Assembly: GCA_963749655.1 (NCBI GenBank) | Contig: CAVVOB010000030.1 | Span: 32,001 to 96,000, forward strand | DNA from: Nitrospirota bacterium | Lineage (GTDB): Bacteria; Nitrospirota; UBA9217 | Length of the DNA stretch: 64,000 bases | Reading direction: 5' to 3' | Part shown: positions 1-64,000 of the stretch, one piece after another | How the letters are laid out: the number at the start of each line of letters is the position of its first letter | How positions within the stretch are numbered: position 1 is the stretch's first letter | Translations under genes and position numbers: made by a program | The notes under the pieces: generated by a model | The model's input: the letters and a program-made list of their open reading frames with translations, nothing else | Database searches by the model: none | What the model was told of the DNA's origin: nothing

Positions 1-1781
1 ACGCTGCCTTTTAAAAGTGACTTCCAGAGAACTTTACCGGTACTCACCGACACCGCCTTGATATCGATGTCTTTAACATATGTCCTCGTTGAATGATACA
101 CACGTTGAGAATTTGTTGCGATTATTACTGCGTCCGCCCTCATCACCCGCCCCACTGTCTGCGCACTTTCATGAGTAAGACTCGCTGGAGATATTGCCCG
201 TTCCTCTAAAATCGAATTCAAAGAGCCCCTGTCGACGCACTCGCTCCCCAACCTCATGAGTGTGAGCTCAATCCTGTCCGTAATTCTTCTTGCAGCTCTC
301 TGGTCTATATCCGTGTACGAAAAATCAGAGCTTGGATTTAGCCGTTCGACCGGTAACACAAGATATGATCGGATCTTGCTCTTGCCAATCTTGGGGTCTA
401 CATAACTCTTGTCGCTGATCTCGAAGTTCAAATCTATCGTGTCAGCCAGCGAACCCGGTACGTAGCTCTTTGTATCCCGTAAGGCGTATGTTCGAAATTT
501 TTCCATATCGGTACGCGCCAGCTCATTCTGGCCTAACGAAGAATGAACAAACGATCTCCATCTGAACAGCCGTGGAATATCGCCGTATCTGAGTGCTGAA
601 GAGTATAGTTCCACGGCAAGTGCATTATTTTTGGTTCGGGATGCATTGGCGGCACGTATCGCGTCTGTTTCTCCCTGCAATGACCACAACCGCGGATTTA
701 GGTCAGCTAGAGGAGCAACCTGCGCGGCAAAACTTTCCATTTCTTCAAGAGAACCTCCCCATCGAGGCTGCAGCGATTCCATGTAAGCGCTTCGCACGGA
801 GAACGATCGTTTATCCTTCTCTTCAGCTTTTTGAACTATCTGTTTTGCGGAATACGGCATATGTGTTGCTTTGGCCAGCTTAATAAGCCAAGTGTACGCC
901 GGCATCAATGATGGACTCTTGTTCGCCGCAGTCTGCAGATCCTTGGCAGCCTCGTCAAAGTGCAGTTGCATTTCGTTTTTTTGAGCTTGTAATGCTTCAC
1001 TCTTGAACATGTACCCCTTTGCATCAAAACCTTGATTCGCCCTGTACATGCCGCGTGCCGCATAGGCAGTAGACGATTTTGTCGCAGCAACCCATGCATC
1101 CAGGTCCTTTAATGCAAAATTTCTTTGATTGAACGTTTCAAATGATTCGTCAAGGTAGCATTCATATTGCGCATCCTGCTCATACTGCTGCAGCATCGTG
1201 TCGAACAATTTTTCTAATCCCTGATAATCACGACGGAAAAGCAAAGATGCTATTTTGTACGTCGACGGCGCTCCGTAATCCAGGCACTTGTTCAAAGCCT
1301 CGTTATGTTTTCGCGCCCGCTCCGTTATCTGTCTTGCGTCTTCAACCTTTACCTTTTTTACTTCTGCATTTTTTTCTACCCGATAAAACCGGAAATCGAC
1401 CGTCGACGTCGAGGTCTGTCCCGGGATCATTAGCGGGGTAAAGACCTGCAGAACACTGGTATCCGGCACCGTAACAGCCTTTTCAAGAGTTATCGTGCCG
1501 CTACCCTTCGTGATTGTTTGCATCGTATTCCCGATGAGAGACATTGTGCTGCCTGAAGAATCGTCTTTCTGGATCAAAAGATTGATAAGCGCCGAATCTG
1601 CAGCAATGCTGTACTCGATCTTCACCTTGATCCGCACTTCACTGCCCGATTTAAGTGGAATTGAGGGATCAGGAGACAGTTCGAGTATCTTGATGAAATT
1701 TCTTTCGTTGCTTGTGTCGGCGTAACTCGGTGAGAACAGCAATAAGATAAGGACTGATGAATACCAAAGAGCTCTATTCAT
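1..1781 (-). CDS. Secreted multidomain protein (DUF4034-like/TPR region plus C-terminal CsgG-like domain), runs off the window edge
   Basis: Not in the ORF track because it has no stop in the window. Manual translation from ATG 1781 (GGAG upstream) is open to base 1: signal peptide MNRALWYSSVLILLLFSPSYA, DUF4034-type motif SLQPRWGGSLEEMESFA, CsgG-like VDRGSLNSILEE...GRVMRADAVII...IKAVSVSTGKVLW. Confidence 0.75.
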   Translation of the reverse strand, partial: MNRALWYSSVLILLLFSPSYADTSNERNFIKILELSPDPSIPLKSGSEVRIKVKIEYSIAADSALINLLIQKDDSSGSTMSLIGNTMQTITKGSGTITLEKAVTVPDTSVLQVFTPLMIPGQTSTSTVDFRFYRVEKNAEVKKVKVEDARQITERARKHNEALNKCLDYGAPSTYKIASLLFRRDYQGLEKLFDTMLQQYEQDAQYECYLDESFETFNQRNFALKDLDAWVAATKSSTAYAARGMYRANQGFDAKGYMFKSEALQAQKNEMQLHFDEAAKDLQTAANKSPSLMPAYTWLIKLAKATHMPYSAKQIVQKAEEKDKRSFSVRSAYMESLQPRWGGSLEEMESFAAQVAPLADLNPRLWSLQGETDAIRAANASRTKNNALAVELYSSALRYGDIPRLFRWRSFVHSSLGQNELARTDMEKFRTYALRDTKSYVPGSLADTIDLNFEISDKSYVDPKIGKSKIRSYLVLPVERLNPSSDFSYTDIDQRAARRITDRIELTLMRLGSECVDRGSLNSILEERAISPASLTHESAQTVGRVMRADAVIIATNSQRVYHSTRTYVKDIDIKAVSVSTGKVLWKSLLKGS

Positions 1782-2206
1782 TGATTCCCTCCGCAAGCGA
1801 ATGAGTCTGCAGTGTAGGCGCATCATGCTCAACTACTGATCCATGCTGATCTGGTTCTAATAAAGTTGATCCAAAAGCGGCTGTAGGTGGTGTGGTAATG
1901 AAGAAAACGTGAAGCCGTTGACGCGTTCGTGCACACGATGACGTGATGAAGTATCGGAAAATCTGCTTTTGCGGGAAAGAGGGACCCCGCAAAGAGAGTA
2001 TAATAAATTTTTCGATTATGGCAAGAAAATTATCGGGGGATTTTAAGGGTACACACCGCCAACAGCGCATCGTTTACGCGTAGCAAAGGGGAAGCAGGGG
2101 CCTGTACAGGAAGGAAGTGTGGTAATACCAATTGCCACAGAGATGTTAGAAGGTCCGTAAATAGAATTATGGTTCTGCCCTGGTTTGATCGCTATCCTTC
2201 TGGCAC

Positions 2207-3265
2207 TTATCGAGGATAGGCATCATTCTCGCGACCTGCCCCTTTTTCCCGCAGCTGCCCGCAGGCCGCGGAGATGTCTCTTCCGCGCGACTCGCGCACC
2301 GGCGCGGTATAGTTGCTCCTTACCAAAATGTCCTGGAAGCGGCGGACCGCCGCCTCATCGGGCCTTTTGAACTCGCTCCCGGGAAAGGGATTGAAGGGGA
2401 TGAGGTTGATTTTGCACTTCATGCCCCGCAGCATCTTCGCAAGCCTTTCCGCGTCTTCTGCAGCATCATTCACCCCTTTCAACAGCACATATTCAAAGGT
2501 GATCCTGCGTCTCGGGTCAAGAGGAAAACGCCTGCAGGCAGCCAGCAGCTCCCTGATGGGATAGCGCCGGTTCACCGGCATGATGGCGTCGCGGACAGCA
2601 TCGGTCGTTGCGTTCAGCGAGACCGCCAGGTTCACCTTCACGCCGGACGCCCCCAGTTTTCCGATTTCGGGCACCAGACCGTCCGTGGACACGGTCACCC
2701 TGCGCGGCGAAAACCCCAGGCCTTTTTCCGACGTGATGATCCGGAGCGCCCTGATTACTTCGTCGAAATTTGCGAGCGGTTCGCCCATACCCATGAGAAC
2801 GATATTCGTTATGCTCCGGGCCCCTTCCCGTTTCAGAAGGCGGGAGATTTCCAGCACCTGGTCGGAGATTTCCCAGAACCGGAGGTTTCGGATAAAACCT
2901 CCGCGGCCCGTCAGGCAGAAACGGCACGCCTGCATGCAGCCGACCTGGGATGAAATGCAGAGCGTCAATCTGTCCTTATCGGGGATCAAAACGGACTCGC
3001 AGGTGTGCCGGTCCTGGAGCGCAAACAGAAATTTTCTGGTACCATCGGCCGACGATTCGGTCCTGGCGATAACGGGCAGGGAGACGAAAAAACGCGACGT
3101 CAGCACCTCCCGCTCCGCCTTCGAGATGTTGGTCATCTCCTCAAAGGACCGGGCGTGATGTGAATAGATCCAGGCCCAGATCTGGCCCGCCCTGTATTTT
3201 TTCATGCCTTGTTCGATGAGGGCGGTTTGGAGCGCCTCAAAGTCCAATGATTTAATATTGATCAT
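2207..3265 (-). CDS. rlmN: 23S rRNA m2A2503 / tRNA m2A37 radical SAM methyltransferase
   Basis: CISSQVGCMQACRFC, MGMGEPL, C-terminal RGRDISAACGQL. Confidence 0.97.
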   Translation of the reverse strand: MINIKSLDFEALQTALIEQGMKKYRAGQIWAWIYSHHARSFEEMTNISKAEREVLTSRFFVSLPVIARTESSADGTRKFLFALQDRHTCESVLIPDKDRLTLCISSQVGCMQACRFCLTGRGGFIRNLRFWEISDQVLEISRLLKREGARSITNIVLMGMGEPLANFDEVIRALRIITSEKGLGFSPRRVTVSTDGLVPEIGKLGASGVKVNLAVSLNATTDAVRDAIMPVNRRYPIRELLAACRRFPLDPRRRITFEYVLLKGVNDAAEDAERLAKMLRGMKCKINLIPFNPFPGSEFKRPDEAAVRRFQDILVRSNYTAPVRESRGRDISAACGQLREKGAGRENDAYPR

Positions 3266-3624
3266 TATCCGGTCCGTAATTCCGTAATGTTGAAGCTCCT
3301 GTCAGGAAGCTGCGGGAAAGCTCCATTCTTAACGTAGAGAATGGAGCTTATCCGTTCTCTAATCCCGCGATAAGCTGCCGGGAATGCGCTCCCTCGGGAA
3401 TTCATTCGTGAGCAGAATCTAACATCTTTAACCCTCAAAATCAAGCTGACAAAAAAAGGCATACCGGGAATCGACGGTGTAGCGTTTTCGGGCATGCTTT
3501 GCAGTAGTGTTGTTGAGTATCGTATTGTTTATTAAGGAATTCATACGGCAGCAGCAGAAAAAGGGCGAGTATGACAATTGCAGTATCTCTACCGGGTGTG
3601 TACTTCCCCACAAGGAGCGGCAAG

Positions 3625-4020
3625 ATGCCGATAAAATCCATGACAAGAAGGATTCTCATAGTCGATGATGAGCCGACCATCCTGCTGACGCTTTCCTATG
3701 CACTGCGGTCCGACGATGTGGAGGTCATTACCGCCAGCAGACTTGAGCCCGCAGAGGAAGCCCTCAGCCGCTATCGTTTCGACCTGGTTATCGTCGATAT
3801 CCGCATGTCGGGGGTGCTCGGCGTGGAGGGACTGGAACTGCTGAGCTACATCAAACGCCAGTGGCCCGATACGGAGGTGATCATCATGACCGCCTATGGG
3901 TCGGACGAGATGAAGCGGGATGCCTACGAGCGGGGGGCCAAGCATTACTACAACAAGCCGATCGACATCGACGATCTTTTCCAGCGCATACGCGAAATGG
4001 GGATTCCCGTCAAGCAATAG
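3625..4020 (+). CDS. Single-domain response regulator (receiver)
   Basis: ILIVDDE, DIRM, IIMTAYG, KP motifs; AAGGAG RBS before ATG 3625. Confidence 0.88.
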   Translation: MPIKSMTRRILIVDDEPTILLTLSYALRSDDVEVITASRLEPAEEALSRYRFDLVIVDIRMSGVLGVEGLELLSYIKRQWPDTEVIIMTAYGSDEMKRDAYERGAKHYYNKPIDIDDLFQRIREMGIPVKQ

Positions 4021-4088
4021 AAGTTAGTTCGGGGTGGGGTTGTGCCGGAACGCGGCACAGGAGCGCGATCCAAAGGGGGACGAAAGTA

Positions 4089-4466
4089 ATGCTGAAAAAA
4101 GTTCTGGTAATAGATGATTCTGCATTGATCCACCAGATGTATAAGATGGTCCTGATGCGATACAAGTGCAGCATCATAAATGCCATGAACGGCCAGGATG
4201 GGATCGACAAGCTTGCAAAGAATCCCGATGCCAATCTGATCCTGCTCGACATCAATATGCCGATGATGAACGGGCTGGAATTCATCAGGAAGGTGAAGGA
4301 ACTCGGCAAGTACGATCACATCCCCATCGTCATTGTCAGCACCGAAGGCAAGGAGGAAGATACGATGCGCGGCCTGGCACTTGGTGCAAAAGGATACGTA
4401 AAGAAGCCCTTCCAGCCGAGCGACCTCCATGCGTTGATCGAGAAGCTTTATCCGTCGGGCAAATGA
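4089..4466 (+). CDS. CheY-like single-domain response regulator
   Basis: VLVIDDS, LLDINMPMMNG, IVST, KPF; start taken at ATG 4089. Confidence 0.9.
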   Translation: MLKKVLVIDDSALIHQMYKMVLMRYKCSIINAMNGQDGIDKLAKNPDANLILLDINMPMMNGLEFIRKVKELGKYDHIPIVIVSTEGKEEDTMRGLALGAKGYVKKPFQPSDLHALIEKLYPSGK

Positions 4467-4662
4467 TAAACAGAGAAAGGCGTGGATTCGAAGGCCCTGC
4501 CTGCGCCGCCAGAAAGGGTTGCGGCAGGAGCATGCCGAGATTCATCATAACGTCAGCCCCCTGTCTCGCGGCCCTCTGCATGCCAGCAAGCTTTGTACGG
4601 GCCGGGATCAGGATGGGCATCCTGCCTCGGCAGAACGCACTTGAGCTTTACACCATGTACAG

Positions 4663-5461
4663 CTAGCTGGAACCGGGGCTTTCCGGTGCGGGCTGATTCT
4701 TCTGCTGCTGATGGTAGAGAATGAGGTACTCTTTTTCCAGGTCATCGAATTTCGCCTGAAGCTGCAAGAGCAGGCGGGACTTTTTCTTCAACTGATCCTC
4801 GGCTTCCCAGTTTGGTCCTCAGATCGTCCAGTTCTCCCTCTTCCCCGTGGTGCGAAGACTTTGACACCCGCGAACCCGGCGTGTCGACCGCTGCCCGAGC
4901 GGCATCCCGGCTGACGGCTGCAAACTTCTGCTTCAGTTCTTCCGCTGTCTGACGAACTCCGACAAGGTCCGAAACCGCATCCCGGTACCTCCGAGTCAAT
5001 GTTCTGAGCTCCCGGAAGCCTTTTTGCACTGCATCGTATACGTTTGCCGCCGTCCCTTCCGCGGCGATTCTTTCAATTGCGTTGAACAAAGCCGGCCGGT
5101 TTTGTTCGATGTTCTGCGTCAGGGAAATCTGTTCCGTTGCTTCCCTGCGGAAGCTGATGATCCCGACGCGGTCGTCAACTTCGAGCAAGGAAATAAAAAG
5201 CTTCAGAGCCCCTTTCCAGTAGGCCGACGGGTCCGCCCTCGCCATGGCCTCGGAGCCGTCAACAAGAAGAACGATGTCGCATCCCCGGTCCAGCGCTTCG
5301 GGGAAATCCAGGGTGCTCGTCGAAGGCAGCGAAACAAGGGCGATCGGATCGGGATTCACCAGCGCCGCCGGTCCCTCTGCAGCCGAAGAAACAGCATGCG
5401 ATGACGTCGGCGGCTCACCCCGGACGGTCTCAGGTCTGCTTTCGGCATGGCATGTGTCCAC
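4663..5461 (-). CDS. VWA-domain protein with coiled-coil tail (apparent frameshift near 4808)
   Basis: DIVLLVDGSEAM and DDRVGIISF von Willebrand A motifs; removing one G from CTGGGAAGCC gives a continuous tail EAEDQLKKKSRLLLQLQAKFDDLEKEY...* ending at 4663. Confidence 0.6.
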
Positions 5462-5686
5462 ACAGAAAGGGAGCGCCCGGGCTGAGCATCAGAACGACGA
5501 GTCCGACTGCAACATATGTCAATTGTGTGCTGGACATGCCTCTAGAGATTTTATCGGCAAAATGTCGGATATCTTTAATGAAATCAGATCATGCCTGTGC
5601 AGCTGTTCGTAAAGAAAACAGTAAAATCACGTGACAAATCATGGATCTCTGACGAAAACGGCGGTCCGCGGAAAAACAGAAAAACC

Positions 5687-5716
5687 TTGACACTTTCAAC
5701 GCGGAGATGTTATTTT
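5687..5716 (+). promoter_or_regulatory. Putative sigma70 promoter at the head of the C1 cluster
   Basis: TTGACA (5687), 18 bp spacer, TGnTATTTT extended -10. Confidence 0.5.
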
Positions 5717-5741
5717 GTTCTACTATTTTGAGGAGATCGGC

Positions 5742-6521
5742 TTGAAAATCGCAATTACCGGCAAGGGTGGCGTGGGCAAAACCACGCTGGCCGGACTCCT
5801 GGCGCGATTGTACGCTTCGGAGGGGAAAAAGGTTCTGGCTGTTGATGCTGACCCTGATGCCAATCTGGCGTCGGCGCTGGGGATCGAGCCGGAGGCAGCG
5901 GCCCGTGCGCTGCCGCTTGCGGAACAGTCGGACATGATCGAGGAGCGCACCGGCTCCCGTCCCGGCGCTCCCGGGGGCATGTTCAGCATCAATCCAAAGG
6001 TAGACGATATCCCGGAAGCGTATGGTGTCGAGTATCAAGGCGTACGGCTTCTGGTCATGGGGAAATCGAAGGAGGCTGCGGCGGGGTGCTACTGTCCCGA
6101 GCATGTTCTCCTGCGCCGCCTTGTCAGTCATCTGATCCTGCGGCGTAATGAAGTGGTCATTCTCGATATGGAGGCCGGCATCGAGCACCTTACCCGCGGC
6201 ACCGCAAGCGGCGTGAATGCCTTCATCGTCGTGGTCGAGCCCGGCCAGCGGAGCCTCCAGACCGCGCGGCACGTGGAGAACCTGGCGAAAGGTCTCGGCA
6301 TCAAGAACGTCTTCGTCGTCGGGAACAAGATCAAGCAGGAGAGCGACAAGACGTTCATTGCCGGGCACCTCGAGGGCATGAAGGTCCTGGGCTTCATGAG
6401 CTATGCCGACGAAACGGTCAAGGCTGACCTGGACGGCAGGTCGCCTTATGATGCATCGCCGCGCGCTGTTGACGAGGCCCGGGTCATCAAAACCGCGCTC
6501 GACCGGTTGATGCAGCCGTAA
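5742..6521 (+). CDS. cooC: CO dehydrogenase nickel-insertion ATPase CooC
   Basis: KIAITGKGGVGKTT, DADPDANL, GCYCP, DMEAGIEHLTRGT; TTG start after GGAG. Confidence 0.92.
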   Translation: MKIAITGKGGVGKTTLAGLLARLYASEGKKVLAVDADPDANLASALGIEPEAAARALPLAEQSDMIEERTGSRPGAPGGMFSINPKVDDIPEAYGVEYQGVRLLVMGKSKEAAAGCYCPEHVLLRRLVSHLILRRNEVVILDMEAGIEHLTRGTASGVNAFIVVVEPGQRSLQTARHVENLAKGLGIKNVFVVGNKIKQESDKTFIAGHLEGMKVLGFMSYADETVKADLDGRSPYDASPRAVDEARVIKTALDRLMQP

Positions 6522-6528
6522 CCACATC

Positions 6529-7107
6529 GTGAAACAGGCGATCAGAAAACAGGCTCTGGCAGCGCGCGACAGCATGCCGACGGAACAGCGGAGAAAGAAG
6601 AGCCGGGAGATTGAAGAACGGCTCTTTGCCCTTCCTGAATTTCAATCGGCGCGGGTCGTCATGTTCTTCGCTTCATTCCGCAGTGAAGTCGAAACTGAGC
6701 CGATGATCCTCCGGGCGCTCCGGGCCGGCAAACGGGTGGTCCTGCCGAAAGTAACAGGCAAGGAACTTGCCTTATACGAGATCGGGGATTTCGGCGCCGA
6801 TATGGAAAGAGGCGCATGGGGAATCCCGGAACCGAAGACGTTCGCTCCCGCGAAGCTGGATGAGATCGATCTCATCATCATGCCGGGCGCGGCTTTCGAC
6901 GAGCAGGGAAACCGGCTTGGGTACGGCGCGGGTTTTTATGACAAGCTGCTGTCCGCATTCAAGCGAACAGCCGTCGCACTTGCTTTTGAAGCGCAGATCG
7001 TATCGAATGTTCCCGTTGCTCCCCATGATATTCCGGTCGGAAAGATCGTGACCGAGAAAAGGGTAATAACAACGCAGAGGGCAGAGGGCAAAGGGCAGAG
7101 AGCATAG
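6529..7107 (+). CDS. ygfA: 5-formyltetrahydrofolate cyclo-ligase
   Basis: [44 protein letters not shown]. Confidence 0.93.
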
Positions 7108-7152
7108 CGCGTGGGGCAAAAGCAGTTACGCTAGGCCCCCTCCGCACTCTGC
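7074..7152. repeat. Heptamer array GCA(G/A/T)AGN with short degenerate inverted arm
   Basis: gcagagg gcagagg gcaaagg gcagaga gcatagc gcgtggg gcaaaag ... cctccgc actctgc; overlaps the last codons of ygfA. Confidence 0.7.
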
Positions 7153-7171
7153 AGTTCCTGCAGGTTCATCC

Positions 7172-7738
7172 ATGGACATAAAAAAAATCGAAAAAGGCGT
7201 CTTGCTCATTCTGGAAGGAATCGGCGAAGATCCGTCCCGACCTGGTCTTAAGGACACTCCGACCCGGGTCGCCGAGATGTACGGCGAGATCTTTTCGGGC
7301 ATCAAGGCCGACACTGCGGAACTCATGAAACCCATGGCCGGCGAGAGCCACGACGAGATGGTGATGATCCGCGACATTCCGTTCCACTCCATGTGCGAGC
7401 ATCATCTTCTGCCGTTCTCGGGCAAGGCGCACATCGCCTACATCCCGGGGGCGGGAAAGATCGTGGGCATCAGCAGCCTTGCAAAGGCGCTCGAAGTGTT
7501 TGCCAAGAGGCCGCAGGTACAGGAGCGGCTGACCGCGCAGTTCATCGATCTGATCGTCGAGCGGCTCAAGCCCAAGGGCGCCATGGTCGTGATCGACGCC
7601 GAACACCTGTGTATGAGCATGCGCGGCGTGAAGAAGCCCGGCGCCCGTGTTGTCACGTCGGCGGTGCGCGGCAGCTTCCGCAGCAAGGAATCGACGCGCA
7701 TGGAGATGCTCGAGCTGCTGACGAAGCAGGAAAAGTAG
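7172..7738 (+). CDS. folE: GTP cyclohydrolase I
   Basis: [40 protein letters not shown]. Confidence 0.96.
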
Positions 7739-7864
7739 GACTAATCACAAAGCATCAGATCAATACGGTTCAAGCCTTCGAGCACTTTATTTTTCTTTCA
7801 ATTTCGCATTCAACGTCCGATAATACAGAGTTGATCAACGTCAGGAACCTCAGGAGTAATATAT

Positions 7865-9952
7865 ATGGCATCGAACGATATCTGTACCCTTGAACCATAT
7901 CGTCCCTACGGCGCCGATATCAAGGAAACAAGGCCCTACTCGCCGTGCCGCGCGGCCTGTCCCGCGCATACCGACGTCCAGGCCTACGTGGGCCTGATCG
8001 CCCAGGGCCGCTACACCGAAGCCTTCGAGGTCATCACGTCGGTGAACCCCATCGCGTCGGTCTGCTCCATGATCTGCCATCATCCCTGCGAGCAGTCCTG
8101 CAGGCGCTGCGGCGTCGACGAGCCGCTGGCCGTCAGGCACCTCAAACGCTTCGCCATCGAGCAGTCGCGGGATTACCGCCGCGCAAAACGGAAGCTCACC
8201 GCCAAGACAAGAGGCAAGAGCGTGGGCATCATCGGCTCCGGCCCCTCGGGCCTCACTGCGGCGCGCGACCTTGCAGATATGGGTTACAACGTCACGATCT
8301 ACGAAAAGCATCCCGTACTCGGCGGCATGCTCGCTGCCGCGATCCCTCCGTACCGTCTGCCGAGAGAAGTGCTGAAAGAAGATATCGATGACGTTGTTTC
8401 CAGGGGCGTCGAGGTCAGGACGAACTTCGAGATCGGCAAGGACGCGAAGCTCGATGACCTTGCAAAGCAGCACGATGCGGTCCTGGTCGCCATCGGCCTG
8501 TCCCAGAGCCGGTCGCTCAACATCCCGGGCGTCGACGGGCCCGGCGTCCTGCTCGCCATTCCCTATCTCGAAGACGTTGCCTTCGGGCGCAAGCCCGACC
8601 TGGGCAAAAGCGTGCTTGTCATCGGCGGCGGAAACGTGGCCATGGACGTGGCGCGCTCTGCCCGCAGGCTCGGCGTCGAGAAGGTCGAGATGGTCTGCCT
8701 GGAGAACGAGCAGGAGATCCCGGCCTGGAAATGGGAAGTGGACGAAGCCGTTGAAGAGGCGGTCAAGATCAACTACCGCTGGGGGCCGAAGGCGGTGGTG
8801 CGCGAGAACGGCAAGGTCGCGGGCCTGGAAGTGACCAAGGTGCTGTCCGTGTTCGACGCAAACAAGCGCTTTGCTCCGACCTTCGATACGAACACTACGA
8901 CGGTGCTCAGGGCCGAAACGATCATCATTACCATCGGCCAGATGTCGAAGAACGATCTGTTCAACGACAGCCCGGTGAAGATGGACAAGGGCCGGGTCAC
9001 CTGGAACCAGGCGACCCATATGAGTACGGGCAAGAACATCTTCGTGGCAGGCGAGGTCGTGACCGGCCCGGGATCAGCCATCGCTGCGGTCGCGAACGGC
9101 CGACGCGCGGCCCTCGCGATGCACCTCTTCCTCCAGGGTGAGACCATTGAAGGCAGACTGCCGGTCCAGGAGAAGGAAAAGATCGGTCAGATGCCGTCGG
9201 AGGTCGTTGAGCTGGTGGCAAAGGCGCCGCGGATGAAGATCAAGCACCTGGCCCCCGAGGTCCGCGTCAAGACGATGACGCATTTCGAGGAAGGTTTTAC
9301 CGAGCAGGAAGCGCTCGAAGAGGCCGGCAGGTGCCGCGGCTGCGGCGGCGGAGCCGTGGTCGACCAGAAAAAGTGCATGGCCTGTCTCACCTGCCTGCGC
9401 GTGTGCCCCTACGGGGCCCCGGTCGTCGAAGCCTATTCCACAATCCGGCCCGAGTACTGCCAGGCCTGCGGCCTCTGCGCGCCTGAATGTCCTGCCCAGG
9501 CCATCAGCATGGTAAGCTACGATGTGCGTGAAATCAGGAACACCATCCCGGCCCTCGTCGGAAAAAGTGAAGCCAAAAGGCAGGAACCCCTGATCGTCGC
9601 CCTGATGTGCAACCACCATGCAAAGGTCATGGGGGTGCCGGCGAATGTAAAGGCTGTTCCGGTCCACTGCACCAGCAGGATCGATACCCTCGATCTGCTC
9701 AAGGCCTTTGAAGCAGGGGCAGACGGCGTCGCCGTTGTGCGCTGTGAAAGCGGCACCTGCAAGTACCGCGACATCGAGCCGCGGGTGAATGCCCGGGTCA
9801 AGCGCGTTCAGGACCTGATCGGCAGCCTGGGCATCGACAAGGCCAGGATAGAGATCCTTTCAGTCGCCCCCGGGAACGGGAGCAACACCTATGCAGCAGC
9901 CTGCGCGGAATTTTCCGAGCGGATGAAAAAACTGGCGCCAGCCGGAAAATAA
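7865..9952 (+). CDS. FAD/NAD(P) oxidoreductase (GltD/NfnB-like) fused to a 2x[4Fe-4S] ferredoxin and an MvhD/FlpD domain
   Basis: PCRAACP...VCSMICHHPCEQSCRR; GSGPSG; GGGNVAMD; CMACLTCLRVCP, CQACGLCAPECP; MvhD-like VHCTSRID...AFEAGADGV...C...C. Confidence 0.85.
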   Translation: MASNDICTLEPYRPYGADIKETRPYSPCRAACPAHTDVQAYVGLIAQGRYTEAFEVITSVNPIASVCSMICHHPCEQSCRRCGVDEPLAVRHLKRFAIEQSRDYRRAKRKLTAKTRGKSVGIIGSGPSGLTAARDLADMGYNVTIYEKHPVLGGMLAAAIPPYRLPREVLKEDIDDVVSRGVEVRTNFEIGKDAKLDDLAKQHDAVLVAIGLSQSRSLNIPGVDGPGVLLAIPYLEDVAFGRKPDLGKSVLVIGGGNVAMDVARSARRLGVEKVEMVCLENEQEIPAWKWEVDEAVEEAVKINYRWGPKAVVRENGKVAGLEVTKVLSVFDANKRFAPTFDTNTTTVLRAETIIITIGQMSKNDLFNDSPVKMDKGRVTWNQATHMSTGKNIFVAGEVVTGPGSAIAAVANGRRAALAMHLFLQGETIEGRLPVQEKEKIGQMPSEVVELVAKAPRMKIKHLAPEVRVKTMTHFEEGFTEQEALEEAGRCRGCGGGAVVDQKKCMACLTCLRVCPYGAPVVEAYSTIRPEYCQACGLCAPECPAQAISMVSYDVREIRNTIPALVGKSEAKRQEPLIVALMCNHHAKVMGVPANVKAVPVHCTSRIDTLDLLKAFEAGADGVAVVRCESGTCKYRDIEPRVNARVKRVQDLIGSLGIDKARIEILSVAPGNGSNTYAAACAEFSERMKKLAPAGK

Positions 9953-9993
9953 AAGCTTGGAACAATGAGCATGATGATAAAGGAGCATTGACC

Positions 9994-10695
9994 ATGATCG
10001 TAGGATCGCAAAAACCAATTGAAGAAATCTGGAACATGGTAAAGGACTTCAAGAAGGTCCTGGTGTTCGGATGCAACACCTGCGTGGCCATCTGCCATGC
10101 GGGCGGCGAGAAGGAAGCCGAGACCATCGCGTCGCTGATCAGGATGAAGGCATCGCAGGAAGGCAGGCAGATGACCGTGGATCACCTGGGCGTGATGCGC
10201 CACTGCGAGCCCGAGTACTTCGAGCCAGTCATCGACAAGGTCAAGTCCTACGACCTCGTCCTCTCGACCGCCTGCGGCGTGGGCGTGAACTTCCTGTCCG
10301 ACCGGACCGGCACGGTGCCGGTCTATCCCGGCATCAACACCTCCTTCTACGGCGCCGTGGAAGCGCCCGGCGTGTTCAAAGAGCTCTGCGCCGGATGCGG
10401 CAACTGCATTCTCCACCTGACCGGCGGCCTCTGCCCCATTGCCCGCTGCTCCAAGACGCTCATGAACGGTCCCTGCGGCGGCACGAACAAGGGCAAGTGC
10501 GAGGTCTCGAACGAGATCGACTGCGTGTGGTATCTCATCGTCGAGCGGATGAAGAAGCTCGGCACGCTCGACAAGCTCACCGAGATCCAGCCGCCGAGGA
10601 ACTGGTCCACGTCCCGTGACGGCGGACCGCGGCGCGTGTCGCTGGAGCATATCCGCGAGTACGAGGAAAAGGAAGCGGCAAAGGCAGGGAAATAG
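9994..10695 (+). CDS. metV: Methylene-THF reductase small Fe-S subunit MetV
   Basis: GCNTCVAICHAGGE, ACGVGV, CAGCGNC...CPIARCSKTLMNGPCGG...CVW; directly upstream of metF. Confidence 0.9.
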   Translation: MIVGSQKPIEEIWNMVKDFKKVLVFGCNTCVAICHAGGEKEAETIASLIRMKASQEGRQMTVDHLGVMRHCEPEYFEPVIDKVKSYDLVLSTACGVGVNFLSDRTGTVPVYPGINTSFYGAVEAPGVFKELCAGCGNCILHLTGGLCPIARCSKTLMNGPCGGTNKGKCEVSNEIDCVWYLIVERMKKLGTLDKLTEIQPPRNWSTSRDGGPRRVSLEHIREYEEKEAAKAGK

Positions 10696-10713
10696 CAGCA
10701 AAAGATCATTTTA

Positions 10714-10811
10714 GCCACAGAGAACACAGAGAACACAGAGGACACAGAAGTAATGAAAAAGTTCAGGCTTCGCTGTAAATTTATATTTTTTCCCTCTGTG
10801 ACCTCTGTGGC
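10714..10811. repeat. 9-mer tandem array (ACACAGAGA-type) with inverted arm around an AT-rich spacer
   Basis: gccacagag aacacagag aacacagag gacacagaa ... ctctgtgac ctctgtggc. Confidence 0.85.
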
Positions 10812-10845
10812 AATAAATAGGTTTTATTCCTGGAGGTATTGATAG

Positions 10846-11817
10846 ATGAAGAGCGGAAGCACACTGGAAAAAGTACTTGCCAGCGGCAAGCCTGCGGTCA
10901 CGGCGGAACTGGGACCGCCCATGAGCGCGGACGGCCACGAGGTCGTGAAGAAGGCGCAGCTTCTGAAAGGATTCTGCGACGCGGCGAACATCACCGACTG
11001 CCAGACGGCGGTCGTGCGTATCTCGAGCATCGCGGCTGCGGCCATCGCCTATCAGAACGGCCTCGAGCCGGTCATGCAGATGACCTGCCGGGACCGGAAC
11101 CGCATCGCCATCCAGGCGGATCTCCTCGGCGCCGCGGCCCTGGGCCTCAAGAACTGTCTCTGCCTCGCTGGCGACCACCAGAAGTTCAGCGCCGCGGGCA
11201 AGCTCAAGGGCCATCCCGGCGCCAAGAACGTCTACGACGTTGATACGTGCCAGCTCGTCGGCATCCTTAAAAAGATGCGCGATGAAGGCAAGCAGGAAGG
11301 CGGCGATCCATTGGAAGTCGCCCCCAAATTCTTCGTCGGCGCATCGTGGACCCCCATGGGCGATCCCATCGATTTCCGGCCGATCAATCTTCTCAAGAAG
11401 GTGAATGCGGGAGCGGATTTCATCCAGACCCAGGGCATCTACGATATGTCGCTTTTCCGCGAGCAGATGGCGAAGATCAGGAACATGGGCCTTCATGAGC
11501 GAACGGCGATCCTTGCCGGCATCATCGTACCGAAGAGCGCCATGATGCTGAAGTACATGGACTCCTCGGTGGCCGGCGTGTCTGTCCCGAAGGAGATGAT
11601 CGACCGGATGAACAAGGCAAAGGCCGCGGCAGGCGACGACAAGAAGAAGATGAAGGAGCTGCAGGAGCAGGAAGGCCTCAAGATCACGGTGGAGCTTATC
11701 CATCAGGCGCTCGAGACGCCGGGCGTAAAAGGCGTTCATATCCAGGCGATCGAATGGGAGAGCGCCATCGAAGGGATCGTGAAGGCTGCGGGACTGTATC
11801 CGAGGCCGCAGGTGTAG
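10846..11817 (+). CDS. metF: Methylenetetrahydrofolate reductase
   Basis: VTAELGPP, NITD, QMTCRDRNRIAIQ, LCLAGD, KKVNAGADFIQTQ. Confidence 0.94.
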   Translation: MKSGSTLEKVLASGKPAVTAELGPPMSADGHEVVKKAQLLKGFCDAANITDCQTAVVRISSIAAAAIAYQNGLEPVMQMTCRDRNRIAIQADLLGAAALGLKNCLCLAGDHQKFSAAGKLKGHPGAKNVYDVDTCQLVGILKKMRDEGKQEGGDPLEVAPKFFVGASWTPMGDPIDFRPINLLKKVNAGADFIQTQGIYDMSLFREQMAKIRNMGLHERTAILAGIIVPKSAMMLKYMDSSVAGVSVPKEMIDRMNKAKAAAGDDKKKMKELQEQEGLKITVELIHQALETPGVKGVHIQAIEWESAIEGIVKAAGLYPRPQV

Positions 11818-11823
11818 CGGATC

Positions 11824-11851
11824 CGTGAGGAGTGAGGAGTTAGGCGTAAGG
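11824..11851. repeat. Heptamer array NGTNAGG (single arm)
   Basis: cgtgagg agtgagg agttagg cgtaagg between metF and panB. Confidence 0.75.
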
Positions 11852-11864
11852 GGAATAATTCAAA

Positions 11865-12665
11865 ATGCCGAAAATAACCGTTCTCGACATATATAAGAAG
11901 AAGGCCGAAGGCAGAAAGATCACCATGCTGACGGCCTATGATTTCCCCACGGCCCAGATCGTGGACCAGGCCGGGATCGATATGATCCTCGTGGGCGACT
12001 CGCTTGGCATGGTGGTCCAGGGCGTGACCAGTACGCTTCCGGTCACTATGGACGAGATGATCTATCACACGAAGATGGTGTCGCGCGCAGCCCAGTCGGC
12101 CATGGTGGTGGGCGACATGCCGTTTCTGTCCTACCAGACCCACAAGGCGGAAGCTGTCCGGAATGCCGGGCGGTTCCTCAAAGAAGCCGGGGCGGAGGCG
12201 GTCAAGCTCGAGGGCGGAAGCCAGATGGCCGAGGCGATCAGGGCGATCGTTGATGCAGGCATTCCCGTCGTGGCCCATATCGGGCTCACCCCTCAGTATG
12301 TCCACATGCTCGGAGGGTTTAAAGTCCAGGGCAAGGACGATGCGGCCCGCGAAAAGATCCTTGCCGACGCCCGGGCTGTTCAGGATGCCGGCGCTTTTTC
12401 CGTTGTCCTTGAAGCCATGCCCGCGTCCCTGGCAAAGGAAATCCACGGAATGCTCCATATACCAACTATTGGAATCGGGGCAGGCCCGGAGTGCGACGGC
12501 CAGGTGCTGGTCATCCATGACATCCTGGGGCTCTTCGACCGGTTCACGCCCAAGTTTGTAAAAAAATATGCGAACCTGAAGGAACAGGCGCTCAAAGCGG
12601 TCCGGGAGTACAAACAGGATGTTGAGACCGGAAAATTTCCCGGAGAAGAGCATAGTTTCAAGTAA
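11865..12665 (+). CDS. panB: 3-methyl-2-oxobutanoate hydroxymethyltransferase
   Basis: [42 protein letters not shown]. Confidence 0.97.
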
Positions 12666-12791
12666 TTTCAAGAGGAAATAAGAGTGGACTTTGGTAACAG
12701 AGACAGGGCTACCTTTCGTAGCGTCGTCTATTTTTATCAATGAAATTTATACGTTAATTAAAAAAAATTGTCCGTACCTGTTTCATTTTTC

Positions 12792-12821
12792 TTGACTCAC
12801 CAGATGGGTGCTCGCTATAAT
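12792..12821 (+). promoter_or_regulatory. Putative sigma70 promoter upstream of thyX
   Basis: TTGACT, 18 bp spacer, TATAAT. Confidence 0.6.
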
Positions 12822-12901
12822 GTCCTTCCCCTGTCATCCGATTTTCCCCTTTCTCATGAGTCCGGGGTGTCCAGGGGCGCACTCGACGAGGAGGGGATAC
12901 C

Positions 12902-13630
12902 ATGCCTGAAGCAACATTGAACGTAGTTCTCCTCCGGCATACGCCGGAGCCCGAAGAGGTCGTGGCAATGGCCGCAAAGCTGTGCTACAGTCCCTCGGGA
13001 GTTGAAGAGCTGAAAGAAAAGATCGAGGCCAAGGACCAGGCGGCCTTTGTGGAGAAGCTGGCGTCGGTCGGGCACCTGTCTCCGATCGAGCATGTGTCTT
13101 TTTCCTTCGGCATCGAAGGCATCTCGCGGGCCTGCTCGCACCAGCTGGTGCGCCACCGGGTGGCGTCGTACTCGCAGCAGAGCCAGCGCTACGTCAGGGA
13201 AGAGCAGTTCGACTACGTCATTCCGCCGAGCATCAAGCAGGACCCCGCGCTCGTTCAGGAATTCGAACGGTGCATGGCAGAGGCGCAGGACAATTACACG
13301 AAGGTCCTGAAGCGCCTCGAAGAGCTCGGCTACAAAGGCGAAGCGGGACAGCAGGACGCGCGCTATCTTCTGCCGAATGCGGCGGAGACGAAAATAGTAG
13401 TCACGATGAACGCCAGGGAACTCCTGCACTTCTTCCGCGTGCGCACCTGCAACCGGGCGCAGTGGGAGATTCGGGAAATGGCGGAGCGGATGCTTGCGCA
13501 GGTGAAAAAGGCGGCGCCCACGATCTTTGCGAAATCAGGGCCGGCATGCCTCTATGCGCCCTGCCCCGAAGGCAAGATGACCTGCGGCAAGGTTGAAGAA
13601 GTAAGGAAGAAGTTCGGAGTGAAGAAATAA
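12902..13630 (+). CDS. thyX: FAD-dependent thymidylate synthase
   Basis: GHLSPIEH, SRACSHQLVRHRVASYSQQSQRY, ARYLLP, NARELLHF, AQWEIR. Confidence 0.97.
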   Translation: MPEATLNVVLLRHTPEPEEVVAMAAKLCYSPSGVEELKEKIEAKDQAAFVEKLASVGHLSPIEHVSFSFGIEGISRACSHQLVRHRVASYSQQSQRYVREEQFDYVIPPSIKQDPALVQEFERCMAEAQDNYTKVLKRLEELGYKGEAGQQDARYLLPNAAETKIVVTMNARELLHFFRVRTCNRAQWEIREMAERMLAQVKKAAPTIFAKSGPACLYAPCPEGKMTCGKVEEVRKKFGVKK

Positions 13631-13638
13631 TATTTGGA

Positions 13639-13718
13639 GGGGCAAGGGGCCAAGTAGCAAGGGGCCAGGGAACAGTGAACGACGTTTCCGGACCCCGTGC
13701 CACCTGGTCCTTGGACCC
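13639..13718. repeat. 8-mer-type array (GGGCCAAG) with inverted arm
   Basis: ggggcaag gggccaag tagcaag gggccagg ... ccgtgcca cctggtc cttggaccc. Confidence 0.6.
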
Positions 13719-13733
13719 TGAAGTCAAGGTCCC

Positions 13734-14505
13734 ATGGGTTTCACCATAGCAGTTGCAGGCAAGGGCGGCACGGGCAAGACCAGCCTCTGCGGCCTGACCA
13801 TTCGATATTTGACAGAGAAGAAAAAGGGGGCCGTGCTCGCCGTCGACGCCGACGCGAACGCAAACCTCCACGACGTGCTCGGGGCTGAATGTCCACGCCA
13901 CGGTCGGCCGGCTGCGGGAAACCTCTCTCGAAGCCATCAAGTCCACTGCTCCGCGTCCGGGCGGCATGAGCATGGAGCAGCTCTTCGATTACCAGATCCA
14001 GCAGGCGCTCGTCGAGGCAAGAGGCTTCGACCTGCTCGTCATGGGCAGGCCCGAGGGCGCGGGCTGCTACTGCGCGGCAAACAACATCATCCGCAAATAC
14101 ATGGACAAGCTGGCCGACACCTATCCCTACACGGTGATGGACAACGAGGCCGGTCTTGAGCATCTTTCCCGCCGCACGACGCAGGACACGGACCTGCTCA
14201 TGATCATCAGCGATTCTTCGGTGCGCGGCATCATGACCGCGGGCCGGATCGGCGGACTGGTCAAAGAGCTGAATCTGAACGTCAAGCGAACGGTGCTGAT
14301 CGTGAACCGCGTGCAGGACGGCACCAGAGAAGACAAGGCGCTTCTCCAGGCGATCGGACAGCAGGGCGTGGAATTCGCGGGCTTTGTTCCCGCAGACGAG
14401 ATGATCTTTGAATACGACTTGAACGGCAGGCCGCTTGTCCAGCTTCCTGCAGATTCGAAGGCGCTGAAGAGTTTTTTCACCATCATGGACAAGCTCGTGC
14501 CGTGA
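13734..14505 (+). CDS. acsF: AcsF/CooC2 nickel-insertion ATPase for acetyl-CoA synthase (frameshift near 13884)
   Basis: IAVAGKGGTGKTS, DADANANL, then after removing one G from CTCGGGGCTG: GRPEGAGCYCAAN, DNEAGLEHLSRR. Confidence 0.85.
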
Positions 14506-14588
14506 AGCGTGAAAAGTAAGAGGTGAAACGTGAAACGCACGCCGCAGCCGGCTTTTTACATTTTCCTTTTCACGTTTAACGTTTCACG
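14501..14588. repeat. Inverted heptamer arms CGTGAAA / TTTCACG
   Basis: cgtgaag cgtgaaa agtaaga ggtgaaa cgtgaaa ... ttttaca ttttcct tttcacg tttaacg tttcacg; first unit contains the acsF stop. Confidence 0.9.
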
Positions 14589-14594
14589 CCGCTC

Positions 14595-15479
14595 ATGAAC
14601 AAAACCGTCGCCATCATAGGCGCAGGCCGTGTCGGCAGCTCAATCGGTTTTCTGCTGAAACAGGCAGGATACCCGATAGCGGCGGTGACGGCCCGTTCGA
14701 CGGCATCCGCGGAAAAAGCAGCGGCTGTTGTAAGCGGGGCAGAGCCCCTGACGGATGTGGTAAAGGCGGCGTCGCGGGCCGACATCGTTCTTATCACAAC
14801 GCCGGACCGCGCGATCAAAGAGGTGTGCGACACGATCGCAGCGGGCGGAGGGTTCAAAAGAGGCTCCCTGGTCGCGCATACCTCGGGGGCCCATACGCTG
14901 GACCTTCTTGAGGCGGCTTTAACGCGCGGCGCGAAGCGGGCGGTTATTCATCCGCTTCAATCCGTGCCGAGCGCGGAGCAGGGCATTCGGACGCTCCCGG
15001 GATCGTATTTTCGCATCGAAGCCGATTCCGAGGCGCTGGCAACGGCGCGCAGCATCGTCGGGGCGCTGGGCGGAATCGAACTGGAGATGCCGAAGTGGAG
15101 CTCCGACCAGGACTCCGCAGCCCTCTACCATGCGGGCGCAGTTGCGGTATCCAATTATTTCGTAGCCCTTGTTGATTACGGATTGAAGTTTTACGAGGCG
15201 CTGGGAGCGGACAGGAAAGAGGCGCTCAAGGCTGTTCTGCCGCTCATCAAGGGGACGCTTCATAACATGGAAACCCTGGGCGTCCCCGGGGCACTGACGG
15301 GGCCGATCATGCGGGGCGACGGCGAAACGGTGAAGCGTCATCTGGACGCCATGGAGCGGCGTACTCCGGAGCTTATGCGTCTCTACCGGGAACTGGCAAT
15401 CCAGACGGTCAGGTCAGCCAAGGATAAGGGCAGTATAACGGCGCAGACGGCGGAAGAACTGCTTAGGTTACTTCGGTGA
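14595..15479 (+). CDS. Rossmann-like/DUF2520 oxidoreductase (PanG-type ketopantoate reductase candidate)
   Basis: IIGAGRVG, ITTPD, HTSGA, IHPLQS, LYHAGAVAVSN, ALTGPIMRGD. Confidence 0.85.
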   Translation: MNKTVAIIGAGRVGSSIGFLLKQAGYPIAAVTARSTASAEKAAAVVSGAEPLTDVVKAASRADIVLITTPDRAIKEVCDTIAAGGGFKRGSLVAHTSGAHTLDLLEAALTRGAKRAVIHPLQSVPSAEQGIRTLPGSYFRIEADSEALATARSIVGALGGIELEMPKWSSDQDSAALYHAGAVAVSNYFVALVDYGLKFYEALGADRKEALKAVLPLIKGTLHNMETLGVPGALTGPIMRGDGETVKRHLDAMERRTPELMRLYRELAIQTVRSAKDKGSITAQTAEELLRLLR

Positions 15480-15550
15480 GGAGTCAGGCGTAAGGAGTGA
15501 GGAGATTTTTCTCTGTTTTTCCCCTTACTCCTAACATTTCACTCCTCACT
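15475..15550. repeat. Inverted heptamer arms AGTGAGG / CCTCACT
   Basis: ggtgagg agtcagg cgtaagg agtgagg ... ccttact cctaaca tttcact cctcact; first unit contains the upstream stop. Confidence 0.9.
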
Positions 15551-15579
15551 GTTTTACTTTGAAAGGAGAAGTATCGAAC

Positions 15580-16368
15580 ATGCTAATTATCGGAGAAAAA
15601 ATCAGTGTAATCGCGAAGAAGGTCCGGGAGGCCCTGGGCAAGATGGACCCCAAGCCGCTGCAGGAGCTCGCCGTGGCGCAGGACAAGGCAGGCGCGCACT
15701 TTATCGATATTTCGATCGGCCCGGCCGAGGAGAACGGCCCCCAGCTCATGGATTGGGCGGTGAAGGTCCTGCAGGAAGCAGTGCAGAAGCCGCTCTGTCT
15801 CGATACAACGAATATAAAGGCGATGGAAGCCGGCCTCAAGGCCCACAACAACACCTGGGGCGCGCCGATCATCAACTCCACTTCCAACGAGCCCGAGCGG
15901 TTCCCGATGATGGAGCTTGCCGGAAAGTACAACGCCAAGATCATCGCGCTCACGCTCGGCAAGGGCAGCATCCCGGCTGACGCCGAGGACCGCTGCGTCA
16001 TCGCGTCCGAGATCATGGCCCGCGGCATGGAGTACGGCGTGCCCATGGAGAACCTGTTCCTGGACCCGCTCATTCTCCAGATCTGCACCATGCAGGACCA
16101 GGGCAGGCAGGCCATCCGCGCCATCAAGATGTTCCAGGAGCTGAATGATCCGCCGATGCAGACCGTGGTCGGCCTGTCGAACATTTCGAACGGCGCGCCC
16201 AAGCATGTCCGGCCGATCATCAACCGGAACTTCCTGACCATGCTGATCTACGAGGGGCTGACCGCCGCCATCATCGATCCGCTCGACAAGGACATGATGG
16301 ACACGGTCAAAACGATCGAAATGATCATGTGCAAGAAGATGTACGCGCATTCGTACCTCGATATGTAA
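15580..16368 (+). CDS. acsE: Methyl-THF:corrinoid iron-sulfur protein methyltransferase
   Basis: MLIIGEKI, PLCLDT, IINS, LFLDPL, VVGLSNISNG, AAIIDP; AAGGAG RBS. Confidence 0.92.
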   Translation: MLIIGEKISVIAKKVREALGKMDPKPLQELAVAQDKAGAHFIDISIGPAEENGPQLMDWAVKVLQEAVQKPLCLDTTNIKAMEAGLKAHNNTWGAPIINSTSNEPERFPMMELAGKYNAKIIALTLGKGSIPADAEDRCVIASEIMARGMEYGVPMENLFLDPLILQICTMQDQGRQAIRAIKMFQELNDPPMQTVVGLSNISNGAPKHVRPIINRNFLTMLIYEGLTAAIIDPLDKDMMDTVKTIEMIMCKKMYAHSYLDM

Positions 16369-16462
16369 GAACCGGTTGAGATGCGGGAACGGTCGCGGAA
16401 TACCTGTTGTTCCTGATTGGCAAATCTGTTAATATGCGTGATATTTTACCGAGGAGGCTTGC

Positions 16463-17403
16463 ATGGCACTCGTAATACCTAAGGAAACATACAGCGGAAA
16501 GATCTACAATGTACAACTCGGCAGCGGCGCAAAGACCGTGACGATCGGCGGGGCCAGCGCGCTCCCCTTTCTTGGGTTCGAAGGCGCGTTCCCGAACAAG
16601 CCCGCCGTCGCGCTCGAAGATCATGGACATCGCGCCGGACGACTGGCCCGAGACGGTGAAGAAGGCCGTTCGGCGGAGCGTCGTCCAATCCCGTATCGTG
16701 GGCCAAGTTCTGCCAGCAGAGCGGCGCGGACATGGTCGCGCTCAGGCTCATGGGCACCCATCCCGACCAGAAGAACAAAAGCGCCGAAGAAGCGGCCAAG
16801 GTGGCGGCGGAAGTCGCGGCTGCGATCGATATCCCGCTCGTGATCCTGGGCTGCGGTCATGTGGAAAAGGACACCCAGGTGCTCCAGGCCGTCGCAGCTG
16901 CCACACGCGGCAAGAACTGCGCCATCGGCAAGGCCGTGGAAGAAAACTACAAGACCATCGCGGCAGCAGCAATGGCGAACGACCACAAGCTGATCGCCAT
17001 GAGCCAGCTCGACGTGAACCTGGCAAAGCAGCTCAACATCCTGCTCTCCCAGATGGGCTTCGACAAGGAGCGGATCATCATGGACCCCATGTCGTCCGCC
17101 CTGGGCTACGGCCTCGAATACACCTACAGCGTGATGGAGCGCATCCGCCTCGCCGCGCTCCTGCAGAACGATCCCATGATGCAGACGCCGATCGTGTGCG
17201 ACATCGGCCTGAACGTCTGGAAGGTGAAAGAGACGATGGCGCCCGAGGTTGAAATGCCGGAATGGGGCGGCCTCGAAGACCGCGCCCTGGCCTGGGAAGC
17301 GGTCACCGCCTCCGCCATGGTCACTGCCGGCGCTGACATGCTGATCATGCGGCATCCCGGCGCAGCGGCAAAGGCAAAGGAAGTCATCGCGGAACTGATG
17401 TAA
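16463..17403 (+). CDS. acsD: Corrinoid Fe-S protein small subunit (two apparent frameshifts near 16619 and 16670)
   Basis: KETYSGKI...TIGG..ALPFLGFEG; IIMDP..SALGYGLEYTYSVMERIRLAAL; WEAVTA, LIMRHP, spread over three frames. Confidence 0.9.
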
Positions 17404-17415
17404 GGACCGTAAAGA

Positions 17416-17484
17416 GCATAGTGCAGAGCGCATAGTGCAGAGCGCAAAGCGTAAGTGTTCTACGCCATGCTCCATGCCCTCTGC
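17416..17484. repeat. Inverted heptamer arms GCA(T/G)AGN / NCTCTGC
   Basis: gcatagt gcagagc gcatagt gcagagc gcaaagc ... gccatgc tccatgc cctctgc. Confidence 0.85.
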
Positions 17485-17526
17485 GAAATCATAAATTATT
17501 GATTCTTCTGTAAAGGAGTAAATAAC

Positions 17527-18867
17527 ATGGCACTCTCCGGTGTTGAAATATTCAAGCATCTCCCGAAAACCAACTGCAAAAAATGCGGTCATCCGACCTG
17601 CCTTGCCTTTGCCATGAAGCTTGCGGCGAAACAGGCGAGCCTCGATGCCTGCCCTGACGCGTCCGAGGATGCAAAGAAGATCCTGGGCGAATCCGCAGCG
17701 CCTCCCATCCGGGACATCACGCTCGGCACGGGCGGCAAGGCCGTCAAGGTGGGCGGCGAGATCTGCATGTTCCGCCATGAGAAGAAATTCTTCAATCCCA
17801 ACGTGTTCGCCGTCGCCATCAAGGCCTCCGAGGCCGGCGACGCCGCGGCAAAGAAGATCGAGGCGGTCAAGGCCTCCGAGATCGACCGCGTGGGCCAGAA
17901 GCTCCGCGTCGATGCCATCGCCGTGACCGACGAGGGCGGCGACGCGGCGAAGTTCGCCGCAGTCGTGAAGCAGGTGGTCGACGGCGCGCCCGGCGTGCCG
18001 GTCATCCTCGTCTCCAAGACGCCGGCGACGATCGAAGCGGGCATCGCGCACTGCGCGGACAAGAAGCCCCTGATCTATGCCGCGACCGCCGAGAACGCCG
18101 AAGCCATGGCAAAGATCGCGAAAGAGAAAAAGGCCTCCCTGGCCGTGGCTGCCGACGGTCTGGACGCCCTCACGGCGCTGTCCGAGAAGGTGAAGGCCCT
18201 CGGCGTGGACGACCTGGTCCTCGACTCCGGAGCGCGCAAGGCCAAGGACATGATCGAGCACTTCACCATCATGCGCCGGGCGGCGATCAAGAAGAACTTC
18301 AAGCCCCTGGGCTATCCCATCATCACCTTCGCGACCCGCGACAATTCCGTGTCCGAGGCCATTGCCGCCGCGATCGGGACCATGAAGTACGCCTCCATCA
18401 TCATCCTGAGCAGCGTGGAAAAGTGGAAGATGCTCGCGCTCCTGTCGCTCCGGCAGAACATCTACACCGACCCGCAGGTGCCGATGCAGGTCGCGCAGAA
18501 CATCTACAAGGTCGGCGACGCGAAGGAAAACTCGCCGCTCATGATCACGACCAATTTCTCCCTCTCCTACTTCATCGTCCGCGGCGAAGTGGAGAACAGC
18601 AAGGTGCCGTCGTGGCTCGCGGTCATGGACAATGAAGGCCTGTCGGTGCTCACGGCCTGGGCCGCGGGAAAGTTCACGGCAAGCAAGATCGCGCAGTTCG
18701 TGACCGAGAGCGGCGTGGAGAAGAACATCAGCCACAAGGAGCTCATCATTCCCGGGTACGTGGCGGTGCTTTCCGGCGCGCTCGAGGAAAAGCTGCCGGG
18801 CTGGAAGATCACCGTGGGACCGCGCGAAGCGAACCAGCTCCCGACGTTCCTGAAAGCAAGAGCATAA
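17527..18867 (+). CDS. acsC: Corrinoid Fe-S protein large subunit
   Basis: LPKTNCKKCGHPTCLAFA, RQNIYTDPQ, TTNFSLSYF, GLSVLTAWAAGKF, VGPREA. Confidence 0.97.
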   Translation: MALSGVEIFKHLPKTNCKKCGHPTCLAFAMKLAAKQASLDACPDASEDAKKILGESAAPPIRDITLGTGGKAVKVGGEICMFRHEKKFFNPNVFAVAIKASEAGDAAAKKIEAVKASEIDRVGQKLRVDAIAVTDEGGDAAKFAAVVKQVVDGAPGVPVILVSKTPATIEAGIAHCADKKPLIYAATAENAEAMAKIAKEKKASLAVAADGLDALTALSEKVKALGVDDLVLDSGARKAKDMIEHFTIMRRAAIKKNFKPLGYPIITFATRDNSVSEAIAAAIGTMKYASIIILSSVEKWKMLALLSLRQNIYTDPQVPMQVAQNIYKVGDAKENSPLMITTNFSLSYFIVRGEVENSKVPSWLAVMDNEGLSVLTAWAAGKFTASKIAQFVTESGVEKNISHKELIIPGYVAVLSGALEEKLPGWKITVGPREANQLPTFLKARA

Positions 18868-18873
18868 AACGCC

Positions 18874-18939
18874 CGTGAGGCGTGAGGAGTGAGGAGTGAG
18901 GGGTTGCTTATTCCCCTTACGCCTAACCCCTTACTCCTT
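18874..18939. repeat. Inverted heptamer arms AGTGAGG / CCTTACT
   Basis: cgtgagg cgtgagg agtgagg agtgagg ... ccttacg cctaacc ccttact. Confidence 0.9.
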
Positions 18940-18964
18940 CCGGCATTTCTAAAGGAGTCGTTCC

Positions 18965-21166
18965 ATGTCGAAATTAATTGCCACCGGGGCCATTCTGGGC
19001 TCCCACTACTATGTCAAGCAGGCCGAGGCCCTCGTGGAGAAGGCCATTTCCGAGAAAGGCGCGGATTTCAAGTTCGAATTCCCCGACACGGCCTATTTCC
19101 TGCCGCAGATGTTCGCCATGACGGGATTCGAGGTCCATACCCTCGGGGACATGAAGACGGCGCTCGAAAAAAACGTGAAGCCCCTTCTCACGGAAGCCCC
19201 TGACGACCATCTGTACAAGCCCTACCTGGGCGAGGCGCTGGACGCCGGCATGGCGGCGCTCTTTGCCCAGGAAATGATCATGGCCATCCGGTATATCTAC
19301 GGCCAGGAACCGGTGAAGGACGATTCGCTCGGACTGACCTACAACGGGTTCATCTCCGACACGATCCTCCGAAACCTGGGCGTGCAGCTCGTGGACGGCT
19401 CCATGCCGGGCTACGTCGTCATCATCGGCGCGGCGGACAGCGACGAGCAGGCCTTCGAGATCGCCCGAGATCTCCAGCAGAAAAATATTCTCACGTTCCT
19501 GTGCGGCAACGTGAACGGGGAAAGCTGCACCAAGCAGCTCCTCCGCAAAGGCGTGCAGCTCGGCTGGGACACGCGCCTGGTGCCGCTCGGACCGGAAGTC
19601 GAGCATGCCATCTACGCCCTGAACTGGGCCGCCCGCGCGGGCATCACCTTCGGCGGTATGAAGGGCGGGGACTTCAAGCGTATCCTCAAGTACTCCAAGG
19701 ACAAGGTGTTCGCCTTTGCCATGGTGCTGGGCCCCCTGAACGACCGGATCTGGACCACGGGCGCAGGCGCGATCAACATGGGATTCCCGGCCATCGCGAA
19801 CACGGACATTCCGACCATCCATCCCACGGGCGTCACGATCTACGAAGAAGTTGCCAAGGAGCTCGACCCGAAGAACCTGGTGCAAAAGTGCATCGAGGTG
19901 CGCGGTCTCAAGATCACCGTTTCCAAACCTCCGATTCCGGTGGCCTACGGCCCGGCCTTCGAGGGAGAGCGCATCCGCAAGGAAGACATGCACATCGAGA
20001 TGGGCGGTCAGCGGACGCCGGCCTTCGAATGGCTCCATACCGTCGACCTGTCCGCAGTCGAGGACGGCAAGGTGACGATCGTGGGCACGGATGCCGAAGC
20101 CCGCTACAAGAAGGGCGGCCAGATGCCTCTCGGCGTCTATGTCGAGGTTGCCGGCCGCAAGATGCAGAAGGACTTCGAGCCGGTGCTGGAGCGCAAGATC
20201 CACCACTTCATCAACGAGGCGCAGGGCATCTGGCACATGGGCCAGCGCGACCAGAACTGGTTCCGCGTCAGCAAGGCGGCCCTGGGCGAGGGATTCGAGC
20301 TCCGGCACTTCGGCGACATCCTGGCGACCCAGCTCAAGCACAAGTTCAATAACATCGTGGACAAAGTCCAGGTCGTCCTGTACGTCGATGATGCCGATGT
20401 GAAGGCAAAGCTCGATGAGGCGCGCAAGGCCTATCTCGAGCGCGACGTGCGCCTTGCTTCGATGACCGACGAATCGGTGGACACGTTCTATTCCTGCATC
20501 CTCTGCCAGAGCTTCGCACCGAACCACGTCTGCGTGGTCTCGCCCGAGCGGCTCGGGTTGTGCGGCGCTTACAACTGGCTCGATGCCAAGGCCGCCTACG
20601 AGATCGATCCGAACGGCGCGAACCAGCCGGTGGCCAAGGGCGAAGTCCTCGACACGGTCAAGGGCCGCTGGAAAGGCGTCGACGAGTACGTGTACACGAA
20701 CTCGCACCAGGCGCTCGAATACTTCAACGCCTATTCCATCATGGACGCGCCGATGACCTCCTGCGGCTGCTTCGAATGCATCGTGGCCATCGTGCCCGAG
20801 GCGAACGGCGTGATGATCGTGAACCGCGGCTTTACGGGCATGACCCCCATCGGCATGAAGTTCTCCACCCTTGCGGGCACCGTGGGCGGCGGCGCGCAGA
20901 CCCCGGGCTTCATGGGCATCGGGCGGTTCTTCCTTACCAGTAAAAAATTCCTTTCCGCCGAAGGCGGGTTCAAGCGCATTGTCTGGATGACCAAGAACCT
21001 GAAGGAGTCCTTTGCCGAGGCCTTCAAGCAGCGGGCCGAGGAAGAGGGCATTCCCGATCTTATCGACAAGATCGCCGACGAGACGGTGGCGGAAGATTCG
21101 GACAAGCTGATGGCGTTTCTCACCGAGAAGGGGCATCCGGCCCTCACCATGGACCCGATGTTCTAG
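18965..21166 (+). CDS. acsB: Acetyl-CoA synthase (bacterial type)
   Basis: FPDTAYFLP, AFEGERIR, FYSCILCQSFAPNHVC..PERLGLCGA, PMTSCGCFEC, GGGAQTPGF. Confidence 0.97.
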   Translation: MSKLIATGAILGSHYYVKQAEALVEKAISEKGADFKFEFPDTAYFLPQMFAMTGFEVHTLGDMKTALEKNVKPLLTEAPDDHLYKPYLGEALDAGMAALFAQEMIMAIRYIYGQEPVKDDSLGLTYNGFISDTILRNLGVQLVDGSMPGYVVIIGAADSDEQAFEIARDLQQKNILTFLCGNVNGESCTKQLLRKGVQLGWDTRLVPLGPEVEHAIYALNWAARAGITFGGMKGGDFKRILKYSKDKVFAFAMVLGPLNDRIWTTGAGAINMGFPAIANTDIPTIHPTGVTIYEEVAKELDPKNLVQKCIEVRGLKITVSKPPIPVAYGPAFEGERIRKEDMHIEMGGQRTPAFEWLHTVDLSAVEDGKVTIVGTDAEARYKKGGQMPLGVYVEVAGRKMQKDFEPVLERKIHHFINEAQGIWHMGQRDQNWFRVSKAALGEGFELRHFGDILATQLKHKFNNIVDKVQVVLYVDDADVKAKLDEARKAYLERDVRLASMTDESVDTFYSCILCQSFAPNHVCVVSPERLGLCGAYNWLDAKAAYEIDPNGANQPVAKGEVLDTVKGRWKGVDEYVYTNSHQALEYFNAYSIMDAPMTSCGCFECIVAIVPEANGVMIVNRGFTGMTPIGMKFSTLAGTVGGGAQTPGFMGIGRFFLTSKKFLSAEGGFKRIVWMTKNLKESFAEAFKQRAEEEGIPDLIDKIADETVAEDSDKLMAFLTEKGHPALTMDPMF

Positions 21167-21191
21167 AAACAGCGGAAGCGGCAGGAAGTAC

Positions 21192-21430
21192 GCACCGGGC
21201 GGAGGGAACAGCCTGTCGGCTGAAGCGGACAGGATTTCCCGCACCGCCCGGCGCAACGATCTTTTGAAAGAGATGAAGCAATGCTGAGCACCGGCATGGT
21301 AATCATGCAATGATATTGTCGCGCAGGCCGAGAGCGTGCCGAGAGGCACACACCAGACCCACGACCAGGAAGGTTTCAAGACCGGGCTGCCGAAAAAACT
21401 GAGGCGGCCTTTCCTGTCTTAAGAGGACGG
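21192..21430 (+). other. Structured intergenic region upstream of the formate dehydrogenase operon (candidate cis-regulatory RNA)
   Basis: Long hairpin ccgggcgg..gggaa..cctgtc..gacagg..ttccc..ccgcccgg (21195-21251); GNRA hairpin gtgccGAGAggcac (21336-21349); caggaagg/cctttcctg stem enclosing ggctgcc/ggcggcc. Confidence 0.4.
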
Positions 21431-21434
21431 AGCA

Positions 21435-21917
21435 ATGGAAGATAAACTGGAAGGAATCATCACGCGGTATCAGGAGAACGAAGGCAATCTGATCTCGATC
21501 CTTCAGGACATCGAGAGCGAGTTCGGCTATCTGCGCGAGGACGCCATCAACTGGGTCTCGGAGCGGCTCGATGTTCCGCCGGCGAAGTTTTTCGGCATCG
21601 CCACGTTTTACGCCCAGTTCCACCTGAAGCCCAAGGGCAAGAACGTGATCACCGCATGCTGCGGCACCGCGTGCCACGTCAAGGGCTCCGAACGGCTGAT
21701 CAACAGCCTGGTCAAGGAGCTGGCCATTCCCAACGGCGAGGACACGTCGGAAGACCTCAACTTCACCGTGGAAAAGGTCAACTGCGTGGGCGCCTGCAGC
21801 ATCGCGCCGGTCATCATCATCAATAAAACCGTGCACGGCAAGATGACGCCGGACAAGCTTATGAAAGAGACGAAGACCCTCAAGGAGGGGAAGAAGGAGT
21901 ATACGGATTACATTTAA
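21435..21917 (+). CDS. NuoE/HydC-like [2Fe-2S] subunit
   Basis: LISILQDIE..FGYL, ATFYAQF, CCGTACHVKG, VNCVGACSIAP. Confidence 0.93.
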   Translation: MEDKLEGIITRYQENEGNLISILQDIESEFGYLREDAINWVSERLDVPPAKFFGIATFYAQFHLKPKGKNVITACCGTACHVKGSERLINSLVKELAIPNGEDTSEDLNFTVEKVNCVGACSIAPVIIINKTVHGKMTPDKLMKETKTLKEGKKEYTDYI

Positions 21918-21919
21918 GG

Positions 21920-22038
21920 CGTGAAACGGGCAACGTAAAACGTAAAACGTGAAACGGGTAACGTCAAGCGTGAGATGTAAGATCTTGTACCTTTCCCCTT
22001 TCACGTTTTGTCTAACCTTTCACGTCTGACGTTTCACG
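21920..22038. repeat. Inverted heptamer arms CGTGAAA / TTTCACG
   Basis: cgtgaaa cgggcaa cgtaaaa cgtaaaa cgtgaaa cgggtaa cgtcaag cgtgaga tgtaaga ... tttcccc tttcacg .. tttcacg tctgacg tttcacg. Confidence 0.92.
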
Positions 22039-22054
22039 CATTTTTGGGGTGACC

Positions 22055-23833
22055 ATGAGTAAGGACGTTTCAATAAAAATCTGCATGGGAACAGGCGGCA
22101 TTGCCGCGGGCGGCGAAGCGGTGATGTCCTTGTTTACCAAGACGCTTGCCTCCGCCGGCGTCAAGGCATCGGTGGAGAGAAACTGCTCGGTCCACAAAGT
22201 GGGGTGCCGCGGCTTCTGCGCCCGCGACGTGCTCGTGGACGTAATTGTCGACGGCGTCAAGTCGACCTATCAATACATCAAGCCGGACATGGTCGAGCGG
22301 ATCGTGCAGGAGCACATCCTCGGGGAAACGCCCGTGGGCGATTGGCTCGTCAAGGACGATTATCATACGTTTCATGACAAGCAGATCAAGGTCGTTCTGT
22401 CCGACTGCGGTGAGGTGGACCCCGAGGACATCAACTCCTATATCGGCCGCGGCGGGTATGAGGCGGCAAAGACGGTGCTCACCTCGATGGCCCCCCAGGG
22501 CGTCATCGACATCATCAAGGCGTCGGGTCTTCGCGGCCGCGGCGGCGCCGGTTTCCCCACGGGGACCAAATGGGACATGGCGATCAAGGCTCCGGGGCCC
22601 GCCAAATATCTGATCTGCAATGCCGACGAAGGCGACCCGGGCGCCTTCATGGACCGCTCTGTCGTCGAGGGCAATCCGCACGCTGTGCTCGAAGGCATGA
22701 TCATCGGCGCCTACGCCATCGGAGCGCCCTACGGCTACGTGTACATCCGGGCGGAGTACCCCCTTGCCGTTGAACGCCTCCACCTCGCGATCAAGCAGGC
22801 AAAGGAGCAGGGGTACCTCGGCAAGAACATCCTCGGCAAGGGCTTCGATTTCAATATCAAAGTGAAACTCGGCGCAGGCGCCTTCGTGTGCGGCGAAGAA
22901 ACCGCGCTGATCGCCTCCATCGAAGGCAAACGGGGACAGCCGCGCGCCAAGCCGCCCTTCCCGGTCCAGAAGGGGCTGTGGGGCAAGCCGACCATCATCA
23001 ACAACGTCGAGACCCTCGCCAACGTACCGTACATCATCCGCAGGGGCGCGGAGTGGTATGCAGGCATGGGCACCGAGAAGAGCAAGGGGACCAAAGTTTT
23101 CGCGCTGACAGGCAAGATACAGAACTCGGGCCTGATCGAAGTGCCGATGGGCATCCCGCTCAAAGAGGTCATCTACGATATCGGCGGCGGCATCGAAGGC
23201 GGAAGGAAACTCAAGGCCGTCCAGACCGGCGGTCCTTCCGGCGGATGCATTCCTGCGAGCATCGTGGAAACCACGCTCGACTATGAGTCCCTGGGCAAGG
23301 TCGGTTCGATCATGGGCTCCGGCGGCATGGTGGTCCTGGATGAGACGGACTGCATGGTAAACGTCGCCAAGTACTTCCTCCAGTTCACGCAGTCGGAGTC
23401 CTGCGGGAAGTGCGTGCCCTGCCGCGTGGGCACCAAGCGGCTTCTCGAGATCCTGACCCGGATCACCGAGGGCAGGGGCAGGGAGGACGATATCGAGCTC
23501 CTGGAGAGTCTGAGCAGCGACGTGAAGACGTCGTCCCTCTGCGGCCTCGGCCAGAGCGCGCCCAACCCGGTCCTCTCCACGATCAAGTATTATCGCGACG
23601 AGTACGAGGCACATATTTTCGAGAAGCGCTGTCCCGCAGGCGTGTGCAAGGACCTCCTCTCCTACAGCATCGTCGAGCAGTTCTGCAAAGGCTGCACCGC
23701 CTGCACCCGGGTCTGTCCGGCCGGCGCGATCATCGGCGAGAAGAAGAAGCCGCACAAGATCGTCCAGGACATCTGCATCAAGTGCGGGGCCTGCTTTGAG
23801 ACCTGCAAGTTCAAGGCGATTAAAAAAGGCTGA
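22055..23833 (+). CDS. NuoF/HydB-like FMN/NAD(H)-binding subunit with N-terminal [2Fe-2S] and C-terminal 2x[4Fe-4S]
   Basis: SGLRGRGGAGFPTG, CNADEGDPGAFMDR, GAGAFVCGEETAL, ESCGKCVPCRVG, CKGCTACTRVCP, CIKCGACFETC. Confidence 0.95.
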   Translation: MSKDVSIKICMGTGGIAAGGEAVMSLFTKTLASAGVKASVERNCSVHKVGCRGFCARDVLVDVIVDGVKSTYQYIKPDMVERIVQEHILGETPVGDWLVKDDYHTFHDKQIKVVLSDCGEVDPEDINSYIGRGGYEAAKTVLTSMAPQGVIDIIKASGLRGRGGAGFPTGTKWDMAIKAPGPAKYLICNADEGDPGAFMDRSVVEGNPHAVLEGMIIGAYAIGAPYGYVYIRAEYPLAVERLHLAIKQAKEQGYLGKNILGKGFDFNIKVKLGAGAFVCGEETALIASIEGKRGQPRAKPPFPVQKGLWGKPTIINNVETLANVPYIIRRGAEWYAGMGTEKSKGTKVFALTGKIQNSGLIEVPMGIPLKEVIYDIGGGIEGGRKLKAVQTGGPSGGCIPASIVETTLDYESLGKVGSIMGSGGMVVLDETDCMVNVAKYFLQFTQSESCGKCVPCRVGTKRLLEILTRITEGRGREDDIELLESLSSDVKTSSLCGLGQSAPNPVLSTIKYYRDEYEAHIFEKRCPAGVCKDLLSYSIVEQFCKGCTACTRVCPAGAIIGEKKKPHKIVQDICIKCGACFETCKFKAIKKG

Positions 23834-23839
23834 TCGAAC

Positions 23840-23874
23840 CGTCAGGAGTCAGGAGTGAGGAGTCAGGAGTCAGG
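23840..23874. repeat. Left heptamer arm (AGTCAGG x5) flanking the four-helix-bundle gene
   Basis: cgtcagg agtcagg agtgagg agtcagg agtcagg. Confidence 0.92.
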
Positions 23875-23883
23875 TGAAAAGGA

Positions 23884-24249
23884 ATGGACAAGCCACACAA
23901 AAAATTGAATGTGTGGAAGTCGGCCATTGAGCTTGTACTCGAAATATACCAGCTTACTCAGTTGTTTCCGGGAGAAGAAAAATATGGTCTCGCCAGCCAG
24001 ATGAAACGGGCCGCCGTCAGCGTGGCTAGCAACATAGCGGAGGGCGCAGCGAGAAAGACAAAGAAGGAATTTATTCAATATCTGCACATGGCACAAGGTT
24101 CAATCAGTGAATTGGATACGCAGCTTGAAATAACAAAACAACTTAAGTACGTACCAGTAGACAGGGTGTCTGCGGTAGATGTGTTGATGGAGAAAACAGA
24201 CAAAATGCTGAGCGGATTAATTAAACATCAGCAATCTCCTCACTCCTGA
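23884..24249 (+). CDS. Four-helix-bundle protein (23S rRNA IVS protein / bAvd-like family)
   Basis: HKKLNVWKSA, FPGEEKYGLASQMKRAAVSVASNIAEG, EFIQYLHMAQGSISELDTQL; visibly more AT-rich than neighbours. Confidence 0.92.
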   Translation: MDKPHKKLNVWKSAIELVLEIYQLTQLFPGEEKYGLASQMKRAAVSVASNIAEGAARKTKKEFIQYLHMAQGSISELDTQLEITKQLKYVPVDRVSAVDVLMEKTDKMLSGLIKHQQSPHS

Positions 24250-24265
24250 CACCTTACTCCTTACT
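24238..24265. repeat. Right inverted heptamer arm flanking the four-helix-bundle gene
   Basis: cctcact cctgaca ccttact ccttact; contains the gene's TGA stop. Confidence 0.9.
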
Positions 24266-24288
24266 AAACGAACGAATGCGGAGTAAAG

Positions 24289-26961
24289 ATGGCTAACCTC
24301 ACTATAAATGGAAAACAAATAACGGTACCTGACGGCACCACGGTACTCGACGCCGCGCGCCGGAACGACATTTACATCCCGACGCTCTGCGACGACCCGC
24401 GGCTCGAGCCCTACGGCGGCTGCAGGCTCTGCCTCGTTCAGATCAAGGGCATGCCCCGTCCGGTCACGGCCTGCACCACGCCGGTCACCGAGGCCATGGA
24501 AGTGGAGACCTCGAACGCGCAGATCGAGCGGCAACGGCGCACGATCGTGGAGCTTCTGCTCTCCGACCACCCGAACGACTGCATGGTGTGCGAGCGGGCC
24601 GGCGACTGCACGCTCCAGGAGCTTGCTTACTTCCACGAAATCCGCACGAACCGCTTTGCCGGTGAGCGCCGGACCTATGCCAAAAAGGACGCGAATCCCT
24701 TCATCGAACGGGACATGGAAAAATGCATCCTCTGCGGCAAGTGCGTGCGGGTGTGCGAGGAGATCCAGGGCGTTGCCGCAATCGACATCGCGAACCGCGG
24801 ATTTACGGCAAAAGTTGCCACGGCCTTCGAGAAGGACCTGAACTGCGAGTTCTGCGGCCAGTGCGTTTCCGTCTGCCCCACCGGCGCGCTGATGGGCAAG
24901 GAGTCGCTGGGCAAGGGCAGGCAGAAGGACGTGAAGCAGGTGGAGACCGTGTGCTCCTACTGCGGCTGCGGCTGCAACCTGACGCTCCACGTGAGCAGGA
25001 ACGAAGTGGTGCGCGTCACGTCGCGCCCCGACACGGTGAACGAGGGCTGGCTCTGCGTCAAGGGCCGCTTCGGATTCAGTTTCATCAACAGCCCCGACAG
25101 GCTCACGACGCCGCTCATCAGGAAGGACGGCAAGCTCGTTCCCGCCTCGTGGGACGAGGCGTTCGGGTACATCGTCGACAAACTCACCGCCATCAAGGCG
25201 AAGCACGGCCCCGACGCCATTGGCGGCCTCTCCTCGGCCCGGTGCACGAACGAGGAAAACTACCTGTTCCAGAAATTCATCCGCGCGGGGATCGGCACGA
25301 ACAACGTCGATCACTGCGCGCGCCTCTGACACAGCTCGACTGTGGCCGGTCTGGCCACCGTATTCGGCTCCGGGGCAATGACGAACTCGATCGCCGAGAT
25401 CGAGAACAATGACGCGCTGTTCGTCATCGGCTCGAACACCAAGGAAAGCCATCCCATCATCGCGCTCCGCATGATCAAGGCAAAGCGCAAGGGCGCCAGG
25501 ATCATCGTTGCCGATCCGCGGCGGGTGCCGATGGTGCGCTTCGCCGACATCTGGCTGCAGCACCGCCCGGGCACCGACGTCGCGCTCCTGAACGGCATGA
25601 TGCACGTGATCGTGAAGGAAGGCCTTGTCAAGAAAGACTTCATCGAAGCCATGACCGAAGGATTCGACGACGCATTCCGAAAGAACCTCGAAACCTACAC
25701 GCCCGAGGCAGCGTCGAAGATCACCGGCGTTCCAGCGGACCTGATCGTGAAGGCGGCCCGCATGTACGGCAGTGCCGAGCGGGCGGGCATCTATTACACC
25801 ATGGGCATCACCCAGCACGCCCACGGCACGGAGAACGTGTTTTCCATCGCCAACCTGGCCCTCATGACCGGAAACCTCGGCAAGGAGAGCGCAGGCGTCA
25901 ACCCGCTTCGCGGACAGAACAATGTCCAGGGCTCGACGGACATGGGCTGCGTGCCGAACAACTATCCCGGCTATCAGCGCGTCACCATCCCGGCGATCCG
26001 GGAGAAGTTCGAGGCCCTCTGGAAGGTGAAACTCTCGGACAAGGAAGGCATGACCGCTACGGAGATGATCCCGGCCGCGGAGAAGGGCTCTCTGAAGGCG
26101 CTGTATATCATGGGTGAGAACCCCGTGGTCTCGGACCCCAACTGCGCTCACACCGTGAAGGCGCTCAAAACGCTCGAGCTTCTGGTGGTCCAGGACATCT
26201 TCATGACCGAAACGGCGGAGCTGGCGCACGTTGTCCTGCCCGGCTCATCCTTCGCCGAGAAGGTCGGAACGTTCACGAACACCGAGCGCCGCGTCCAGCG
26301 GGTGAGAAGGGCGGTCAACTCGCCCGGGCTTGCCATGAAAGACTCGCTCATTATCATGGAGCTGTCGAAGCGCATGGGCTATGAAATGAACTACTCGCAC
26401 ACCGTCGAGGTCTTCCGCGAGATCGGCCAGGCCTGGCCTGCTCTTGCCGGCATGAGCTACGCGCGGCTCGAGGACGGGGGGCTGCAGTGGCCCTGCCCCA
26501 CGCACGATCATCCGGGCACGCAGTTCCTGTTCAAGGGCGGGTTCCCGCGCGGGAAGGGGCGTTTCTCGCTCGTTACGTTCAAACCGTCCCATGAGGAGAC
26601 GGACAGCGAGTATCCGTTCCTCCTGACCACCGGACGGACGCTCTTCCAGTATCACACCGGCACCATGACCAGGCGCGTCAAGGCGATCAACACGATATCG
26701 CCCGAGGCCTTCATCGAGATCAATCCCGAGGACGCAAAGGCCCTTGCCGTCCGGGAGGGCTCGAGCGTGAAGGTCAGCTCGCGGCGCGGTGCGATCACGC
26801 TCAAGGTCATGGTGTCCAAGCGGCCCGCGAAAGGCGTCGTGTTCATCCCCTTCCATTTCAAGGAAGCGGCGGCCAATGCGCTCACGAGCGCCAAGGCCCT
26901 TGATCCGATCGCAAAAATTCCGGCCTTTAAAGTATCGGCAGTAAGAATCGAACAGGCATGA
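24289..26961 (+). CDS. fdhF: Selenocysteine-containing formate dehydrogenase alpha subunit with NuoG-like Fe-S N-terminus (890 aa, Sec at TGA 25327-25329)
   Basis: Two in-frame ORFs joined by one TGA, giving NVDHCARL-U-HSSTVAGL (FdhF active-site motif); CSYCGCGC..LCVKG, PLRGQNNVQG, GTFTNTERR. Confidence 0.95.
25342..25358 (+). promoter_or_regulatory. Bacterial SECIS element
   Basis: Hairpin GTGGCC-GGTCT-GGCCAC 12 nt after UGA; loop resembles the E. coli fdhF SECIS (GGUCU). Confidence 0.85.
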
Positions 26962-26963
26962 CC

Positions 26964-27070
26964 CGGGAGACGTGAGACGTTAAACGTGAAACGGGAGACG
27001 GGAGAAACAATGCCCGTTGAACTAAAGATGAGTAAGAGGTTCATTTTCGTTTCACCTCTCACCTTGCACA
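26964..27070. repeat. Inverted heptamer arms CG(T/G)GAGA / TCTCACC
   Basis: cgggaga cgtgaga cgttaaa cgtgaaa cgggaga cgggaga ... tttcacc tctcacc ttgcaca. Confidence 0.85.
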
Positions 27071-27084
27071 CCGAGGAGGACCGC

Positions 27085-27543
27085 ATGGCCGACAAGTTGG
27101 AACTCAAGCAGCAGATTCTCTTCAGCGAACTGACGGACGCAGAGCTTGGCATGATCGCTCAGAAGGTCGTAGTCGAGAACTACCGCAAGGGGCAGCCGAT
27201 CTTCAGGGAAGGCGAACCCACAAAGGGAATCTATTTGCTCAAGGCCGGCAAGGTCGAGATCTCGAAGAACACCGCAGACGGATGGAAGCAGACCCTCGCG
27301 ATCCTCGTGGAAAATCATATCTTCGGCGAGCTTTCGGTCATCGAAGACAAGCCGAAGCACGGCGCAGACGCCACGGCCATTGAAAACACCGATGTGTACC
27401 GCATCAAGACCGAGGACTTCAAGGCCTTCGAAAAAAGCGACGCGGCCATGATGTACAAGATCATGAAGACCATCGCCCGCATTGCCAGCAAGAACGTGCA
27501 CTCCATGAACGAAAAGCTGATGAAGCTCCTGATCAGCTACTGA
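27085..27543 (+). CDS. Stand-alone cyclic-nucleotide-binding (Crp-type) domain protein without HTH
   Basis: LFSELT, IFREGEP, YLLKAGKVEI, IFGELSVI; GAGGAG RBS; 152 aa. Confidence 0.85.
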   Translation: MADKLELKQQILFSELTDAELGMIAQKVVVENYRKGQPIFREGEPTKGIYLLKAGKVEISKNTADGWKQTLAILVENHIFGELSVIEDKPKHGADATAIENTDVYRIKTEDFKAFEKSDAAMMYKIMKTIARIASKNVHSMNEKLMKLLISY

Positions 27544-27548
27544 GAAGC

Positions 27549-27609
27549 CGTGAAATGTGAGGAGTAAGGCGAGAGGTCGTTTTAATCTCCTTACTCCTAA
27601 CACCTTACT
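27549..27609. repeat. Inverted heptamer arms AGTAAGG / CCTTACT
   Basis: cgtgaaa tgtgagg agtaagg cgagagg ... ccttact cctaaca ccttact. Confidence 0.85.
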
Positions 27610-27647
27610 ACTACTGAATTTTACTTTTCGAAAAGGGAGGTAGACGA

Positions 27648-29415
27648 ATGGCACTCGATCCAACGAAGCATGCAGACTGGGAAATTGCGGAAGATTCAGA
27701 AACACGAATGAAGCCGATCACCGAGATCGCGAAGAAGATGGGGCTCAACGACGACGAGCTTCTGCTGCACGGTCACTACATCGCCAAGGTGGATTTCAAG
27801 AAGGTGCTGAAGCGCTTCGAGGGCAAGCCCGACGGCAAATACATCGACGTCACGGCCATCACCCCGACGCCGCTCGGCGAAGGCAAGTCCACCTCCACCA
27901 TCGGCCTCACCCAGGGCCTGGGCAAGCGCGGCAAGAACGTGATCGCCGCGATCCGCCAGCCTTCGGGCGGCCCGACCATGAACATCAAGGGCTCGGCGGC
28001 CGGCGGCGGCCTTTCGCAGGTCATCCCGCTCACGCCGTTCTCCCTCGGCCTCACCGGCGACATCAACGCCATCATGAACGCCCACAACCTCGCCATGGTC
28101 GCGCTCACGTCGCGGATGCAGCACGAGTTCAACTACAACGACGAGCAGCTTGCGAAGACGGAAACTGAAGCGCCTCAACATCGACCCGCACAACGTGGAG
28201 ATGAAGTGGATCATGGACTTCTGCGCCCAGTCGCTGCGCGAGATCGTCATCGGCATGGGCGGCAAGACGAACGGCTTCATGATGAAGTCCGGCTTCGCCA
28301 TCGCCGTGTCGTCGGAAGTGATGGCCATCCTCGCCGTCGCCAGGGACCTGAAGGACATGCGCGAGCGCATGGGCCGGATCGTCGTGGCCTACAGCAAGGA
28401 CGGCTCCCCGGTGACGACCGAAGACCTCGACGTCGCCGGCGCCATGACCGCCTGGATGGTCGAGGCCCTGAACCCGAACCTGCTCCAGACCATCGAAGGC
28501 CAGCCCGTGTTCGTGCACGCCGGCCCCTTCGCCAATATCGCCATCGGCCAGTCCTCGATCATCGCCGACCGCATCGGCCTGAAGCTCGGCGACTACGTCG
28601 TGACCGAGTCCGGCTTTGCCGCCGACATCGGCTTCGAGAAGTTCTGGAACCTGAAGTGCCGCATCTCGGGCCTGAAGCCCCATGCCGCCGTGGTCGTCGC
28701 CACGATCCGCGCGCTCAAGTGCCACGGCGGCGCGCCCATCCCGGTGCCGGGCAAGCCCATGCCCGCGGAATACAAGGGCGAGAACGTCGGCTGGGTCGAG
28801 AAGGGCTGCGAGAACCTCATCCACCACATCAAGACCGTGAAGAAGGCGGGCATCAATCCCGTGGTCTGCATCAACGCCTTCTACACCGACACGGACAACG
28901 AGATCAAGGCCGTGCGGCAGGCTCGCCGAGGCAGCAGGCGCCCGCGTGGCCCTTTCCCGTCACTGGGAAAAGGGCGGCGACGGCGCCCTGGAATTCGCCG
29001 ACGCCGTCGTCGACGCCTGCAACGAGAAGAACGACTTCAAGCTTCCTCTATGAGCTCGATACCCCGCTCCGGAAGCGCATCGAGCTGATCGCCAAGGAAG
29101 TGTACGGCGCCGACGGCGTGGACTATACCCCTGAGGCCGAGGCAAAGGCGAAGAAGATGGAAGCGGACCCCGAGACCGCCAAGCTCGGCACCTGCATGGT
29201 GAAGACCCACCTGTCGCTCACGGACAACCCGATCCATCAAGGGCGTGCCCAAGGGCTGGAGGCTCCGCATCCGCGACATCCTGACCTACAAGGGCGCGGG
29301 CTTCGTCGTCCCGGTGGCAGGCACGATCACGCTCATGCCCGGCACGTCGTCCGACCCGGCCTATCGCCGCGTGGATGTGGATGTGGAGACGGGGAAGGTG
29401 AAAGGCGTGTTCTAA
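27648..29415 (+). CDS. fhs: Formate--tetrahydrofolate ligase (four apparent +1 frameshifts near 28157, 28917, 29042, 29232)
   Basis: [67 protein letters not shown], spread over frames. Confidence 0.93.
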
Positions 29416-29421
29416 TAAAAC

Positions 29422-29449
29422 AGTGAGAAGTAAAAAGTGAGAAGTCAGG
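29422..29449. repeat. Heptamer array AGTGAGA (single arm)
   Basis: agtgaga agtaaaa agtgaga agtcagg. Confidence 0.7.
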
Positions 29450-29456
29450 TGATGTT

Positions 29457-29493
29457 AAAAGCCCCTGCCGGATACCGCCGGCAGGGGCTTTTT
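29457..29493. terminator. Bidirectional intrinsic terminator
   Basis: aaaagcccctgccgg-atac-cgccggcaggggcttttt between convergent genes. Confidence 0.88.
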
Positions 29494-29524
29494 GTTCGGC
29501 ATCAACGATGATGGAGAAGGAGCA

Positions 29525-29860
29525 TCAATGCCATTTCGGCAGCTGCTTCTTCAGGTCCGCGCTGTACTGTGCCAGCACATGAACGCGGTCCATCAGCAGT
29601 TCCTTGGCCTTTTCGTAGAACGGCTTGACCTCTTCGACATGAATTTTCCGGTCCTTGAACGTGGCGCCGTTAAAACAGTTGACAGCCCGGTATGCATCCA
29701 CGTCCAGGGACATTTCGATGTAGCCTGAACCCCTCGGATGACGGAGCAGATCCATCAGAATTTCTACCGCCTGGACCTCTCCGATTTGTGCAAAAAAGTC
29801 CTTCAGCCGGTCTTCTGTAACATCCTTCGGCAGGTTCTCAATGTAGATTTTTGTTGCCAT
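29525..29860 (-). CDS. RRM RNA-binding protein
   Basis: MATKIYIENLP, RGSGYIEM, NGATFKDRKIHVEE. Confidence 0.85.
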   Translation of the reverse strand: MATKIYIENLPKDVTEDRLKDFFAQIGEVQAVEILMDLLRHPRGSGYIEMSLDVDAYRAVNCFNGATFKDRKIHVEEVKPFYEKAKELLMDRVHVLAQYSADLKKQLPKWH

Positions 29861-30045
29861 ACAACGTGCCTCCCTGGTAATTCTCCGACTTAATAATGAT
29901 TTTTCCCGTCTCCGGAAAAGCGAGTCAACAAAAATAGTATAGCAGAAAAAAGGCGCCCCGATGACCTGATCGTGAAATAAACGCGGCGGCATTCCGGAAG
30001 TGCTTTTCGCCGCTTGCCCATTTCCCGCATTCTCCCGCAAGCCAT

Positions 30046-30071
30046 AAAAAAAGCCGCCGGAGCGGCGGCTT
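30046..30071 (-). terminator. Intrinsic terminator
   Basis: aagccgcc-gga-gcggcggctt stem with U-tract on the minus strand. Confidence 0.75.
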
Positions 30072-30095
30072 GATCGAATACGATGTCAGGGGAGA

Positions 30096-31115
30096 CTACT
30101 GACGAAAGAGCACACGGTCCATGTCTATGTTTCTGCCGCCGATGCTTTTTTGATTATGGGCCCCCGAAAGCTTCTTTCCGTCGTCCGACATCGTGAGGTC
30201 GTAGGTCTCGGTCTTCCAGTATCCGACCACGGACCTCATTTTCCAGCGCATCTGCAGTTTCAGGTTCTTGTCGCTTATCTCGAATTGGGTGACTGCTGCG
30301 TAGCTGTCCGCGGCCCTCTTCGGCGGCGTGACCACAAGGTCCCCGGCAGCGTTCTTTTCTATCGCGAATGCCTCGATGGTGAGTTCCTCGCCGCGCAAAA
30401 CGTCCTTGAAGTACCAGGTGCCGATGAAGCTCGGAATCCTCGATTTCTTCTCGGGCGGCGGCATCTTGATGATCTTCAGCTCCGTGTCCGCGGACTCGAT
30501 GGCGAGTGACGGTTTGCCTGCGAGGGCCAGGGCTTTGCTCCCCGGGGCAGCGGGCGCGGCAGCAGGCGCCGGTTCCGGGGCAGGAGCGTTCTTCCCTGCT
30601 TTGAGGTCTTCAGCGTCGACTTCGAGGGAGTAGATCTTGTTCTTTACTTCGCGCGCGTTTTTGGCGTCGGGAGCTGCCAGCAGATAGAACTTCAGGCTCT
30701 GCAGCGCTTCAGCGTAGAGCCCCGCGCGCTCCTGGGCTATGCCCAGATTGTAATAGGCAATAGCCATCCACGGCGCGCTGTTGGCGGCAGCCCCGAATTC
30801 GGCGATGGCCTTCTGATAGCCGTTCCCGTCCGTGGCTTTCGCGAAAAAAGCCGTTCCCCGTACGAAGTTTCTTTCGGCATCTTCCGGAATGGGCGGCGCG
30901 GGCTTGATGCTTAACGCGAGATTGATGATCTTTTCGCGCAGGGCATTATCAGACGGATTCTTCCTCAGCTCTGCAGCATACTGTTTCAGCGTATCCAGAG
31001 AACCACCACCGCTTGGCTTTTTCGCCGCCGATGCGATGTTGGGCGATATGAGCAAAGCCGCCGTCAGAATGGTCGTGAGAATCTGTTTCCTTACAAACAT
31101 AATTCGCTCCTTCAT
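30096..31115 (-). CDS. Secreted TPR-containing protein
   Basis: Signal peptide; TPR APWMAIAYYNLGIAQERAG..EALQSLKFYL; Pro/Ala linker and beta-rich C-terminus. Confidence 0.75.
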   Translation of the reverse strand: MKERIMFVRKQILTTILTAALLISPNIASAAKKPSGGGSLDTLKQYAAELRKNPSDNALREKIINLALSIKPAPPIPEDAERNFVRGTAFFAKATDGNGYQKAIAEFGAAANSAPWMAIAYYNLGIAQERAGLYAEALQSLKFYLLAAPDAKNAREVKNKIYSLEVDAEDLKAGKNAPAPEPAPAAAPAAPGSKALALAGKPSLAIESADTELKIIKMPPPEKKSRIPSFIGTWYFKDVLRGEELTIEAFAIEKNAAGDLVVTPPKRAADSYAAVTQFEISDKNLKLQMRWKMRSVVGYWKTETYDLTMSDDGKKLSGAHNQKSIGGRNIDMDRVLFRQ

Positions 31116-31363
31116 TTCGACAAATGCAAAATTATTACACTATCTGCCGAAACCCGCGTATGCAAGTCATTGTTTTTTCAAATAAATGGAATCAGCATTG
31201 TTAAATATTATACGAAAGCAAGTTGAGAGTCAAGACTAGTTTCTATGAATAACGTTTTCTCCGAAATGGGGGATTTGGTGCCCTATGCACCGGATGACAG
31301 AAGTTTTACGGGAGCCGGGCAATTGACTGATTCATAAGCATCAGGAATTAAGATATAGTATAA

Positions 31364-32359
31364 TTGTTGATATTGGAAATTGTAAGGATGTGTGCGATGA
31401 GACTGCCATTCAGTTTCAACATGTTGCAAATAGTCGTCCTACTGATGAGTCTTTTCGCCATATTGCCTTCCGGCTGCTCCAACGACACCCCCACCCAGGT
31501 CCGTCTTGAAAAAAAAGAGCCTGTAAAAAAGCTTTCAGAAAAACAGCCGCGCTTGGAGAATACGCTGCGGATCGCGGTCGGCGGCATGATAACGCCGAAA
31601 GCCGGTTTTGGCTATTATCGCCAGTTCCTTGACTATCTGGGCGAAAAGATGGGCATGAACGTGGAGTTCGTGGACCGCGACGATTATGCGGCCATCAACA
31701 GGCTTGTGAAGACCGGCGCCGTAGACGCTGCATTCGTCTGCGGGGGGCCGTACGTCGATGGTCACGACTCTTTTGGGATGGAGCTTCTTGCAGCACCGAA
31801 GGCGTATGGGAAGACCGTGTACTATTCCTACATCATCGTTCGGCACGACAGTGCGGCTGCGGGGCTTTCCGATCTGCGGGGAAAGAAATTCGCGTTCACC
31901 GATCCGCTTTCGAACTCAGGCGCCCTTGTGCCGACGTACATGCTGGCAAAGATGAACGAAACCCCGGCGTCCTTTTTCGGCTCCCTGGTGTACACGCATT
32001 CCCACGACGGCTCCATCAAAGCCGTGGCCGAGGGAATCGTCGACGGCGCTGCTGTCGACAGCCTGATCTGGCATTACCTGGAAAGAACGAACCCGGAGTT
32101 CACGTCTCTGGCCAAAGTTATTCAGAAGTCCCCGCCCTACGGCATTCCGCCGGTGGTTGTTCCCAAAGAACTCGATCCTCAGCTCAAAGAGAGACTGCGC
32201 GCAGTGCTGTTGAATGCCCACCGTGACGACAAAGGCCGGGCCATTCTCCACGGCATGATGATCGACCGGTTCGTGCCCATCAACGATTCCGCCTACGATT
32301 CCATCAGGACCATGAAGGTCTGGGTGGCCCAGCATAGTAAGAAAACGGCGGGCAAATAG
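31364..32359 (+). CDS. PhnD-fold periplasmic oxyanion-binding lipoprotein, AioX/ArxX-like
   Basis: Lipobox-like LPSGC; DAAFVCGGPYV, YYSYIIV, DLRGKKFAFTDPLSNSG, AVAEGIVDGAAVD, YGIPP; start may lie downstream. Confidence 0.85.
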   Translation: MLILEIVRMCAMRLPFSFNMLQIVVLLMSLFAILPSGCSNDTPTQVRLEKKEPVKKLSEKQPRLENTLRIAVGGMITPKAGFGYYRQFLDYLGEKMGMNVEFVDRDDYAAINRLVKTGAVDAAFVCGGPYVDGHDSFGMELLAAPKAYGKTVYYSYIIVRHDSAAAGLSDLRGKKFAFTDPLSNSGALVPTYMLAKMNETPASFFGSLVYTHSHDGSIKAVAEGIVDGAAVDSLIWHYLERTNPEFTSLAKVIQKSPPYGIPPVVVPKELDPQLKERLRAVLLNAHRDDKGRAILHGMMIDRFVPINDSAYDSIRTMKVWVAQHSKKTAGK

Positions 32360-32362
32360 CCC

Positions 32363-33700
32363 ATGGGCAAGGCCGGGCTTACCATAAAGATCTTCATGGC
32401 CACGATCGCGATCGTCCTGTTCTTCGCGCTGGTCATGATCGTGTTCGCCAGGACCGTCCTCACCAGCACCCTCTACCGCACCCTCCAGAAGCGGGGCGTC
32501 AGCATCGCGAAAAACATCGCCCAGAACAGCCTGAACCTGCTCCTCACCGAACGCTACGTCGAGCTCGAGCTGTTGGTCCGGGAACAGCAGGAATCGTCAG
32601 AAGACATCGAGTACATCTATCTTCTGAATGCGCGGGGAGACGTTGCCGCGGACACGTTTCATGGCGGATTTCCAGCAGACCTGAGAGACGTGAACCGGCC
32701 CAGGCCGGGACAGCAGGTGAGCATCCTGCGGCTCGACAGCGAGAAGGGGGTATTGTTCGACATCGCCGTCCCCCTTCTCAACGGCTCCGCCGGCGTGGCG
32801 CATGTGGGCATGTCCGAGTTTCCGGTGAAAAGGGACGTGGAGCATGTCATCCGGCTCATCATCGGGATCGTCGTCATCGTGCTGGTCATCGGGATGGCCG
32901 TTGCCGCGGCCCTTTCCGCGAGAATAACCAGGCCCCTCCGCGAGCTTGCGTCCGCCACGGTCGCCGTGCGCCACGGCAATCTGGCGGCGCGGGTCAAGGT
33001 CCGCTCAGAGGACGAGCTCGGCAACCTGGGGCAGGCGTTCAACGAAATGCTTGATGCGCGCCAGCAGGCCGAAGAAGGACTGAAAAAAAGCGAGCGCAAG
33101 CTGCGCGACATCACGGCCAGTCTGGGAGAGGGCGTCGTCGTGCTCGACGAAAAGGGGACCCTCGTATTCATGAACCCGGAAGCGGAGCAGCTGCTGGGGT
33201 GGAGCGAAGCGGACCTTGCGGGCAGGGATGTTCATGGGCTCGTACATCCTCATAAGACGGACGGAACTCCCCTGACGAGGGAAGAGTGTCCCTGTTTCAG
33301 GGCGCTCGCCATGGGCCAGACGATAGTGATCGATGACGACATCTTCATCCGCAAGGACGGGTCGCGCATTCCCGTTGCCTATATTTCCGCGCCGATCATG
33401 GAGAACGGCAAGGCGACGGCGATCGTGATCGCCTTTCGCGACATCACCCGGCAAAAGCAATATACGGCCGACCGGGAGCAGCTCATTCTTGCCTATGAGG
33501 ACGCGCTCGCGAACATCAAGACCCTCAAGGGCATGATGCCGATCTGCGCGTCCTGCAAAAGGATCCGCGACGATAAAGGCTACTGGAACCAGATAGAAAG
33601 CTATATCCGGGAGCACTCGGACGCCGAGTTCAGCCACGGCCTCTGCCCCGAATGCGCGCAGAGGATCTATCCCCAGTATTACAAAAAGGACGAAACTTGA
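32363..33700 (+). CDS. Membrane sensor: 2 TM, HAMP, PAS, C-terminal Cys/His domain, no kinase domain
   Basis: HAMP RITRPL...DELGNLGQAFNEM; PAS MNPEAEQLLGW..RKDGSRIPV; C-terminus PICASCKRIRDDKGYW..FSHGLCPEC. Confidence 0.85.
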   Translation: MGKAGLTIKIFMATIAIVLFFALVMIVFARTVLTSTLYRTLQKRGVSIAKNIAQNSLNLLLTERYVELELLVREQQESSEDIEYIYLLNARGDVAADTFHGGFPADLRDVNRPRPGQQVSILRLDSEKGVLFDIAVPLLNGSAGVAHVGMSEFPVKRDVEHVIRLIIGIVVIVLVIGMAVAAALSARITRPLRELASATVAVRHGNLAARVKVRSEDELGNLGQAFNEMLDARQQAEEGLKKSERKLRDITASLGEGVVVLDEKGTLVFMNPEAEQLLGWSEADLAGRDVHGLVHPHKTDGTPLTREECPCFRALAMGQTIVIDDDIFIRKDGSRIPVAYISAPIMENGKATAIVIAFRDITRQKQYTADREQLILAYEDALANIKTLKGMMPICASCKRIRDDKGYWNQIESYIREHSDAEFSHGLCPECAQRIYPQYYKKDET

Positions 33701-33732
33701 CAGCCCGCAGATGCCGGAGGGATAATTTCTTC

Positions 33733-34281
33733 ATGAAACGAGCGCTGCTGTCTATAATCGCCCTGGTTGTCCTTGCCGCCTGCGCGCCTGTCCTGGACCA
33801 ACAGCTGATGAGGGCGGGGACGCGCGAAGTGCCTTTTAACAGGCTCGAGGCAGCGCCAACGGAGTACAAGGGAAGGCTGTACATTCTCGGCGGGATGATT
33901 GTAGGCACCCGTTTGACGGAAGCAGGGTCCCAGATCGAGGCGCTCTACGCGCCGGTGGACAGCCGGGGGTATCTCGAGGAAGGTGGGCAGCTCAGGGGCA
34001 GGTTCTTCGCGATCTATCCGCGGTCAAAGGGCATGCTCGATCCCGAGATCTACCGGAAGGGGAGGCAGATCACCCTTGCAGGCGAGTTCGTTGATGTAAA
34101 AAAGGGGAAGATCGATGAGATGGAATACCTTTATCCCGTGTTCGAGATAAAACAGATCTACCTCTGGTCAGAGTATCGGCATTACGATTATCCGCCCTAT
34201 CCCTACTATTACTCCCCGCCCTTCCTGTACGATCCCTGGGGGAGGCCCTATCCGAATCCGTACTGGCCGCCGCCGTGGTAG
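33733..34281 (+). CDS. Slp-family outer-membrane lipoprotein
   Basis: LAAC lipobox, LGGMIV, GRFFA, LDPEIYRKGRQITLAG, YLYPV, Tyr/Pro-rich tail. Confidence 0.85.
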   Translation: MKRALLSIIALVVLAACAPVLDQQLMRAGTREVPFNRLEAAPTEYKGRLYILGGMIVGTRLTEAGSQIEALYAPVDSRGYLEEGGQLRGRFFAIYPRSKGMLDPEIYRKGRQITLAGEFVDVKKGKIDEMEYLYPVFEIKQIYLWSEYRHYDYPPYPYYYSPPFLYDPWGRPYPNPYWPPPW

Positions 34282-34286
34282 CGGCT

Positions 34287-34526
34287 TCATGGCGACAGGT
34301 GCTGCCATTCGAGCGATGCTTCGTCGTAGCGGATGCGGTGTTGGATTCCGTCACTGCCTTTGACCTCGAAATAGCGCATCAGGACCCGGTCTTCCAGACT
34401 TTCTTCGAGCCAATGATCGAGGACCTCCACAACATCGATGCGGAGCCCGCGAAGAGCGAAGGTCACGGGCCGTTCGTTGCCGATGCGGCCTGAGTAGCTT
34501 ATGACATCGATCCGTTCGATATGCAT
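34287..34526 (-). CDS. Small conserved hypothetical protein
   Basis: VISYSGRIGNERPVTF...VVEVLDHW...RYFEVKGSDG..HRIRYD..W. Confidence 0.6.
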   Translation of the reverse strand: MHIERIDVISYSGRIGNERPVTFALRGLRIDVVEVLDHWLEESLEDRVLMRYFEVKGSDGIQHRIRYDEASLEWQHLSP

Positions 34527-34658
34527 GGGCGCCTTTCCGGCTTTGCCTGTAATTTGGTGTAAAGCGCAACTATCATCAGAAACAAGCTGTTGAGACAATC
34601 ATAGAACAAAAATAGGATTGTTGCAGACTATCGAAGCGCGAGGGATTTCCGGACTACT

Positions 34659-34689
34659 AACTTAAAACTAAAAACTCAGAACTCAAAAC
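34659..34689. repeat. Heptamer array AACT(C/A/T)AA (single arm)
   Basis: aacttaa aactaaa aactcag aactcaa aac. Confidence 0.7.
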
Positions 34690-34715
34690 GCTTTTTTGCT
34701 GAGCGGGAGGATGAA

Positions 34716-34886
34716 ATGATCTCACCTGAAACGATATATGACACCGTTGCCAAACTTGGCAAGACGCCGTGCTATCTCCTCCGTCACCCCTGGAACCAGA
34801 ACAAATCAGTGGTCGAAGGCGTTGAATGGGTTGATACGTGGAGCGAATTAACAAAAAGACTCTTGGCAAGAGTTGATACCAAATAA
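34716..34886 (+). pseudogene. 56-aa ORF resembling the C-terminus of HAD 5'(3')-deoxyribonucleotidase-like proteins
   Basis: MISPETIYDTVAKLGKTPCYLLRHPWNQNKSVVEGVEWVDTWSEL; PWN...V..W.E pattern; GGAGG upstream. Confidence 0.35.
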
Positions 34887-34999
34887 CGGCACATTAGGGG
34901 GGAGGCACAGGCAATGGGGTTTTGAATCGGATGATATTACTTCAAAAGCTCAGGACACCAAGGGGACATACTATGTCGCTCCTGTCAAGTGTAGCTGTC

Positions 35000-35208
35000 A
35001 GCGGGTCAGACATCAGAAATTAAGTTATTGTTATAACCGTTGAACCTACCTTCCTACTTCTTCAACACCGTCCTCTTCTCCTCCAGTTCTTCCCCTTCGA
35101 AGGAAGGATTAGCGGGTCAGACATCAGAAATTAAGTTATCGTTATAAGAGTTGGACCTATCTTCCTACTTCTTCAACATCGTCCTCTTCCTCCAGTTTTT
35201 CCCCTTCG
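35000..35208. repeat. ~100 bp imperfect tandem duplication including the nadB 3' end
   Basis: agcgggtcagacatcagaaattaagttat...ctacttcttcaaca..gtcctcttc..ccag..ttccccttcg at 35000-35099 and 35111-35208. Confidence 0.92.
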
Positions 35209-36736
35209 CGGGAAAGTCCATCCTATAATGCGCGCCGACGCTGCCTTCGCGGAGCAGGGCCGAGCGGGTGATGAGCGTCGAAGCAAGGATCATATTCTTG
35301 AGCTCGAAAATAGTGCGATCGCAGCACAGGTTTTTGGTCATGCGGTCCCACTTCCGCAGTTGCTTGAGCGCGACAGTCAGGTCCTTCTTGTTCCGCACGA
35401 TCCCTGCTTTTTCCCACATAAGCTTCTTGAGTGCAGCGCGAATATTGGCGATGTCCCGCGTTGTCGCGGAAGAACTGGATTCTTTTTCAGACAACAGGGA
35501 GAGTTTTGACAGGTCTTTCCGGTCAGGATGCTTCCGCGCATACCGCGCGGCAGCCAGCCCCGCACGCTCGCCGTAGACCAGGCCTTCCAATAATGAGTTG
35601 CTGGCAAGACGGTTTGCTCCGTGCACGCCGGTGCAGGCTGTTTCGCCTGCCGCGTACAGACCCGGGATGGTAGTGGCTCCCCAGAGGTCGGTTCTCACAC
35701 CGCCCATCATGTAGTGGGCCGCGGGGGACACGGGAATGGGCTCTGAAGTGATGTCGATGCCGAGGTCTTTGCAGGTCCGGTAAATGCGCGGAAAGCGCTT
35801 CATTATATAATCAGCGTTCAAATGGGTCATGTCCAGATATACGTGGCTTGATCCAGTTGCATGCATCTCGGAATGAATGGCGCGGGTGACCACGTCGCGC
35901 GGGGCAAGCTCCCGCGCGGGATGGTAGCTGTCCATGAAGCGGAGCCCCTGGACGTTCCTGAGCATGCCGCCTTCGCCCCGCATGGCCTCGGAGAGCAGGA
36001 ACTGCGGAGCGCCTTTGCGATACAATGCGGTCGGGTGGAACTGGACGAACTCCATATCCACGAGCTCGGCGCCGGCGCGGAAGGCCATGGCCATGCCGTC
36101 GCCCGTGGCAACGGCGGGATTCGTCGTTCTTTCGTAGAGCTGTCCCGATCCGCCGGTGGCGAGCAGCACGGCCCGGGCTGAAATAACGAGCACCTTTTTC
36201 AGCTTCTGCTGGCAGACCACGGCGCCGACGCAGCGTCCATCCCGGATGATCAGGTCCCGTGTAAAGGCGAAGTCGATCTTGGATACGGTCTGCGTTGCAC
36301 GCACCTTGTCGATCAAAACGCGCATGATCTCCTTGCCCGTCGAGTCGCCCTGGGCATGGAGAATCCTCCGTTTGGAGTGGGCCGCTTCCTGCGTGAAGGC
36401 GAGCCTGGTGCCTTCCTTGTCGAATTCCGCGCCCCAGAAGATGAGCTCGCGGATGCGCGTAGGGCCTTCTTCCACGAGGGTGCCCACGGCCTTGCGGATG
36501 CAGAGGCCGTCGCCGGCCTTTATCGTGTCGTCGAAATGGATCGAGATCTCGTCTTCATCGGAAAGCGCCACGGCAACGCCGCCCTGGGCATATTCGCTGC
36601 TGCTCTCCGTGGGCGCGTCCTTGGTCACGACGAGCACGTCGCCGTTCTGCGCAAGCTCGAGCGCCGCCCGGAGCCCGGCCACGCCGCCGCCGATGATCAG
36701 GAAATCGGTTGATATGTGTTCGGTCGCGTAGTTCAT
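35165..36736 (-). CDS. nadB: L-aspartate oxidase
   Basis: GGGVAGL, SEYAQGG, EAAHSKRRILHA.GDSTG, EFVQFHPT, ELAPRDVV, HGANRLASNSLLEGLV; start at ATG 36736. Confidence 0.96.
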   Translation of the reverse strand: MNYATEHISTDFLIIGGGVAGLRAALELAQNGDVLVVTKDAPTESSSEYAQGGVAVALSDEDEISIHFDDTIKAGDGLCIRKAVGTLVEEGPTRIRELIFWGAEFDKEGTRLAFTQEAAHSKRRILHAQGDSTGKEIMRVLIDKVRATQTVSKIDFAFTRDLIIRDGRCVGAVVCQQKLKKVLVISARAVLLATGGSGQLYERTTNPAVATGDGMAMAFRAGAELVDMEFVQFHPTALYRKGAPQFLLSEAMRGEGGMLRNVQGLRFMDSYHPARELAPRDVVTRAIHSEMHATGSSHVYLDMTHLNADYIMKRFPRIYRTCKDLGIDITSEPIPVSPAAHYMMGGVRTDLWGATTIPGLYAAGETACTGVHGANRLASNSLLEGLVYGERAGLAAARYARKHPDRKDLSKLSLLSEKESSSSATTRDIANIRAALKKLMWEKAGIVRNKKDLTVALKQLRKWDRMTKNLCCDRTIFELKNMILASTLITRSALLREGSVGAHYRMDFPAKGKNWRKRTMLKK

Positions 36737-36743
36737 TTCGAAT

Positions 36744-36824
36744 GCGGAATGCATGGGGCAGAGTGCAGAGGGCATGAGGGGAAATACCGACGTTACCCTG
36801 TGCTCGTTGCTCTCTGCGCTATGC
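36744..36824. repeat. Inverted heptamer arms GCAGAGN / NCTCTGC
   Basis: gcggaat gcatggg gcagagt gcagagg gcatgag ... cctgtgc tcgttgc tctctgc gctatgc. Confidence 0.85.
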
Positions 36825-36827
36825 CGG

Positions 36828-37298
36828 TCATTTTCCCGGAGTCTGCCCCGGCTGAGGGACAAAGGGGTTCTTGCCGTCGATCGAGACGAGCTTGTAGTCC
36901 TTCGGTTCGAACACAAGGGTCACCCGCGCGCCGTCTTTCTGGCTCGCACCGTCCGCAGCCACCCACTCCGCCTCGCAGGTGAAGGTCGGTTTGATCTGTC
37001 CCGCCTGATCCATTAGGATGATCATCTTGGAGTAATTGATGGAGAGATGGACGGTCTTATACCGGGTGAACACCGCGCCCAGCGACTTGGAAAAAGCATC
37101 GCGGCCCTTGTAGGCGCCGGACACATCGTCCATGAAGGCGTTGAGATTCTTTGCATCGTAGGACTTGTTCAGCGATCGGAGAACGGAAAGGACATCCCTG
37201 CTTTTGGCCAGCTCCTGGCCGGGAGCTTTCTTGTCGCTGCAGGAGGAAAAAAGAACGAGTACGACAATGAGTGCTGCGAGGGAGAGCATGCGTTTCAT
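36828..37298 (-). CDS. Hypothetical lipoprotein (possible NTF2-like fold)
   Basis: MKRMLSLAALIVVLVLFSSC lipobox; GGAGG RBS. Confidence 0.75.
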   Translation of the reverse strand: MKRMLSLAALIVVLVLFSSCSDKKAPGQELAKSRDVLSVLRSLNKSYDAKNLNAFMDDVSGAYKGRDAFSKSLGAVFTRYKTVHLSINYSKMIILMDQAGQIKPTFTCEAEWVAADGASQKDGARVTLVFEPKDYKLVSIDGKNPFVPQPGQTPGK

Positions 37299-37324
37299 GG
37301 GGCCTCCGGAAGGTTCAAAACTCA

Positions 37325-37432
37325 GTTTCGAGTTTCGGGGTTGGTTCTGGTTGTCGGGTTCGGGTTCTGGTTCTGGATTCGGGAGTTTGAGTTTTTAGTT
37401 TTGAGTTTCAAGCTTCAGGTTTCACGTTTAGA
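37325..37432. repeat. Mixed 7-mer (GTTTCNA) and 6-mer (TTC(T/G)GG) tandem array
   Basis: gtttcga gtttcgg ... ttcggg ttctgg ttctgg ... gttttta gttttga gtttcaa gcttcag gtttcac gtttaga. Confidence 0.8.
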
Positions 37433-37478
37433 ACGATAGATATCATTCCACATTGGTCTGGAGGCTTCTGATTCGCCA

Positions 37479-40280
37479 CTATAGTATCTTTTTCAGAAAC
37501 TGTCCAGTATGGGATTTCGGCGCGCGGGCCACTTCCTCGGGAGTTCCCTGGGCCACGATCTGGCCGCCGCCGTCCCCGCCCTCGGGGCCGAGGTCTATGA
37601 TCCAGTCCGCGGTCTTGATCACGTCGAGGTTGTGCTCGATCACCACGACCGTATTTCCGGCGTTGACGAGCTGGTTCAGCATGTCGAGCAGCTTCTGCGT
37701 GTCCGCGAAGTGAAGGCCCGTCGTCGGCTCGTCGAGGATGTAGAGCGTGCGCCCCGTGGCGCGGCGCGAGAGCTCCTTCGACAGCTTGACGCGCTGCGAT
37801 TCACCGCCCGAAAGCGTCGTGGCCGACTGTCCCAGCGTGATGTATCCGAGGCCGACCTCCATGAGCGTCTGGAGCTTCGACCGGACGGGCGGGACGTTCT
37901 GGAAGAACTCGAGGGCCTGCTCCACGGTCATGGCGAGCACGTCGGCGATGTTCTTGCCCTTGTACCGGATGTCGAGGGTCTCGCGGTTGTAGCGGCTGCC
38001 CTGGCATACGTCGCAGGTCACGTACACGTCGGGCAGGAAGTGCATCTCGATCTTGATGAGGCCGTCTCCCTCGCAGGCTTCGCACCGGCCGCCCTTGACG
38101 TTGAAACTGTAGCGGCCCGCCTTGTAGCCGCGCACCCGCGACTCCGGGAGCTGGGCGAAGAGCTCGCGGACCGGGCTGAAGACGCCGGTGTAGGTGGCCG
38201 GGTTCGAGCGCGGCGTCCGGCCGATGGGCGACTGGTCGATGTCGATGACCTTGTCGATGTGCTCCAGTCCCTTGATGTCCTTGTGCTTGCCCGCCCGCTC
38301 CGTGGAGCGGTAGAGGCGCTGCGCCAGGGCGCGGTACAGGATGTCGACGACCAGGGTGCTCTTGCCGGAGCCCGACACGCCGGTCACGCAGGTGAAGATG
38401 CCGAGGGGAAAGGGGACGGTGATGCTCCGGAGATTGTTCTCCGTTGCGCCTACGATGCTGATCGACTTGTTGGACGTCCGGCGGGAGGGCGGTACGTCGA
38501 TGTAAGCCTTCCCCGAAAGATACTGGCCGGTGAGCGACTCCGGCACCCGCTGCACTTCCTGCGGGGTCCCCTGGGCCACGATCTCGCCGCCGTGCACGCC
38601 CGCGCCCGGCCCCATGTCGATCACGTGGTCCGCCGAGCGGATGGTCTCCTCGTCGTGCTCCACCACGAGGACGGTGTTGCCGAGATCGCGCAGCCGGAAC
38701 AGCGTGTCCAGGAGTCGCCGGTTGTCCCGCTGGTGCAGGCCGATGGACGGCTCGTCGAGAATGTACAGAACGCCGACGAGAGAGGAGCCGATCTGGGTGG
38801 CCAGCCGGATGCGCTGTCCCTCGCCGCCGGACAGCGTGGCTGCGCCCCGCTCCAGGGTCAGGTAGTCGAGGCCCACGTGCACCATGAAGCCGAGGCGCTC
38901 GCGGATCTCTTTCAGGATCCGCTGGGCAATGGCCCGCTCCTTGTCCGTGAGCTTCAGCTCCCCGAAAAAGGCCAGCGCCTGCCTGATGCTCATGCGGGTG
39001 ATCTCGTGAATGTTCAAGCCGGCGACCTTGATGGAAAGGGACTCTTTCCGCAGCCTGCTTCCCTCGCAATCCGGACAGGTCTGGTAGTTCATGTACTGCT
39101 CCAGCTCCCATTGGATGGCGTAGGAATCGGTCTCGTCGTAGCGGTGCTTCAGGTTCTCGATGACCCCTTCGAAGGGCTTGCAGGCCGCTCCCCGCCGCCC
39201 CGCCGAGGCTCCGGCCCCCGTTCTCGCCGGTGCCGTGAAGGAGCATCTTCTGCTGCGCGGCCGACAGATTCCGGAAGGGGGTATTGACGTCGAAGCCGCA
39301 CCCGTCGGCAATGGAGTGGAGCATGTCGTAGTGATAGACCGAGGTGCGCTTGGCCCACGGCTTTATCGCCCCTTCCCGGAGCGAAAGGTTCGGGTTCGGG
39401 ACGATGAGGTCCGGATCGAATTCGAGGAGCCCTCCCAGGCCGTCGCAGGTGGGGCAGGCGCCCTGGGGGCTGTTGAAGGAGAAGCTGTTGGGCGCGATGT
39501 CGGGATAGCTGATGTTGTCGACGATGCAGGCCAGCTTCTCGCTGTAGAGAAGGTCCTTCTTCTGGTCCACAAGGTTGATGAGGACGATGCCCTCGGCCTG
39601 CCGGAGGGCCGTCTCGATGCTTTCTGCAAGCCGCCGCTCCACGCCGGGCTTGATCACGAGCCGGTCGATCACGATCTCGATGTCGTGCTTCTTCTTCTTG
39701 TCCATCGGGACCGGCTCGGAGAGGTCCTTGATCACGCCGTCGATCCGGGCCCGCACGTACCCCGACGCGCCCGCGGCCATCAGCTCCTTCTTATACTCGC
39801 CCTTCCGGCCGCGCACGATCGGCGCCAGCACCTGGATGCGCTGGTTTCCCGCGGCAGGGCCATGACCGCATCGGTGATCTGCTGGACCGTCTGGGCGGCG
39901 ATCTCGCGGCCGCATTTGTAGCAGAAGGGCTTGCCGATGCGGGCGTAGAGGAGGCGCAGGTAGTCGTAGACCTCGGTAACGGTGCCGACGGTCGAACGGG
40001 GGTTCTTGCTCGTGGTTTTCTGCTCGATGGCGATGGCGGGCGACAGGCCGTCGATGGAGTCCACGTCCGGCTTGTCCATCTGGCCCAGGAACTGCCGGGC
40101 GTAAGCCGAAAGGCTTTCGACATAGCGCCGCTGGCCCTCGGCGTAGATCGTGTCGAAGGCGAGCGATGATTTGCCCGAACCCGACAAACCGGTGATGACG
40201 ACCAGCTTGTCCCGCGGGATCTCGAGGTCGATGTTTTTAAGATTGTGCTGGCGGCAGCCCTTAAGAATGATCTTGTTCAT
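37479..40280 (-). CDS. uvrA: Excinuclease ABC subunit A (apparent frameshifts near 39855 and 39190)
   Basis: [24 protein letters not shown]; [15 protein letters not shown]; [13 protein letters not shown]; GVSGSGKS; [11 protein letters not shown], over three frames. Confidence 0.95.
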
Positions 40281-40548
40281 AGGAATAGCGGAATCACGAA
40301 GCGAAAGATAATTGTACCACCGGGCATGGGTGGAGTAAAGAAATTTATAGCGCACAGGCCTTCGCGGGGAACGGCGCAGGGGGCGGTTTACGCGGCGGAA
40401 AAGCAGGGCGGCGAGGTCCTTCAGAGAGGGGATGAACGCTTGTCGGCACCGCCTCCGCCGGCGCCGATGCGCCGGAGGTTGCAGCGTTGCTTGCCTATTC
40501 TATAATCAAAAACATTGCGCTCATTTATATTATTTATAGGCAAAATTC

Positions 40549-40577
40549 TTGACAATGATTTTTCGTTGTGTTAACTT
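40549..40577 (+). promoter_or_regulatory. Putative sigma70 promoter of the atp operon
   Basis: TTGACA, 17 bp spacer, TAACTT with upstream TG. Confidence 0.55.
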
Positions 40578-40633
40578 TTTTCACACTTTAAAAGGCCAAA
40601 CAAGCGTTTCTCTGTCTGAGAGGAAACTGCATT

Positions 40634-41060
40634 ATGATAGATATCAACTTCAACACTTCTTATCCAGCTCGTCAACTTCCTTGTTCTGCTCGTCGTCCTC
40701 CATATCATTCTTTTCAAGCCCATCCGGCAGGTCATGCAGGAGCGCGAGCAGGGGATCAGCTCCGCGCTGGGCGATGCCAGGAATGCGTCGGAGCGCATGC
40801 AGAGCCTCCTCGACGGTTATAATACCTCGCTGGCCGAGGCCAAGCAGAAGGCGACAACCGTCTACAATACCGGCTACCAGCAGGGCCTTGATGCGCAGCG
40901 CGAGATGATCTCCGCCGAGCGCGCCAAAGCCTCGGAGATGCTCGATAAGGCCCGCGCCGAGGTCTCTTCGGCATCCGCCGCCGCGAGGGCGGATCTCAAG
41001 AAAGAGGCGGAGCGGCTGTCCCAGGAGATCACCTCCAAGCTGCTCGGAAGGGCGGTGTAG
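40634..41060 (+). CDS. atpF: ATP synthase F0 subunit b' (frameshift near 40653)
   Basis: Removing one A gives MIDINFTLLIQLVNFLVLLVVLHIILFKPIRQVMQER...ITSKLLGRAV. Confidence 0.85.
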
Positions 41061-41096
41061 CCGTGGGGAATACCATGCTGAAGAAATCCATATCAT

Positions 41097-41653
41097 ATGT
41101 CCTTGCTCGCAGCCTGTGTTCTGGCCGCGGGATTTGCCTTTGCATCGGAAGCAGCCGAGGGCGGCCATGAAACCATGACGTTCATGGGGGACTGGTTCCC
41201 GAGGCTCGTCAATTTCGGCATCATCGCCTTCGTCGTGGTCTACTTCATGAGAAAGCCTGTCCGCGATTTCTTCGCGAACCGGACCGCCGAGATCGCAAAG
41301 GCCATGCAGGAATCCAGGGAAGCCCGCGACCGCGCCGTTTCGGCCCTGGCCGAGATGGAGCGGAAGATCAAAGACCTCGAGGCGGAGACGGCGCGCCTGG
41401 TGGCTGATGCGCAGGTCCGCGGCGAGAAGGACCGCCAGGCGCTTATCGAGGAAGGCAAGCGGGTCGCCCAGGAAGTACAGGCGCAGGTCAAGGACGGCAT
41501 CGACATCGAAGTGCAGAAAGCCAAGTCCGCCCTTGCCATGGAGGCCTCGCTCCTTTCCATCGAGCTGGCCGAGGGCAAGATCAAAGAAAAGATCAGCAGC
41601 CAGGACCATGAGCGCATTGTGAAGGAATACGTCGCCAAAGTGGGAGGCAAGGG

Positions 41654-41657
<4 letters not shown>
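41097..41657 (+). CDS. atpF: ATP synthase F0 subunit b
   Basis: RLVNFGIIAFVVVYFMRKPVRDFFANR plus coiled coil; true start may be ATG 41075 via a frameshift. Confidence 0.88.
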
Positions 41658-43733
<2,076 letters not shown>

Positions 43734-43737
43734 GACA

Positions 43738-43806
43738 GTTTAGTGTTTCGTGTTTAGCGTTTCGAGTGACTTCAAACCCGAAACCCAGAACGCGGAACTC
43801 GGAACC
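43738..43806. repeat. Inverted heptamer arms GTTTCGN / CGAAACC
   Basis: gtttagt gtttcgt gtttagc gtttcga ... tcaaacc cgaaacc cagaacg cggaact cggaacc. Confidence 0.85.
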
Positions 43807-43817
43807 AGGACGAAAAC

Positions 43818-44684
43818 ATGCCCAGCTTAAGAGATATTAAAAGAAAGATCACGAGCGTCAAGAAGACCCAGCAGATCACGAAGGCCATGAAGATGGTGGC
43901 CGCGGCGAAGCTTCGCCGCTCCCAGGAGCGGGTCATCGCGGCGCGGCCGTATGCGCGCAAGATGCTCGCCGTGATCGCGAACCTTGCCGGCCGTGTCGAG
44001 CGGGCGCAGCATCCGCTGCTCGCCAAGCGGGAACCGAAGCAGGTGAAGCTCCTCGTGCTCACGTCCGACCGCGGCCTCTGCGGCGCTTACAACACCAACA
44101 TCCTGCGCAAAGCGGTCGAGGCGGTCAAGACGTTCAAGGCCGAAGGCAAGGATGTCAAGGTGAATATCGTGGGCAGAAAAGGGCGCGACTTCTTCCGCAA
44201 GCGCCCGGCCTATACGCTCGGCAAGGTGTGGTCCGACCTCGGCATGGTGGACTACGAGAAGGCCGCCGACGTGGGCAAGAACATCGTCGACCGTTTCATT
44301 GCCGGCGATACCGATGAAGTATACCTGCTCTATAACGAGTTCAAGAGCGTGATCCAGCAGAAAGTCACCCTGGAGAAGCTCCTTCCGGTGGAACCGCCTG
44401 CGGAAGCCGATCCCTTCATGGCTGCCGTGGACTATCTGTACGAGCCCAATCCGGAAGCGATCCTGGGTTCCATCCTGCCGAAGCACATCGAGGTTCAGGT
44501 ATACCGTTCGATGCTGGAAAGCCAGGCCAGCGAGATGGGCGCGCGCATGACGGCTATGGACTCCGCGACCCGAAATGCCAGGGACATGATAGACCGGCTT
44601 ACGCTGAAGTACAACAAACAGCGTCAGGCCGCTATCACCAAGGAGATATCGGAGATCGTCGGCGGGGCGGAAGCATTGAAGTAA
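43818..44684 (+). CDS. atpG: ATP synthase F1 gamma subunit
   Basis: ITKAMKMVAAAK, SDRGLCG, RQAAITKEISEIVGGAEAL. Confidence 0.98.
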   Translation: MPSLRDIKRKITSVKKTQQITKAMKMVAAAKLRRSQERVIAARPYARKMLAVIANLAGRVERAQHPLLAKREPKQVKLLVLTSDRGLCGAYNTNILRKAVEAVKTFKAEGKDVKVNIVGRKGRDFFRKRPAYTLGKVWSDLGMVDYEKAADVGKNIVDRFIAGDTDEVYLLYNEFKSVIQQKVTLEKLLPVEPPAEADPFMAAVDYLYEPNPEAILGSILPKHIEVQVYRSMLESQASEMGARMTAMDSATRNARDMIDRLTLKYNKQRQAAITKEISEIVGGAEALK

Positions 44685-44688
44685 ATCG

Positions 44689-46224
<1,536 letters not shown>

Positions 46225-46254
46225 AAATTGAGCGCTGAGGATTGGAAAAAGAAC

Positions 46255-46680
46255 ATGGTCGCTGAAAAAGGGAAAATGCTTCTCGAAATAGTTGCGCCGA
46301 GCCGACAGGTCGTCCGGTCCGAGCATGTGGATGAAGTCATTGCGCCCGGAAGCGAGGGTGAATTCGGAGTCCTGCCGGGGCACACGCCGTACCTGACCAC
46401 GCTCAAGGTCGGCATGCTTTCCTACCGCGAAGGCACGACATGGCACCATCTCGCCGTGGACTGGGGATATGCCGAAGTCGGGCCCGACCGGGTCGTTATC
46501 CTGGCCGAAGGCGCGGACCGGGCCACGGAAATCGACATTTCCGAAGCCAGACTTGCCAAGGAACGGGCGGAAAAGGCCCTCAGCGAAAAACTGGATCACG
46601 CGGATTACGAGAAAAACCGCATAGAGCTGCTCCGCGCCATGATCAGGATCCAGGTGGCCGAAAAGCACGGACAAAAATAA
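46255..46680 (+). CDS. atpC: ATP synthase F1 epsilon subunit
   Basis: LEIVAP, PGSEGEFGVLPGHTP, GYAEV. Confidence 0.94.
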   Translation: MVAEKGKMLLEIVAPSRQVVRSEHVDEVIAPGSEGEFGVLPGHTPYLTTLKVGMLSYREGTTWHHLAVDWGYAEVGPDRVVILAEGADRATEIDISEARLAKERAEKALSEKLDHADYEKNRIELLRAMIRIQVAEKHGQK

Positions 46681-46706
46681 GAAGCCGAAAGCTACTCCTG
46701 TTCATC

Positions 46707-46744
46707 AAAAAAAGGCAGCCTCCACCGGGGCTGTCTTTTTTTTT
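46707..46744 (+). terminator. Intrinsic terminator after the atp operon
   Basis: aaaggcagcc-tccaccgg-ggctgtcttttttttt. Confidence 0.85.
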
Positions 46745-46780
46745 GAGTTCAGGACCGATTGCCGGAGGATGGGAAACCGC

Positions 46781-46817
46781 TTGACACCTCGCCCGGTTAA
46801 ATTTATAATTATTCCAA
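46781..46817 (+). promoter_or_regulatory. Consensus sigma70 promoter overlapped by a Per-box-like operator
   Basis: TTGACA-17-TATAAT (46781-46809); TTATAATtATTCCAA (46803-46817) has 2 mismatches to the B. subtilis Per box TTATAATnATTATAA. Confidence 0.75.
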
Positions 46818-46829
46818 AGTAGAAAAAAC

Positions 46830-47256
46830 ATGGACATAAACAACGATCAGCAGAAGGAACCGAATGTCCGCCTGAAACGGACGCCGCAACGACTCGCGAT
46901 CCTCGAGTACCTGGATGGCAACACATCGCATCCCTCGGCCGAGGATATTTACCGGGCGGTGTCCAAGAAGTATCGTTCGATGTCTTTTGCGACCGTATAC
47001 AACACTCTTCATACCCTGACGCGCGCCGGGGTGCTCCGGGAGCTCACCATTGATCCGGAGCGAAAACGCTATGATCCCGATACGAGCCATCACCACCATC
47101 TGATCTGCATCAGCTGCGGAAAAGTGTTCGATGTTCCCGAAGAGATCCGCGTCGATCCGCCGAAGACGATGCAGGAAGACTTCACGGTCGTCGGGAACCA
47201 TGTCGAGTTTTACGGATATTGCGGTGTCTGCAGAAAAAAGCGAAACCGGTACCTGA
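46830..47256 (+). CDS. perR: Fur-family peroxide regulator PerR (in frame with fprA as given; probably ends at TGA 47254-47256)
   Basis: TPQRLAIL, HPSAEDIY, ATVYNTL, HHHLICISCG, YGYCGVC. Confidence 0.85.
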
Positions 47257-47315
47257 CCGCTGCGCGTCCGGCGCAGCAAACAACCAGGGAAAGAGTGAGT
47301 CGACAGGAGGCCGCC

Positions 47316-48566
47316 ATGCGCGCTGTTGAAATTAAACCGAAAATCTACTGGGTAGGAGCGATCGATTGGGCGGTCCGCGATTTTCACGGCTATATTACGC
47401 CGAACGGCACTTCCTACAATAATTATCTGATCGTGGACAAGCAGGTCACGCTCGTCGACACGGTCAAGCACGATTTCTCCGAATATACCCTCGACAACAT
47501 CCGCAGCCTCGTCGATCCCGCTGCAATCGAGAATGTCATCATCAATCACATCGAAAACGACCACATGTCGAGCATCGACAGGATCATGGAGCTCGCTCCG
47601 AAGGCGACGATCTACATTACCGCCCGCGGCAAAAAGGGGCTTGACCGCTTCTTCGACACGTCCCGCTGGAACTTCAAGATCGTCAAGACCGGGGACACGC
47701 TCAGTACGGGCACTAAAACGATCACCTTCCTGGAAACGCCCATGCTTCACTGGCCCGACTCCATGATGAGCTATGTGGCGGAGGACAAGCTCCTGATCAG
47801 CCAGGATGCCTTCGGCCAGCACCTTGCTTCATCGGCCCGGTTCGACGACGAGTACTGCGATCAATATTCCGTGACCGGCCTCGAACACGCGGTGCGCGAC
47901 TATTATGCCAACATCCTTATGCCCTTCGGTTCGCTGGTCAAGGCCAAGATTGCCGAGGTCCGGAAGCTGGGGCTGGAGATTTCGATGATCGCGCCCGACC
48001 ACGGGATCATCTGGCGGCGGGACCCTGAAAAGATCCTTCAGATGTACCTCGACATGGCGAACGACAAAGCGGACCTCCGGGTCGTGATCGTGTACGACAC
48101 GATGTGGCACAGCACGGAACACATGACCATTCCCCTCATGCAGGGGATCAGGGCCGCCGGCGTCGACGTCGATGTTCTGAAGCTCAGGGCAACGCCGATG
48201 AGCAAGGCGATCAAGGGCATATGGGAATCGCGGGCCATGCTCGTGGGTACGCCGACCTTGAACAACATCATGTTCCCGAGCGTTGCCGAGTTTCTTACCC
48301 ACCTGAGGGGCCTCCGCCCCAAGAACAGGCTGGCCGCCGCCTTCGGCAGTTACGGGTGGGGCGGCGGCGCAGTCAAGGAGGCTTACGAAACTTTCAAGAA
48401 AATGGGGCTCGAAGTCGTCGAGCCGGGGGTTGAAGTGCTCTATCGGCCGAGTCCCGAGGACGATAAAAAGTGCTACGAGTTCGGCAAGATGTTTGCCGAA
48501 AAGACGAAAGAGTACCATAAGAAGTTCGACGGCCTGGGAGAGGGGCAGTGCCAGCCGGCGAAATAG
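47316..48566 (+). CDS. fprA: Flavodiiron protein (FprA/rubredoxin:oxygen oxidoreductase)
   Basis: [52 protein letters not shown]; own AGGAGG RBS. Confidence 0.94.
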
Positions 48567-48678
48567 CAGCATGATTTCACACGACAATCAAAGACGGACA
48601 AAACAGGTCGTCACTCAGGTTTCGGCTTCGTTGCGGCACGCTGACAGCAGTATCAATTTTTTCAACCGGGAGGCTCTG

Positions 48679-48807
48679 ATGTGGAGATGCACCATCTGCG
48701 GATATGTGTATGATGAAGCGAAAGAAGGAACGAAGTTCGAGGAGCTCCCTGATGATTGGGCGTGCCCGGTGTGCAATGCACCCAAGGATGCGTTTGTGAG
48801 GATGTAG
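48679..48807 (+). CDS. Rubredoxin
   Basis: [12 protein letters not shown]...[20 protein letters not shown]; GGAGG RBS. Confidence 0.93.
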
Positions 48808-48829
48808 AAAAGAGTAATGAATGAACCAT

Positions 48830-48863
48830 AAAAAAGCGAGCCTCAAACAGGCTCGCTTTTCTT
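48830..48863 (+). terminator. Intrinsic terminator
   Basis: aaaagcgagcct-caaac-aggctcgcttttctt. Confidence 0.85.
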
Positions 48864-49214
48864 GTTATATGAGAATCCGACATGAGGAGTTCATCGGCTG
48901 CTTCTTCCTGAACAATGCGGGTTGTCATTCCTCACAACACTCATAGTTACCTTCCGAAGTTGATACCGCATACCCCGAAAATACCCCGCTGGAATACCCC
49001 GCTGGAATCGTTGACATTGTTTCGCATCAAGCATATATTCGTCTGGGAAAGAGAAGCCTGTTGACATGGTCATTGCTAAACTCGATATTAACGGATTTCC
49101 GTGGATATTGAGTTGGCCCCAACTAGACAAATGTTAGTTAAACAGTAAATGAAAATGAGCCATTAATATCAGGTGGAAACATTTCTCAGCATCTCCAAAA
49201 AAGGAGACATTATA

Positions 49215-50122
49215 ATGTATCGCTTTCTAGCCGGATGGATCGTAATCGTCCTTTTTTCTGGCCTGGTTTTTCTTTCGGAAGTGAAGAAAGCAGACCAGAA
49301 AACGAGCCGGCGAAGATTCAGGATCAAAGTGGAGAAACTGAACAGGTTAAAAAAATAGGCCCATATGTAATAGAAGGAAAACGTATTGCTATCATAGCTC
49401 ATATTAGAGAGCGTGAAGGGTATGTACTTCCAAGTAGTTACTTTGAGATACAAGATGAAGCTGGAGTATCCCATTGTAAACAAGGATTGGGATTTATTCC
49501 CGGATTATCTACCAATATAGAAGGGGCATTTAAACTCGAAGGCAAAAGTGGGGAAGGTCTGATAATTTATTTCGATTCCGGACCAACTGCCCCGTCCGCA
49601 GGAAAATCTTTTCAAATTTTTGGACTAGAGAAAGGGAATATAAAGCCTTTATCACTTCCAATCACTGTTTACGGAAATTTTGAGCAATTACCAAAAAAAA
49701 AATCTGATCAAGTACTTAAGCTCTTGGACGGTGATCTCATAAAGGCAAAAGTGTGGAAGGGGCTGATTGGAGTAGTGGTCCCCCTCTTGGTAGATTTGAA
49801 GAGATTGACGATTGTGCCGCTAAATAACAACGGCATTTTTGATATTTACCTTGGGTCAGACCCAGATAAACCTTATAAATTACCACGCTCTTTTTATCGA
49901 GACCATAATTTAAATGCGAAGATAGAAAAAATTGATATATTAAAAGGCACGGATGTCCATTTTTTAAAAGCTTTTGCCGATGTCCGGCTGAAACAAGACT
50001 GGGCACCTGTTCTAGATGTCGATGTTTCAAATCTGTGGCTCAAGGTAAAAATCAACGGTCAGGAAGGATGGCTTAATGATCTTGATGATTTTATTAACCT
50101 TGGGTTGAGTCCGAGTGGCTAA
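49215..50122 (+). CDS. AT-rich secreted hypothetical protein (apparent frameshift in T-run near 49255), possible integron cassette gene
   Basis: AAGGAG RBS plus MYRFLAGWIVIVL joins the 295-aa ORF after removing one T; C-terminal WLKVKINGQEGWL is SH3-like; stop lies within GGCTAAC. Confidence 0.65.
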
Positions 50123-50159
50123 CAAGGTAGGTTTGCTAGAACGAAGTGAAAACTGACGA

Positions 50160-50217
50160 TTCTAACCATTCGGCTAGAGGGTCGCGAAAACCGCGCACCT
50201 CAGCCGAGCCGTTCATT
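50160..50217 (+). mobile_element. attC-like integron recombination site (58 bp)
   Basis: TTCTAAC..TCGGCT(A)GAGG..CGCG-AAAAC-CGCG..CCTCAGCCGA..GTTCATT: AAC/GTT ends, L boxes with one unpaired base. Confidence 0.6.
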
Positions 50218-50397
50218 TGCAAGTTAAAACCGGTAATACACAGGATCTCTGATGGTCACAGTTTGCGCAGTAGTTATATATGGATAAAGCAAAATTTATT
50301 TCTTCCTGAACTGTTGAAGCTGCAAGTCCTGCCATCTTTCAATCTTTCACTTCGGTAAGCATCAGCTGATATCCCGAGTAAACCCGTCATTCAAACA

Positions 50398-50426
50398 TTG
50401 ACAACATTTTGTATAAGGCATAATAT
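50398..50426 (+). promoter_or_regulatory. Putative sigma70 promoter
   Basis: TTGACA-17-TAATAT upstream of ATG 50458. Confidence 0.5.
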
Positions 50427-50457
50427 TCGTTAAAATAATGAATTTGGTTTTACCTAT

Positions 50458-51919
50458 ATGAAAAATCTCTTAGAAGTTCCAATTACATCAGTAACCGCGC
50501 TTACCGCCTGAACGCGCCGTGGTTGTCATGCGTGCCATTCTTCGATCTGAATGCGCATACGCCAAGCTGAGTCCAGCTGTATTGACGATCTCTTCTCGAC
50601 TCACGATCGCGGACGGCGGCATTGACGCGGAAATCAATGTCCCGACCGGGATTACGGTGCCGCACAGATTGCATCTTTCAGCTCGGGCTCACTGGATTCC
50701 AGATCAAGTCTGGAACAGCATTCAAGCCCTGGACATCGAGCGCGATCCGTGGCGAACTGCTTGACAGCCACGGGGAACTGTCCTCCGAGGTGGAGCGACT
50801 TGTACGCCGTCGTGGTCGCTATACACTGCTTTGCACGGGCCATGACCTAACCCCGGAACAGCGTAATGATTCTCGGCACCAGATTGCTGTAGTACTGTCG
50901 GAAATGGGAGTCGATGGATACGATGACCTGATCGAAGTTTCGGCGCGAGTCAGATTGCGGAATTTGCGGAGCGCTATCCGGGAACAGCATCCCTTCTGAC
51001 AGTCGATCCGATTCAGGAAGCCTGGGTCTTTGAGGAATGGCGACAGGATGCTCATTTGGCAAATGCTTTCGAGGCTTCTCCGGATCAGGATGAAATAATT
51101 GCCCGGATTCGGGCAGGTCTGCAGGGCGACATCAAACATATTCGCGTTCTCGGAGAGCCCGGCCTGGGGAAGACACGCATTGTTCTGGAGTCCGTTAAAG
51201 ACGAAAATATCGCACCATACGTGCTTTACATACCGCACGGCTCACAGTTCGGGCAGACAAAACTCTTTCGCCAGCTGCTGAAAAGCGGCTATAGCAAGCC
51301 GCTCGATACTTGTCATCGACGAGCTGCCAGAGTCTGAGATGGCAGATATTTGGAGGCATTTGAAACCTCGTTGCGGTAGCCTGAAGATAGTGTCACTGGA
51401 TCATGGAAGAGATGAAACCCGCGATGAGGAAATTGAACGACTCCACGCCCCGCTTCTGCCGGACGAGACCATTAAAGAGATACTGATCAGACCGAGTCGG
51501 CGAATCACGAGAGATCGATCGATGGGTCGCGATTTGCGAAGGGTCTCCGCGTGTTGCGTTGGCCGTCGGAGACAATCTGCGGGCAAATCCAGACGACATC
51601 CTGAAACCACCATCCACGGTGCCAATTTGGGCGAGGTTCCTGCATGGCTACGGTCGCCGGGAGGAAGGGTTCGCAAGGCAGATCGATTGTGTCGCCCAGC
51701 ATCTGGCCCTGTTCAGCCGATTTGGTTATGAAGCTCCTGTAGGAGAAGAAGCGGTATACATCGCCGAACAGATTCGCAAGGTCGATCCGACGATAGGATG
51801 GGCGCGGTTTCAGGAAATCATTCAAAGTCTTCGTTCGAGAAGAGTACTCCAGGGAAGCAGGACGCTCTTCTTCGTGCCAAAAGCCCTCCACATTTATCTG
51901 TGGAAACAAGAAAGACATT
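50458..51919 (+). pseudogene. N-terminal part of a PD-(D/E)xK nuclease plus STAND-like NTPase gene (Avs-like), multiply frameshifted and truncated by the RAYT element
   Basis: Joined frames read ADGGIDAEI...GFQIKSG, Walker A VLGEPGLGKTR, Walker B LVIDE, CEGSPRVA; ends at ...HIYLWKQ at the RAYT inverted repeat. Confidence 0.65.
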
Positions 51920-51949
51920 GGGGACGTTGTGTCCGGAGTGTCATTATGC

Positions 51950-51978
51950 TTGACAACCATCACCTCTTCACATAGACT
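51950..51978 (+). promoter_or_regulatory. Promoter predicting a leaderless RAYT mRNA
   Basis: TTGACA-17-TAGACT ending 6 nt before ATG 51985; no SD. Confidence 0.55.
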
Positions 51979-51984
51979 TGCTCC

Positions 51985-52962
51985 ATGCCACGTCAGGCGA
52001 GATTAGATGTCCCCGGCGCGCTCCATCACATCATGGTGCGGGGGAATGACAAAACGAAAATATTCAGAGACGACGAAGACAAGGCGCGTTTTCTCGAACG
52101 TCTTGGTCAAAACATTGAGGAGGGAAAGAGCGCTGTTTATGCTTGGGTGCTCATGGACAACCACATTCATATCCTCTTCAAAAGCGGGGAAGACGGCATC
52201 TCGACCGTCATGAGAAAACTCCTCACTTGGTATGCCCAGTATTTCAATCGCAGGCACGGCCGAACCGGCCATTTGTTTGAAAATCGCTATAAATCTATCC
52301 TCTGCGATGAAGACAACTATCTGCTTGCCCTTATTCGATATATTCATCTTAACCCTGTCCGCGCGAAGCTTGTAGCGAACCTTGAGCAATTGGACCGCTA
52401 TCGTTGGACCGGCCACAGAGCGATCATCGGAAAGATGAGTCATGCATGGATGGACGTTGATCGAGTTCTGGCCGAGTTTGGATCGACCCGGCGTAAGGCA
52501 CTGCATGAGTATCGTCGTTTCATGCAGGAGGGCTTTGGTCAGGGGCGGCTGCCGGAACTTACCGGGGGCGGTTTGATAAGAAGCAAGGGCGGCTGGTCGC
52601 AAGTTCTCTCGTCGCGGCGAAGCGGACAAAGGGATGAATACGATGAGCGTATATTGGGCAGTGGCGACTTCGTGAATAGCATCCTGAAAGAAACAGAAGA
52701 AAAAACGAAGCATCAATTGAAACTCCGGCGAAGCGGCAGGACGCTCGCCTCAATCGTCGAGGAAGAATGTAAAAAAGGGGTGATAAGTCCGAACGAACTC
52801 AAAGGCGGCGGGCGTCGCAGAAAGATAAGCGAACTCAGAACAACGATAGCCAAAAGAGGAAGGGATGAGCTTGGTTTATCGCTTGCAGAAATTGCGCGGC
52901 ATGTGGGAGTGAATACGTCGAGCATCCGCAAGGCAATTTTAAAAAGGGAAGGGACGAAATAG
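51985..52962 (+). CDS. REP-associated tyrosine transposase (HUH Y1) with C-terminal DnaA-C-like HTH
   Basis: MPRQAR...HHIMVRGN, YAWVLMDNHIHIL, YFNRRHGRTGHLFENRY, RYIHLNPVRA, LSLAEIARHVG. Confidence 0.92.
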   Translation: MPRQARLDVPGALHHIMVRGNDKTKIFRDDEDKARFLERLGQNIEEGKSAVYAWVLMDNHIHILFKSGEDGISTVMRKLLTWYAQYFNRRHGRTGHLFENRYKSILCDEDNYLLALIRYIHLNPVRAKLVANLEQLDRYRWTGHRAIIGKMSHAWMDVDRVLAEFGSTRRKALHEYRRFMQEGFGQGRLPELTGGGLIRSKGGWSQVLSSRRSGQRDEYDERILGSGDFVNSILKETEEKTKHQLKLRRSGRTLASIVEEECKKGVISPNELKGGGRRRKISELRTTIAKRGRDELGLSLAEIARHVGVNTSSIRKAILKREGTK

Positions 52963-53662
52963 AAGGTATGGCCATCAATGACACTCGGGACACAACGTCC
53001 CCGAAGTTGCGCTATTCCGAAAGGATCATTGATAAGTGAGATCGATGTCCTCATTGAAACAGATATTGCTGCTCGTCCCCATCGGCTTGTTCTTGAATGC
53101 TTGCGGGCCAAGTAATCTTCATATTGCTGCGTACAGAGGCAATAATCAGGATGTTTTATCACTTATAGCCACTGGTAAAGATATTAACGAAAAAGGGGAC
53201 AATGGTTGGACCCCGCTTATAATTGCGGCCATTAAGGGGCATACTGACACTGTAAAAATATTATTAGAAAAGGGAGCTGATATTGATGCACGAGATATCG
53301 ATGGGAGAACAGCATTGATGTATGCCGTAATTTTTGGACGTGAAAAGGCAACCAAATTGCTTCTGGAAAAGGGGGCTAATCCAAACGTAAAAGGTAAAGG
53401 ATTTACCCCCCTGATTCTTTCAATAAATGCAGGACAATCGGATATTGCTTTAATTCTTCTTTTTCACGGCGCAGACCCTAACTTAAAATACTCGATCGAT
53501 AATATGAATCTTACAGCTCTCATGATAGCGGCCAATAAAGGTGATGTTAAGGTCGCACGCGAACTAATTAAGAAGGGCGTAGATATAAATGTCAGAACAA
53601 TTATGGGGCTTTCCGCTTTAGACTATGCGAAAAATAAGGGTAATGCCGAAATGATTAAGATG

Positions 53663-54720
53663 CCACATTCAACTTTGAAGTGCAACGATTGAGCGAGCAA
53701 CTTCCAGGGGTGTTTTGAACCCCAGACATTTTCTCGCCGATTGTTAATCAGCCGCTCGATTCTTTTTATCTGATCTTTGTCAATCTTACTGAAGTCAGTG
53801 CCCTTTGGCAAGTAGCGACGAATGAGACCATTGATCTGCTCATTTGACCCACGCTGCCAGGACGCATAGGGATCAGCGAAGTAGCATTTAAGACCAAGTG
53901 CGGCTGTCAGCTTTGCGTGATCGGCATTCTCGGTGCCATTATCCAGCGTGAGCGTTCGCCTTCCCTCTGCAGGCAGTTTACGAAGCGCACGGGTAACTGC
54001 CTTATTCGTTTCGGCAGCAGTCTTGCCTTTGAGCTTCGAGAGTCGAAGGAGTCGAGTCGTCCGTTCGGTCAGGCTATGCAAGGCTGCTTTACTGCTGCGG
54101 GAGATTAGAGTATCCCCCTCCCAATGACCAGCTTGTTTCCGGTGGTCAGCAGCCTTCGGCCTGGCATCAATGGAAATCCTACAGGGAATCTTGGTTTTTC
54201 TCACTTTTCTCCCTTTGCCCTTAATGCGGCGTTTCCGATGGGCGCGACAGAGTTGGGAGATAAGTTGCTCACGATCGGGAGTGTCCTGATGGTAAATGAA
54301 CTGGTAGATCGCCTCATGGCTGATCGACTGACCGGTTTTCTTTAAACGACCAGCGATGATCTCCGGTGACCAACCCAGCTTCAGCTTTCGCCTGACGTAT
54401 TGCTGAATCTTCTTGCTCTTCAGCAAGGGCCTGCTATGACGTGCTGTTAGCTTTCTCTCAGCAGACCGCTTGTGAGCCTGACACGGCGTATAGCAGCAGT
54501 ACTCAGTCGAAGCGTTTCGACTCAGCTCCCGAGAGATCGTTCCCTTATCGCGGTCGATCATCCGGGCAATTTCGGAGGGGCCTTTGCCCTCCCAATGCAT
54601 TGATGCTATGAGCTCTCGCTCAGCTTCGGTAAGTTGAACATAGGTTTTTGACATGGCCACTTAGGATAGCAGATTCCTTCCTGCCCTCCCAAGTGTTGCA
54701 CTTCACAATTGAACTTGCGG
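53663..54720 (-). mobile_element. IS30-family insertion sequence (1058 bp) with 3-bp ATG target duplication
   Basis: Imperfect IRs ccacattcaactttgaagtgcaac / gttgcacttcacaattgaacttgcgg; ATG at 53660-53662 and 54721-54723. Confidence 0.9.
53669..54660 (-). CDS. IS30-family DDE transposase (apparent 1-bp deletion near 53737)
   Basis: TISRELSRN, WSPEIIAG, ISHEAIY, GHWEGDT, TLDNGTE, PYASWQRGSNEQINGLIRRYLPKG; restoring NRPRKCLGFKTP gives a stop at 53669. Confidence 0.92.
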
Positions 54721-54995
54721 ATGTTACTAGAGGCTGGCGCGCTCGAATTTAACAAGCGTGTTGAGTAATTTCGATGAATTTTCTCCTCCACCAGACAGGT
54801 CGGTAGGCCTAAACAAAATAGGGGCCATTGATAGGTGACGTGTTTTCATCTTCCTTGCTGGTATTGACATGTCAGCTCTCTTTGCTCGCTTATTTTAACG
54901 GTAATTGGTAGTTTTTCTACTCTTGCATATCACCCCCATAGCAGCATGTGTAACCACAAGATTGCTGTTTGTCCGCCGCATAACCCTGATTCCGT

Positions 54996-55024
54996 TTGAC
55001 ACCCTTTCCGCAAACTTCTATAAT
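54996..55024 (+). promoter_or_regulatory. Consensus sigma70 promoter upstream of radC
   Basis: TTGACA-17-TATAAT. Confidence 0.75.
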
Positions 55025-55062
55025 CTTACGAATCTTGACAGTACATGCGCGGAGGATTCCCC

Positions 55063-55776
55063 ATGCCTGAGAACCGCAGAAAAAGCGTCAAGGAATGGCC
55101 CGAAGACGAACGTCCGAGGGAGCGGCTCCTGAAGCACGGACCGGCCGCTCTTTCCGATGCGCAGCTGCTTGCCATCATCATCCGGAACGGCAGGGGCGGC
55201 CGGTCCGCAGTCGATCTGGGCATGGAGCTTCTGGAAAAGTTCGGCGGCCTGGACGGCATCGCGCAGGCGGGCATCAACGAGATCTGCGGCAAGGACGGCG
55301 TCAAGGGCATCGGACCGGCCAAGGCCGCGGAGATCAGGGCCGCAATCGAGCTCGGACGGCGGTATCAGAAGCCGAACCTGGCAGGCGCTTCCTTCTGCTC
55401 CAGCGAAGACGTGGCCTCTTACTATCGCCCGCGCATGAAGGACCTCAAAAAAGAAGTCTTCAGATGCGCGCTCCTTGACGTCAAGAACAGGATCATCCGC
55501 GACGAGATAGTCTCGATCGGCAGCCTCACTGCGTCCATCGTCCATCCCCGCGACACGTTCAAGACCGCCATCCGAGAGTCGGCAGCCGCCGTCATCTTCA
55601 TTCATAATCATCCCAGCGGCGACATCCGGCCGAGCCAGGAAGACATCCTGCTGACCCGGCGCCTTACCCAGGCCGGGGAAGTGATCGGCATCCAGGTGCT
55701 CGACCATATCATCGTGGGCGATCAGAATTATTTCAGTTTCCGCGACAACGGATTGATCAACAAGACCGGTCCCTGA
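55063..55776 (+). CDS. radC: RadC/JAB-domain protein
   Basis: RPRERLL, KGIGPAKA, SIVHPRD, HNHPSGD..PSQED, LDHIIVG. Confidence 0.95.
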   Translation: MPENRRKSVKEWPEDERPRERLLKHGPAALSDAQLLAIIIRNGRGGRSAVDLGMELLEKFGGLDGIAQAGINEICGKDGVKGIGPAKAAEIRAAIELGRRYQKPNLAGASFCSSEDVASYYRPRMKDLKKEVFRCALLDVKNRIIRDEIVSIGSLTASIVHPRDTFKTAIRESAAAVIFIHNHPSGDIRPSQEDILLTRRLTQAGEVIGIQVLDHIIVGDQNYFSFRDNGLINKTGP

Positions 55777-55906
55777 TCAAAGGAAACATGCGGTTTTTCC
55801 GCGGCAGAACAGGCGGATTTTTGATACAATTAATTCAATACACACCAATTGGACGGCAGTACATCACAGACCGTTGTCCTCTATCCCCCCTTTACAGGAG
55901 GTTGTC

Positions 55907-56305
55907 GTGAAAGCGTGCTTTGGATTGATGGTTTTCATGCTGTGTCTGGCCTGGTCCATGCCTGTTTTTGCCGAACAGGTCTCCCACCACGGGACCACGG
56001 CGGAAGTCAACGGCAAGGCCGTGATATGCATCTCCTGCCATGACGGCTCCCTGGCGCACGTCGTATCATACTGCACGGTAAAGTGCGATTTCAGCACATC
56101 CCATGCCATTTTAAAACGCTATCCTCCCCCCGGAAAGGAGCGTGACTATGCACCGGCCGGCGTACTGGCAGCGGAAGGCATCAAGCTCGAGAGGGACCAG
56201 GTCACCTGCATCTCCTGCCACGATCTGAAAAATCCGGGGGAAAATCACCTCGTCAGGGCTAAAAGCGGAAAGAACCTCTGCAGGATCTGTCATGTCAGAC
56301 AGTGA
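55907..56305 (+). CDS. Small periplasmic multiheme cytochrome c (3 CxxCH)
   Basis: Signal peptide; CISCH, CISCH, CRICH; AGGAGG before GTG. Confidence 0.85.
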   Translation: MKACFGLMVFMLCLAWSMPVFAEQVSHHGTTAEVNGKAVICISCHDGSLAHVVSYCTVKCDFSTSHAILKRYPPPGKERDYAPAGVLAAEGIKLERDQVTCISCHDLKNPGENHLVRAKSGKNLCRICHVRQ

Positions 56306-56490
56306 AGAGTGCCGCTCCGGCATGCTTTTCGCAAATGACCGCAAGAGGTCCCCAGTTTTTTTCTGATGAAAACAATCCCCCGTTGTTCGCTATGCATCCG
56401 AAACGGAGCGAGACGAGTGCCCGGTCGTGCGGCCTGCCGGATGTCGCTGCCGGGAGCGTGAAATTGCCGATGTCCGCCTGAACGCCTATT

Positions 56491-57744
56491 ATGCACAACG
56501 ATCTGATGATCATTATAATTGTTTCGATAATAGCTTCCCTGGTGTGCTGCATTGTTTTGTTCCTCGGCGCGAGCGTTGTGCGCAGGATATGGAACGACCG
56601 CAGGTACGAAGAACTTGACACCCTTCGGCGGGAGTTCCGGCTCCGTATCGCCCCTCTGCTCGATGAGAGGGGCAAGGGGGGGGGCGCGGGTCTGTGTGCC
56701 CCGAGAGGCTCGCTTGCGTGGCAGGCGCTCGAAGAAGTGCTTTTGGAGGCGGCAGATCGCGAGACCCGCGGCAATTCCCTTGCAGGATTATTCATCCGGC
56801 TCGGATACGTCGCCTTTTATGAAGACCGTCTTCGCAGCAGAAATGTCCTGATCCGGGCATCAGCCATCGACAAGCTCGGCAGAATGCGGTCCCCGTCATC
56901 TACACCGAAGCTCCTGCCTTTTCTCGATACGGCAAATCCCGAACTCCTGTCGGTAACAGTCCGTGCACTCAGCAGAATAGGCGCGCAGGAGGGGCTCGCC
57001 TCTATCGTGCAGCGCCTGCCGGACCTGCTCACGAAATCACTCGTGACGCGCAAGACCATGGAGACCGCGCTCCTCAACTTCGGCGCAGCGGCAATTGCGC
57101 CTCTTATCGCCGGCAACCTTGAACAGGCGGACCCCTGGGTCGCATCCTGCGTGCTGGAGACGCTGTCCCATCTTCAGCCGGACAGCCGGTCGGTGCAGAT
57201 GGCGATCACGCACCTCCAAAGCCCGAATCCCGAGGTGAGGAGCAAAGCGCTGAAAGTTCTCGGGCGTTCCGGTCAGATCCTGCCGGCGAACGCTGCTGAT
57301 TACATCCTTCCGCTTCTCGACGACCCGGTCTGGTTCGTCCGGCTCCAGGCGATCAAGTCCGCGGGCGCTGTGGGCGGCGCGGCGGTCGCAGTACCGCTGG
57401 GCAAGCTCCTGTTCGACACAAACTGGCACGTGCGGAGCGAGGCCGTGCTTGTTCTGGCGCGGTTCGGCGACAGTGTCGTTGATGTGTTCCTTGACGCGCT
57501 GAGGACCGATGATGTCTATGCCAAAGAAAGCATCTGCGAGGAGATCGAGATCACCGGGTTCGCGGACAGGCTCATCGAACACCTTGACGGCCGGGGCCGC
57601 ATGCGGACGACGTCCGGTGAAATTCTGCGGATCATGCATTCCCGCCGCTTCTCCTCCCCTTTGACGACGTATCTGGAAACCGGGCAAAACGAGCGGATCA
57701 AGACTGAAGTGAGAACCTTGCTGGCTGAAGGCGCGAGGTCATGA
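56491..57744 (+). CDS. Membrane-anchored HEAT-repeat protein
   Basis: N-terminal TM; IRASAIDKLG, EVRSKALKVLG, LDDPVWFVRLQA, WHVRSEA. Confidence 0.88.
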   Translation: MHNDLMIIIIVSIIASLVCCIVLFLGASVVRRIWNDRRYEELDTLRREFRLRIAPLLDERGKGGGAGLCAPRGSLAWQALEEVLLEAADRETRGNSLAGLFIRLGYVAFYEDRLRSRNVLIRASAIDKLGRMRSPSSTPKLLPFLDTANPELLSVTVRALSRIGAQEGLASIVQRLPDLLTKSLVTRKTMETALLNFGAAAIAPLIAGNLEQADPWVASCVLETLSHLQPDSRSVQMAITHLQSPNPEVRSKALKVLGRSGQILPANAADYILPLLDDPVWFVRLQAIKSAGAVGGAAVAVPLGKLLFDTNWHVRSEAVLVLARFGDSVVDVFLDALRTDDVYAKESICEEIEITGFADRLIEHLDGRGRMRTTSGEILRIMHSRRFSSPLTTYLETGQNERIKTEVRTLLAEGARS

Positions 57745-59198
57745 AAAGCGCGGCAATAACGTTCATTATCTGGTTCAATTACTTCGTCGGAGCATATTTC
57801 GGCGTGGTGAATACGATCTACGCCTGTCTTCTGGCGCTGGCGCTGGTCGCCATTCTGCGCCATATCCGGCGCATCAAATATTCGCCCCACAGAGATTTTC
57901 ATTCCTCCCCGGAAACGCCGCCAGTCTCGATCCTGATACCGCTCCATAACGAAGAGAAGATCGTCGTCAGGAGCATCCGTGCGGCGCTTGCCGGCACCTA
58001 CCCGTCCTTCGAAGTGATCGCGATCAATGACGGATCCCAGGACGGGACCCTGCAGGCCGTTATCCGGGAATTCCGCCTCAGGAAGGTCGACCGGGTGTAC
58101 CGGAGCTTTCTCCGGACCGAGGCGGTCAAGGACTTCTATGCCAGTAATGAGACTCCCCACCTCCTGGTCATCGACAAGGAACAGGGAGGAAAGGCCGACG
58201 CGCTCAATTGCGGCATCAATGTGTCCCGTTCTCCCTACTTCTGTTCGGTTGATGCGGATTCCCTGCTGGAGAAAGACGCCCTTATCAGGCTCATGACGCC
58301 TGTCCTGGAAAGTCACGTGCCGGTGGTCGCCTGCGGAGGAGTTGTCCGCGTTTTGAACGGCGTTCAGCTTAAGGACGAGATCTCCATCGGGGAGATCGAG
58401 CTTCCCGACCGGCCGATAGCCCTCTTCCAGATCGTCGAATATCTTCGCGGATTCCTGTTCGGCCGGGTGGGGTGGGACGCCCTGAACTCCCTGCTGATCA
58501 TCTCGGGAACGTTCTCGTTGTTTATGAAACAGGCCATCATCGAGGCGGGAGGGTTCAGAATCGGGAATGTATCGGAGGACATGGAGATCATCGTGCGGCT
58601 CCACCGGCTGCGGATGCAGCAGGGCAGACCGTACAGGATCCGCTTCATATCCGATCCGATCTGCTGGACCGAAGCGCCGGAAAAGCTCGGGATGCTGGCC
58701 CGGCAGCGCAGACGCTGGCACCTCGGGCTGATGCAGAGCCTGTGGCAGCACCGCGGCATGTTCCTGAATCCGCGGTACGGGCGCATCGGCATGATCGTGA
58801 TGCCTTATTACCTCCTCTTCGAAGTCCTCGGTCCCGTTATCGAAGTGGTCGGGTACATCGCGGTATTCCTGTCCTATCTTCTGGGTATGCTCGACACCCG
58901 GTTTCTCATGCTCTTCTTCACCCTGGCCATCTTCTACGGCGTATTCCTCTCGACGGCCGGAATATTCCTCGAAGAGCTTACCTACCGCAGGTATCCCGCA
59001 TGGAGGCACATGTTCCGCCTCCTGCTGTACGGCGTGTTCGAGAATTTCGGCTACCGGCAGATCAATTCCTTCTGGAGACTCCAGGCGGCATTCAATTATG
59101 TGACCGGCAGGACCAGCTGGGAATATGTCCAGCACAAAGGAAGCGCTTCTGCGAAACCCGATCGAATTGCGTCCGGGACGGTTCCTCAGACCCGCTGA
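57741..59198 (+). CDS. Processive GT2 glycosyltransferase (PgaC/cellulose-synthase-like)
   Basis: INDGS, GGKADALN, VDADS, SED, QRRRW; N- and C-terminal TMs; overlaps upstream stop (ATGA). Confidence 0.92.
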   Translation: MKSAAITFIIWFNYFVGAYFGVVNTIYACLLALALVAILRHIRRIKYSPHRDFHSSPETPPVSILIPLHNEEKIVVRSIRAALAGTYPSFEVIAINDGSQDGTLQAVIREFRLRKVDRVYRSFLRTEAVKDFYASNETPHLLVIDKEQGGKADALNCGINVSRSPYFCSVDADSLLEKDALIRLMTPVLESHVPVVACGGVVRVLNGVQLKDEISIGEIELPDRPIALFQIVEYLRGFLFGRVGWDALNSLLIISGTFSLFMKQAIIEAGGFRIGNVSEDMEIIVRLHRLRMQQGRPYRIRFISDPICWTEAPEKLGMLARQRRRWHLGLMQSLWQHRGMFLNPRYGRIGMIVMPYYLLFEVLGPVIEVVGYIAVFLSYLLGMLDTRFLMLFFTLAIFYGVFLSTAGIFLEELTYRRYPAWRHMFRLLLYGVFENFGYRQINSFWRLQAAFNYVTGRTSWEYVQHKGSASAKPDRIASGTVPQTR

Positions 59199-59294
59199 GG
59201 CGGACGGCTCCGGCGGGACGAGAACCACAGCGCGGCCATCGGAGAGCTGTAGCGGGCAGGCAATCATTTCCCACACGAGGGAGCAATCTCCGCT

Positions 59295-60596
59295 ATGATG
59301 ATCCTTCTTGCAATAAGCCTCGTCGCTGCAATCGCGGACGGCGACGCCGCCATGACGAAAGGCGATTATGAGACTGCCGCGCACTCTTATCGCGCGGAGG
59401 CTGACGCCCATCCGGAATCCTATGACGTAAAGTTCAAGCTGGCGCGGGCCCTTTCGTTCTCGAACCACCGCGAGGAGGCAGTGAAGATATATACGGAACT
59501 GCTTGCGGAGAGTCCGGAGAATTCCGATCTGCTCCTTGCACGCGGCCGAACGTATGCGTGGGATGGCCGCTGGGCCGAGGCGGAAAAAGATTTGAGGGCG
59601 GTCACAACGCGGCTGCCGGCTTACGGCGATGCCTGGTCCGCCCTGGGAGATGTCTATCTCTGGAGCGATCGCCCAGCCGACGCTGTGAGCGCATACGGGA
59701 AATGGATAGCGGCAAGCCCCGATGATCCCCGGGCCTCTATTGCCCGGGCCCGGGCCCGGCGTGCGGCCGGAGACACGGCCCTGGCCCGCGCGGATTTTGA
59801 AGCGGCGCGGACCCACGGGGCGCCCGACAGCGAGATCGACGAATATCTTTCCACACTTCAGCGGCGGGTCGAGCCCGAAGCTGCGTCGCCCGCTCAGTAC
59901 CAATGGCTGCTGAACCTGTCGGCGGGTACGAGCAGGTTCTCGCCGGTTACCGGCGAATGGAACTATTATGACGCTTCGCTCCGCCGTTACTGGAAAACCG
60001 CGTCCCTGGCCTTCGAATACCTTGAATCCCAGCGGTTCCAGACCGAAGATCACGCCTTTGCGCTCGATGCCTATGTTGACGTCTGGCCGCGCGCCTATGC
60101 GAACCTGCGGATGCAGTATGGACCCCGCGCCGTGCTTTTCCCGAATGACGCCTACCGCGCCGAATTGTTTCAGGGGGTCGGCAAGGGGTGGGAGCTTTCC
60201 GCGAGCTACGACCACATGGACTTCGGGGAAACGAATGTGGACATGTACGGAGCAGGCCTGGGGAAATACATCGGAGACTGGTATCTCCGGTGGAAGGTCC
60301 TTCTGATCCCCGCGCCGGCGAACACGCTGGCAGTATCTCACCGGTATCTCGTCCGGTATTACTATGCCGGCAACGGCGACGACTACATCGAGGCGAACGG
60401 CGGTTACGGCGAGGGCGGCGAGTATTTCCAGGGCACGGGGATCATCGAGACGGCAAGGAACCACGGCTACGGAGCGGCCTTCCAGAAATATGTTACCCCG
60501 CAGTGGGGCTTCAAGGTGACGGCCGGCTACGGGGAGAACAATGTCTATCCCTTTACGGAACGGTATGTTTCGGCCAATCTTTTGAGGCGTTGGTGA
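59295..60596 (+). CDS. TPR plus YaiO-family outer-membrane beta-barrel
   Basis: N-terminal TPRs (LARALSF, LARGRTYAW); beta-strand C-terminus ending in W. Confidence 0.85.
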   Translation: MMILLAISLVAAIADGDAAMTKGDYETAAHSYRAEADAHPESYDVKFKLARALSFSNHREEAVKIYTELLAESPENSDLLLARGRTYAWDGRWAEAEKDLRAVTTRLPAYGDAWSALGDVYLWSDRPADAVSAYGKWIAASPDDPRASIARARARRAAGDTALARADFEAARTHGAPDSEIDEYLSTLQRRVEPEAASPAQYQWLLNLSAGTSRFSPVTGEWNYYDASLRRYWKTASLAFEYLESQRFQTEDHAFALDAYVDVWPRAYANLRMQYGPRAVLFPNDAYRAELFQGVGKGWELSASYDHMDFGETNVDMYGAGLGKYIGDWYLRWKVLLIPAPANTLAVSHRYLVRYYYAGNGDDYIEANGGYGEGGEYFQGTGIIETARNHGYGAAFQKYVTPQWGFKVTAGYGENNVYPFTERYVSANLLRRW

Positions 60597-60608
60597 AAAA
60601 CCTGTGAT

Positions 60609-62720
60609 ATGATGAGTCTCGTGCGGAGAGTTTCTATCTGCCGGGCACACCCCTTGAGCGACATGCCCCAACAATCATCTGAAAAAACTCTTATCGAAAA
60701 GCTGAAGAACGGCGCGGCCCTCTTCTGCAGCCTGTCCCTGGCGCTGCTCGTCTCCGGCGCCGCACTGCGCGTCCTGGAGCTCCTGTATTTCTTCGGGACC
60801 CACCGGATACCTGCCGATGTCCTGGCCGTTGTTTTCCAGGCGCTCCTTTTCGACGCCCTGTCGTTCGCGGAACTGCTTCCCCTTCTGTTCGTTCCGTTCT
60901 TCCTGGTCTACCTCGGGTCAAGGAACGCTGCCTGCCGATACCGCGTCTACGACGCTCTGGGCACGATCGTCCTGGTCCTCTCCGCCCTGCTGGTCAAGTA
61001 TTTCAATACAACGCTCGTTCCCCTGGGGTCCGACCTTTTCGGCTATACGCCGAAGGAAATAGCGGAAACCGCGGGGGGCGGCGCCACGATCGACGTGATG
61101 ACAATTCTCCTTTTGATCGTGCCTCCGGTACTGTTCTGGAGGACGCTCACGTTCGTGGCGAGACGGAGGCCGCTCCCGCACGCCGCCTCTCTGGCCGTTC
61201 TCGGGGCAGGCGTCATCCTGCTTGCTTCGGTGTCCGTGCTGCCTGCCAGGTCCGTCTTTACCTCGCAACTGTCCTACGATCTGGCGTTGAACAAGCCGGC
61301 CTATTTCATAAAGGACTCTGTTTCCTATCTTTCAAGATCCCTGAAGGACAATTCTTCCTCCGATTCCCCCTCCGTCTTCCGCAGCACGACAAAGCAGCAG
61401 GCGATCAGGCCGACGAACAACCAGCAAAAAACTACGGGCTTCACCTATGTCGATCCCGAGTATCCCTTCCTCCGGAAAGATGAGACTCCCGATGTCCTGG
61501 GGAAATTTTTTACGATCAATTCCAAGAGGCCGCCGAATATCGTCTTCGTGCTCGTGGAGGGGCTGGGCGCGGCCTTCAGCGGCCCCCGGGCATACCTCGG
61601 CAGCTTTACGCCGTTCCTCGACGAACTGGCGAAAAAGAGCCTCTTCTGGGAGAATTTTCTGGCGACCCAGGGCCGCACCTTTGCCGCGCTCCCGTCGATT
61701 CTGGCCTCCCTGCCCTATGCAAGCCAGGGGTTCAGCGATCTGAAGCAAAAAATGCCGAGGCATCTGTCGCTCATGAGCATCCTGAAGCACAACGGGTACC
61801 GTCTGAGGTTCTCTATCGGCAGCGACCCCGATTTTGACGACGAGCGGCTGTTTCTGCAGAAGCAGGGAGTGGACGTCATCGTCGGCAAAGACGACTACGA
61901 CGGCACCTATGTTGTCGCGCCGGGCACAAGCTGGGGATATCCCGACCGGGAGGTCATGCGGAAGGCCCTGGAAGGGGAGCGCCGGGACTCGCGTCAGCCC
62001 TATGTCTCGTTCGTCCAGACGATGAGCATGCATACTTCCTATTCCATCCCCGATCAGGACCTCTACCGCAGACGTTTCGAGGAGCGGATGACGGCGCTCG
62101 GTTTTGACGAGGCAAAAAAGGAGCGGCACCGCGAGTACCGGGACATTTACGCGACCATCCTGTATGCAGATGATGCCCTGCGCTTTTTCTTCGAGGGCTA
62201 CAAAAAGCTTTCCGCCTACGAGAACACGATCTTCATCGTTACGGGAGACCACCGCCTGCCGGAGATCGAGATGTCCACCAAGATAGACCGCTTCCATGTG
62301 CCGCTGATCATCTTTTCACCCCTGCTCAAGCGCCCGCTGCAGATCGAATCGATCTCCTCGCAGCTTGATATTACGCCGTCCCTGCTGGCATTTCTCCGCA
62401 AGAACTATGGGCTCGACACTCCGTCCCTGGTCACCTGGGTAGGTGCGGGTCTGGACACGGACCCGTCCTTCAGAAACCTTCATTCCTATCCGCTCAAGCA
62501 TACGAAGACCAACTTGATAGATTACATTTCGGGGATGTATTTTTTGGACCAGGACGTCCTGTTCTCGATCGGCAAGGACATGGACCTGGAGCCTGTTGCG
62601 GACGAGAAGAAAAAGAAGGAGCTGATCGCGGAATTCGACCGATACAAATCCATGAACGACAGGTTCATCCGGGAATTAAAACTGATGCCGGACAGCCTGT
62701 ATGAACGCTATCATCCCTGA
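60609..62720 (+). CDS. LTA-synthase-family membrane sulfatase/phosphotransferase
   Basis: TM N-terminus; PNIVFVLVEG, TPFLDEL, QTMSMH, YADDAL, TIFIVTGDH, HVPLII, SQLDITPS. Confidence 0.88.
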   Translation: MMSLVRRVSICRAHPLSDMPQQSSEKTLIEKLKNGAALFCSLSLALLVSGAALRVLELLYFFGTHRIPADVLAVVFQALLFDALSFAELLPLLFVPFFLVYLGSRNAACRYRVYDALGTIVLVLSALLVKYFNTTLVPLGSDLFGYTPKEIAETAGGGATIDVMTILLLIVPPVLFWRTLTFVARRRPLPHAASLAVLGAGVILLASVSVLPARSVFTSQLSYDLALNKPAYFIKDSVSYLSRSLKDNSSSDSPSVFRSTTKQQAIRPTNNQQKTTGFTYVDPEYPFLRKDETPDVLGKFFTINSKRPPNIVFVLVEGLGAAFSGPRAYLGSFTPFLDELAKKSLFWENFLATQGRTFAALPSILASLPYASQGFSDLKQKMPRHLSLMSILKHNGYRLRFSIGSDPDFDDERLFLQKQGVDVIVGKDDYDGTYVVAPGTSWGYPDREVMRKALEGERRDSRQPYVSFVQTMSMHTSYSIPDQDLYRRRFEERMTALGFDEAKKERHREYRDIYATILYADDALRFFFEGYKKLSAYENTIFIVTGDHRLPEIEMSTKIDRFHVPLIIFSPLLKRPLQIESISSQLDITPSLLAFLRKNYGLDTPSLVTWVGAGLDTDPSFRNLHSYPLKHTKTNLIDYISGMYFLDQDVLFSIGKDMDLEPVADEKKKKELIAEFDRYKSMNDRFIRELKLMPDSLYERYHP

Positions 62721-62752
62721 CATGACCGTATGATAAGCGAAGGAGCACACCT

Positions 62753-63604
62753 GTGACCGCGGCGAGGAACGACCAAACGGGTACCGGTCAGGAACCCCGA
62801 TTCGTTGACGCTCATGTGCACATCAGGGCTGTCCGGGGTCTGGCAGACCTCAGGAGCGCCCGTGTCGCGGCCGCGCGGGATGCAGGCACGCGGGCAGGAA
62901 CGGGCCTGGCTGTCGCCGCATCATCTCGGGGTCAGGGAACACCGCTTATTAGTTCAGCAGGAAAGGCGCTTTATAAAAAAGGGGGATACGGCTCGGCCTT
63001 CGGCATTCCCGTGGAGAGCATCGAAGACATCCGGCGCGAAATAGTCGTGCTCAAATTGGCGGGAGCTGGTATAATCAAGGCCATGGCATCAGGGCTGGTC
63101 AGCCTCGTTGCGAGGGACACCGTCACGCCGGGCGGATTCACGCATCAGGAACTTGCCGCGCTGGTGCAGGAAGCGAACGCGCTGGGCCTTCCGGTCATGG
63201 CGCATGCCAACGGAGAGGACGCCATTATTGCCGCTGCAGAGACCGGCGTGCGGTCCATCGAGCACGGTTTTTTCATGTCGCCGCGGGCGCTCGACGCCAT
63301 GGCGAAACGGGGCGTCTTCTGGGTGCCCACGGTCGGAGCGCTGGTGCGGGCCCTGGAGTCCGGGAACGTCTCACCGGACATGAAAGTCCATATCCGGGAG
63401 CTGATCCGCAGCCACCTCGCGATGATCGCACAGGCTCACGCGAGGGGCGTCTCGATGGCCATCGGCACTGATTGTGTCCTGCCGGATCCGGGCTACGGGA
63501 AGGCTTATCAAGAAGAGCTTGCGTACTTCGAAGAGGCCGGTCTTTCCTCCTCTGCGGTCCTGGAGATCGCCTGCAGCAGCGGTGCGAAGCTGTTGGGAGT
63601 ATAA
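62753..63604 (+). CDS. Amidohydrolase family protein
   Basis: VDAHVH, IKAMASG, MAHANG, SIEHG, VPT, IGTD. Confidence 0.85.
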   Translation: MTAARNDQTGTGQEPRFVDAHVHIRAVRGLADLRSARVAAARDAGTRAGTGLAVAASSRGQGTPLISSAGKALYKKGGYGSAFGIPVESIEDIRREIVVLKLAGAGIIKAMASGLVSLVARDTVTPGGFTHQELAALVQEANALGLPVMAHANGEDAIIAAAETGVRSIEHGFFMSPRALDAMAKRGVFWVPTVGALVRALESGNVSPDMKVHIRELIRSHLAMIAQAHARGVSMAIGTDCVLPDPGYGKAYQEELAYFEEAGLSSSAVLEIACSSGAKLLGV

Positions 63605-63708
63605 ACAAGGGGCCGGGTCCAAGGGCCGAGTCCACAGTCGTACGCCTCGGACCGGACCCCGCGTCTCAGGCTCCTCCATCTCTGTCGCTTTCGAAAAAAT
63701 CAAATTTT

Positions 63709-63788
63709 ACCGCAGAGCCAGCAGAGAACGCAGAGTATATTTTATAAATAATAACGAATTTCTCTGCGACCTCGGCGTTCTCCGCGGT
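63709..63788. repeat. 9-mer array (NNCGCAGAG) with inverted arm around an AT-rich spacer
   Basis: accgcagag ccagcagag aacgcagag ... ctctgcgac ctcggcgtt ctccgcggt. Confidence 0.85.
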
Positions 63789-63834
63789 TGAAAAGCTTTT
63801 TACGAATTTGTCAATCTTGTCTTCGGAGGTTCTC

Positions 63835-64000
63835 ATGCGAATCGGAGTTCTGTCAGGCGGAGGCGATGCCCCCGGACTCAATGCGGTCATCAGGGCCGTC
63901 ACCAAGACCGCGATCTTCAAGTACGGGTGGGAAGTGATCGGCATCATTGACGGGTTCGAGGGACTGCTCACTCCGACGAAGTCGCGTCAGCTCACGTCGT
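63835..64000 (+). CDS. pfkA: 6-phosphofructokinase (5' part, runs off the window)
   Basis: [22 protein letters not shown]...GFEGL; GGAGG RBS. Confidence 0.9.

What the first reader, a model, noticed from the sequence alone, without database searches (positions are those of the whole stretch)
23840..24265. Four-helix-bundle (IVS/Avd-like) gene enclosed by inverted heptamer arms inside the FDH operon: candidate 'filled' element
Seen: an AT-rich 121-aa four-helix-bundle gene sits between the NuoF-like gene and fdhF. It is bracketed by (AGTCAGG)x5 on the left and complementary CCTCACT/CCTGACA/CCTTACT units on the right, and the right arm supplies its stop. The same arm sequences occur without cargo at 15475, 18874 and 27549. 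Known: this protein family was first found in 23S rRNA intervening sequences (excised by RNase III) and is related to the DGR accessory protein Avd. Inference: in the mRNA the arms pair and loop out the whole ORF like an IVS. The gene plus arms may be a mobile or processed cassette, and the empty arm pairs may be its scars, landing sites or non-autonomous forms.
Basis: partly seen in the sequence, partly recalled or inferred. Interest (0 to 1): 0.85.

Follow-up and report, generated by a model that had tools for sequence, protein, structure and literature searches.

The report
IVS-like gene cassette in heptamer hairpin
A small four-helix-bundle gene sits in the loop of a hairpin built from seven-base repeats between two formate-dehydrogenase operon genes, and the same gene-in-hairpin design recurs in many bacterial phyla, linking a protein family of unknown function to the unexplained heptamer repeats of bacterial genomes.

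Summary
ORF 23884-24249 (121 aa) is a PF05635/TIGR02436 four-helix-bundle (4HB) protein. It lies between a NuoF-like gene and a selenocysteine fdhA, bracketed by tandem heptamers (23841-23874) and their complement (24236-24265). The right arm supplies the stop codon.

The bracket is not chance:
- 5 of 6 family genes in this genome are bracketed, against at most 4 of 3000 random windows.
- 18 of 24 testable genes in relatives are bracketed (shifted control 0 of 44).
- 54 of 75 testable genes from many phyla are bracketed (shifted control 5 of 148).

Arm units differ from locus to locus but stay complementary. The module resembles the S23p-bearing 23S rRNA intervening sequence (IVS). In Coxiella that IVS has tandem heptamers in its 5' region, and RNase III cuts its stem in vitro. 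Here the module sits in an mRNA spacer.

Most orthologous nuoF|fdhA junctions are only 2-5 nt long. The junction is filled in four operons in all.

Gene-less heptamer hairpins share unit families with the filled ones, in this genome and in four genomes of other lineages. They are rare in genomes without the gene. They hold no gene remnants, so they are not recent scars.

RNA processing, mobility and the protein's role remain inferred. I rate it a new variant of a known kind, of high interest.

The parts
22049..23833 (+). NuoF-like (Nuo51 FMN/4Fe-4S) gene, the upstream neighbour; its stop is at 23831-23833
   Evidence: Pfam PF01512 E 3.5e-48 and PF10589 E 8.7e-35; sequence
23841..23874 (+). 5' arm: about 5 tandem heptamers (GTCAGGA, with one GTGAGGA), G-rich. 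By eye, the last unit gives an SD-like AGGTG at 23872-23876, 7 nt before the ATG
   Evidence: TRF period 7, 4.9 copies, 92% matches; sequence
23884..24249 (+). 121-aa four-helix-bundle protein gene (PF05635 / TIGR02436, the S23p/IVS-protein family). Its TGA stop lies inside the 3' arm
   Evidence: PDB 2gsc E 7e-28, 5 chains in the entry. pN 0.18-0.38 against pS 0.81-0.92 among the four copies at nuoF|fdhA junctions
24236..24265 (+). 3' arm: C-rich heptamers CTCCTCACT CCTGACA CCTTACT CCTTACT. 24236-24250 pairs perfectly with 23848-23862
   Evidence: TRF; RNA fold, MFE and centroid
24266..24288 (+). Tail of the spacer, with GGAG at 24280-24283, 5 nt before the fdhA ATG. A similar tail lies before fdhA in G012, G013 and G023
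   Evidence: Sequence; junction comparison
24289..26961 (+). fdhA (NuoG-like Fe-S N-terminus plus molybdopterin oxidoreductase), with an in-frame TGA at 25327-25329 read as selenocysteine (motif HCARLUHSS)
   Evidence: Pfam; translation with TGA=U
15474..15551 (+). Gene-less hairpin of related heptamers (GTGAGGA, GTCAGGC, GTAAGGA / CCTTACT, CCTCACT)
   Evidence: -38.2 kcal/mol, z -6.4
18871..18944 (+). Gene-less hairpin (GTGAGGC, GTGAGGA x3 / CCTTACG, CCTAACC, CCTTACT) just upstream of the ACS/CODH beta gene
   Evidence: -39.4 kcal/mol, z -4.8
27550..27608 (+). Gene-less hairpin (GTGAGGA, GTAAGGC / CCTTACT, CCTAACA) between the cNMP-binding gene and the formate-tetrahydrofolate ligase gene
   Evidence: -22.6 kcal/mol, z -3.2

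Best explanation
This is an IVS-type cassette in an operon spacer. A PF05635 four-helix-bundle gene is carried in the loop of a long hairpin whose arms are inverted arrays of about five tandem heptamers.

Shown here:
- The anatomy of the element.
- That the gene-in-arms design is a property of the whole protein family, across many phyla.
- That arm units differ between loci and between orthologues but remain complementary.
- That the protein is under purifying selection.
- That no sigma-70-like promoter and no + strand terminator lie within 23400-24500.
- That related junctions are mostly empty.

Inferred:
- The cassette is transcribed as part of the Wood-Ljungdahl/FDH operon RNA.
- The arms pair, with 15 perfect base pairs plus an imperfect extension.
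- The host's single RNase III cuts the stem, as reported in vitro for the homologous S23p-bearing 23S rRNA IVS of Coxiella. This would free a translatable 4HB mRNA and separate the nuoF and fdhA messages with little harm to the host.

Further inferred: the cassette belongs to one system with the gene-less heptamer hairpins that share its unit family, as a gene-bearing member among many gene-less ones.
For: Family and anatomy.

Bracketing:
- G000: 5 of 6 family hits, against 1-4 of 3000 random windows.
- Relatives: 18 of 24 testable, shifted control 0 of 44.
- 80 loci from many phyla: 75 testable, 54 bracketed (44 with period 7, 10 with period 8), shifted control 5 of 148.

Anatomy over those 54 loci:
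- Arms have a median of 4.9 and 5.0 units.
- The inner distance has a median of 396 nt.
- The stop codon lies inside the 3' arm in 16.
- 49 have a G-rich 5' arm and a C-rich 3' arm.

Precedent (passages of PMC4990558): the Coxiella IVS has a 28-bp terminal stem, tandem GACAGAT heptamers of strain-variable number before the S23p ORF, and RNase III cuts mapped within the stem in vitro.

G000 has one RNase III gene. No promoter-like site and no + strand terminator lie in 23400-24500. Neighbouring genes are mostly co-oriented: 41 against 11 upstream, 46 against 8 downstream, by a crude ORF call. One relative's cassette lies between two tRNA genes.

Presence or absence at the same junction. A relative's contig bridges 23829 to 24349 with 66 other letters in between.

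Purifying selection: pN 0.18-0.38 against pS 0.81-0.92.

Link to gene-less hairpins:
- Each of the 5 filled elements shares 12-mers with 4-54 free arrays, 104 of 328 in all. Foreign arms have a median of 0, and 7 of 54 reach 4.
- Genomes with the gene hold 1-18 arrays per 100 kb (n=10). Genomes without it hold 0-6, median 1 (n=11). Mann-Whitney p 0.0017.
- In four genomes of other lineages, the unit of a 4HB gene's arms gives 78-277 pattern matches in its own genome and 0-7 in each of the other four.
Against: - No RNA evidence. Only contigs of relatives could be laid, and none bears on ends or expression.
- Mismatches in 95 stems show no excess of G.U on the sense strand: 128 G.U against 173 A.C. 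So selection for sense-RNA pairing is not demonstrated, and a DNA-level role fits equally well.
- The perfect duplex here is only 15 bp, and stems carry mismatches at about heptamer spacing. That may make a poor RNase III substrate.
- 21 of 75 loci in the wide set and 6 of 24 in relatives fail the bracket test. Three of those six (L004, L007, L010) look bracketed by eye.
- The Coxiella authors concluded that S23p is probably not made in vivo there and that the RNA matters more (abstract and passages).
- The genome-level correlation uses related genomes and 100-kb samples. Within the genus it is weak: with the gene 1, 2 and 6.8; without it 0, 1, 1, 1 and 6.
- Protein similarity does not track arm unit. 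P0001 is 63% identical to the G023 protein, whose arms differ, and 35-36% identical to proteins whose arms are AGTCAGG-type like its own.
Confidence: 0.6

Rival explanations
1. DNA-level repeat system, analogous to REPIN-RAYT. The arms act as DNA hairpins or cruciforms. The gene-bearing copy is the master of its own heptamer-hairpin family and supplies a factor needed to copy or maintain the gene-less hairpins. RNA pairing would be incidental.
For: - Each paralogue sits in a different unit family: 5 genes in 5 families in G000, 4 in 4 in G044, 5 in 5 in G042, 2 in 2 in G041.
- The own-genome specificity matrix.
- Co-occurrence of the gene with free arrays.
- No G.U bias.
- The G-rich arm lies 5' in 49 of 54 loci, a strand-symmetric property of the DNA. 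In G000 the best partner of a G-rich array lies downstream for 61 arrays and upstream for 10.
- In the same genome, Y1-transposase genes are flanked by their own, different inverted repeats. So the 'gene inside its own repeat' layout has a known parallel there.
Against: - A 121-aa four-helix bundle has no known nuclease or recombinase motif.
- Protein similarity does not follow unit sequence.
- No target-site duplications or recent identical copies were looked for or seen.
- G014 has 5 family genes but only 1 array in 100 kb, and G009 has no hit but 6 arrays.
Confidence: 0.2
2. The arms are binding sites for the encoded protein itself. The pentameric ring binds about five heptamers of single- or double-stranded RNA. 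It thereby controls its own translation, or the stability or processing of the host operon RNA, and acts in trans on the gene-less hairpins as a post-transcriptional regulator.
For: - Homologues 2gsc and 2rld each have 5 chains in the entry. Passages of PMC4990558 call the Xanthomonas protein a homopentamer.
- Arms have a median of 4.9 and 5.0 units.
- Here the last unit of the 5' arm supplies the likely ribosome-binding site.
- The relative Avd binds RNA and reverse transcriptase in DGRs (recalled, from no call).
- The protein is under purifying selection.
Against: - Unit sequences vary almost freely between orthologues while the protein's conserved residues stay the same. That is hard to square with sequence-specific binding.
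- Arm lengths range from 3.2 to 8.5 units (10th to 90th percentile).
- There are no binding data.
Confidence: 0.15
3. Coincidence or passive capture. Heptamer hairpins are generic spacer elements of this genome, and a frequently transferred small gene merely landed between two of them.
For: - G000 has 336 strict heptamer arrays, mostly outside open frames: 102 of 336 lie in an open frame, against 758 of 1000 random sites.
- The same operon holds several gene-less hairpins.
Against: - Random windows are bracketed at most 4 times in 3000, against 5 of 6 for the family.
- In G000, no other gene turned up between close complementary arrays among the pairs listed.
- Bracketing also holds in a genome where free arrays are scarce: G014 has 1 per 100 kb, and its gene in L012 is bracketed.
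- It holds across phyla.
Confidence: 0.03

Closest known systems
S23p-encoding intervening sequences (IVS) of 23S rRNA (Leptospira, Coxiella)
   Same: - Same protein family in the loop (PF05635).
- Terminal inverted repeats form the closing stem.
- In Coxiella, tandem heptamers of variable number lie before the ORF, and RNase III cuts within the stem in vitro (passages of PMC4990558).
   Different: - The host RNA here is a polycistronic mRNA spacer between nuoF and fdhA, not helix 45 of 23S rRNA. No rRNA match was found in the window.
- Both arms are arrays of about five heptamers.
- The ORF is under purifying selection, whereas the Coxiella ORF is reported as decaying.
- The element coexists with hundreds of gene-less heptamer arrays.
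REP/REPIN elements with their RAYT genes
   Same: A single gene is flanked by inverted copies of the very repeat that populates intergenic regions as gene-less hairpins, with one gene per repeat family. The RAYT properties are recalled, from no call.
   Different: - RAYTs are Y1 transposases. The 4HB protein has no known catalytic motif.
- The repeats here are tandem heptamers of variable copy number, not a fixed palindrome.
- G000's own Y1-transposase genes carry different flanking repeats and no heptamer arrays were seen beside them.
Dispersed heptamer repeats: cyanobacterial STRR, Xanthomonas GGGAATC, Beggiatoaceae TAACTGA
   Same: Intergenic tandem heptamers, in Xanthomonas often as close convergent pairs (70-75 cases), conserved in position between species, function unknown (passages of PMC4692102; passages of PMC4679880).
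   Different: In those two papers the terms 'S23' and 'four helix' (both papers) and '23S' and 'intervening' (PMC4679880) do not occur in the main text. They draw no link to a protein gene. Here the arrays bracket a specific gene family.
Avd, the accessory protein of diversity-generating retroelements
   Same: Homologous four-helix-bundle fold: PF22296 at E 4.6e-08, NF033474 at 34.7 bits. The related structures have five chains per entry.
   Different: Both scores fall below the curated cut-offs (40 and 80 bits). The only RVT_1 match in G000 is on another contig (C33), beside none of the 4HB genes. No template or variable repeat was sought or seen.

Membership tests
PF05635 / TIGR02436 four-helix-bundle (23S rRNA IVS protein, S23p) family | Profile match above the curated cut-off over the full domain | tested here: met
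   PF05635: 126.8 bits against 33.8, positions 1-106 of 106. TIGR02436: 122.2 bits against 24. NF008911: 140 bits against 137
PF05635 / TIGR02436 four-helix-bundle family | Sequence relative with a solved four-helix-bundle structure | tested here: met
   2gsc_A at E 7.3e-28; 2rld_A at E 1.2e-05; five chains in each entry. No structure of P0001 itself was predicted
Classical 23S rRNA intervening sequence | Inserted within a 23S rRNA helix | tested here: not met
   No Rfam family reaches its threshold anywhere in the window. The flanks are NuoF-like and FdhA genes
Classical 23S rRNA intervening sequence | Terminal inverted repeats form a stem that encloses the ORF | tested here: met
   15-bp perfect stem, 23848-23862 with 24236-24250, in both the MFE and centroid folds
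Classical 23S rRNA intervening sequence | Excision by RNase III | not testable with these tools
   One RNase III gene is present. No RNA reads of this organism were found
DGR accessory protein Avd | Equivalog score, and adjacency to a DGR reverse transcriptase | tested here: not met
   NF033474 scores 34.7 bits against a cut-off of 80. The single RVT_1 match is at C33:19865-20530, while the 4HB genes are on C30, C14, C20, C18 and C38
REPIN-RAYT system | The flanked gene is a Y1 (HUH) transposase | tested here: not met
   The gene is PF05635. The nine PF01797 matches lie elsewhere and have other flanking repeats
REPIN-RAYT system | The repeats flanking the gene belong to the family that is dispersed as gene-less hairpins in the same genome | tested here: met
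   4-54 free arrays per filled element; own genome 78-277 matches, other genomes 0-7
Intrinsic terminator | GC-rich stem followed by a T run on the transcribed strand | tested here: not met
   No + strand terminator-like site in 23400-24500. The 3' arm is followed by AAACGAACGAATG

The most novel reading that the evidence does not exclude
PF05635 genes would be the gene-bearing members of an unrecognised repeat system that spans many phyla.

- Each paralogue is embedded in its own family of tandem-heptamer hairpins and is needed to make or keep that family. These are the STRR-type repeats of cyanobacteria and the GGGAATC repeats of Xanthomonas, among others.
- The system would work much as RAYTs do for REPINs, but through a pentameric Avd-like ring that grips about five heptamers.
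- The rRNA IVSs would be the special case in which such an element landed in 23S rRNA.
- The constant polarity (G-rich arm 5' on both strands) and the periods of 7 or 8 found in the 54 bracketed wide-set loci (never 6 or 9 there) would reflect how the arrays are made, or a need for stop codons in all three frames.
Probability: 0.35. Interest if true: 0.95.

Novelty: new variant of a known kind. Interest (0 to 1): 0.85.

Why it matters
Two old puzzles meet here.

- The S23p/IVS protein family has had no function since it was found in rRNA intervening sequences in the 1990s (date recalled).
- Tandem heptamer repeats are abundant in several bacterial groups and remain unexplained (PMC4692102, PMC4679880; passages).

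If the gene-in-heptamer-hairpin design is a family-wide rule, as these counts indicate, three things follow. IVSs become one instance of a general cassette that also rides in mRNA and tRNA operons. The protein gains a testable ligand, namely its own arms. The dispersed heptamer hairpins gain a candidate associated gene.

For annotation, it also flags a cassette that may split or modulate a highly expressed Wood-Ljungdahl/FDH operon transcript.

My six literature searches found no paper stating this link beyond the Coxiella IVS description. The library holds open-access papers and preprints only, so an earlier statement elsewhere, or in database family notes, cannot be excluded.

Tried and rejected
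- **G.U against A.C test for sense-strand RNA pairing**: 128 against 173. No support, so the strand or level of pairing stays open.
- **Public runs**: all holders share at most 0.10 of the sampled words. Only contigs of relatives could be laid, and the one RNA run gave nothing over 23912-24319. No conclusion on expression or RNA ends.
- **FdhA tree to date gain or loss of the cassette**: 9 of 17 inner branches are unresolved and the bootstrap had not settled. It cannot tell one gain with losses from several gains.
- **'Scars'**: an HMM built from alignment A1, run against six-frame translations of 254 array regions, found only the five known genes.
- **Rfam**: no family reaches its threshold in the window. 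Six relatives' loci gave only two tRNAs, both in L023.
- **RAYT association of the heptamer arrays**: rejected.
- **DGR membership**: rejected.
- **Density of arrays in genomes without the gene**: one exception, G009, with 6 per 100 kb. That genome is 84% complete.
- **First alignment for the locus search**: too divergent (error). A six-sequence alignment was used instead.
- **Not done**: no structure prediction, complex prediction or large protein-database search was run. The family assignment did not need them.
Full report
**1. What is there**

Between the stop of a NuoF-like gene (23831-23833) and the ATG of fdhA (24289) lies a 455-nt spacer. It is made of:
- a G-rich array of about five heptamers (23841-23874; GTCAGGA with one GTGAGGA);
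- nine bases;
- a 121-codon ORF (23884-24249);
- a C-rich array (24236-24265; CTCCTCACT CCTGACA CCTTACT CCTTACT), one of whose units supplies the TGA stop;
- a 23-nt tail with GGAG five bases before the fdhA start.

TRF reports both arrays with period 7. 23848-23862 is the perfect complement of 24236-24250. This 15-bp stem closes the ORF in both the minimum-energy and the centroid RNA folds (z -3.3).

The ORF is a full-length PF05635/TIGR02436 four-helix-bundle (4HB) protein. Its closest solved relative is 2gsc (E 7e-28), deposited with five chains. The cassette has GC 0.42-0.47 against 0.60-0.68 in the flanks. No sigma-70-like promoter and no + strand terminator lie in 23400-24500.

The surroundings are a Wood-Ljungdahl cluster: ACS/CODH beta, NuoE-like, NuoF-like, fdhA, a cNMP-binding protein and formate-tetrahydrofolate ligase. 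fdhA carries an in-frame TGA at 25327-25329 in the motif HCARLUHSS.

**2. Is it more than chance?**

The window is full of period-7 arrays. 19 of the 53 TRF rows have period 7 and 7 have period 14.

In the whole genome (4.27 Mb, 39 contigs), period 7 is the commonest TRF period (574 of 2475 rows). A strict detector finds 336 arrays. First-order Markov shuffles of 300 kb gave 1, 0 and 0 arrays, against 17 in the real sequence.

The arrays avoid open frames: 102 of 336 lie in one, against 758 of 1000 random sites. 64 of 160 G-rich arrays have a complementary partner within 160 nt downstream, against 4 of 152 in a control placed 2 kb away. So a gene between two arrays needs a control.

The genome has six PF05635 matches. 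Five are bracketed by complementary heptamer arrays, each with a different unit: AGTCAGG, GTTTCGA, GGGCAAG/GGGCCAG, AGTTTTG/AGTTTTT and AGTGCGG. The sixth is a longer, weakly matching form (242-aa open frame) and is not bracketed. Of 3000 random 330-nt windows, 1 passes the same test with period 7 and 4 pass with any period. Among the complementary array pairs 120 nt or more apart that one search lists, those with strong arm matches and inner distances of about 360-390 nt hold 4HB genes. The others hold no ORF of note, a tRNA, or parts of ordinary genes lying between two separate hairpins.

**3. The design is a property of the family**

- *Relatives.* In 40 relatives of the same phylum, 26 have the family (27 of 41 with G000). 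Of the 26 best loci fetched, 24 were testable and 18 passed the bracket test, against 0 of 44 shifted controls. Three of the failures (L004, L007, L010) look bracketed by eye. Two passes (L022, L024) are in fact flanked by complete hairpins on both sides.
- *Wider search.* A search of one genome per species returned 80 loci from MAGs and isolates labelled Bacteroidota, Acidobacteriota, Nitrospirota, Desulfobacterota, Omnitrophota, Elusimicrobia, Beta- and Gammaproteobacteria and others. 75 were testable and 54 were bracketed (44 with period 7, 10 with period 8), against 5 of 148 shifted controls. In an earlier pass, mismatched 5'/3' flanks from different loci scored a mean of 11.2, with a 95th percentile of 16.5 and a maximum of 30. 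That null is high, most likely because many arms share a GTGA/GTAA core.
- *Anatomy over the 54 loci*:
  - Arms have a median of 4.9 and 5.0 units (10th to 90th percentile 3.2-8.5).
  - The inner distance has a median of 396 nt.
  - The 5' arm ends a median of 16.5 nt before the start codon.
  - The stop lies before the 3' arm in 32, inside it in 16 and after it in 6.
  - 49 have the G-rich arm 5' and the C-rich arm 3'.
  - 24 have three or more GTRA cores in the 5' arm.
  - 32 of the 5' arms carry stop codons in all three sense frames, and 30 of the 3' arms do so on the antisense strand. Only 7 of the 3' arms do so on the sense strand.
- *Neighbours.* By a crude longest-ORF call, neighbours are mostly co-oriented with the gene: upstream 41 against 11, downstream 46 against 8, and both sides callable and co-oriented in 28 of 35.
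- *tRNA operon.* One relative's cassette lies between two tRNA genes.

**4. The junction in relatives**

Of 18 orthologous nuoF|fdhA junctions (FdhA N-terminus 76-100% identical, G000's own included):
- 11 are 2-4 nt long, with neither arms nor gene;
- G012 and G013 have 82-88 nt with AATTGCGG-type heptamers and no gene;
- G017 has 44 nt and G021 has 112 nt with GACGCGG-type heptamers;
- G000 and G023 (another genus) are filled;
- in G018 my script found no NuoF end.

The G023 protein is 63% identical to ours, but its arms are ACGTAAGG/CGTGAAA-type. A paralogous FDH operon in G020 is filled as well (protein 55% identical, again with other arms). So is the operon of a MAG labelled Nitrospirae (L061: NuoF 78%, 4HB 60%, FdhA 65% identical).

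Among these four copies, synonymous sites are saturated (pS 0.81-0.92) while pN is 0.18-0.38. The protein has therefore been kept by selection for a long time at this kind of junction.

The spacer tail before fdhA (…GCGGAGTAAAG-ATG) recurs in G012, G013 and G023. An FdhA tree is too poorly resolved to tell one gain with several clean losses from repeated gains or transfer. A metagenome contig of a relative joins 23829 to 24349 with 66 other letters in between.

Other filled sites are also shared between genera with different but complementary arms:
- G000 C20, L007 and L010;
- L012 and L016, upstream of a gene whose product begins like MutS (by eye);
- L011, L015 and L013.

Arms thus change in concert on both sides.

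**5. Filled and gene-less hairpins belong together**

- Each filled element of G000 shares an exact 12-mer with 4, 6, 20, 21 or 54 free arrays (104 of 328 in all). Arms of 54 foreign cassettes have a median of 0, and 7 reach 4 or more.
- In 21 genomes sampled at about 100 kb each, strict arrays per 100 kb were as follows. For G000 the figure is the mean of 27 blocks.
  - Ten genomes with the family: 1, 1, 2, 3, 5, 5, 6.8, 9, 14, 18.
  - Eleven genomes without it: 0, 0, 0, 0, 0, 1, 1, 1, 1, 1, 6.
  - Mann-Whitney p 0.0017; Spearman 0.81.
  - G002 and G011 were counted as lacking the family, although they hold weak fragments.
  - The genomes are kin, so the p-value overstates. Within the genus the contrast is weak.
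- In four genomes of other lineages I took the unit of one cassette's arms and counted three-unit patterns in five genomes. I chose these four loci because their arms were clean, before I knew the outcome.

| Pattern | Genome of origin | Matches in own genome | Matches in the other four |
|---|---|---|---|
| GTGATTN x3 | Luteimonas cucumeris (G041) | 211 | 0 in each |
| GGGTAAC x3 | Bacteroidales MAG (G042) | 78 | 0 in each |
| GTGAAAN x3 | Burkholderiales MAG (G043) | 83 | 0-4 |
| GTRAATN x3 | Pyrinomonadaceae MAG (G044) | 277 | 0-7 |

  - Counts include overlapping registers. Many hits are convergent pairs 50-100 nt apart.
- These four genomes hold 2, 5, 1 and 4 family genes. By eye, different paralogues in one genome use different units, as in G000.
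- Gene-less hairpins are not recent wrecks of the gene. A family HMM run against six-frame translations of 254 array regions hit only the five genes.
- The arrays are not the repeats of the genome's nine Y1-transposase matches. Those matches have their own flanking inverted repeats, and no strict heptamer array lies within 1.5 kb of the four + strand ones that the script checked.

**6. How it most likely works**

The closest precedent is the S23p-bearing IVS of 23S rRNA. Passages of PMC4990558 report for Coxiella:
- a 28-bp stem of terminal inverted repeats;
- three tandem GACAGAT heptamers plus a degenerate one before the S23p start, with strain-variable number;
- RNase III cuts mapped inside the stem in vitro;
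- a pentameric crystal structure for the Xanthomonas homologue.

By analogy, I read the present element as the same device placed in an operon spacer. It would be co-transcribed with the operon. The arms would pair, and the single RNase III of the genome would cut the stem. That would release a 4HB message and separate the nuoF and fdhA messages.

The anatomy and the comparative pattern are shown. Transcription, pairing in RNA and cleavage are inferred.

Against an RNA-only view: mismatches in 95 stems are G.U 128 times and A.C 173 times on the sense strand. Stems also carry mismatches at about heptamer spacing. A DNA-level role is therefore not excluded. That role would be a REPIN-RAYT-like system in which the gene-bearing copy serves its own repeat family. 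It would explain the one-gene-one-family pattern and the strand-symmetric polarity. A third reading is that the pentamer binds about five heptamers. It is attractive but rests on numbers only. Protein similarity does not follow arm unit.

**7. Known or new**

- The protein family and the rRNA IVS are known.
- Dispersed and inverted heptamer arrays are known in Xanthomonas, cyanobacteria and Beggiatoaceae, with no function assigned and no mention of this protein (passages).
- DGR membership fails: scores are sub-threshold and no reverse transcriptase is adjacent.
- Six full-text searches found no statement that PF05635 genes outside rRNA are bracketed by inverted heptamer arrays, or that these arrays match a genome's dispersed heptamer family. 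The library is open-access only, and database family notes could not be read.

I class the finding as a new variant of a known kind. There is a substantial chance that it marks an unrecognised, widespread gene-plus-repeat system.

Noticed in passing
window 25327-25329: In-frame TGA in fdhA within HCARLUHSS. Read as selenocysteine, it joins ORFs 24289-25329 and 25342-26961 into one 890-residue FdhA.
   Followed up: yes
window 52024-52347 (G000 C30:84024-84347) and eight other places in G000: Nine PF01797 (Y1 transposase, RAYT/IS200-like) matches. Several are flanked by their own inverted repeats, for example GGGGTCAGACATC..GAAATTA around the copies on C13 and C28. These are not heptamer arrays.
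   Followed up: partly
window 35000-35208: A 111-bp tandem repeat (1.9 copies) whose unit contains GGGTCAGACATCAGAAATTAAGTT. That resembles the repeat flanking the Y1-transposase genes on C13 and C28.
   Followed up: no
G000 C28:320963-321181: A tRNA-Ser(TGA) gene (aragorn) lies between ATTGCGG-type heptamer arrays. What looks like a second tRNA follows. So heptamer arrays also sit in a tRNA cluster.
   Followed up: partly
L023:1276-1982: In relative G031, the bracketed four-helix-bundle gene (1501-1806) lies between two tRNA genes (Rfam tRNA, 59.8 and 62.4 bits).
   Followed up: partly
G000 C30:183261-183473 (outside the window): A sixth, weak PF05635 match inside a 242-aa open frame, without heptamer arms. 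Similar long forms (191-292 aa) recur in several relatives and may be a separate subfamily.
   Followed up: no
G000 C20:75802-76074: This bracketed copy matches only profile positions 2-92 and ends early (…DREQEK*). Several relatives' copies carry internal stops, for example both G036 copies with a TAA. So some cassettes are decaying.
   Followed up: no
window 14495-14595, 21915-22045, 44685-44785: Further gene-less hairpins in the window, built from CGTGAAA/CGTAAAA-type units (folds -35.0, -41.2 and -25.2 kcal/mol). No four-helix-bundle gene with these arms was found in this 87%-complete genome.
   Followed up: partly
G042 contigs C53, C74, C142, C172 (ends): Long GGGTAAC arrays sit at contig ends in this MAG, so such arrays probably break assemblies. 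Counts of arrays and of bracketed genes in draft genomes are therefore likely underestimates.
   Followed up: no
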